IMG/VR virus record: IMGVR_UViG_3300010412_000110
Span: 1-29,569 of that record
Length of the DNA stretch: 29,569 nt
Source of the DNA: a virus
Lineage: Duplodnaviria; Caudoviricetes
Reading direction: 5' to 3' (one strand)
The notes under the pieces were generated by a model. The model worked only from the letters and a program-made list of their open reading frames with translations. It did no database searches and was not told the DNA's origin. Of this stretch, positions 1 to 29,569 are shown in pieces; positions within the stretch are counted from its first letter, which is position 1, and each line of letters begins with the position of its first letter. Both the position numbers and the translations under genes were made by a program.

Positions 1-656
1 TCAATATTTTTATCTGCTTTAATTTTAAGATTGCCGTCACTATTTATGGTGGTGTCGCCACGAACATCGATGTTGAGGTTTCCGCCCACTAACTCAAATC
101 TATCTTTTACGGACTTGATCTTTAATGTGCCATCTGGTAGAATAGTGATTTCTGCACCAGAACCATGATGGATTCTAATGCGCTCAGAACCTTTGGTATC
201 ATCAAGCTCAATTACGTGATTGCGTGTTTGGATAACTCTATTGAATGGATATTCTGCCTTGTAAGAAGACTCTGGTTCAATCTCCGAGACTTTCTTTTGT
301 TTAATGGTGTCCTTACCACGAGCAAGCATAGGAATAGAATTTTTATTCTCTTCACCCGGTGCAATCGGAAGCGTACCTACGATGTATGGCTTAGAAGTTA
401 AACCTGCGTGTTCTCCGTCAATGAAGAATCCAAATACTCTAGAGCCATTCTCAAACTGTGGAGTATCGCTTACGCCTTCAAAGGTCGCACTGGTTGTAGG
501 CAGGATTGGCACCGCCCATGGTAGATTTTCTTTTCTTATTTTACCAGCAGGGGGAAGCTCATACCAACCATAAATCTCTACCTGTACCTTGCCAGACTTT
601 TCAGGATCATTATTGTCCCTGACATTACCCTGCCACCAAATCATACCTTCCATCAT
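1..656 (-). CDS. gp5: Baseplate hub/spike protein gp5-like, N-terminal part (runs off window start)
   Basis: Not in ORF track. Manual translation from ATG at 656 (overlaps TAA of upstream gene): MMEGMIWWQGNVRDNNDPEKSGKVQVEIYG...LPWAVPILP...YPFNRVIQTRNHVIELDDTKGSERIRIHH, the gp5 OB-fold and ELDDT motifs. Confidence 0.9.
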   Translation of the reverse strand, partial: MMEGMIWWQGNVRDNNDPEKSGKVQVEIYGWYELPPAGKIRKENLPWAVPILPTTSATFEGVSDTPQFENGSRVFGFFIDGEHAGLTSKPYIVGTLPIAPGEENKNSIPMLARGKDTIKQKKVSEIEPESSYKAEYPFNRVIQTRNHVIELDDTKGSERIRIHHGSGAEITILPDGTLKIKSVKDRFELVGGNLNIDVRGDTTINSDGNLKIKADKNI

Positions 657-2053
657 TAACTCCTTTGAGGTTCCGCTTTCATGAGATTACAAGATATCAC
701 ATGCTGCGGTCTATCTGTATTCAATACCATGTGACGCAAGTGTGTGATAATGTATTTACCACTGTTTTTTGATACGTTGTCAGCGCCTGTTGGTGTCTCA
801 GTGCTATTTGAACGCGGAAACACACATTCAATAACATCGCCAACGGCAAGATTAGTATCCCCATAGATCATAATCTGTGCTTCAAATTGTGACATTCTAA
901 GAATAAGTCTTCTTCTCTTATCCAAGATTTCATTGAGATAATTCATTTCAGAAGAAATAACAACGTCTGTTCTGGTTTTTCCAAGTCTTGCTATGTCTTG
1001 TTTTGATACTAAAGTGGATGATGATGCATCTGCTTGTGTGGCTTTAGTGGAAGCGGTTAGTGTGCTTGCCTGTGGGTCATACACTCTCACATCACTATCA
1101 ACACCAAGGGCCGCAGACTCACCAGCATTACCAGTATTAATCTGATTATACGCAATGATATTGCGAAACTTCACGCCATCAACGTTTTCGTTTCTTAAAT
1201 TATCATAAACAAATACAGCATCAGTCTGATCCAATTTAAACAATTTCTTTCCTTCATTGATCAACTTTTCAATAGAAGAGAAATGATACCCATGACGGTT
1301 TAAAAAGAAAGTGTGAAGAACGTAATCTTCTACAGACACATTTGATATAGTTGCTATTTGGTGTATTGCCTGAAATGCTTTTTTATTTGTTGGAAACTGA
1401 TTGATTTGCAACTTATTCTTTACGATGATTCCTTTGGTATCATGAAGGTACTGTGCCTTTGATGGCAACTTAAAGGACTTCTTTAATGCCATGATTGTTG
1501 GATTCGATTCAACGCTTTCATCAAGAATCTTCTTAATTAAATTCTTTGGTGTTGTGTTCAATTCGAATTCAGATACGTCACCTTGTGCTGTAGTGGCTGC
1601 TTCTGGACTCATCAACTGTAGAGAATATGTTTTCATGCCATTACTAGGAACGTCAATTTTATTTCCTACGGAATTGACCTTGAACATATGTTTAATTGGA
1701 AACTTTGTTCCCGGTGTCTGAAATTCAACATATACGTATGTATCCGTATCGTCAAATATAAAGTCTTCCTGTAGGTTGATCGCATCGGCAATCTGCATAT
1801 GAGCAAAGATGACGGGAGATATTATACTTTCAAAAATGTGAAACTCAGTTACCTGACTCATCATGTCATGCTCTACGCCGCCGTTTAGCTTAAACGCCTT
1901 TATGGCGTGAATCTGAACATCGCCGGGGATAATATCGTCTCTAGCGCCCTTTGCCTGTGGTGGTGTGCTTGCGCCAGCACCATAAGTGCTAGTACCACTA
2001 GCCCTTCTAAGAGAACCATAAATGTCACGTGCAAGCGTACTAAAAAAGCTCAT
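656..2053 (-). CDS. Baseplate hub protein (gp27-like)
   Basis: 465 aa between gp53 and gp5; C-terminal IYGDTNLAVGDVIE...SGKYIITHLRH typical of contractile-tail hub proteins. Confidence 0.7.
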   Translation of the reverse strand: MSFFSTLARDIYGSLRRASGTSTYGAGASTPPQAKGARDDIIPGDVQIHAIKAFKLNGGVEHDMMSQVTEFHIFESIISPVIFAHMQIADAINLQEDFIFDDTDTYVYVEFQTPGTKFPIKHMFKVNSVGNKIDVPSNGMKTYSLQLMSPEAATTAQGDVSEFELNTTPKNLIKKILDESVESNPTIMALKKSFKLPSKAQYLHDTKGIIVKNKLQINQFPTNKKAFQAIHQIATISNVSVEDYVLHTFFLNRHGYHFSSIEKLINEGKKLFKLDQTDAVFVYDNLRNENVDGVKFRNIIAYNQINTGNAGESAALGVDSDVRVYDPQASTLTASTKATQADASSSTLVSKQDIARLGKTRTDVVISSEMNYLNEILDKRRRLILRMSQFEAQIMIYGDTNLAVGDVIECVFPRSNSTETPTGADNVSKNSGKYIITHLRHMVLNTDRPQHVISCNLMKAEPQRS

Positions 2054-2898
2054 TCTTCTTCCATCACTCTCTTAAGCTCTTGCTCTGCGGCAAACATTTG
2101 CTGAGCATCAAGTAATTGTATATTCTTTTTCTTTTCATTCTCAATCAATTCGTGATCATAATATGAAATCGGTTTCCAATAATTGGAATGTGTGAAAGCC
2201 AGCGTAGTAGAAATAACGTTTTCTACAGTAGAGATTGTGGCAGTTGTCCCAGATTCTTTACCAATAATAGTATCACCAGAGTAGAAGTAACCATAAACAT
2301 GCTGAAGAACAACCGTAGAACTGTCTGAACTTACGTTAAATCCATAGTTGGTACCATTGACCTGAATTTCTTCACCGATCTTAAAAGTGCCGGATATATT
2401 GTTGATGTTCATTGTTGCTATTCTATTGGTATTAAGAAATTCGTCTTCTTGTTTTCTAGTATATCCTTGAACGTTTAAATTATAATCAAGTAAAGGTTTC
2501 CAATATCTCTTAGAACCATCGTTAATCTTGTCATAAGATTCTTTTGTAATCTTGATTGCCTGATCTTCCCAATTGGTCTTAAAGTAGGCTATCTTTCTTT
2601 GTGCTAGCTCAATCGAACCGTACTTACTGGCAATAAAATCCATAAGCTCTAGTTCTGATAGAGGCAAATCATAGTAAGGATCGATGGTATCATTGGCAAA
2701 CCATATCAGCCACGTATAGTTAGGACTGCCATAATAAGAATTCGAAAGATTGTCAACTCTATCCTCTTCCTTAATAGTATAAGGAAAGAACAACCTTGAA
2801 TTTGATTTTGTGGCATCAGACAATCTAGCTCTAGCCATAATGTTTCTGGCTAGATTATTGTTATATGTGATTGTCGGTATTTTATTAAAGAAGTTCAT
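2050..2898 (-). CDS. gp53: Baseplate wedge subunit gp53
   Basis: FFNKIPTITY...YTIKEEDRVDNLSNSYYGSPNYTWLIWFANDTIDPYYDLPLS...YDHELIENEKKKNIQLL. Confidence 0.9.
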   Translation of the reverse strand: MNFFNKIPTITYNNNLARNIMARARLSDATKSNSRLFFPYTIKEEDRVDNLSNSYYGSPNYTWLIWFANDTIDPYYDLPLSELELMDFIASKYGSIELAQRKIAYFKTNWEDQAIKITKESYDKINDGSKRYWKPLLDYNLNVQGYTRKQEDEFLNTNRIATMNINNISGTFKIGEEIQVNGTNYGFNVSSDSSTVVLQHVYGYFYSGDTIIGKESGTTATISTVENVISTTLAFTHSNYWKPISYYDHELIENEKKKNIQLLDAQQMFAAEQELKRVMEEE

Positions 2899-2902
2899 TT
2901 CT

Positions 2903-4252
2903 TTACCTAACGTTAGTCAATGGTGTTCCACTAGCAAGTGCACGACGAGTGGCTTCTGCCTCTAAGGCTTCTCTTTCTGTGTTATATGTTATTGGTGTAC
3001 CAAAAGTTGCAGCCGGGTCATAATTATAAGTGTTTCCGCCATCTGGTTGTGGAGTTACTGTAACATTTCCATAAAGTCTATACACAAACTTTCCATCACT
3101 GGTTTTTTCAAAAGTAGTTATTGTGTTGGTTTCTGGATTATAGAAACCAGTTTTTGTACCAGAATCTAACTTGGAAATTGTTTCACTACCACTAACTATA
3201 CGAGCCTGTTGTTCTTGAGTCAACGGTACTGATCCTACCCCTGTAAATAATCTTGTACCAATATTAATCAAATCGCCAGATTCTTTTAGAACACCTGCGG
3301 CGGCTACTACACCATTACTAATGATAGTACCCGCTATACCAAGTAAAGCGGTTCCTGCATTAAATTCACCATAAATCGCATTTGCTTGTGCCGCATATGC
3401 AGGGTCCCAATCGCGGCCTGTCACATACTCTATTTCTTTAAATGAGATTGTCAATTGGTATGAAATGGGAAGATTAGTTCCTTCAAAGAACGCAGGAGTA
3501 CCAAAAGGATTATACTTTACACTGACAGAATCCATGAAACATTTTTTGATTTTGATTATGCTATTTGGAGACCAATGGAACGCTCCTGTTCCACCAGAAT
3601 CCCAAGGAAAGAAATTCAATTGACACATATAAGGATAATTTAGTACAGTAGTATTGCTCCCCTTGTTAAATGTTGGAAGTGCTCTTGCCTTTAGTTTTAA
3701 TATCAAATTTGAAATGTCTTGAGACTCTTTAGCACTCTTAGGATAGAAAGACCAACTAAATACAAAGCTTCTCAATGATGGCCCCTGAAACATCACAGAT
3801 GGATTAGGGTTTGGTGCCATACCCATTTCTTGTTGAATGGCAGAGTTAATCTTCTCTGCTGGCATGATACTGCTTATCTGCTTTTGCATGAAATCACCGG
3901 CAGTACTACTACCACCGGGCATGGCAGTCGCTGCTGCACCACCAAAACCGCTTGCACCTGATTCTATAGCTGTGCCAGCTTTACGTAAGAGAAGTGTAGG
4001 ACCAGATTCAAGTGGATTGTTGATAAAATCGCCAACAGCTTCTAGATTGTTTTCTGAGTACTTTACTGTTGTATTATCCACCAATTGATCCGGTAATGGT
4101 AGATACACAACCAATCTTTCGTTTACTTCCATTTCTCTGAAAGGATTTGGTCTCTTATACTCACCTAAACGAATTCTAGTATAATATTTACCAATGGCTG
4201 AACCTGTTGGATTCGTCGCTCTTGATGGAGTGGTTTCGTAGATACTTGCCAT
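2903..4252 (-). CDS. gp48: Baseplate tail-tube cap gp48-like
   Basis: NPNPSVMFQGPSLRSFVFSWSFYPKSAKES motif and LTISFKEIE; start placed at MASIYET (4252). Confidence 0.85.
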   Translation of the reverse strand: MASIYETTPSRATNPTGSAIGKYYTRIRLGEYKRPNPFREMEVNERLVVYLPLPDQLVDNTTVKYSENNLEAVGDFINNPLESGPTLLLRKAGTAIESGASGFGGAAATAMPGGSSTAGDFMQKQISSIMPAEKINSAIQQEMGMAPNPNPSVMFQGPSLRSFVFSWSFYPKSAKESQDISNLILKLKARALPTFNKGSNTTVLNYPYMCQLNFFPWDSGGTGAFHWSPNSIIKIKKCFMDSVSVKYNPFGTPAFFEGTNLPISYQLTISFKEIEYVTGRDWDPAYAAQANAIYGEFNAGTALLGIAGTIISNGVVAAAGVLKESGDLINIGTRLFTGVGSVPLTQEQQARIVSGSETISKLDSGTKTGFYNPETNTITTFEKTSDGKFVYRLYGNVTVTPQPDGGNTYNYDPAATFGTPITYNTEREALEAEATRRALASGTPLTNVR

Positions 4253-4256
4253 TATA

Positions 4257-4652
4257 TTATACCACCGCAATAATTTCTATGTTTTGTTCACTCTTAAACG
4301 CTGAAATTCTAGTTTCAGGATCACTATTACTTAAATAATCGGCAGTTGACAATCTACCAAAACGAGACTTCAACAAACTCTCTCTTGTTGCTCTTGCGGG
4401 ATTTAAATTCGCCATTGTATAAAATGCATCGGAAACTTCGGATACAATGTCGCTTGTTGTGCTAGAAGAAATCGCACCTATTCCTTTTTCGGAAACGCCA
4501 GCATTTGTCAACATGCTAGAAGCAGCATGAGTCGCAACAGACTTGACACTATTTGGTCTTCCTGTAATAGCCTGACTGATGATTGGATCGACTATTCGAT
4601 TGGCAAAAGGTTTGGATGCCGGTTTGATATAGTCGTTGACATTAAACGCCAT
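4257..4652 (-). CDS. Hypothetical protein, first gene of late baseplate operon
   Basis: ORF with AAGGA RBS before ATG 4652, downstream of late promoter TATAAATA. Confidence 0.65.
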   Translation of the reverse strand: MAFNVNDYIKPASKPFANRIVDPIISQAITGRPNSVKSVATHAASSMLTNAGVSEKGIGAISSSTTSDIVSEVSDAFYTMANLNPARATRESLLKSRFGRLSTADYLSNSDPETRISAFKSEQNIEIIAVV

Positions 4653-4668
4653 TGATCTTTTTTCCTTG

Positions 4669-4696
4669 AATAAATACATTGCGTAATTTATTTATA
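4669..4696. promoter_or_regulatory. Overlapping divergent T4-type late promoters
   Basis: AATAAATA on + (4669-4676) upstream of gp4; TATAAATA on - (4689-4696) upstream of baseplate operon. Confidence 0.7.
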
Positions 4697-4711
4697 CGAG
4701 ATATTATAACA

Positions 4712-5161
4712 ATGGCATACAAAGGAACCTTCAAACCAAGGAACCCTGCGAAATATAAAGGCGATCCGACTAATATTATTTATCGTTCAAGATGGGAATT
4801 GATGGTGATGCAAAAGCTTGATTCTCATCCTGACGTTATTGAATGGTCGAGTGAAGAAGTCGTTATACGATACAGGTCTCCGATTGACAATAGAATCCAT
4901 CGTTATTTCGTTGACTTTTATGTTAAGCAGCGCAATAAATATGGAGAGACAGAAATAAATTTGATAGAGGTAAAACCGTTCAAGCAGACTCAGCCACCAG
5001 CGATTATGGAAGGTAAAGGAAAGCCAACCAGACGCTATTTGAATGAGGTTATGACTTGGGGTGTCAACTCTGCCAAATGGAAAGCAGCACGTGAATTCTG
5101 TGCCGATAGAGGCTGGAACTTCGTTATTATAACAGAGAAAGAACTTGGGTTAAACTTCTAA
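4712..5161 (+). CDS. gp4: Head completion nuclease gp4 (TnsA-like)
   Basis: MAYKGTFKPRNPAKYKGDPTNIIYRSRWE...HRYFVDF...IEVKP...NSAKWKAA. Confidence 0.95.
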   Translation: MAYKGTFKPRNPAKYKGDPTNIIYRSRWELMVMQKLDSHPDVIEWSSEEVVIRYRSPIDNRIHRYFVDFYVKQRNKYGETEINLIEVKPFKQTQPPAIMEGKGKPTRRYLNEVMTWGVNSAKWKAAREFCADRGWNFVIITEKELGLNF

Positions 5162-5808
5162 TGGCAAAAATATTTGATGACATTTTGATTAATGGTATTC
5201 GTTCAGGTAAGCTACCTGCGCGAACCCAAGATGCACGTGATTGGTACAGAGAAACAGCCAAGGACTATAACTCTCGTGTTCGTGGCGGGGCTGGACCAAG
5301 AGCGGGAAGAAAAGAGTATGCCAGAATCAACGAAAAGAGATTGATGCAAGAGGATCAATCAAGACTTACTGTTGATATCGAACCCGGCCAAATGTACATG
5401 TATATGTACGATCCTAAGTATAAAGACACACTACCGTTCTACGATAAGTTTCCTCTCATCTTTCCATTTAGAGTACAGTCAGATAGATTCTGGGGCATCA
5501 ACCTTCACTATCTTCCTTTGCCTATGAGAGCAAAGTTAATGGACGGTCTATATGATCTAGCCAATAACAATAGATATGATTCTACAACCAAGCTTCAGCT
5601 TTCATATCAAGCATTGAACGCTGCATCTAAACTGAAGTATTTTAAACCCTGTGTCAAGCAATATCTTTTCTCACACATGAAATCTCAATTCGCCTACATC
5701 TATCCGGCTGAATGGGATATTGCACTATTCTTGCCACTCGAAAGATTCGAAAAGAAGAACAAGACTCAAGTCTGGGCAGAAGTCAAGAAACAGATGGGTA
5801 CGACCTAA
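5161..5808 (+). CDS. gp2: DNA end protector gp2
   Basis: YDPKYKDTLPFYDKFPLI...GINLHYLP...KPCVKQYL motifs. Confidence 0.95.
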   Translation: MAKIFDDILINGIRSGKLPARTQDARDWYRETAKDYNSRVRGGAGPRAGRKEYARINEKRLMQEDQSRLTVDIEPGQMYMYMYDPKYKDTLPFYDKFPLIFPFRVQSDRFWGINLHYLPLPMRAKLMDGLYDLANNNRYDSTTKLQLSYQALNAASKLKYFKPCVKQYLFSHMKSQFAYIYPAEWDIALFLPLERFEKKNKTQVWAEVKKQMGTT

Positions 5809-6545
5809 TGCTAAACATAAATCAATTCACCACAGATATTAATACTCGTGGTGTTCTTAAAAATAACAAATATTTGGCAACTATTTATTTTGAAAGTAGC
5901 CATTATCTGTCTAGAAGACAGAACGAGTTAAGATCGTTGCAAGTTCGTTGCGACTCTGCAACTCTACCGGGGGTGCAGTTTGCTTCGGCTGATGGACCAC
6001 CAAGATTAGGCTATGGTCCAGTTGAGCGTCACCCATACAATGTGATGTTTGATGAGCTTAGCCTATCATTTATAGTTGATGCGAATTCAGATGTACACAA
6101 GACACTTTATGATTGGATGAACTGTATTGTAAACTTTAAAGGTAAAGGTGCTTCCGATCTATTTAATGCGAATGGACCGTCTTCGGGAAGTTCATCTTCA
6201 AAGCCATGGGCAGCATATGAGGTTGGCTATAGAGACAACTATGCCGCAAAAATTGTCGTAGAAGTATTTAAAGATTCTGGGTCTGGTACAAAACTCAATA
6301 GATCAATGACTTTTACCGCATATAATGCTTTTCCTATGGGATTTCCTTCAACCAGTGTCGATTGGAATTCATCGGATTTGATGAGATTAAAGATACCATT
6401 TGCGTATACCGATTATGAAATAAAATATGATAGCTCACCAGAATTCTCTTCCGATAGGGGAACAGCGGCTGGTGAAGCATCTAATGCAAGATCAGAAACG
6501 CTTGCTTTAAATACATCTATAACAAATAACGTGGGAAGAGCCTAA
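5808..6545 (+). CDS. gp54: Baseplate tail-tube initiator gp54-like
   Basis: Tube-protein fold motifs (CDSATLPG, LSFIVD, NAFPMGF...VDWN); start at MLNINQF overlapping the gp2 stop. Confidence 0.75.
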   Translation: MLNINQFTTDINTRGVLKNNKYLATIYFESSHYLSRRQNELRSLQVRCDSATLPGVQFASADGPPRLGYGPVERHPYNVMFDELSLSFIVDANSDVHKTLYDWMNCIVNFKGKGASDLFNANGPSSGSSSSKPWAAYEVGYRDNYAAKIVVEVFKDSGSGTKLNRSMTFTAYNAFPMGFPSTSVDWNSSDLMRLKIPFAYTDYEIKYDSSPEFSSDRGTAAGEASNARSETLALNTSITNNVGRA

Positions 6546-6555
6546 GGAGTAAATA

Positions 6556-7266
6556 ATGACATTACCTAAACTTGATAAGCCAATTTTTGATATGAACATT
6601 CCTTCACAAAAAACAAATGTGAAGTTTCGTCCATTCACAGTTAAAGAAGAAAAGATTCTTCTCATCGCACAGCAAGAGCGTGATGACAAATCAATCATTC
6701 TTGCCATTAAACAAGTAATCAATAACTGTTGTCAGCAAGAGGGATTCGATGTTGACAGCCTTGCTACATTCGATCTAGAATACATGTTTTTGAAGCTACG
6801 TGCAAGATCAATCAACAACATTATCGAAGTAACATATCGTGACGTTGAAGACGGCAAAACATACGACTTTGAAATTGATCTTGATGAAATCGAAATGATT
6901 CAAAAGAAAGAAGCTTCCAACATTGTCATGATTACAGAAGATGTTGGAATTAAAATGAAGTACCCTTCGGTCACAATTATCGATGACGCTCCAACTGATG
7001 CTTCTGCTAGTGACGTTGTGGAATATTTAATTCGTAATTGTATTGATAGTATCTTTGATGCAGAAAACGTTTATCCAGCCAAAGACTACTCCGATAAGGA
7101 ACTATCAGAATGGATCGACAATCTAGATATCGAAACATTCAATAAGATTCGTGAATTCTTTGACAACTTGCCGCAGATGTATTACAAGATCGTATATACT
7201 AATTCTCTTGGTAATGAAAGAGTAATCGAATTGACAACGCTAAGCGATTTTTTTACTTGGGGCTGA
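6556..7266 (+). CDS. gp26: Baseplate hub assembly protein gp26
   Basis: MTLPKL...FRPFTVKEEKILL...FDLEYMFLKLRARS...LSDFF. Confidence 0.9.
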   Translation: MTLPKLDKPIFDMNIPSQKTNVKFRPFTVKEEKILLIAQQERDDKSIILAIKQVINNCCQQEGFDVDSLATFDLEYMFLKLRARSINNIIEVTYRDVEDGKTYDFEIDLDEIEMIQKKEASNIVMITEDVGIKMKYPSVTIIDDAPTDASASDVVEYLIRNCIDSIFDAENVYPAKDYSDKELSEWIDNLDIETFNKIREFFDNLPQMYYKIVYTNSLGNERVIELTTLSDFFTWG

Positions 7267-7298
7267 GCCATAATACATTGGCGAATTATTACACAACA

Positions 7299-7427
7299 AT
7301 GTTCTCCATGGTTCAGCACCATAAGTATTCGATTGAAGAAATAGAAGATATGATGCCCTATGAACGTGACATTTATGTTGACATGCTTATAACATTTTTG
7401 AATGAAAAAAGAGAAGCTGAAGGATAA
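7299..7427 (+). CDS. gp51: Baseplate hub assembly catalyst gp51-like (possibly made as a gp26 frameshift fusion)
   Basis: Not in ORF track. MFSMVQHHKYSIEEIEDMMPYERDIYVDMLI; this frame stays open upstream into the gp26 3' end. Confidence 0.85.
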   Translation: MFSMVQHHKYSIEEIEDMMPYERDIYVDMLITFLNEKREAEG

Positions 7428-7440
7428 GGACTCGTCATAA

Positions 7441-9204
7441 GTGGCAAAAAAGAAGACACCCTCTAAACCATTACCATTTGGGAAGGAGTTGTTAAAAAGA
7501 ACCACAGGGATTACTCTGGGTACTGACAAAGCCTTTAAGGGAATGACTAAGGGTCAGATATTTAAAACAGACCTTTATAGTAGACTGTTTGGTATTAAAC
7601 CTTCCGGTGCTGGTGGCGGTAGTCCTCTTGGCATGGCTGGTGCTGCTATGGGCAAGGGAGCACGTAAAGGTGCGGCGGTTAGTGGCGCTGCTATGCCTAC
7701 CATGGAGCAGCCACAAACTGTAAGCAACGTTTCAAATCCATCGATTGCTACTATTACATCACAACTAGAACAATTGGTTGCTACTGCTAACAGCATCGGT
7801 ATTATTACTAGAGAACAACAGGACATTCTTCTCAGTCAAATTGCTCAAGCTAATCGTGTTGCAAAAGAAAATCAGTTAGAAGAAGACAAAACCAGTTCAC
7901 TTATACCAGAAGGTCCAGATAATGGATTGACTTCTGAATTGTTGGTGCCTATTACAGATGCAATGAACAGTCTGAATGATAGGCTTGAAAGTCTCATCGG
8001 CGTTATCAATGATCAGATAGATGCTGGTGGCGATGGACCTGATTCTACTCCTACCAAAAAAGGCAAAAGAGGTAAAGGTAAAATCAATGCCACTAAAATA
8101 CCCAAAGGAAAAGTATTAAAAGAAGGTTTTACAGAAGGAGTAGACAAAACCGGAAGAAGATTCTTCAAAAATCAAGCCGGGAAATTTGCATCTGCCGAAG
8201 CCGCATTAATGAACAAACCATCATTGTGGGCAAAACTCACAAGCGGTATAGGAAAATCTACTGTAGGCACTGCCCTTAAAACTGCCGGAACAGCATTAGC
8301 ATCGACAAGGATTGCACAGCTTATTGGTACTGGACTGAGTAAAGCGGCAGCAACAAAAGTTGGTCAACAGGCTATGAATAAGTCTGTGTTGGCGGTTGCT
8401 GTGAAAAGAGTTGCTGGTCCTTTAATCGAAAGAGGCTTAGGTAAAACGGTTCTAAGATCAATTCCTATTATTGGTGCTGGTATCGGTATTGCCAGCGCAG
8501 CAAGCAGATTGGTTAAAGGTGACGTTGTTGGTGCGGGATTAGATTTGATCTCAGGTCTTGGTGGACCAATGACAGCAATCCCTGCATTCATAGCAACACT
8601 TGCTCGTGATAGCTATTCTGGTGTATTTGGTATTCAGCCAGAGGAAGACCCAGACTTTGGTCCAAGAATGACCATGTTAAAAGAAGTCTTGGAAGATATC
8701 GTTAAAGAATATCTTGGTCAAGCTATAAAAACGAAAGCTCCGACACCGGCACCAAGAATGGATGATGTACAAATACCAACCATGACAATGCAAAGACCGG
8801 AAAGTGCGACAAGCACACCAGAGCCAAGAGCAACATTATCTGGATCACCGGCAACACCTACTCCATCACCTACATCTGGCGGAACTTCTGGTGCTGCTAT
8901 GTCTAGTTCCGAAAGTGGCCCAGCATCAGAAATGCAGCCCCCAGCCGCAGATACTGGTGCACAATTATCTGTAGCTGAACAGCAACCGTCACAAGCTTCA
9001 CACGGTGAATTTATTAATGCACAATCTGTTCCTGTGGCAAATGAGTGGGAACAGTTTGGTTATGATGTTAACAGAGAAATGTTCTTCCCACAAACAAGAG
9101 CAACACCACGTGGCGGCGCAGACGGTATAGGTGCGATACCTGATCCTGTTTACAGGGCAGACAATATCGAAAATATTAAAAGAATAATTTACTTTAATTA
9201 TTAA
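7441..9204 (+). CDS. Tape-measure-like / gp29-like baseplate hub protein
   Basis: 587 aa, GTG start with AAGGA RBS; Ala/Gly-rich helical segments (RSIPIIGAGIG...GDVVGAGLD); follows gp26/gp51. Confidence 0.6.
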   Translation: MAKKKTPSKPLPFGKELLKRTTGITLGTDKAFKGMTKGQIFKTDLYSRLFGIKPSGAGGGSPLGMAGAAMGKGARKGAAVSGAAMPTMEQPQTVSNVSNPSIATITSQLEQLVATANSIGIITREQQDILLSQIAQANRVAKENQLEEDKTSSLIPEGPDNGLTSELLVPITDAMNSLNDRLESLIGVINDQIDAGGDGPDSTPTKKGKRGKGKINATKIPKGKVLKEGFTEGVDKTGRRFFKNQAGKFASAEAALMNKPSLWAKLTSGIGKSTVGTALKTAGTALASTRIAQLIGTGLSKAAATKVGQQAMNKSVLAVAVKRVAGPLIERGLGKTVLRSIPIIGAGIGIASAASRLVKGDVVGAGLDLISGLGGPMTAIPAFIATLARDSYSGVFGIQPEEDPDFGPRMTMLKEVLEDIVKEYLGQAIKTKAPTPAPRMDDVQIPTMTMQRPESATSTPEPRATLSGSPATPTPSPTSGGTSGAAMSSSESGPASEMQPPAADTGAQLSVAEQQPSQASHGEFINAQSVPVANEWEQFGYDVNREMFFPQTRATPRGGADGIGAIPDPVYRADNIENIKRIIYFNY

Positions 9205-9213
9205 GAGTTATAG

Positions 9214-11148
9214 ATGGCACTTATAGACGTATTAAATCAGCTTGACGATAAGACCGTACTTAATATAGTACGAAAGGGATTGTATGTCAACATTCCTGAT
9301 CCAAAAGATGCTGTCCGTAAGGGTGCTGAACTTTCCTCAAAAGATTTAAAGAACATATCAAACTCATTGACTTCGCTACAAGGAGCGATGAATCAGATAT
9401 ATGCATCTGCCCTTAATATCAGAAACTTACACCAATATCAACAAAGAAATTTTCAAGGGGTAGAAAAAGAAAACGTACTTGAAGGCACACCAAACATATC
9501 TGCTACTATGAGCGGACCACAGTTATCAGAAGATGGTATTGCAACGTTACTGACTTCTATTAATGAAGTTTCGTATAACGTAGATTTACTGGCAACCAAG
9601 CTAAGAAAGATTAACATAACTGGTGGAAAAGGTACAGTAGAAAGTGTAGTGCAAACGGCGGTAGAGATAGCAGACGATATTGTTGATATTGCTTCTCCTG
9701 CCAGAACAGGTATGGGAATTCTTGGTAAAATACCTTGGAAAAAAGCTGCTGTAGGTGCGGCGGTTGTTGGTGCCGGGGCAGTCGCATTTGGTGGGGCGAC
9801 ACCCGCTAGTGCGGCGGAAAGACCTACCAGACAGCCAGATACTTCTACCCAAAGCGTTGAAGCTGCCATGAACAGAACGCAGCAAGCAGAAAGAGTCAGA
9901 GCACAAGAACCAACCGGGCCATCATACTCAGAAAGATTTGCAGACTTCCTAGACAGAACTATTGAAAATGTTACTGGTTGGGTAAGAAGTGCTGGTGAAT
10001 TTCTTGGCATTACTGGCGGCGGGGGTGGTGCTATGGGCAGTTATCCACCTGCGGGTTCAACAGATAATGCCAGAAGAGCATTTGAATACTTTAAGTCTCA
10101 AGGATGGTCGCCAGAACAAGCGGCAGCTATTGTTGGTGTAATGCAGCGTGAATCTGGTCCAAACCTTGATCCAAACGCATACAATCCGGCTGGTGGTGGA
10201 CAAGGTGCTTGGGGTATAGCACAATGGAGAGCAGATCGTCAATCTGGTGATAAACCTATGAGAGCACTAGGTGTAAGGTCACTACGTGGAACTACGTTTG
10301 AACAACAGCTTCAATATGTACAGTGGGAGCTTAACAACAGCGAAAAAGCGGCTGGCGATGCATTAAGAAGAACGACAACTGTAGATCAGGCTGTTGGTTC
10401 TTTCTTACAAAATTATGAAAGAGCGGCTGGACATGAAGCTGCGTATGGTCAAAGACTAGCAAATGCATACGCGATATACAATGGCGTTGCTTCACAAGAG
10501 GCAACTGGCAGACAAGGAAGAGTTACCAGTGGCTTTGGAATGAGAGACCATCCTGTATTGGGTGGTAGACGTATGCATAGAGGAATTGATATTGGTGCGC
10601 CAACAGGCTCTTCCGTACATGCTTACATTAGAGGTAGAGTCACACATGCAGGACCAATGAACGGATATGGTAACACTGTAGATATTGACCACAACAATGA
10701 TTATATTACAAGATATGCACACCTTAGTTCGATTAATGTATCAGAAGGTGCTAATGTTAATGAAAATGATATCATAGGTAGAGTGGGTAGCACTGGTTTG
10801 TCAACTGGTCCACACCTTCACTTCGAAGTCCACAGAAACAATCAACAGATCAATCCTATCAGCTTTTACAATGAACGTCCATGGATTGTTGGTGGTAGAG
10901 CAGCCGAACCTGTTGCAGCACCAAGAACAAGAACTGGTGAGACAATCAAGGGATTGAATATGATGAGGTTTGCTGTAGAAAGAACAGCCCAAGGGGCTAT
11001 TAACCACTATATTAGAAGAACTGGCGCAGATAGGTTCCAAGTCTGGAATAGTAATGCGCCACAATACAGATATGATGTTACTGCGGAACAAGCAAGACTA
11101 TATGGTACGCAACACAACATCGATATGTACAAGTACTACGGTATATAA
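9214..11148 (+). CDS. Virion-associated peptidoglycan hydrolase: phage tail lysozyme domain plus M23 peptidase
   Basis: AAAIVGVMQRES...GIAQWR...QLQYVQWEL...YER (tail lysozyme); HRGID...YAHL...STGPHLHFEV (M23 HxxxD/HxH). Confidence 0.9.
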   Translation: MALIDVLNQLDDKTVLNIVRKGLYVNIPDPKDAVRKGAELSSKDLKNISNSLTSLQGAMNQIYASALNIRNLHQYQQRNFQGVEKENVLEGTPNISATMSGPQLSEDGIATLLTSINEVSYNVDLLATKLRKINITGGKGTVESVVQTAVEIADDIVDIASPARTGMGILGKIPWKKAAVGAAVVGAGAVAFGGATPASAAERPTRQPDTSTQSVEAAMNRTQQAERVRAQEPTGPSYSERFADFLDRTIENVTGWVRSAGEFLGITGGGGGAMGSYPPAGSTDNARRAFEYFKSQGWSPEQAAAIVGVMQRESGPNLDPNAYNPAGGGQGAWGIAQWRADRQSGDKPMRALGVRSLRGTTFEQQLQYVQWELNNSEKAAGDALRRTTTVDQAVGSFLQNYERAAGHEAAYGQRLANAYAIYNGVASQEATGRQGRVTSGFGMRDHPVLGGRRMHRGIDIGAPTGSSVHAYIRGRVTHAGPMNGYGNTVDIDHNNDYITRYAHLSSINVSEGANVNENDIIGRVGSTGLSTGPHLHFEVHRNNQQINPISFYNERPWIVGGRAAEPVAAPRTRTGETIKGLNMMRFAVERTAQGAINHYIRRTGADRFQVWNSNAPQYRYDVTAEQARLYGTQHNIDMYKYYGI

Positions 11149-11151
11149 AAA

Positions 11152-11175
11152 GAGGGGGACCTTTCGATCCCCCTC
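11152..11175. terminator. Intrinsic terminator between convergent genes
   Basis: GAGGGGGA-CCTTTCGA-TCCCCCTC hairpin with A-run on the left and short T-run on the right. Confidence 0.8.
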
Positions 11176-11183
11176 AAGTTTAA

Positions 11184-12149
11184 TCAAAATGGAACATCAT
11201 CGTCTTCTGCGAGGCTCTTGAAGAAGGCGAAGTCATCGTCTTCATCATCGGCTGTTGATGCAGGAGCCTTAGGAGCTTCCTTAGCCTTGAACTTCTGTGC
11301 AGGGCTTGCATCCTCATCCCATGCCTGACGCTCTTCCTGTGCCTTCTGGCGAGGCTGAGCAGAACCAGCATTGCCTAGAACACGATCAAGACGCTTCTTA
11401 AGGTCTTCGTAGCTCTTGAACTTATCAGGAGCAATAAGTTCCTTTAGGCTGTACTGCTTGTTCCAGATTTCTTCCATTGCATCATCGTCATCAAGCAGTG
11501 GAGCAGGAGCAGCAAACACTGACTGATCGTAGTTTGCCTGACCTTCAAAGCGACGAATCTTCAGCTTGAAGTTAGCACCTGTCCAAAAGTTGAATGGATT
11601 GATTGGATTCTTAGGATCGATTGGGTCTTCAGGTGGGTGCATAAGTTCATTGAGCTTGTCAAAAATCTTCTTACCATACTTGAAGAGGAAAACCTTACCT
11701 TCGTTCTCTGGGTTGGCAGGGTCCTTGACAACATAGATGTTGCTGTAGTAGTTAAGCTTACGCTTAGTACCCGGATTATCCTTACCGCTGCCGCTTACGC
11801 GCTTGCGACCTTCTGAGCCTTCACCCTGATTCCATAGCTCGGTATTCCACTCTGCTACGGGGTCTTGTTCACCCTGACCTAGGGTAGTACGGGAGTTTTC
11901 GATGTACCAGCCACCGGGTCCCTTAAAGCCATGAGTCCAGATGCGTACCCAAGGTGCGCTATCTTCACCGTCCTGTGGTGATGTTGGGAGGAAGCGAATT
12001 TCAGCAAAACCATTACCTGCCTTGTCGGTCTTGCAGGTCCAGATGCGTTCATCTTGGCTGTTGCTTGAGCCAGAATTCATCTTGGCTAGCTCTTGGTTAA
12101 GCTTTTCTAGGTCTGATCCAGAGTTGCGCTTCATTGCGGAAAATGACAT
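11184..12149 (-). CDS. gp32: Single-stranded DNA-binding protein gp32
   Basis: DKAGNGFAEIRFLP...WYIENSRTTLG...KYGKKIFDK...GANFKLK; acidic tail. Confidence 0.97.
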   Translation of the reverse strand: MSFSAMKRNSGSDLEKLNQELAKMNSGSSNSQDERIWTCKTDKAGNGFAEIRFLPTSPQDGEDSAPWVRIWTHGFKGPGGWYIENSRTTLGQGEQDPVAEWNTELWNQGEGSEGRKRVSGSGKDNPGTKRKLNYYSNIYVVKDPANPENEGKVFLFKYGKKIFDKLNELMHPPEDPIDPKNPINPFNFWTGANFKLKIRRFEGQANYDQSVFAAPAPLLDDDDAMEEIWNKQYSLKELIAPDKFKSYEDLKKRLDRVLGNAGSAQPRQKAQEERQAWDEDASPAQKFKAKEAPKAPASTADDEDDDFAFFKSLAEDDDVPF

Positions 12150-12203
12150 ATGTATTACCTTTCGTATTTCGTTGTATTAAATGTGTTCAACGTATGTTTA
12201 ATG

Positions 12204-12890
12204 TTAGGATTGGTAAACGAATACCTCACCGTCACTATTTATATCGCTTGGAATGTAGATGGCATCAAAATTTGACTGATCTACGTAGCGATATCCTAAT
12301 TCTGACATAAACTGTTTATCTTCCGGCTTGTTAAAGCGTTCAGCAGCAATGACAGGTTTATACTTTAGAATGGTGTTTTTGGCACCTTGTAAAGCATAAA
12401 TTTCAAATCCTTCTAGGTCTAGCTGTAGTAGATCACAAGCTTGTAGACCTAGACTGTCGATAGTAATCATCGGAATCTTGAACTCTTCAGTAGCATTCTG
12501 AATTACGTTCATTCCAACATTCAACTCTGGTCCACCGGGTGGAGTGCGATGAATGCCAACAATTCCATGTCCATGCCCTAGAGCACAATTCATCTTGACT
12601 ACATTATCGACGGGATTGTTGTTAACCATGCAATAGAATGCAATTGGTTCTGGTTCAAATGCATATACATGCTTGAACTTCTTTGCGTAGAAGCGAACAT
12701 ACATACCGCAGTTCGTTCCAGCGGTGACTATTGTATCAAAGTTCTTCACGTGTGTAAAGTACTTTTCTTTGTGGAATCCTACCCAATCATCACTGGCACC
12801 GTTAAAGCAACCTGTGTCGCCCTTGATCCAGTACCAATTGGTTTCTCCATCCACTTCAACGTCACGAATCTCAACTTTATCATTATACAT
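12204..12890 (-). CDS. FkbM-family SAM-dependent methyltransferase
   Basis: AGTNCGMY...VYAFEPEP...NCALG...TIDSL...LLQLDLEGFEIYALQGA...KPVI. Confidence 0.85.
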   Translation of the reverse strand: MYNDKVEIRDVEVDGETNWYWIKGDTGCFNGASDDWVGFHKEKYFTHVKNFDTIVTAGTNCGMYVRFYAKKFKHVYAFEPEPIAFYCMVNNNPVDNVVKMNCALGHGHGIVGIHRTPPGGPELNVGMNVIQNATEEFKIPMITIDSLGLQACDLLQLDLEGFEIYALQGAKNTILKYKPVIAAERFNKPEDKQFMSELGYRYVDQSNFDAIYIPSDINSDGEVFVYQS

Positions 12891-13461
12891 TCATAATGTC
12901 CTTCAAAATGCCCTTGATCTTTTCTTTGTCATAATGTATGAAAGGCTCATACTTAATGCACTTGTTATGTATCTTGGGCCAAATCACGGTATCGTTGATC
13001 TTCTGATCCCATACAGGGAAAAACTTCAGAAAACGATTGAGGATGGTGAGAGTTTCAATACTAATCTCATCACGCTTATATAATACCAAAAGCTTAGGGT
13101 GTTGTCCACCATTAACTTTGAAGTATGATACAAAATCGTCTTCAAGCTTCTCTAGGTCTGTTTTGAATTTATATGATAGTGACTGTTGACGAGACAACCA
13201 GTCATAATATGTCTTTTCTGACTCATCTGTGAATAGATCGCCTACCCATCCTGTGAAATCACCAGAGACATAGTTAGCGATAAGAAAGCCTTCAACATCT
13301 TTGTGTTTGGCTAGTTTCGCAAAATGAAACTTATCCCTTCTCTTTTCGAAGGCTTGAATAGTAGCACGTACTTTGCCGTGGTACTTCACATAATCATATT
13401 GTTCTGTAGTAAAATGATATTTAATGCCTAGAAAAGTTTTATAGGCTTCAAACGGTGTCAT
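12883..13461 (-). CDS. gp59: Helicase loader gp59
   Basis: YKTFLGIKYHFT..YDYVKYHGK...FEKRRDK...ISIET. Confidence 0.93.
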   Translation of the reverse strand: MTPFEAYKTFLGIKYHFTTEQYDYVKYHGKVRATIQAFEKRRDKFHFAKLAKHKDVEGFLIANYVSGDFTGWVGDLFTDESEKTYYDWLSRQQSLSYKFKTDLEKLEDDFVSYFKVNGGQHPKLLVLYKRDEISIETLTILNRFLKFFPVWDQKINDTVIWPKIHNKCIKYEPFIHYDKEKIKGILKDIMNV

Positions 13462-13488
13462 GATATCTCCTATAGTGAAGCGTTGTCC

Positions 13489-13731
13489 TTATATAGGGAG
13501 TCTAGCAGACTTCGCCAGAAAGTTCAACGCTTCACCATCAGATTGTAGGTGTGATTTGATCCTAAGATTGCCTTTAATCAATGAAGCAGCAGTTTCAATT
13601 TCCATTTCATTCTTTTCACAAAAGAATACAATCGCATCAAGATAACTGAAATCATATTCTTTCACAAGAGAATCAATTTCTTTGTAAAACTTATCTGAAT
13701 CAATCAATTTGGCAAGCTTAAGATCGCTCAT
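13489..13731 (-). CDS. gp33: Late transcription coactivator gp33
   Basis: YLDAIVFFCEKNEMEIE...EALNFL; adjacent to gp59. Confidence 0.9.
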   Translation of the reverse strand: MSDLKLAKLIDSDKFYKEIDSLVKEYDFSYLDAIVFFCEKNEMEIETAASLIKGNLRIKSHLQSDGEALNFLAKSARLPI

Positions 13732-13734
13732 TCA

Positions 13735-14187
13735 TCAACCTCTATAAAAAATGTGATCGCCAATTCGTGTTGTACGTTTGAAAACGTATGCCCAACGTGG
13801 GCGAACATAATCAGCATGATAAAATAGGGCACCAGCAGTAACGTCTCTTGCACCGGCTAGATATACTCGCTCTGCAATTATACGTGCACGGCGAAGAACT
13901 TCTAGATCAAGATGGGGTAGTCTTCTCTGGCAAACCCATGAGAACTGACACACTCCGCGCTTCTTCTGGTGGATAACACCACATGGTGTAGATGGGAATC
14001 TATCATCACGTGTGCGGTTCATAACAACATTGGACACAGCAATCATACCCTTATCACCCTGATTACCTGCCTCATATGCGGCATTTCGTGCAATACATTC
14101 GATTTGTCTTGCATCGGCTGCATGTGCAGGAGTGGTGAAAATGAATAGGGCTGCTAGCCCGATCAATGTACGCTTTATATTTAACAT
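13735..14187 (-). CDS. SleB-like cell wall hydrolase (Hydrolase_2) with signal peptide
   Basis: CIARNAAYEAG...VVMNR..DDRFP..CGVI...QFSW...GALFYHADYV.P.W...IGDHIFY; N-terminal hydrophobic segment ending AHA. Confidence 0.9.
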   Translation of the reverse strand: MLNIKRTLIGLAALFIFTTPAHAADARQIECIARNAAYEAGNQGDKGMIAVSNVVMNRTRDDRFPSTPCGVIHQKKRGVCQFSWVCQRRLPHLDLEVLRRARIIAERVYLAGARDVTAGALFYHADYVRPRWAYVFKRTTRIGDHIFYRG

Positions 14188-14470
14188 TTGTTCGTATCCT
14201 ATATAACGATTTTGGATACGGAACAACGTTACTAGCGTGTCTCAACGCCTATTGAACCTATATCTATGATAGACATAGAACTCCCAAGGGAGTCTTTTCT
14301 AGTCATCCATCCCTCCATTACTAGGAATGCAAAATCATTAGTGTTTTCGTCGGTGTTTATGCTACTTTTCACATAAAGTAGTTTTATGCGATTTTGGACA
14401 TAAACGCTTTCTTAGCCACATAAGGACTTGAAGCTTTTGTAATGGTCAATGGAGATTCGAAAATCCCCTT
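14188..14470 (-). ncRNA. Candidate structured 5' leader RNA of the cell wall hydrolase
   Basis: No ORF; at least six hairpins and long-range pairings; begins just after a late-promoter-like ACTAAATA (14481-14488). Confidence 0.55.
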
Positions 14471-14513
14471 GGTAAAATTATATTTAGTAATACCGAAAAC
14501 TTCATATAAGGTA

Positions 14514-14542
14514 TATATAACCGTTTTCTATGGTATTGTCAA
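14514..14542 (-). promoter_or_regulatory. Sigma70-like early promoter
   Basis: TTGACA-N17-TATATA. Confidence 0.65.
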
Positions 14543-14586
14543 CCTGTGTTACCTCGACTCATCGCTCTTATAGAGCAGTTCATCGT

Positions 14587-14624
14587 AAAACAAAATGGGG
14601 GACAAGATTTCTCTCATCCCCCAT
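14587..14624 (-). terminator. Intrinsic terminator after the Ro-like gene
   Basis: ATGGGGGA/TCCCCCAT stem followed by U-rich run on the minus strand. Confidence 0.65.
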
Positions 14625-14632
14625 CCTCCCCA

Positions 14633-16045
14633 TTAAAGAGTGTAGCGGTCAGACATTACTGCCTTACGCATTACTGCTTCTGGTGTTAGACCTTCTAGAT
14701 CAGCACCAAGTACCGCCTTCATGATCGCTGGTGAGAATCCAGAGACAAGAGCAACGCCCTTCTCATCGAACTTCACAGGAACATTATCGTAGGCATTGAT
14801 GTTCCAGAAGACTACAGCAGGAACTTCGTAACCGGCTTCCTCGTACTTACGGCGGATCATTTCAATCGCGCTGTTATCGAACTTGGTGCACTGGTTGAAC
14901 TGCATATCTGACATGATTAGGAGAACCTTAGGCATATCAGCAGGATCAACCTTGTTACGAACTGCTACCTTCAAGATTTCGTTGAAGGCACCGTGTAGGT
15001 TGGTTGACATTTCCCAATCAGCACGACGAAGCTGGTTAACCTTCTGGGAAAGGGTACCCTTCAAGTGCTGGAAGGTTGGGTTGGTTGAGAAGGTCAAGAA
15101 CAAATCCTTGAAGGGACCAGTGTTCTTGTCTGCACAATACAAACCAAGAGAAACGGCAACGTCTAGACAGGTAAGAGTAACACCCTTGCTGTTTGCTGAT
15201 CCTACACGAGCAGTCATAGAACCAGAAACGTCAACAAGTGGTAGAACCATGGCATCACCCATGAAGTTAGGCAGAGCCTTCCACTGTTCATCGGCAAGCT
15301 TGTTGTCACCATAATGTACGTTCTTCACGATATCATATGGGTAAACAGCACCTGCATTGACCTTAACAGAAGGATCACCCTTCTTCAATGCTTCCTTGTA
15401 CTTGGTGAATGCATCGGGAGCATTACGACCAAATGCCTTGGAATAACGAGACATAGCAAGTGAAGGAACATGGGAAAAGTTAATTTCATTCCAACACTTC
15501 GCACACATCTTGCTCTCTACAACGCCAGTAAGCTCGACAAGACGCTTACGATAGAACTTAGGAGACCAACCAAGGAACTCACGAAGCTCTACAGCCTTCT
15601 CGCCCTTACGAGGCATCCACTTAGCGCAAAGACCGTTTCCAGCCTCTAGAGCATCGCGGATAAGACCGAAAGCAATCTGCTTGACTTCGGCATCAGTAAA
15701 GATCAAAAGATCATCCCAACGACCAATTTCAGCAGTGTTCTTTAGAAGACGAGTTTCAATCAAGTCTTCCTTGTGGTTCTTTTCTAGGTAACGAAGTACC
15801 TGACGGAAAAGCTCACGCTCACCGGCACCGCCGCGAGCATCACGTGCCCACTGTGCGATACGAAGAGCCACATCACGATCTTCCTGATAGGCGCGTTCAA
15901 ACTGTGAGGTAATGTTCTTACCACGTGAAGCACCGATCTTGAAGAATAGATCAACGGTCTCGGAAAGAGTTGAACGGATAGCCTTCATACCATTGGTAGT
16001 GCGGGCCTTAACAGGAGTTGCGAGTACGGCATTCTTAAAAGACAT
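14633..16045 (-). CDS. Ro60/TROVE-related (DUF2828-type) helical protein with C-terminal vWA domain
   Basis: DLFFKIGASRG, ARDARGGAGERE, GRWDDL, AKWMPRKG; vWA MIDAS VDVSGSM, STNL, SDMQF, VVFWN. Confidence 0.85.
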   Translation of the reverse strand: MSFKNAVLATPVKARTTNGMKAIRSTLSETVDLFFKIGASRGKNITSQFERAYQEDRDVALRIAQWARDARGGAGERELFRQVLRYLEKNHKEDLIETRLLKNTAEIGRWDDLLIFTDAEVKQIAFGLIRDALEAGNGLCAKWMPRKGEKAVELREFLGWSPKFYRKRLVELTGVVESKMCAKCWNEINFSHVPSLAMSRYSKAFGRNAPDAFTKYKEALKKGDPSVKVNAGAVYPYDIVKNVHYGDNKLADEQWKALPNFMGDAMVLPLVDVSGSMTARVGSANSKGVTLTCLDVAVSLGLYCADKNTGPFKDLFLTFSTNPTFQHLKGTLSQKVNQLRRADWEMSTNLHGAFNEILKVAVRNKVDPADMPKVLLIMSDMQFNQCTKFDNSAIEMIRRKYEEAGYEVPAVVFWNINAYDNVPVKFDEKGVALVSGFSPAIMKAVLGADLEGLTPEAVMRKAVMSDRYTL

Positions 16046-16062
16046 ATTAATTCTCCATTATA

Positions 16063-16128
16063 TACAGGTTAACGTTTTTTGCGGTTTTGATTACAAGTCA
16101 AGTGCATTTAGATTGCTGAAATTAACCT
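16063..16128 (-). ncRNA. Y-RNA-like element A, carrying a tRNA-Thr(UGU)-type anticodon stem-loop
   Basis: AGGUUAA-UUU-CAGCAA...UUGA-CUUGUAA-UCAA...UUAACCU-GU. Confidence 0.7.
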
Positions 16129-16133
16129 TTAAT

Positions 16134-16233
16134 CAACAGGCAGGTTGTGTTTCCTTAACCATAACACACGAAGGAATCGAACCTTCTCGGACCTTTGTTT
16201 CAAAAAAGAAGTAAAGATTGCTGTAGTCTGCCT
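16134..16233 (-). ncRNA. Y-RNA-like element B, carrying a T-arm
   Basis: AGGCAG-ACUA-CAGCAA...GAAGG-UUCGAUU-CCUUC...CUGCCU-GUUG. Confidence 0.7.
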
Positions 16234-16243
16234 TAATTCGTAC

Positions 16244-16272
16244 ATGATATATCAACTGAACTAGCTTGTCAA
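16244..16272 (-). promoter_or_regulatory. Sigma70-like promoter driving elements B, A and the Ro-like gene
   Basis: TTGACA-N17-TATCAT, ending about 10 nt before element B. Confidence 0.7.
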
Positions 16273-16293
16273 GCATGATATGTCATGTTTTTT

Positions 16294-16424
16294 CTACGGG
16301 ATGCACTTTTTGCTGTCTATTGCTCTACCAAGCTGAGCTACCTCCCGATAAATGGCCGGGAGGGTTGGATTCGAACCAACGACCCATAGTTTCCATATAG
16401 CTTCAAGTTGCGGTAAGCATCCCT
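16294..16424 (-). ncRNA. YrlA-like element C: circularly permuted tRNA mimic
   Basis: GGGAUGC-UUA-CCGCAA...T arm GUUGG-UUCGAAU-CCAAC, CCUCCCG-GCCA-UUUAU-CGGGAGG closed acceptor, D arm GCUC-AGCUUGGUA-GAGC...GCAUCCC-GUAG. Confidence 0.85.
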
Positions 16425-16429
16425 AAACT

Positions 16430-16582
16430 TTATTCACTCTCAGAGTAATACTTTCTGAGAATATCATAATCAATAATTCCTTCACCACGAAGGAATGTAA
16501 CAATTTTTCGTGCATCAAACATATTCATGTTGCAATTGACAACTAGATCAATTGTAAACTCTTCAAAAACATCTTTGACCAT
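16430..16582 (-). CDS. Small hypothetical protein (50 aa)
   Basis: Not in ORF track. MVKDVFEEFTIDLVVNCNMNMFDARKIVTFLRGEGIIDYDILRKYYSESE with AAGGA RBS. Confidence 0.65.
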   Translation of the reverse strand: MVKDVFEEFTIDLVVNCNMNMFDARKIVTFLRGEGIIDYDILRKYYSESE

Positions 16583-16598
16583 TATCAATCCTTTAATT

Positions 16599-16856
16599 CA
16601 ACGGGCTGTACATTTCTACGCGCTCTACCAGTTGAGCTACGCCCCCATCATAATCCATTACGTCAGGTATGTCAACAGCTTATTGACACCTTATCGCTAA
16701 CCGGTATGTACCGTTATGGCCACTTACGAATAGACCAGAAAGCCACCGTACCCTACTTAAGGGTCAAAGAGGTAATGGATTGTGGTGGGGGCGGCGGGAC
16801 TCGAACACCGCAACCTCGTCCTTATGATGGAATGAAATACATGCTGTAGACAGCCC
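16599..16856 (-). ncRNA. YrlA-like element D: permuted tRNA mimic with a 136-nt insert after CCA
   Basis: GGGCUGU-CUA-CAGCAU...T arm, CGCCCCC-ACCA, insert, GGGGGCG-UA-GCUC-AACUGGUA-GAGC...ACAGCCC-GUUG. Confidence 0.8.
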
Positions 16857-16862
16857 AAAACT

Positions 16863-17090
16863 TTATTGACTATCGATAAACTCAATAATCATATTCTGCC
16901 AGTCCATAACATCAAATGCATCTGGACCGAACTGTGCATTATAACTCAATTCAACATCTTTTGTAAAGAGTGTTTCATCATTTTCTTTAATTGTTAGAAC
17001 GCCAGTATAATCACCTGTACGCATCACTGTACAGTCATACTTATCGTCTAACATGGCATTCCAAACACATTGTGACATAATGTTCTCCAT
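16863..17090 (-). CDS. Hypothetical protein
   Basis: 75 aa ORF between elements E and D; true start probably MSQ after GGAG. Confidence 0.7.
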   Translation of the reverse strand: MENIMSQCVWNAMLDDKYDCTVMRTGDYTGVLTIKENDETLFTKDVELSYNAQFGPDAFDVMDWQNMIIEFIDSQ

Positions 17091-17094
17091 GATT

Positions 17095-17195
17095 CAACAG
17101 GATCGTTGGTTTGTAGAGGGAATCGAACCCCCAAGGTTTGTTTTGCAGACAAATTGCCATCCATTGGCGTACTATTTGGTTGCTGAACCGATCCT
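17095..17195 (-). ncRNA. Y-RNA-like element E: D, anticodon (GCA, Cys) and T arms without a CCA acceptor end
   Basis: AGGAUCG-GUU-CAGCAA...GCC-AAUGGAU-GGC, UUUGU-CUGCAAA-ACAAA, GGGGG-UUCGAUU-CCCUC...CGAUCCU-GUUG. Confidence 0.8.
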
Positions 17196-17200
17196 AAAAC

Positions 17201-17467
17201 TTATTTCAGATTAGCAGCTTCGATTCTAGGATCACGTTTGTATCCACGTTTCTTAGCTACTTCCGAAGCTCTTTCATTCTGCTTAACCATTTCTTCACGG
17301 ATAAGCTTTAGTTCTTCTTCTGTATAATATCGGAGAGTGACCATATAATTAGTGTTTGATACACCCTCCGATATTGGTTCAAAAGAGACTAACTTGGCAG
17401 TATCACCAAAGTAATCAAAGATAATTTTCTTGAAATCGTCTTTGGTCAATTCTGTATATACTGCCAT
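17201..17467 (-). CDS. Small protein whose N-terminus resembles type II homoserine kinase (ThrB/APH family)
   Basis: MAVYTELTKDDF...LVSFEPISEGVSNTNYMVT matches the ThrB-II start; catalytic core absent. Confidence 0.6.
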   Translation of the reverse strand: MAVYTELTKDDFKKIIFDYFGDTAKLVSFEPISEGVSNTNYMVTLRYYTEEELKLIREEMVKQNERASEVAKKRGYKRDPRIEAANLK

Positions 17468-17473
17468 TATATA

Positions 17474-17857
17474 TTACTTTCTACCAATTGTCAAGAGGTT
17501 AAATGCGTCCAACGGACCTTTTTTATCCTCTGCAATTGGGTATACTGCAATGGAAGTATGTTCACCACCATTAAGATCAGGCTCGAAAAATGCTTCATAC
17601 GCAAAACCAAACTTATTCAAAATAAGTTCAACTGCATTAAGAGCAGTCAGATTGCGTACACCAACCACAGTGAAATAAGTTTCGCGTGGATCGATTTGCA
17701 TACCGTGAAGTTGTGGTGGAGATACTATCCCATCACCTTCATACGGCGTCCCATGTTGGGAAAACACACCAAGTTGAAATGCAGCATGTGCAGTCTGAAC
17801 TACTTGATATTCAGGAGAGATATCCTGTCGTGTGAAAAAATAAGCATAATGTCTCAT
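17474..17857 (-). CDS. Peptidyl-tRNA hydrolase Pth2-like protein
   Basis: YFFTRQDI...VQTAHAA...TVVGV...FFEPDLNGGEHTSIAVYP pattern. Confidence 0.7.
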   Translation of the reverse strand: MRHYAYFFTRQDISPEYQVVQTAHAAFQLGVFSQHGTPYEGDGIVSPPQLHGMQIDPRETYFTVVGVRNLTALNAVELILNKFGFAYEAFFEPDLNGGEHTSIAVYPIAEDKKGPLDAFNLLTIGRK

Positions 17858-17858
17858 A

Positions 17859-18242
17859 TCAAAGATTCCTTACAAAGTCTTTATCAATCATAGCGGCAAG
17901 TTCACGGAATGTCAATAGCTCTTCATCCGTCAAAATTTCCATTACATCGACACCAAGGACAAATCCATTAGTCACTTTCCATTCACCATCAATCCACTTT
18001 CTACCACCACGAAGTTGATGGCTGAATCCATACATCGCATTGGTGATAGCCTGATAAGGATACTGCCTATGAGCACAGACCTTACCAGCGGTAAATGATT
18101 TTTTGAGAAAATGTTTGAGTATTGTTACCTTGTCTTCCGACTTGGCTTTGACAGTGCGATAGATGCATAGTGCAACCATATCTGCACAGGTTAGAGTCTT
18201 TGAGTGGGCCTTAGCCTTGAATGTTTCAATAAAATTAGTCAT
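17859..18242 (-). CDS. Hypothetical protein
   Basis: 127 aa from MTNFIETF with AAGGA RBS; directly upstream of the Pth2-like gene. Confidence 0.7.
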   Translation of the reverse strand: MTNFIETFKAKAHSKTLTCADMVALCIYRTVKAKSEDKVTILKHFLKKSFTAGKVCAHRQYPYQAITNAMYGFSHQLRGGRKWIDGEWKVTNGFVLGVDVMEILTDEELLTFRELAAMIDKDFVRNL

Positions 18243-18291
18243 AATAGGTTCCTTTAAATTACAGTTGAGTTTATTTGTGTTCAACTATAAT

Positions 18292-18345
18292 TTACGGTGG
18301 ACCTATTGCGTGATACGGCTAGCCGCCATGTCCTTCATTCGTCAT
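18292..18345 (-). promoter_or_regulatory. Putative leader peptide ORF with internal amber codon: MTNEGHGG(UAG)PYHAIGPP(UAA)
   Basis: AAGGAA RBS, ATG at 18345, TAG at 18321-18319, TAA at 18294-18292, followed by hairpin 18257-18292 just before the next RBS. Confidence 0.65.
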
Positions 18346-18364
18346 ATTATTGTTCCTTTTTTAA

Positions 18365-18679
18365 TTAGACAAAAAAGTGATGCACATCTTTCTTCGGATC
18401 ATACATCATATGTACATTATTATCTCTGTCGTGCAAATAAACAGTATCTTTAGATTTATGAATCTTATCTAGGTGACTCGGAATATCAACATGCTTGTTA
18501 AACTCCGATTTATTAATTTTCTTAGAATTTTCTTCACCTTGAGCAAAATCGGTTGTGTCTCTATATGGAAGATGGTGTACAACACACTCGCCATCATCAT
18601 CAAAAGAATTGACACAGTTTCCGACATATACTTTTTTACTTTGGCTTGATTCGTTCAAAAATGTTGTTAATGTTTTCAT
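18365..18679 (-). CDS. Putative internal head protein (capsid-targeting N-terminus)
   Basis: Starts MKTLTTFLNE; late promoter TATAAATA at 18712-18719 (-). Confidence 0.7.
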   Translation of the reverse strand: MKTLTTFLNESSQSKKVYVGNCVNSFDDDGECVVHHLPYRDTTDFAQGEENSKKINKSEFNKHVDIPSHLDKIHKSKDTVYLHDRDNNVHMMYDPKKDVHHFFV

Positions 18680-18728
18680 TAACATACCCTTTATTACTAC
18701 ACGACATATACTATTTATACATGAAACT

Positions 18729-18807
18729 TGGTGCCCTCTGTGGGACTCGAACCCACGCATGACAAATATTTAGAGTATTCCGCTCTAACCAACTGAGCTA
18801 AGAGAGC
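18729..18807 (-). tRNA. tRNA with anticodon CUA (amber suppressor)
   Basis: Full cloverleaf GCUCUCU...GAAUA-CUCUAAA-UAUUU...GUGGG-UUCGAGU-CCCAC-AGAGGGC-A-CCA. Confidence 0.85.
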
Positions 18808-18812
18808 ATATT

Positions 18813-18952
18813 CTACGGGATGGCGGTTCTTGATTTCGGGAACCTAATAAGACCTCTTCTATTGTTTCGGGTTGTGTCCCTATTCTAGTTTCACCTAGAC
18901 TTTGCTCTAAGAGTATCCGAAGATACGAGATATTGTGGCTGTAATCATCCCT
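18813..18952 (-). ncRNA. Y-RNA-like element F with multi-hairpin, non-tRNA cargo
   Basis: GGGAUG-AUUA-CAGCCA...GUAUC-UUCG-GAUAC, UCUAG-GUGAAA-CUAGA...CAUCCC-GUAG. Confidence 0.65.
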
Positions 18953-18955
18953 TTT

Positions 18956-18963
18956 TATAAATA
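18956..18963 (+). promoter_or_regulatory. T4-type late promoter for the endonuclease
   Basis: TATAAATA followed by a GTGATT...AATCAC hairpin before ATG 19004. Confidence 0.7.
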
Positions 18964-19003
18964 GATGTGATTCGCGGAATTGCCGTTCCCAATCACTCTA
19001 ATA

Positions 19004-19507
19004 ATGTCAACCGTTTATTTATACGTAAAACAGCATTCAATTACCGGACTCAAATATTTCGGTAAAACCATCAAAGACCCATACATATATAAAGGGTCTG
19101 GCAAATATTGGTTAAAGCACATTTCTAAACATGGTAGAGATAAAGTCGTAACTCTTCAAGTATGGAAATTTTCTAATCTAGAAGAAGCTACAGAATTTGC
19201 TCTAAAATTTTCATTAGATAATAACATTGTAGAATCTAATGAATGGGCTAATCTTATGTTAGAGAATGGTATAAATGGCGGGGCTGTAGAAAACAATTAT
19301 TTTAAAATTTTTAATAAATTACCAAGAACAAAATCTCATGGTTCAAATATTTCTAAATCTAAAAAAGGAAAAGCAACCAAAAAATATCCTGTAATGGTGA
19401 ATAATATTGTTTATGAATCGTATGCAGAAGCATCTAGAATTATTGGTGTGTCCGATCAAACCATTATTAATTGGACAAAATCTGGCAAAGCAGTTTCACT
19501 TCGTTAA
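19004..19507 (+). mobile_element. Free-standing GIY-YIG (Seg-like) homing endonuclease
   Basis: VYLYVKQHSITGLKYFGKT..DP..YKGSG..W; C-terminal NUMOD/HTH-like YESYAEASRIIGVS; opposite orientation to neighbours. Confidence 0.85.
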
Positions 19508-19509
19508 AC

Positions 19510-19560
19510 TTAGATGAACACACTCACGCTTTGTAAGCCATTTGAATATGTTCATCTAAG
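19510..19560. terminator. Inverted repeat between the convergent endonuclease and tmRNA
   Basis: CTTAGATGAACA...TGTTCATCTAAG, perfect 12-bp stem. Confidence 0.5.
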
Positions 19561-19890
19561 TGGTGGGTTTCTGTTACGAGGTACCCACCGAACCCTTACA
19601 GATCATGCAGCTAAGCGCATATCCATAATGTCGTTATCATTTGCAGCGACATTTAGTTTTTGTGGGCACTTTACCCAAGCAATCAGTCTCGGACTTCCTA
19701 TTCCACGAAAATCGAATCCCAAGGTCACCCCCATCATCTACTAACTTGAAACGCCGTGCATTACAAGTGTAAGTTACCCCTTTCGGGTGTCCTTGAACAG
19801 TAGGCATCGAACCTACCAAGTTAGTAGATGGTGGAGGTGGGGGGAGTCGAACCCCCGTCTTTCCGCCTTTATTGTTGCCTGTCAACAACT
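19561..19890 (-). ncRNA. ssrA: Two-piece (circularly permuted) tmRNA, tag ANDNDIMDMRLAA
   Basis: Acceptor piece ends GGGGG-UUCGACU-CCCCC-CACCUCC-ACCA (19829); coding piece starts GGGGGUG (19732), giving G3:U70; tag ORF 19644-19603. Confidence 0.93.
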
Positions 19891-19899
19891 GATAATCTA

Positions 19900-19928
19900 T
19901 ATATACGACATTGTGATTCGATTGTCAA
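19900..19928 (-). promoter_or_regulatory. Sigma70-like promoter of tmRNA
   Basis: TTGACA-N17-TATATA. Confidence 0.7.
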
Positions 19929-19936
19929 GTGTCGTA

Positions 19937-20074
19937 TCAATTTTTCTTTTTATTCTTGCGCTTTCTAATCGTCTGAGGATGTACAGTCTTACCAACCCAA
20001 TATTCAGGTATTAGAACAAGTTTACCTCGCCTGACACGATAAAAATTATTTCCAATAAGAATTCTTTTAGCCAT
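19937..20074 (-). CDS. Small basic hypothetical protein (45 aa)
   Basis: Not in ORF track. MAKRILIGNNFYRVRRGKLVLIPEYWVGKTVHPQTIRKRKNKKKN, starts 3 nt after upstream stop. Confidence 0.6.
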   Translation of the reverse strand: MAKRILIGNNFYRVRRGKLVLIPEYWVGKTVHPQTIRKRKNKKKN

Positions 20075-20077
20075 GGA

Positions 20078-20653
20078 TTATCCTTCACTTTCAATAACGA
20101 TATCGTAAATTTCTTTCCAGTTCTTCACGATAGGAACGACTGTGTGATCCATGTTATGTCCATGTTCCACGAGAAGCGACTTTAGACCATATTCGTGTCC
20201 AAGTACAGCATTTTCTTCCTTATCCTCTAGCCAAAATAGACCAGAGTTACGATAAGGCTCAAGTGCATCATCCTTATCAGCACCAGTAGCCAAGCATACC
20301 ACATCTTCGATAGCCGTACCAAACAGCTTTTCAAGATTCTTCACACGAAGCTTCTTTGCATATTGATTTGTACTGAGACTTGTGATAACATGAAAAATAT
20401 AACCATGTTCTTCATGAAGCTTCTTTACATAGTACATAGCATCACGAAGTGGAGGTAGGAATCCAATAGCAGCAGACTCATTGAATACCTTAATCAACTG
20501 TGTAGCCTGTTCTCTGCTGATACCATATCGGATACCAATGTCATAGTCTAGACGAGTCTTACATGTAAATCCATGTTCTTCCATCCAGCAATCAAAGGCA
20601 AACTCCCAATTAAGGAGTACACCATCACAGTCAGTAAGGATAAGCTTCTTCAT
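20078..20653 (-). CDS. HAD-superfamily phosphatase/nucleotidase (T4 gp30.2-like)
   Basis: ILTDCDGVLLNW (DxDG), ITS, KD, WLEDK. Confidence 0.85.
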   Translation of the reverse strand: MKKLILTDCDGVLLNWEFAFDCWMEEHGFTCKTRLDYDIGIRYGISREQATQLIKVFNESAAIGFLPPLRDAMYYVKKLHEEHGYIFHVITSLSTNQYAKKLRVKNLEKLFGTAIEDVVCLATGADKDDALEPYRNSGLFWLEDKEENAVLGHEYGLKSLLVEHGHNMDHTVVPIVKNWKEIYDIVIESEG

Positions 20654-20697
20654 ATATATTTCTCCATATAATATAATGTATTTTAAACCACACATGG

Positions 20698-20726
20698 ATT
20701 ATACACATGATGGTCTACCCTGTCAA
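20698..20726 (-). promoter_or_regulatory. Consensus sigma70 early promoter
   Basis: TTGACA-N17-TATAAT, perfect match. Confidence 0.85.
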
Positions 20727-20752
20727 CCCTTGACCACACATTTTGTTTGGAT

Positions 20753-20760
20753 TATAAATA
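20753..20760 (+). promoter_or_regulatory. T4-type late promoter of the ADP-ribosyltransferase operon
   Basis: TATAAATA. Confidence 0.75.
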
Positions 20761-20795
20761 CAGGGAATATCATATCACAGATCAGGATATCCATT

Positions 20796-21011
20796 ATGAA
20801 ATTAAAGAAATTCAGAAGCTTTGTCAGACAGCATTATACGCTGTATGGTCCAAAAAAGAGAAAAGAAATCGAAAGTAGACCAGAGCACATCGACAAGATT
20901 GTAGACTCTACTACACAGGCATTGGGTACTTCAAGTCGTTATCATAACGTTCTTCCACATCCATACCATCCACACGTTCATGAAGAGAATGAAAATAATG
21001 AAGAAATTTAA
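20796..21011 (+). CDS. Small hypothetical protein heading the ART operon
   Basis: MKLKKFRSFV...PHPYHPHVHEE; AGGA RBS. Confidence 0.6.
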   Translation: MKLKKFRSFVRQHYTLYGPKKRKEIESRPEHIDKIVDSTTQALGTSSRYHNVLPHPYHPHVHEENENNEEI

Positions 21012-21894
21012 GGATTTCATTGAAGAAGGACGAGGTATTAAGTCTGTCCACGCTGATCCTGTTCATGGTAAGCATTCGCAGAAGAAAGATGTTGGTATTG
21101 TCTCCATTCATGCTGATCCAACTCATGGCAAACACTCGCAGGTAAAGTCTAAGCAGAGAAGTCTTAAGTTTACTAAGGAAGATGCTGTAGACCCGTATTC
21201 TAAAGCACATTGGTATAACGAACACGACAATAATCATATCGGTTCTGACAAGGATGAAGTTCACGAAAAGTTAAATCCAGAAGAAAAACACTGGAATTCT
21301 TTCAAACATAGCGAACACCTTCACAATTACAGCAGTTCCAGTAATAGTTTGAATCGTGAATTGATTAATCGTGATAAGGGCCAAGAGCATATGTCTTATT
21401 ATGACAATCATATCAAAGGTCTTGATGCACACTTGGCTGGCACTAGTCTAAAGCACGACCATTTGAATGTTTACCACGGCACACGTTCTTGGAATCCGGC
21501 CACAGAGCTAAAGAAGACCAAGGACAATACTTTACACATTCCTACCTACCTGTCAACTTCTATTCATAAGAAGACAGCAGGTTCGTTTGCTGGGTCTGAA
21601 GATTATGATGGTCATGGTCGCCATATCATTCACATTAAAGTGCAGAAGGGTCAGAAAGGCCAGTACCTTGGTAGCCACTCTGCTTATCCAGAAGAACACG
21701 AATTCCTTATGCCACGTGGACAGAAGCTTAAGTTCCATCCAGAGCCTAAGGTAGTTCACGATCACGCTGGACCTGTTCATATCTGGACAGCACATGCTAT
21801 TCAGGATAAGGAATTCCATCACGATCCACAAGACGATAGCCGCAATCAGCTTAAGTTCAGTTTTATGAAATCTAGAAGAAGAACAGCAGAATGA
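20998..21894 (+). CDS. Alt/VIP2-like ADP-ribosyltransferase paralog 1
   Basis: YS..S..LNRELI, LNVYHG, YLSTSI, EEHEFLMPRG; N-terminus MKKFKDFIEE. Confidence 0.85.
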   Translation: MKKFKDFIEEGRGIKSVHADPVHGKHSQKKDVGIVSIHADPTHGKHSQVKSKQRSLKFTKEDAVDPYSKAHWYNEHDNNHIGSDKDEVHEKLNPEEKHWNSFKHSEHLHNYSSSSNSLNRELINRDKGQEHMSYYDNHIKGLDAHLAGTSLKHDHLNVYHGTRSWNPATELKKTKDNTLHIPTYLSTSIHKKTAGSFAGSEDYDGHGRHIIHIKVQKGQKGQYLGSHSAYPEEHEFLMPRGQKLKFHPEPKVVHDHAGPVHIWTAHAIQDKEFHHDPQDDSRNQLKFSFMKSRRRTAE

Positions 21895-22775
21895 TTTTAA
21901 AAGATTTTATTGAAGAAAGTAAGAAGCGTGGAGTCATCCTTGCTCAACCTGTTCATGGTAAGCACTCTAAAGAGCCTGTAAGCCATAATGGTGTTATTCT
22001 TGTCGATCCTGTACACGGTAAGCATTCCCGTCCTACGTCTGAGGACAAAGGACATAAAGTCAATGAGGCATACCAAAATCAATATTCAAAGAGTCCAGAG
22101 GGACACGAGCATTTTATTGATTTTGGAAATAAAAACTATAATGATCATCTTGGCGAACACGTTGCAGACGTTCATAAAAAGCTTGATCTGCCTTCACACA
22201 AATATGAAGAAAATCCACATCACGCCGCATTATCAAGATATAGTGTAAGTTCTTACCATCTTAATAACGGTCTTATTAATCGTGCCGCTGGTAGATCAAA
22301 TGTTTGGGATCATACAAAGTATGATACTGCGGAAGAAAAACAATCCAAAAATAAAAGAAAAGAACGTTTTGAAAATGATGTGAAGGATTTGGACAATTCT
22401 TTCAAACATCCTCACGCAAGACTGCAACACGACCTTCATGTTTTTCATGGCACAACAAGATTTAATCCGGGAGAAGAAGCCGCAAAGAATGGCGGTAAAA
22501 TTACTCTTCCCGGATACACATCAACTTCTATTAATGCAAGCAACGCTCTTGATTTTGCAGAGGCTGGCCAATCCCACAATTCTCATGTCATTCATATTCA
22601 TTTGAAGAAGGGTCAAAAGGCACATTATCTGGGTAGTAATTCAGCAGTACCAGAAGAACAAGAAGCCTTACTCCCAAGAAATACTACCTTGCGTGTTCAT
22701 CCAAAACCGACTATACTCCATAGTGGAACAAAAGGTAAGCTTACGCATATTTGGCACGGACATATTGAGGAATAA
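21891..22775 (+). CDS. Alt/VIP2-like ADP-ribosyltransferase paralog 2
   Basis: LHVFHG, YTSTSI, EEQEALLPRN; N-terminus MILKDFIEE. Confidence 0.85.
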   Translation: MILKDFIEESKKRGVILAQPVHGKHSKEPVSHNGVILVDPVHGKHSRPTSEDKGHKVNEAYQNQYSKSPEGHEHFIDFGNKNYNDHLGEHVADVHKKLDLPSHKYEENPHHAALSRYSVSSYHLNNGLINRAAGRSNVWDHTKYDTAEEKQSKNKRKERFENDVKDLDNSFKHPHARLQHDLHVFHGTTRFNPGEEAAKNGGKITLPGYTSTSINASNALDFAEAGQSHNSHVIHIHLKKGQKAHYLGSNSAVPEEQEALLPRNTTLRVHPKPTILHSGTKGKLTHIWHGHIEE

Positions 22776-22777
22776 TA

Positions 22778-23701
22778 ATGAAAAGTTTTAAAGAGTTTGT
22801 CAGAAGAGCAACTTCTAATGTAGCTGATTACGTGCCTTCACATGGTGGTCATGCTAAGGTTTCCGATAAGAAGAATACCGCTGACTACACACCTTCACAC
22901 GGTAAGCACAGCGAAAAGACTCATAAAGAGTCTTACGATATTCAGGAAGCCAGAGCACCAAAGACTACCGATTGGTATCACTTTAATGGACACAACCCGA
23001 ACCCACATGTTGGTGGTGATGTTGAAGGTGTACATAATGCACTTGAACATAGTCATGAAGATTGGGAAAATAAACACCAAGAGCATGAAAAAGAGGCTGT
23101 AAAGAATTACACCAGAAGCAGCAGAGATTTGAATATGCATCTTATCGATACTGGCAACGGTAGAAAGTCACATTTGGAAGATCATCCTGACGATAGTGAT
23201 GCAACCAAAGATTGGAAAAGAGGCAAGAGAGAACAGACACATGAGACAATCAAAGGTCTTGATTCCATCTTAGGAAAATCAAAAACCAAGCATAGTTTGA
23301 CGGTATTCCATGGTATGAATATGGAAACAAGTAAGACCTTTAATCCGGGTGAAGCGGCTAGCCATCATCCAGAAAGACACGTTACATTTCCTTCATACCT
23401 ATCAACCTCTATTAAACCAGAAGTTGCTTCTTCATTTGCCAGACCAGCAAGAGGCTATGCCGCAAATGAAGCACACAATGAACCTTCACCGCATCCAACA
23501 CATGTCCTTAGAATCAAGATGAAGAAGGGTCAAAAAGGATACAAGTATGTTGGGGATCGCTCTGCTCTTCCCGGCGAATATGAAGGTATCTTGAAAAGAA
23601 ATACGACTCTAAAGATTGCAAAGAAACCAGAAGTTGTACAACATCCTTCTGGTGGTCAAATGCATGTTTGGAATGCTAGAATCGTAGATGACAAAGACTA
23701 A
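22778..23701 (+). CDS. Alt/VIP2-like ADP-ribosyltransferase paralog 3
   Basis: LTVFHG, YLSTSI, GEYEGILKRN; N-terminus MKSFKEFV. Confidence 0.85.
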   Translation: MKSFKEFVRRATSNVADYVPSHGGHAKVSDKKNTADYTPSHGKHSEKTHKESYDIQEARAPKTTDWYHFNGHNPNPHVGGDVEGVHNALEHSHEDWENKHQEHEKEAVKNYTRSSRDLNMHLIDTGNGRKSHLEDHPDDSDATKDWKRGKREQTHETIKGLDSILGKSKTKHSLTVFHGMNMETSKTFNPGEAASHHPERHVTFPSYLSTSIKPEVASSFARPARGYAANEAHNEPSPHPTHVLRIKMKKGQKGYKYVGDRSALPGEYEGILKRNTTLKIAKKPEVVQHPSGGQMHVWNARIVDDKD

Positions 23702-23705
23702 AATG

Positions 23706-23730
23706 AGAATGGCCCCGAAGGGCCATTCTT
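23706..23730. terminator. Intrinsic terminator between convergent operons
   Basis: AGAATGGCCC-CGAA-GGGCCATTCT-TT. Confidence 0.85.
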
Positions 23731-24077
23731 TAAATTACATATCTGCCATATGACTTCTTTTTGGGCTTATCCTGCATATTGTATCCAGCCCACCAAAACT
23801 GCTCATATAGATCGTGTAGATCATCACGAGCAACACTATTCTTAAAGTTAGAATAGTTGATATTCAGAATGCGCTCATACATGATATCAGCAAGTTCCTG
23901 CTTCGTAACAAAGACACGATACTTGTAGTCAGTGCCAGCGTCTTCGATGATTTCCTTGTCGGGAAAGATATCTTCTAGGTCACGACGAAAACGAGCACGA
24001 ACCTTTAGAGTATTGCCAGTATCATCATCACGATCAATTACGGCAGAAATAAAACCATCATTATTGCAAAACCACAT
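23730..24077 (-). CDS. Hypothetical protein
   Basis: 115 aa with AGGAG RBS; MW....GFISAV...LKVRAR...DYKYR...INYSNFK. Confidence 0.75.
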   Translation of the reverse strand: MWFCNNDGFISAVIDRDDDTGNTLKVRARFRRDLEDIFPDKEIIEDAGTDYKYRVFVTKQELADIMYERILNINYSNFKNSVARDDLHDLYEQFWWAGYNMQDKPKKKSYGRYVI

Positions 24078-24090
24078 TATAAAACTCCTT

Positions 24091-24726
24091 TCACTTATAA
24101 CGTTTTTGTAACTCTTTCACTATAGGCGCATCTGACGGGTGTGTCAATACCTTGTGTAAATGTTTTACTGGTACTAGGGAAACTGCTTGTGATTCCCATC
24201 CCATATCAGAAGGGTGTCCACCAGTGCGCTCACCTGTGTAGTAACGAGCAACAGACGTTGTGCGTTCTGTGTCGCCAAGGTGTCCAGTAAGCTTAGCCTT
24301 TAGACCAGACTCTTCATGGACTTCCTTAAGAGCATTCTCGTGCATATTAAGACCATGTTCTACAGTTCCCTTAGGGAGAGTAGCATGATATCCACCAAAC
24401 TGATTGGTAGGATGCACAACCCACACACGATGAGAACCGTCATGATGCTTTTCGATCATGGCAACACCAACAGACTGTTTCTTTCCGTTTCTAGGTGTCA
24501 TTAGTGGCGGTTCACGGAATCCACCTTGACCATGTACACCTTTCCAGCTATCTGGTGTAGGATGCTTTTTAAAAGGCACCCCATTTAATTCATGTGGTAC
24601 GCCATCATGGTTAGGTGTAGTGGTAGCATGTGCCTCAGGATCGTGCCAATGCTCTGTAGGACTTGGTGTATGGGGATCACGAATTCTTACGCTATCCCCA
24701 TAATCGTCTCTTTTAGGATGAATCAT
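24091..24726 (-). CDS. Nudix hydrolase
   Basis: Nudix box LPKGTVEHGLNMHENALKEVHEESGL. Confidence 0.9.
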   Translation of the reverse strand: MIHPKRDDYGDSVRIRDPHTPSPTEHWHDPEAHATTTPNHDGVPHELNGVPFKKHPTPDSWKGVHGQGGFREPPLMTPRNGKKQSVGVAMIEKHHDGSHRVWVVHPTNQFGGYHATLPKGTVEHGLNMHENALKEVHEESGLKAKLTGHLGDTERTTSVARYYTGERTGGHPSDMGWESQAVSLVPVKHLHKVLTHPSDAPIVKELQKRYK

Positions 24727-24741
24727 CTTACTGTCCTTATA

Positions 24742-24785
24742 TGGCCATATATGATCAATTATAGCCGTTAAGTGGCCATATATGA
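24742..24785. repeat. 13-bp direct repeat TGGCCATATATGA, two copies
   Basis: Copies at 24742-24754 and 24773-24785, intergenic. Confidence 0.8.
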
Positions 24786-24789
24786 CCTA

Positions 24790-25491
24790 TTACTTGTAGC
24801 TATCCAATAGTGCTTTCTTACGAGCCATGAAATTGGTGTGTAGCTCTTTCCAGTTATGAAGACCAGAATTCTTGAACAGACCATGAACATGATTGTCATC
24901 GATATTCTTTACAGCCTCTAGACCGTGATGTTCTGCCTCAGGATGCTGCTTGAACACGCTACTAAAGACATGGCCAGAAGCTTCATGATTGTTTCTTAGG
25001 CTGTCCTTTTCACCAATGTCTGGACCATAATCCTTATGAGAACCACGAGCACGGAAATGGAAAGAAGCACCATGATCAATAGCATGAAGATCATCAGTCT
25101 TCTTATTATGAACAATATTATCGTGCTCTAGACCAACGATATCCCAATTCTTGGTTAGAACAGCGGCATGATACATTTTACCAATCTGGTTCGCATGTTT
25201 CTTGCTTACGTTGTCATAAAAAGAAGGACTCTTGGTGCTGACATGCTCATTCCATTCTGTCTTGATACCGGAATCACCATGAAGTTCTGGCTTTACAGTA
25301 TGAATACCCATATGATCGTAAATCTTACCAGCAAGTGCTTCTACCTTGGCATGATCTGGATTCTTGTACTGCTTTACGTAGTACTTCTTACCAGTTTCAG
25401 TATCTTGGTGAACACCGCCTTCATTAGAGCCATACTGTGTGCCGGGAATCTTTTCTAGTGTTTCCGCCATGAATTGAGATAGAGTCTTCAT
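24790..25491 (-). CDS. Atypical kinase-like protein (PI3/4-kinase/HipA-like fold) with capsid-targeting N-terminus
   Basis: GSNEGG, YYVK, VEALA, NWD...DNI, AIDHG; starts MKTLSQFMAE; GATAAATA upstream. Confidence 0.7.
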   Translation of the reverse strand: MKTLSQFMAETLEKIPGTQYGSNEGGVHQDTETGKKYYVKQYKNPDHAKVEALAGKIYDHMGIHTVKPELHGDSGIKTEWNEHVSTKSPSFYDNVSKKHANQIGKMYHAAVLTKNWDIVGLEHDNIVHNKKTDDLHAIDHGASFHFRARGSHKDYGPDIGEKDSLRNNHEASGHVFSSVFKQHPEAEHHGLEAVKNIDDNHVHGLFKNSGLHNWKELHTNFMARKKALLDSYK

Positions 25492-25523
25492 TGAAAATCC
25501 TTGTATTGAATGTTTTATTTTAT

Positions 25524-25874
25524 TTATCCAACACCGATCTTCCGGCGTCCTTCGTGGACCCATTCGGTATCATAAAAACGATGGCCCTTAAGGTTCCACT
25601 TTTCATATACAGGTTCGCCGTTATCGTCTTCATCGACAACAACCCAAGCCACAGTCTTAAGAACCTTGGCATAGCGAAAACCATGTTCAACGCCTTCGAT
25701 CTTGTTAGTCACATAAACGATATGCGGACAATCAGGCGCAAAGTCGATACCTTCATCAGGACGAATAGCATACTCGAAAAAGTTGCCAGTTTCCTTTTCG
25801 TCAAACCCACCAAGGATAATGGGAGTGTTAACGTCGAAGATAGCCTTTTCATTGGTGTGCGGTGCAAATGCCAT
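25524..25874 (-). CDS. Hypothetical protein
   Basis: 116 aa with AGGAG RBS. Confidence 0.75.
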   Translation of the reverse strand: MAFAPHTNEKAIFDVNTPIILGGFDEKETGNFFEYAIRPDEGIDFAPDCPHIVYVTNKIEGVEHGFRYAKVLKTVAWVVVDEDDNGEPVYEKWNLKGHRFYDTEWVHEGRRKIGVG

Positions 25875-25886
25875 GATATATTCTCC

Positions 25887-26171
25887 TTAACCTACAAAAC
25901 CGTCAATGATGCGAACAAGGTCTTCTGCATACACAGAATCAATCGTCTTGTCAACCTTCACTTCATACTTACGAATACGGAAGAATTCGATATCGTACAG
26001 GTCCATACCTTCGTTGTACTTGATGTAGACATAGCCCTTCCAAGGAGTCATACCAGAAGTCTTGAACTTGAGACCGTTACCCATGTTGACCAGTTCCTTG
26101 GCACCCCATGCAAACAATGCCATCGGGTCAATCATCTTGATCTGCGAAAGAATGGTCTGAGCGATAGTCAT
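25887..26171 (-). CDS. Hypothetical early protein
   Basis: 94 aa with GGAG RBS; TTGACA and AT-rich tract upstream (about 26222-26260). Confidence 0.75.
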   Translation of the reverse strand: MTIAQTILSQIKMIDPMALFAWGAKELVNMGNGLKFKTSGMTPWKGYVYIKYNEGMDLYDIEFFRIRKYEVKVDKTIDSVYAEDLVRIIDGFVG

Positions 26172-26321
26172 AAAAAAGTCTCCGTTGCTGATGAATTTCT
26201 TCTACAACAACGGAGACACACTGTCAACACTTATTTTAAAATTATTTTGATTTTTTCAGAAAAAGATACAAGGTAAGTGCAAAAATACCAAGAATGGTGA
26301 TTGCTAGCCAATTATCAGGTG

Positions 26322-26708
26322 TCATCCCAGAGTCCCCTTAATGTAACCATAACCAAGATCGAAGTGATATTCGAGGCTTTCATAACCGTACCACTTCATC
26401 GAATCAAGTTCGTCTTCTGCATCAGCGATGATTTCAATAGCGCGAACCCGGTTGATACCCTGAACCAGTTCCATGGTATCCTTGACACGCTGTTCAAAGC
26501 GTTCACGGTTCTTAATCTGCTGCTTCTTCTCTTCTTCCATCTGTTCATTCAGACGGACAACAAGACGCTCATAGTCAGCATCGAAGTCTTCAAGACTTTC
26601 AAATCGAGCATAGCGAGGACGGCAACCATAAACGTCCTTGTACAGGTCCGAATAGATATCGCCATCGTGGCTGTTGGTGAGAGTGTTAATGTCAGAGAGA
26701 GTAAGCAT
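26322..26708 (-). CDS. Hypothetical early protein
   Basis: YSDLYKDVYGCRPR motif; AAGGA RBS; promoter TTGACA-N17-TATACA at 26765-26737. Confidence 0.75.
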   Translation of the reverse strand: MLTLSDINTLTNSHDGDIYSDLYKDVYGCRPRYARFESLEDFDADYERLVVRLNEQMEEEKKQQIKNRERFEQRVKDTMELVQGINRVRAIEIIADAEDELDSMKWYGYESLEYHFDLGYGYIKGTLG

Positions 26709-26785
26709 GGTGTGTTCCTTTCGTCTTGATGAACCCTGTATAGTGGTTATCAAAACATATGTCAACACCTATTTTGAAAAAAATA

Positions 26786-26862
26786 TGGTAGGGGCAGTGG
26801 GACTCGAACCCACACTGTAGAGATTTTAAGTCTCCTGACTCTTCCGATTGGCCTATACCCCC
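26786..26862 (-). tRNA. tRNA-Leu(UAA), short variable loop
   Basis: GGAGA-CUUAAAA-UCUCU anticodon arm, encoded CCA. Confidence 0.9.
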
Positions 26863-26869
26863 ACGAAAA

Positions 26870-27058
26870 TCATTCTTCCGTTTCTATATATTCATCAATT
26901 AAACGGATTGCTTTATGAAGAGGATTAATACCAATCATGCATGGCGGCAGTTTTCCACCAGCGGCTTCAAATCCAGCAAACCAGTGTTGTAGGCGTCGAA
27001 GTTCTTGACGAGTGTATTCAACATAACTCTTATTTGGTTTTTGCTTTTTCTTAGCCAT
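26870..27058 (-). CDS. Hypothetical protein
   Basis: 62 aa from MAKKKQKP with AGGA RBS, between tRNAs. Confidence 0.65.
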   Translation of the reverse strand: MAKKKQKPNKSYVEYTRQELRRLQHWFAGFEAAGGKLPPCMIGINPLHKAIRLIDEYIETEE

Positions 27059-27073
27059 AATATATCCTAGTTT

Positions 27074-27148
27074 TGGTACCCAATGGTGGTTACGCTCCAC
27101 CTTCTCTACCATGTCAAGGTAGTGTTCTAACTAGTGAACTAATCGGGC
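27074..27148 (-). tRNA. tRNA-Val(GAC) with atypical T and D loops
   Basis: CUACC-UUGACAU-GGUAG; T loop AGCGUAA; encoded CCA. Confidence 0.8.
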
Positions 27149-27152
27149 ATGA

Positions 27153-27229
27153 TGGTGTGAAGTAAGGGATTCGAACCCTTTATCTCTGGTACCACAAACC
27201 AGCGCATCATCCATGTCTGCCTACTTCAC
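27153..27229 (-). tRNA. tRNA-His(GUG)
   Basis: CUGGU-UUGUGGU-ACCAG; A73-CCA. Confidence 0.9.
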
Positions 27230-27238
27230 CACAAGTTC

Positions 27239-27316
27239 TGGTAGCCCTAGTCAGATTCGAACTGACACCGTTATCGCTTTTGAGACGATTGCCTCTGCCA
27301 ATTGGGCTATAGGGCC
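27239..27316 (-). tRNA. tRNA-Leu(CAA), short variable loop
   Basis: AUCGU-CUCAAAA-GCGAU; encoded CCA. Confidence 0.9.
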
Positions 27317-27321
27317 ATGTA

Positions 27322-27741
27322 TTATATATCTAGTTTTGTCTTAGCCCACTCAATATAATCTCTGATACGTTTACCGCCAACAGGATTCATAGAGTGAACT
27401 TCGTATTCTGGAAACTTATAACCGTTATTCGCACAAAAGTCAACAAGAAACTTTGCACAGTCATAACCGGTCTTTTCTTTTCCATAATCAAAGGTTAGAT
27501 TCATCCCGCCTTGATCGTCTTCGAAAAAGAAAGTATATTGTTGTGCTTCAACTTCCTTAAGCATGACTTCATAGTGTTCATCTGCCAAGTCATGATCAAA
27601 TGATACAAACTTGGGGACACCATACTTAGTCACGAGAAGCACAAACTCATTATAGTTACGAGCAATTTCCCACGTTGCAAAAGGAAGACGTACCCATTTT
27701 ACATCGTATGGCTTTCTCTCATCGTCTAGAAACAGGTACAT
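27322..27741 (-). CDS. Cyclic-phosphate-processing receiver-domain protein
   Basis: LFLDDER...SFDHDL...KTGYD...VHSMNPVG. Confidence 0.8.
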   Translation of the reverse strand: MYLFLDDERKPYDVKWVRLPFATWEIARNYNEFVLLVTKYGVPKFVSFDHDLADEHYEVMLKEVEAQQYTFFFEDDQGGMNLTFDYGKEKTGYDCAKFLVDFCANNGYKFPEYEVHSMNPVGGKRIRDYIEWAKTKLDI

Positions 27742-27756
27742 CTTATTATCCTTTTA

Positions 27757-27831
27757 TGGTGCTGACTATGGGGATCGAACCCATGACCTCACCCTTACCA
27801 AGGGTGTGCACTACCACTGTGCTAAGTCAGC
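27757..27831 (-). tRNA. tRNA-Thr(GGU)
   Basis: CACCC-UUGGUAA-GGGUG; canonical cloverleaf with CCA. Confidence 0.95.
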
Positions 27832-27841
27832 ATATTAGCGT

Positions 27842-27997
27842 TTACTGGTTGTCATAAAATTTCTTAAGTTGATTACGTGCAGCATATAATTTAGCATTGG
27901 CAATCTGTGCATTGCGATATTCTACAACAACACCAGCAACACGCTGTGACTCTTCATTGCCCATTTTCTTTGGAATTTCAATACCAGCATACTTCAT
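27842..27997 (-). CDS. Small hypothetical protein (51 aa)
   Basis: Not in ORF track. MKYAGIEIPKKMGNEESQRVAGVVVEYRNAQ... with AGGA RBS. Confidence 0.6.
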   Translation of the reverse strand: MKYAGIEIPKKMGNEESQRVAGVVVEYRNAQIANAKLYAARNQLKKFYDNQ

Positions 27998-28012
27998 AAC
28001 AAAATCCTAAAA

Positions 28013-28102
28013 TGGCGGAACATCAGGGAATCGAACCCTGTCAACCTTTTAACGGGTTGTACGCATTAGCAGTGCGCTGCATTACCATCCTGCCCATGTT
28101 CC
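28013..28102 (-). tRNA. tRNA-Ser(GCU)
   Basis: Anticodon loop CUGCUAA, long variable arm, G73-CCA. Confidence 0.93.
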
Positions 28103-28311
28103 ATTAGCTCTTTAAGAAGCTCTTCGCCCTTTTCAGTGATGAAGGCTGTACCAAGAGACCAACTAACATAGCCTTCAAATACCATATAATAGTAGTAATG
28201 GTACAGCCTCTTATCACCACCACGATACTTAGCCAAGAGCAAAAGACGCTTCAACTTTGTATCAGAAAAGAACTTCCATTCATTAGTATTGTGGTCGTAA
28301 TACTTCATCAC
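28066..28311 (-). CDS. Hypothetical protein (3' end overlaps tRNA-Ser)
   Basis: 81 aa; start overlaps upstream stop; ITEKGEELL winged-helix-like end. Confidence 0.6.
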   Translation of the reverse strand: MMKYYDHNTNEWKFFSDTKLKRLLLLAKYRGGDKRLYHYYYYMVFEGYVSWSLGTAFITEKGEELLKELMEHGQDGNAAHC

Positions 28312-28871
28312 ATAATCCTTGGACCATTACCATTGCGGAAGCCGATTGTACCACCCTGTTCTACGATCTTCTTCTGTACTTCTTCAAAAGCAATAGGACG
28401 AAAATCAGTCTGCTCAACACAAACACAGAAGTAGTCAGGATCGATTACATCACCCATCATAACACGATTGCCATGAGTGTGACCATGGATATTGCAACCA
28501 AATCGTGCAAGGCTATCCTTACTGATAGGAATGTGAGACAGGATCAAACCGTTCATCACATGATATCCACGAATGTCACGAAAATACTTAGTGTAATCCG
28601 TCAGTTTGAAGATATCATGGTTGCCCTTGATGAGAACCTTGTCACCGTTCAGGCGTTCCATAATGGACAGGGACTTACGATTGATAACAACGTCTCCAAG
28701 ATGATAGACCTTATCTTTCGGTCCTACCGTCTCGTTCCAACGCTTTACCATTTCCTCGTCCATTTCCTCTACGTTATCCCAAGGACGTACAGGAGAACCA
28801 TCATAGTTTTCAAAAACACAAATGTTCTTGTGTCCAAAGTGTGTGTCGCTTGTCAGAAAAACGTTACTCAT
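28308..28871 (-). CDS. Calcineurin-like metallophosphoesterase
   Basis: SDTHFGH, HLGD, GNHD, SHIP, IHGHTH. Confidence 0.92.
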   Translation of the reverse strand: MSNVFLTSDTHFGHKNICVFENYDGSPVRPWDNVEEMDEEMVKRWNETVGPKDKVYHLGDVVINRKSLSIMERLNGDKVLIKGNHDIFKLTDYTKYFRDIRGYHVMNGLILSHIPISKDSLARFGCNIHGHTHGNRVMMGDVIDPDYFCVCVEQTDFRPIAFEEVQKKIVEQGGTIGFRNGNGPRIM

Positions 28872-28896
28872 TATATTCCCTCTCAATCATGACAGG

Positions 28897-28925
28897 GTTA
28901 TATCACTTTACGTTTTGCCTGTCAA
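28897..28925 (-). promoter_or_regulatory. Sigma70-like early promoter
   Basis: TTGACA-N17-TATAAC. Confidence 0.7.
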
Positions 28926-29563
28926 CCTTTCTTTAAAATTTTTACGTGAACACCATTAGCAGCGAGTGGAACTTTCTTGATTTCTACTTCATGACCATGA
29001 CGTTTAGCATAGTCGTGAACATAGTCCTTTAGTTCGTTACCGTCAAAACCTTTTTGATAAGAAGTGGTGCCTTTCTTCTTAACCCACATCGACTTAGGTT
29101 CATCACCCGGTTCGTAATTCTTGTTTGTGTCGATATCGCCTTTCCATTTGCGAGTACCGATGATAATATGTCCACCTTCCTTGACAGGATTGAACAGCGA
29201 ATGCATAACGTGCTCACGAACATGCGGCTCTACAACGTTAAGCACATTGTGGCTTACAGCAGCGTGATATGCGTTATGTGGAATCTTGGAGCCATCTGTG
29301 TATTCTGGCTTCTCTTTGCGCTTCTCTGGATTAGGTTCCATATCGTGAATGGTGTGACCACTATCTTCTCCTAGACCACGATGTAGTGCCTTGCGAGTAT
29401 GATCTAGACCAGCACCAACGCTAATGATCTTAGAGTTTGGTTCCAGCTTGTCGCTAAGATACTTGCCGGTCTTTTCGTAAGTACCACCAGTAGTAGCAAC
29501 CTGTGTAGCACCAGTGTCATTGATACGTGCAGTTTCTAGAATGAATTGAGATAGAGTCTTCAT
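28922..29563 (-). CDS. Class I SAM-dependent methyltransferase with capsid-targeting N-terminus
   Basis: IISVGAG, DMEP, HNVLNVV, GGHIIIGTR, YQKGF; starts MKTLSQFILE. Confidence 0.75.
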   Translation of the reverse strand: MKTLSQFILETARINDTGATQVATTGGTYEKTGKYLSDKLEPNSKIISVGAGLDHTRKALHRGLGEDSGHTIHDMEPNPEKRKEKPEYTDGSKIPHNAYHAAVSHNVLNVVEPHVREHVMHSLFNPVKEGGHIIIGTRKWKGDIDTNKNYEPGDEPKSMWVKKKGTTSYQKGFDGNELKDYVHDYAKRHGHEVEIKKVPLAANGVHVKILKKG

Positions 29564-29569
29564 GAAAAA

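Follow-up and report, generated by a model that had tools for sequence, protein, structure and literature searches.

Small tRNA-like RNAs are known as partners of Ro60-type proteins. YrlA (RF02553), as described in PMC4201824, lies upstream of a Ro60-fold gene with several RNAs per locus, and the Rsr-bound Y RNA Yrn1 of D. radiodurans has, in the same account, D, anticodon and T arms in that order, with a 6-nt loop and a doubtful D arm. In Thermus phage phiLo, the RNAs Yrl1 and Yrl2 (PDB 9KOP, 9L5Y) are likewise encoded upstream of the Ro60 gene, carry a CGAA motif, and form with Ro60 a complex that engages a host nuclease, dampening PNPase (PMC12135203, from whose main text the word 'anticodon' is absent). 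Phage tRNAs that counter host tRNases are described in PMC10264068, PMC11555353 and PMC12409363 as chargeable, cleavage-resistant replacements for the lost tRNA; the RNAs reported here would belong to the same conflict and overlap with them in anticodons, but are without a full acceptor end, and since they could not replace a lost tRNA they should act by binding. In outline these RNAs also resemble dictyostelid Class I RNAs (a length of about 60 nt, ends joined by a short stem, a conserved motif beside the 5' strand, a variable middle, an AAG start and a CUGU end), although those are eukaryotic and the part of PMC7919456 cited here mentions neither tRNA arms nor a Ro partner; an Rfam search of our elements gave no Class I match at E<=5. 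The openly accessible literature covered describes neither these handle RNAs nor decoys made of anticodon arms; some members of the T-D type may be among the entries in the Infernal tables of PMC4201824.

The window analysed here (the whole stretch of 29,569 nt) is part of a T4-like phage genome, with genes for baseplate, tail tube, gp32 and gp59, and also encodes tRNA genes and a permuted tmRNA. Judged by sequence comparison, the handle RNA design found in it is real, conserved and widespread. The reading we tentatively prefer is that two of the RNAs, A and E, would be held by a Ro-type ring and present anticodon arms, likely unchargeable, as bait for host enzymes that act on anticodon arms, most likely anti-phage tRNA nucleases.

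The handle RNA array and its presumed partner gene

Searching for the handle as a pattern (a 7-bp stem whose position 2 is G, followed by three bases, C(A/C)GC, the cargo, the complementary strand and GU) gave 11 matches in the window, six of which are intergenic elements, A to F, upstream of a DUF2828 gene and on its strand; the other five, in coding regions or on the opposite strand, were discarded as chance matches. After the 7-bp stem and 3 nt the elements read C(A/C)GC(A/C), also given as C(A/C)GCA, a motif that was itself part of the pattern. The features are:

14633..16045, minus strand: DUF2828/DUF7788 gene (PHROG 850), the presumed partner; 470 aa, predicted Ro60 fold with HEAT ring and vWA
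16064..16128, minus strand: handle RNA A; handle, 3-bp D-stem-like helix and Thr(UGU) anticodon arm
16080..16106, minus strand: helix of A enclosing the arm; 16104-16106 with 16080-16082, plus A26 (16103), corresponding to tRNA pairs 10-12:23-25
16086..16102, minus strand: anticodon arm of A; anticodon UGU at 16093-16095, with 36-UAA-38
16136..16233, minus strand: handle RNA B; Phe-type (GAA) anticodon arm, T arm and an additional hairpin
16244..16272, minus strand: sigma70-like promoter ahead of B, A and the DUF2828 gene; consensus match only
16296..16423, minus strand: handle RNA C; YrlA-like T arm, capped acceptor stem and D arm; Rfam match
16601..16856, minus strand: handle RNA D; T arm, long insert and D arm, with a weak 3-bp CAU loop at 16822-16828
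17097..17195, minus strand: handle RNA E; acceptor stub, D arm, Cys(GCA) anticodon arm and T arm, without terminal CCA
17466..17494, minus strand: sigma70-like promoter upstream of an 88-aa ORF and E; consensus match only
18815..18951, minus strand: handle RNA F, with non-tRNA cargo; outside the 16,063-17,195 region

Contigs from four RNA-labelled runs overlap parts of the region; being uninformative on transcription, strand and ends, they were excluded from the evidence.

The 470-aa protein was modelled with AlphaFold (AF2; pLDDT 71.5, alignment of 12 sequences), and all 13 Foldseek matches of the model in the PDB at E<=0.001 are Ro60/TROVE structures. The best of them is the Thermus phage phiLo Ro60 (phiRo60; E 3.7e-11, TM 0.57), at an identity of 19%, which together with the CGAA motif of the phiLo RNAs (PMC12135203, as cited above) sets that system apart from ours. 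ESM Atlas neighbours of the protein are TROVE families. By sequence, Pfam gives DUF2828 and DUF7788 only, without a match to TROVE (PF05731), and a search of solved structures gave no PDB match below E 0.2. The neighbouring gene product is thus predicted to have a Ro60 fold, as the original prediction had supposed in speaking of a Ro-like ring. DUF2828 is present in 711 of 50,697 annotated phage records.

Element C has the YrlA order of T arm, acceptor and D arm and matches the Rfam YrlA model at 41.2 bits (E 9e-7), below the gathering score of 69; A and E gave no YrlA match in Rfam. YrlA mimics the elbow and acceptor of tRNA, while A and E mimic its anticodon side and some homologs combine both; the handle motif, C(A/C)GCA, is not the GNCGAAN0-1G of YrlA. 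The system would resemble a Ro60-Y RNA particle, yet it falls outside YrlA by motif, order and score, and outside tRNA as well.

Other features of the window were recorded in passing. A tRNA gene with the amber anticodon CUA lies at 18729-18807 (minus strand), and 23 of the 1076 distinct tRNAs of related loci share that anticodon; none of the 32 genes of the window ends in TAG, recoding is not evident, and this reading was dropped for lack of support. The tmRNA, permuted and in two pieces (19512-19924, minus strand; Rfam 76.7 bits), adjoins a homing-endonuclease-like ORF (18980-19507) and may be a hint of an alphaproteobacterial host, with which such tmRNAs are associated. Three tandem Alt-like ADP-ribosyltransferase genes (20980-23701, plus strand) are followed by a NUDIX hydrolase gene on the opposite strand (24091-24726). 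A cREC_REC cyclic-phosphate receiver-domain protein and a phosphoesterase are encoded amid tRNA genes (27322-27741 and 28308-28886, minus strand).

Anticodon arms in A, E and related phages

The anticodon arms on A and E are confirmed. In A (minus strand) the 7-bp handle is followed by UUGA-CU[UGU]AA-UCAA, with a stem of 4 bp plus C.A at 27:43 and a tRNA-type 7-nt U33/R37 loop. This Thr(UGU) arm had been described as all that A holds, which goes too far, as the 3-bp helix and A26 lie beneath it. B too carries an arm (UU-GAA-AC, 5 bp, loop 16197-16203). In E (minus strand) we located a D arm (17156-17168), UUUGU-CU[GCA]AA-ACAAA (17137-17153; 5 bp, with a 7-nt U33/R37 loop) and a T arm (17116-17132), in the normal order that had been predicted and closed by the handle.

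The acceptor end of E had been said to be replaced by the handle, with no CCA. A terminal CCA is indeed missing, but E keeps an acceptor stub of 2-3 bp and an internal CCA (17107-17109) two places before the tRNA position. Among the E-type RNAs (n=12, 11 found by rule and one by eye, selected on a paired arm and U33), CCA occurs anywhere after the T stem in three and at the tRNA position in none, and the stub has 1-5 bp in the 11 that are measurable, against the 7 bp of a tRNA acceptor stem; these RNAs thus have neither the 7-bp acceptor stem nor the 3' NCCA position of a functional tRNA. ARAGORN does not call E a tRNA, and its Rfam tRNA score, 26.8 bits, is under the 29-bit gathering score. 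The claim that such RNAs cannot be aminoacylated fares well, charging being very unlikely without a full acceptor stem and terminal CCA. E does answer to the description 'inverse of YrlA', a layout for which Yrn1 is already a precedent; as 11 homologs combine the YrlA order with an anticodon arm, however, simple replacement of that arm by the handle is not what is seen. From Yrn1, as described in PMC4201824, E-type RNAs differ by their 7-nt C32-U33-NNN-A37 loops, varied anticodons, handle motif and DUF2828 partner. In the 12, all five pairs of the anticodon stem and three of the four D-stem pairs show two-sided changes; given the selection of these RNAs for a paired arm and U33, the evidence lies not in pairing itself but in how much the pair types and the anticodons vary (GCA, UCC x3, UCU x2, UGU, UUU, UAU, GUA, AUU and AAU, with A34 in 2 of 12).

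Folding of single sequences (ViennaRNA) does not favour these models: the arm of A has a pair probability of about 0.25, the cloverleaf of E lies 8.4 kcal/mol above the MFE with an anticodon-stem pair probability of 0.01, and folding z-scores for A, B and E are weak (-0.4 to -1.3), so that the case rests on comparison of sequences. Handle matches within 500 nt upstream of the gene numbered 284 in sense and 1 in antisense (201 sequences). A larger survey covered 270 loci (174 non-redundant, some contigs having been fetched twice) and, sampling elements upstream of the DUF2828 gene and thus gene-proximal handle RNAs, gave 539 distinct elements in 231 loci: 217 short, 11 D-anticodon-T, 11 anticodon-T-D, 30 other T-D, 27 T only and 243 other. 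The handle stem covaries in both the A-type and E-type sets, for which its pairing was itself a selection criterion.

Short elements of at least 50 nt (195 of the 217) form 125 clusters at 85% similarity, and 36 of these have a strict canonical arm, CU-NNN-A(A/C) closed by at least 4 pairs, against 1.1 in dinucleotide shuffles (maximum 4 in 300 shuffles) and 0 in reverse complements. When picked on stem pairing alone, 58 of the 125 clusters have 5/5 pairs round a 7-nt loop (shuffles 14.7, maximum 24); U33 is found in 42 of them (23% in shuffles), A37 in 45 and A34 in 6. Homologs thus keep the 7-nt loop and U33, although conservation is incomplete, with U33 absent from 16 of the 58 and a minority of loops having A32, G33 or C33. 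Of the 149 non-redundant loci whose upstream sequence reaches 300 nt or more, 72 have the strict arm in at least one element, a count that may include chance matches in longer cargo. The whole window holds 12 CU-NNN-AA hairpins of at least 4 bp, among which, beyond those of A and E, four belong to tRNA genes and one to the tmRNA region.

The elements sit among tRNA genes, and the arms could be captured pieces of such genes, serving as filler that aids processing or stability only, with anticodon identity unimportant; a protective role has been proposed for the YrlA tRNA fold (in the part of PMC4201824 cited), and deviant loops are many. Recent capture was rejected, as short-mimic stems have 25% GC against 59% in tRNA genes of the same loci, in which only 2 of 42 mimic 15-mers are found. 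We consider the relic or filler reading as a whole improbable: the stems have been rebuilt AU-rich and are still paired, U33, A37 and the avoidance of A34 and stops persist, and a bare arm offers processing enzymes no elbow.

In short elements of six loci, loops recur in which CAU is preceded by G instead of U33; these variants are possibly uncleavable or possibly form no U-turn. At eight loci, the RNAs have anticodon arm, T arm, capped acceptor stem and D arm, that is, they are whole tRNAs permuted at the D/anticodon junction. A 165-nt handle RNA recurs at six loci, some 480 nt ahead of the gene; its CUGGAG and UGAAG motifs are conserved and may be reminiscent of glycine-riboswitch junctions.

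Position 37 and the choice of anticodon

Element A represents a set of 28 RNAs (from 30 candidates, two near-duplicates being removed) in which a 3-bp helix and A26 enclose the arm. The putative D-stem-like helix covaries, its middle pair being G-C in 18 and A-U in 9. The selection pattern demanded the helix letters, U33, A37 and A38 and made no demand on U36, which is nevertheless invariant, while bases 34 and 35 vary (UGU, UUU, UCU, GAU). In an anchored test of all strict short elements, a helix of 2-3 bp accompanies 35 of the 48 distinct elements that have U36 and none of the 25 that do not; by cluster the figures are 7 of 17 and 0 of 19 (P 0.002), which common descent may inflate. Ralstonia phage RSP15, from outside model building, has an element with another helix sequence and again U36 (GUU, with C33).

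The cryo-EM account of the t6A enzyme TsaBD in PMC13276492, as far as cited here, limits its contacts to D-stem pairs 10:25, 11:24 and 12:23 and the anticodon loop, reports that the enzyme requires 36-UAA-38 and is indifferent to bases 34 and 35, and puts the cost of U11:A24 or A12:U23 at only about 35% of activity. A and its class carry 36-UAA-38 and equivalents of the same three pairs, with the D stem permuted, so that A-type RNAs can be read as a match to a permuted TsaBD footprint. Isopentenyl transferases modify anticodon stem-loop oligonucleotides bearing A36-A37-A38 (in the cited part of PMC5699536), and bare A36 arms would accordingly fit MiaA. U or A is at position 36 in 33 of the 36 strict clusters against 380 of 616 tRNA clusters, a difference to which the A37 requirement of the strict pattern contributes. 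We infer that the mimics may be built for modification at position 37.

The footprint match raises the standing of the alternative function in the original prediction, recruitment of enzymes. Here, as in RYPER, the RNA would be a tether between the Ro ring and an enzyme of the host that binds tRNA (TsaBD, MiaA, a synthetase or an RNase), so that phage tRNAs are modified, matured or repaired, the arm being an adaptor and not a bait. The restriction of the A-type helix to U36 clusters, the tolerance of TsaBD for the U11:A24 change seen here (PMC13276492, as above), the highly varied cargo of handle RNAs, the richness of the loci in tRNA genes and the linking of Ro60 to PNPase by Y RNAs (as given in PMC4201824 and PMC12135203) all speak for such a tether. 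Although it is the main rival of the bait reading, we rate it as rather unlikely: an enzyme occupied by the mimic could presumably not serve another tRNA at the same site, the indifference of TsaBD to positions 34 and 35 leaves valid and switching anticodons unexplained, the helix is missing from 10 of 17 U36 clusters and its class may have a single origin, and anticodons for Ser rank among the commonest, although SerRS recognises its tRNAs without reading the anticodon. On this last ground a synthetase decoy was rejected as a general reading.

The anticodons themselves were compared across homologous arrays, as the original prediction had proposed; arms are kept while anticodons differ and switch. 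The 36 strict clusters span 18 anticodons, with A34 in none and a stop anticodon in none (P about 0.007 from position frequencies). Between relatives whose proteins are 73-76% identical the anticodon switches among UGU, UUU, GAU and CUU, and in no locus is an anticodon repeated (0 of 31 pairs of mimics, against an expectation of 2.9; P about 0.06). UGA, UGU, GUA, GCA and UUU, a set chosen post hoc, account for 27 of the 56 mimic clusters and for 86 of the 616 tRNA clusters, and the mimic anticodon spectrum is different from that of the phages' tRNA genes. Mimics neither avoid nor favour, per locus, the anticodons of the tRNA genes there (10 against 9.3 expected, fetched flanks only).

The sources cited here, each for part of its content, name as targets UUU, UGU and GUU for AriB (PMC12409363), UGU, UCC and CAU for OLD (10.64898/2026.07.10.737580), Tyr for PtuAB (PMC11555353) and Ser NGA for VapC (PMC10264068). 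The five commonest mimic anticodons overlap the published targets of AriB, OLD, PtuAB, PrrC, Schlafen and VapC (PMC13056530 being among the sources). Val(UAC), an OLD target, is in 0 of 56 mimic clusters, and the AriB cut motif, present in A, is not enriched in UGU mimic arms (3 of 10 against 5 of 26 tRNA arms). The mimic spectrum fits enzymes modifying position 37 equally well.

Valid anticodons and the TsaBD footprint would also suit RNAs that bind ribosomes codon-specifically, or that titrate TsaBD or MiaA and so lower the modification of host tRNAs. We find this very improbable, since a ring-bound RNA would probably clash with the ribosome and the phage needs these codons itself, ACA being used 181 times in the 32 genes of the window. 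We also consider a reading of the arms as T-box ligands unlikely.

A proposed bait for host tRNA nucleases

The preferred bait reading can be laid out in steps. Comparison shows handle and arms conserved through compensatory change. The RNAs would then be expressed and excised from longer transcripts, and the ring, to judge from its predicted fold and linkage, would bind the handle and stabilise the RNA. Host enzymes would modify A37, A-type RNAs keeping the parts that TsaBD touches and bare A36 arms suiting MiaA. In the least certain step, modified mimics would compete for or hold tRNases, each phage offering a panel of different anticodons. A more specific form, which we think doubtful, is that many large phages build a Ro particle carrying interchangeable, minimal, host-modified mimics, among which A-type RNAs, as circularly permuted modules of D stem and anticodon arm receiving t6A37, would trap modification-dependent anticodon nucleases. 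If true, this would amount to an RNA-based arsenal against host defence, its anticodon panel keeping a record of the tRNAs hit by host immune nucleases; PrrC is stated to need ct6A37 (PMC12409363, in the passages cited).

The same passages of PMC12409363 raise competition by viral tRNAs as a possibility and report that AriB also needs D-loop U16 and other contacts, which A lacks. In 10.64898/2026.07.10.737580, as cited here, a resistant phage tRNA-Thr gave host tRNA no protection from OLD, with no competitive inhibition. The 243 of 539 handle RNAs with other cargo also count against bait, since on these numbers the handle-RNA system as a whole is not about anticodons.

Canonical, host-like loops would equally serve an arm that is meant to be cut, a tRNase nick (leaving a cyclic-phosphate end) releasing or switching the Ro protein toward RNA repair or counter-defence. 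The cREC_REC protein and phosphoesterase of the window, an RNA ligase encoded in Serratia phage BF two genes upstream of the homolog, and the description of ROT/TROVE as an RNA-repair platform in jumbo phages (in the part of PMC7824862 cited) are in line with such a sensor, which we hold to be improbable, as neither an output domain nor a ligase adjoins the gene in the window.

tRNA cleavage is a common output of bacterial immunity, and the counters in the literature covered are resistant tRNAs and ligases; if the bait reading is true, unchargeable mimics presented by a Ro-type ring would add a third route, and DUF2828 would gain a function. The A-type RNA yields a concrete prediction, that of a 65-nt natural minimal TsaBD substrate, and the question is testable in that a cultured coliphage carries handle RNAs. 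In this Felixounavirus, Escherichia phage VpaE1, they lie unannotated between tRNA genes (L025:6743-7377), three as model matches and a fourth, in YrlA order, found by eye. Handle motifs within a tRNA-like frame occur in two annotated genes as well, an odd 'tRNA-Val' of Aeromonas phage Aeh1 (L022:9187-9316) and a 'pseudo-tRNA' of Citrobacter phage Ci1 (L019:6979-7092).

Follow-up and report, generated by a model that had tools for sequence, protein, structure and literature searches.

Why do phages that read the standard genetic code encode suppressor tRNAs? The question is raised here by a 29,569-nucleotide piece of a T4-like phage (IMG/VR record IMGVR_UViG_3300010412_000110), which is the whole stretch of DNA analysed and is referred to below as the window (29.6 kb). 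The window carries gp32, gp59, baseplate and tail genes. ARAGORN reports eight genes in it, including a CUA-anticodon tRNA and a permuted tmRNA. The CUA tRNA is followed, on the minus strand, by a short leader with an in-frame amber codon, by a gene called gene A in this study, and by a gene for a Pth2-like protein. In this study, the amber codon was considered as a gate that the suppressor tRNA would open.

The locus and its genetic code

The first-pass annotation had described a leader with a ribosome-binding site (RBS), an ATG, an in-frame TAG and a Gly-Pro-Pro-TAA end, and a CUA-anticodon tRNA upstream of it. Both are present on the minus strand (Table 1). From the ATG at 18345, the leader runs through eight sense codons, the TAG and eight further codons with Gly-Pro-Pro at their end, to the TAA at 18294-18292. 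ARAGORN labels the tRNA "Pyl", a label that reflects the anticodon only. A tRNA-Pyl identity was rejected: the sequence aligns as an ordinary tRNA with canonical D and T loops. No pylS or pylBCD gene was found among the 32 proteins scanned in the window, a contig of only 29.6 kb.

Table 1. Positions of the leader, its tRNA, the gated genes and neighbouring elements in the window
Feature	Position	Strand	Remarks
Amber suppressor tRNA, CUA anticodon	18729..18807	-	ARAGORN; 59 bits; CCA encoded; short variable arm
Leader RBS, purine-rich	18353..18358	-	Purine-rich site also 5' of the start in relatives
Leader ORF	18292..18345	-	17 codons and TAA with readthrough; 8 codons if the amber terminates
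Gate codon TAG (codon 9)	18319..18321	-	Kept in 18/22 loci; with a UCA or UUA tRNA, TGA or TAA instead
Gly-Pro-Pro codons, predicted pause or arrest site	18295..18303	-	First two bases of each codon invariant in 11/11 rows
Anti-RBS strand, outer helix	18299..18307	-	Pairs with 18252-18243 (predicted)
Inner stem	18255..18294	-	14 pairs, AU-rich, 12-nt loop; variable sequence whose pairing is maintained by compensatory changes
Gene A, first gated gene	17859..18242	-	127 aa, helical for the most part; no match to a known family or fold
Sigma-70-like promoter site inside the end of gene A	17887..17915	-	11/12
Pth2-like gene	17474..17857	-	127 aa; starts 1 nt past the gene A stop; own RBS
Promoter-like sites between the Pth2-like gene and Ro	17494-17466, 16675-16647, 16272-16244	-	12/12 for the first, 11/12 for each of the others
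Y-RNA-like element	16315..16388	-	RF02553, 41.2 bits, below the cut-off of 69; E 4.9e-6; ungated
Ro/TROVE-like RNA-binding protein	14633..16045	-	Matches DUF7788, DUF2828 and phrog_850; own promoter-like site upstream
Permuted two-piece tmRNA (ribosome rescue)	19512..19924	-	RF04321, 76.7 bits, cut-off 47; ungated

The genetic code of the window was examined by stop codon usage and ORF density. Under table 11, 33 ORFs (8144 codons) are open; the stop is TAA in 23 and TGA in 10 of them, and TAG ends none. ORF density was 0.87 with the standard code, 0.91 with amber as sense, and 0.93 in the control with opal as sense. Whole-genome amber recoding (code 15) was excluded; the gain in density from reading TAG as sense does not exceed that of the TGA control. 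The window code is standard, the gate is a single codon, and the other window genes lack TAG. A sequencing error is an unlikely source of the TAG, because the leader letters are identical in contigs of two public runs (X1, piece 17266-19514; X13, piece 18274-19514), of which X1 is a possible source of the window and hence perhaps the same material.

Other differences from public contigs were seen nearby. At 19002, the start of a homing-endonuclease-like ORF, contigs of three runs hold 22 additional bases, and the window may have a small deletion or an assembly slip there. A contig of run X15 joins 18349 to 18769 across 184 different bases. The ORF at 18365-18760, between the tRNA and the leader, occurs among 89 loci only in the window and its identical twin. 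Further away, three tandem genes with an ADP-ribosyltransferase domain (PF03496; 20980-23701, plus strand) lie on the strand opposite to their neighbours; they resemble T4 Alt/Mod.

Gene A has no match in GenBank phages, Pfam or PHROGs, and Foldseek returned none from the PDB at E 0.001. Its fold is predicted with a pLDDT of 90.7; the best Atlas match (0.87) is unnamed. Gene A and the Pth2-like gene are fused in L073-L080, and apparently also in many proteins of 210-250 residues. In other loci (L088, L089, L566, L005, L335, L342, and L370), the partner of the Pth2-like domain varies: either a domain that we take to be HD-like is fused on one or the other side of it, or another small helical protein replaces gene A.

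The catalytic residues of Pth2 are Lys, Asp, and Thr, together with a conserved His. Alone, the Pth2-like protein of the window matches no Pfam or NCBIfam family. Its relatives L006, L007, P0274, and P0334 score above the curated cut-off of PF01981 (PTH2), and a profile of the 46-sequence family matches four solved Pth2-type chains (best E 5.4e-6). His24 and Thr101 are invariant in 46/46 sequences. In the window family, Gln stands at the Lys position of the Pth2 motif, and the Asp position aligns with Glu-Pro-Asp. An article on human PTRHD1 contained no information on activity. The product is a putative peptidyl-tRNA hydrolase.

The leader had been proposed to switch on a Pth2/Y-RNA/Ro operon. 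The part of this claim that stands is the cassette with the Pth2-like gene. The Y-RNA-like element and the 14633..16045 protein, which we take to be Ro, have promoter-like sites of their own and are therefore regarded as neighbours, not targets; Ro-like genes lie near 30 of the 89 relative loci. Since masking of an RBS acts on the first gene, control by the leader would be limited to gene A and to genes that are coupled to it or fused with it. From the site at 17915-17887, the Pth2-like gene could be expressed independently of the gate; in nine close relatives, this site reaches 7-10 of 12, and it is weak or absent in most. Single sites of this kind are only suggestive, because 13 were found against 9.7 expected.

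Several side observations concern the same region. Around the Y-RNA-like match (16100-17200, minus strand), there are several tRNA-like or structured elements with a promoter-like site per block: a weak tRNA match (17112-17172), a relaxed ARAGORN call (near 16350-16440), and other T-loop-like stretches. The ungated stand-alone Pth2-like genes of L036, L037, and L046 are preceded by a strong promoter-like site that ends immediately ahead of the start codon, as for a leaderless mRNA. The tmRNA is present in many relative loci, and its permuted form suggests an alphaproteobacterial host.

Leader conservation and predicted RNA fold

Close-relative loci were retrieved with gene A, and 22 loci were examined, with L015, which starts inside the gene, excluded. 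A start codon, an in-frame TAG, and Gly-Pro-Pro were found in 18 of them, one of the 18 being identical to the window. The remaining loci are cut by contig ends (n = 3) or have no leader (L021). A CUA tRNA is seen in 15 of the 18 leader loci; in the other three, the upstream sequence is shorter than 300 nt. With the window included, the distinct leaders number 13. The part before the stop varies in sequence and in length, with 2 to 15 codons among close and distant relatives.

A conserved upstream ORF ending in Gly-Pro-Pro and a stop had been expected ahead of gene A homologs. The start, the TAG, and Gly-Pro-Pro are conserved as described; the final stop is not part of the motif, since Pro-Pro is directly followed by a stop in just 6 of the 13 distinct leaders. 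Where this stop is missing, the frame continues without a fixed phase to gene A. Several relatives have a readthrough frame that terminates on the following start or is fused with it. Spacers of 2, 3, 4, 5, 6, 7, and 12 codons occur among close and distant loci with the frame kept throughout; in every gated locus read, the start and the motif or domain downstream share one frame. An alignment of 11 rows has the Gly codon and both Pro codons invariant at their first two bases, with variation at the third positions.

Some leaders are arranged differently. Two amber codons stand in series in the leaders of L020 and L342. L007 combines an in-gene gate with another amber leader, located behind its Pth2-like gene. 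In L021 (near 2440-2500) and L062 (near 2900-3000), the 5' half of the tRNA is fused directly to the RBS or to the end of gene A. This junction removes the anticodon and the leader together, and is either a real deletion or an assembly artefact.

Folding of 18365-18236 gave -30.6 kcal/mol (z -4.3), and none of 200 shuffles was equally stable. The hairpin noted earlier behind the leader is found as an inner stem (18294-18281/18268-18255); an outer helix that covers the RBS had been overlooked. In the predicted fold, this outer helix (18307-18299/18252-18243) covers the RBS of the gene starting at 18242, and its leader strand consists of the Ile-Gly-Pro codons. The RBS of gene A is thus predicted to be masked by pairing with the leader. 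In single folds of 16 relatives, the RBS region is mostly paired, with z-scores from -4.4 to -0.1 (weak, above -1.5, in 4 of the 16). In the consensus fold, 9 of 19 pairs have changes on both sides, and the overall covariation term is about 0. The palindrome round the TAG, to which the first-pass annotation had given weight, is not conserved and forms no pairs in the consensus structure. The leader was also considered as a transcription terminator; this was rejected, as there is no terminator-like site at the leader.

The following mechanism is proposed. If translation terminated at the amber codon, with codon 8 (18324) in the P site, the RBS of gene A would stay paired. A ribosome reaches or unwinds RNA about 13 nt ahead of its P site; the outer helix starts 18 nt past the P site of a ribosome at the amber codon (geometry read by hand from unconstrained folds) and would therefore lie beyond its reach. 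If the CUA tRNA, presumably charged by a host synthetase, allowed readthrough, the ribosome would pause at Gly-Pro-Pro, the RBS would be freed, and gene A and the Pth2-like gene would be switched on. With the first Pro in the P site, a ribosome would extend over all of the anti-RBS strand and roughly half the inner stem, again by hand reading. The upstream ORF is so placed that, with a general value for the footprint length, a stalled ribosome is predicted to overlap the RBS-masking hairpin.

The CC of the proline codons doubles as anti-RBS sequence, and an arrest peptide might not be needed. In that case, which we consider not very likely, Pro-Pro would serve mainly as anti-RBS sequence, and the readthrough ribosome would run or terminate on the anti-RBS strand or couple to the next start; this would be compatible with either trigger discussed below. 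The second Pro codon pairs with the GG of the RBS in 10-11 of the 11 rows, as this explanation would have it, and the readthrough frames that meet the next start also fit. Moreover, the amber leader of L392 has no Pro-Pro, and the in-gene form of the gate described below has no motif of the Pro-Pro type. However, the Gly and first Pro codons vary at third positions only. The first Pro codon keeps two positions invariant although it takes no part in pairing in the consensus fold; together with the spacers, which differ in length but hold the frame, this argues for selection on the motif at the peptide level. In L077, the Pro-Pro motif lies outside the RBS-pairing strand. In addition, distant leaders converge on RAPP, RGPP, and RGSP, for which the accessible text of PMC10987492 gives arrest activity in other peptides.

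Gate stops and suppressor anticodons in other phages

A distant set of 54 viral loci was obtained with an alignment of the Pth2-like protein. Of these, 19 (17 amber and 2 opal) have a leader whose internal stop has Pro-Pro behind it in frame. By pattern scan, with some loci read by eye, no gate was found in the other 35, which are mostly stand-alone genes. Across the loci studied, stop and anticodon match for all three stops: TAG with CUA, TGA with UCA, and TAA with UUA. In the opal loci L079 and L080, which share one sequence, a UCA tRNA stands immediately before a TGA leader with a RAPP end. Lak-A1 and L477 have a UUA tRNA and a TAA leader holding RGSP. Lak-A1 has TAG recoded, with two CUA tRNAs elsewhere and the separate UUA tRNA before the TAA leader.

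The leaders of the first sample had partly been found via Pro-Pro; hence, a second sample was chosen by tRNA. Pattern scans for suppressor tRNAs gave 86 (opal), 119 (amber), and 121 and 120 (ochre, two scans) loci. ARAGORN confirmed 32 UCA, 118 CUA, and 0 and 4 UUA tRNAs, the first ochre scan yielding 0 of 121. A Pth2-like gene lies within 2 kb of the suppressor tRNA in 4/32 opal, 10/118 amber, and 1/4 ochre loci. All 15 of these loci (13 distinct, one being the twin of the window) have the cognate stop as gate, either in a leader or in the first codons of the gene. At 136 of the 150 amber or opal tRNA loci, no Pth2-like gene is present within 2 kb; many such loci appear to be recoded, judging by their low density under the standard code. 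An automatic leader scan of 25 opal and 53 amber distinct tRNA loci returned two cognate leaders and one chance match. It missed several leaders later read by eye and is thus too strict for counting. L346 has a CUA tRNA followed by an amber leader with a RAPP end, with no Pth2-like gene detected within 2 kb; its gate may serve other genes. A scan of bacterial genomes with one protein, which is too weak for a statement on cellular range, gave one locus on a MAG contig, possibly phage, with an in-gene gate and a CUA tRNA.

The second architecture, the in-gene gate, was found in named phages. Fifteen GenBank records were picked for lineage spread from tblastn lists of 4, 35, 16, and 236 records. 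In 12 of the 15 records, TAG stands at codon 2-4, either in the Pth2-like gene or in its fusion: ME3, RsoM2USA, LR756500, I3, ScoobyDoobyDoo, pT24, Arash, CBB, XacN1 (a Pth2-like fusion gene, TAG at codon 3), RAS14, LR756511, and LR756501. All 12 encode a CUA tRNA. The tRNA and the gated gene can be far apart, as in XacN1 and RAS14. The ungated RaK2 and Hallingskeid have no suppressor among nine tRNA matches each, with one match each unassigned. An ungated Pth2-like gene together with a CUA tRNA occurs in the complete genome G001, which counts against a strict link. In the in-gene form, the same logic would apply directly, the gene product being made only if the tRNA overrides the stop.

The available text of the Atu_ph07 paper reports an opal suppressor with its target left open, and names two putative hydrolases (PMC6102473). 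The prediction that Atu_ph07 has a TGA gate held: an RBS, an ATG, and a TGA at codon 7 of a Pth2 gene were found at about 198-199 kb. A whole-genome profile search gave three Pth2-family genes (L618, L623, and L636) with weak scores (E 0.007-0.03) and motifs clear by eye. Only one of the three has an early stop; it is of the canonical type and retains the Lys and Asp motifs. In Kp24, for which an ochre-type tRNA is reported, no Pth2-like gene was found by searches that also missed the Atu_ph07 genes.

A GTG behind the stop could be used as an alternative start in I3, ScoobyDoobyDoo, L388, and L120, and translation of the leader is deduced from its sequence. The stops could thus be tolerated nonsense mutations, or an untranslated RNA element could have been misread as a leader. 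We regard such chance or decay as very improbable, because the stop keeps its position, frame, and identity in unrelated groups of phages and follows the anticodon where that differs, the prediction for Atu_ph07 was borne out, and the other window genes lack TAG. Judged by sequence comparison, the arrangement is real, conserved, and widespread across unrelated phages. The stop codon is very probably a tRNA-dependent gate.

What the gate may sense

At the gate, the suppressor tRNA would compete with the release factor, and a scarce release factor would give more readthrough. The gated product would remove the peptidyl-tRNA that accumulates when termination or rescue fails during infection. As a whole, we consider it rather probable that the tRNA probes release-factor availability and that the Pth2-family module clears peptidyl-tRNA when termination fails. 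The amber-recoded Lak phage gates on TAA with a separate UUA tRNA despite its CUA tRNAs; hence, only a codon with a working stop function can serve as the gate. This, the free choice of stop, and the kind of product all favour a probe of the release factor. The absence of TAG ends (0/33 window ORFs) was also counted for release-factor sensing.

The same avoidance of TAG ends fits another trigger. The tRNA could be made to disturb host termination, or made at a set time, and a real gate would then read suppressor-tRNA activity or the stage of infection, with the gated proteins limiting side effects or discharging the tRNA as feedback. The same comparative data fit this explanation; because the phage's own genes avoid TAG ends, suppression would hit host genes, and the distance between tRNA and gated gene in XacN1 and RAS14 is also in keeping with it. 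It is nevertheless fairly unlikely, as Lak, with its recoding CUA tRNAs, gates on TAA via the separate UUA tRNA, and the choice of stop varies freely between loci that look standard-code. It is improbable that the coupling is a selfish one or a safety lock, in which the proteins behind the gate would do harm, or would be of use only if the host charges the suppressor, and the stop checks host identity or co-infection. The gate and the tRNA were lost together in L021 and L062, as such a lock would predict, and the sensing of co-infecting recoded phages has been suggested for recoding in the accessible text of 10.1101/2021.08.26.457843. In contrast, every gated gene in the loci read belongs to the Pth2 family, which argues for a functional link with termination, and the neighbours are rescue and repair genes.

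A wider form of the release-factor reading is put forward tentatively. Suppressor tRNAs of large phages may be dedicated release-factor probes, in which one private stop gates a Pth2-family rescue module, and this module, made up of gene A and the Pth2-like gene, may act as back-up peptide release against host defences that disable termination, with feedback like that of prfB. As part of this tentative reading, the design would have been rebuilt with three stop codons, two architectures, and two Pth2 subfamilies.

Competition with the release factor is the mechanism of prfB (RF2) autoregulation. As described in the available text of PMC12421855, an in-frame stop near the start of this termination-related gene needs to be bypassed. 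Similarly, an early in-frame stop lies here in the regulated reading path, in a leader or a Pth2-family gene. The bypass of prfB is, however, a programmed +1 frameshift without a dedicated tRNA, whereas bypass here would rely on a phage suppressor tRNA, with no frameshift; each of the three stops occurs as a gate, and the product belongs to the Pth2 family.

The accessible text of PMC10987492 defines the RAPP-like motif as (R/Q/H)-(A/G/D)-(P/G/S)-(P/G), and reports that RAPP-type peptides stall with the first Pro in the P site and that most RAPP-like sequences tested gave no stall. The leaders of L003, L018, L020, L056, L077, L079, L085, and L342 fall within this definition. The Ile-Gly-Pro-Pro of the window falls outside it, with Ile instead of Arg/Gln/His at the first position, and is not among the arrest motifs given in that text. 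Like SecM, ApdA, and ApdP (RQH family), as far as described in the available text of PMC10987492 and PMC12992588, the present system has a short upstream ORF, a motif ending in Pro-Pro, with RAPP, RGPP, and RGSP among relatives, and a hairpin at the RBS. Those peptides sense secretion or pulling forces via an N-terminal domain, whereas the peptide here has 5-30 residues and no such domain, and its motif is reached only through stop readthrough. With no frameshift, no sensor domain, and a motif without Arg/Gln/His, the window system lies outside the prfB and RAPP classes.

For Lak and crAss-like phages, suppressor tRNAs have been proposed to control which genes get translated (10.1101/2021.08.26.457843, available text). 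Many late genes are recoded there, in contrast to the standard code and single gated codon found here, and "peptidyl" has 0 occurrences in the main text of that article. In jumbo phages, PTH2 and ROT/TROVE have been noted and proposed for ribosome rescue (PMC7824862, available text); unlike here, no gating is described, and "suppressor" has 0 occurrences in the main text. In the literature covered (mostly open-access articles without supplements), no description of a suppressor-gated leader or Pth2 gene was found. Taken singly, the parts belong to known kinds; for a natural switch that relies on a dedicated suppressor tRNA, as the sequences suggest, we found no precedent.

The gate offers a testable answer to why phages with the standard code encode suppressor tRNAs. 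According to the available text of PMC5852040, the genes targeted by the amber suppressors of XacN1 could not be identified; the Pth2-like fusion gene is a candidate target for these, as is the Pth2 gene for the opal suppressor of Atu_ph07. The gate also accounts for missed or shortened gene calls in GenBank, and cultured phages, such as mycobacteriophage I3, open it to direct testing. If the proposal is true, it would represent a natural regulatory switch built on nonsense suppression, and termination would be an unrecognised front of the conflict between phage and host. It would also provide a selective reason for phages to gain suppressor tRNAs ahead of whole-genome recoding.
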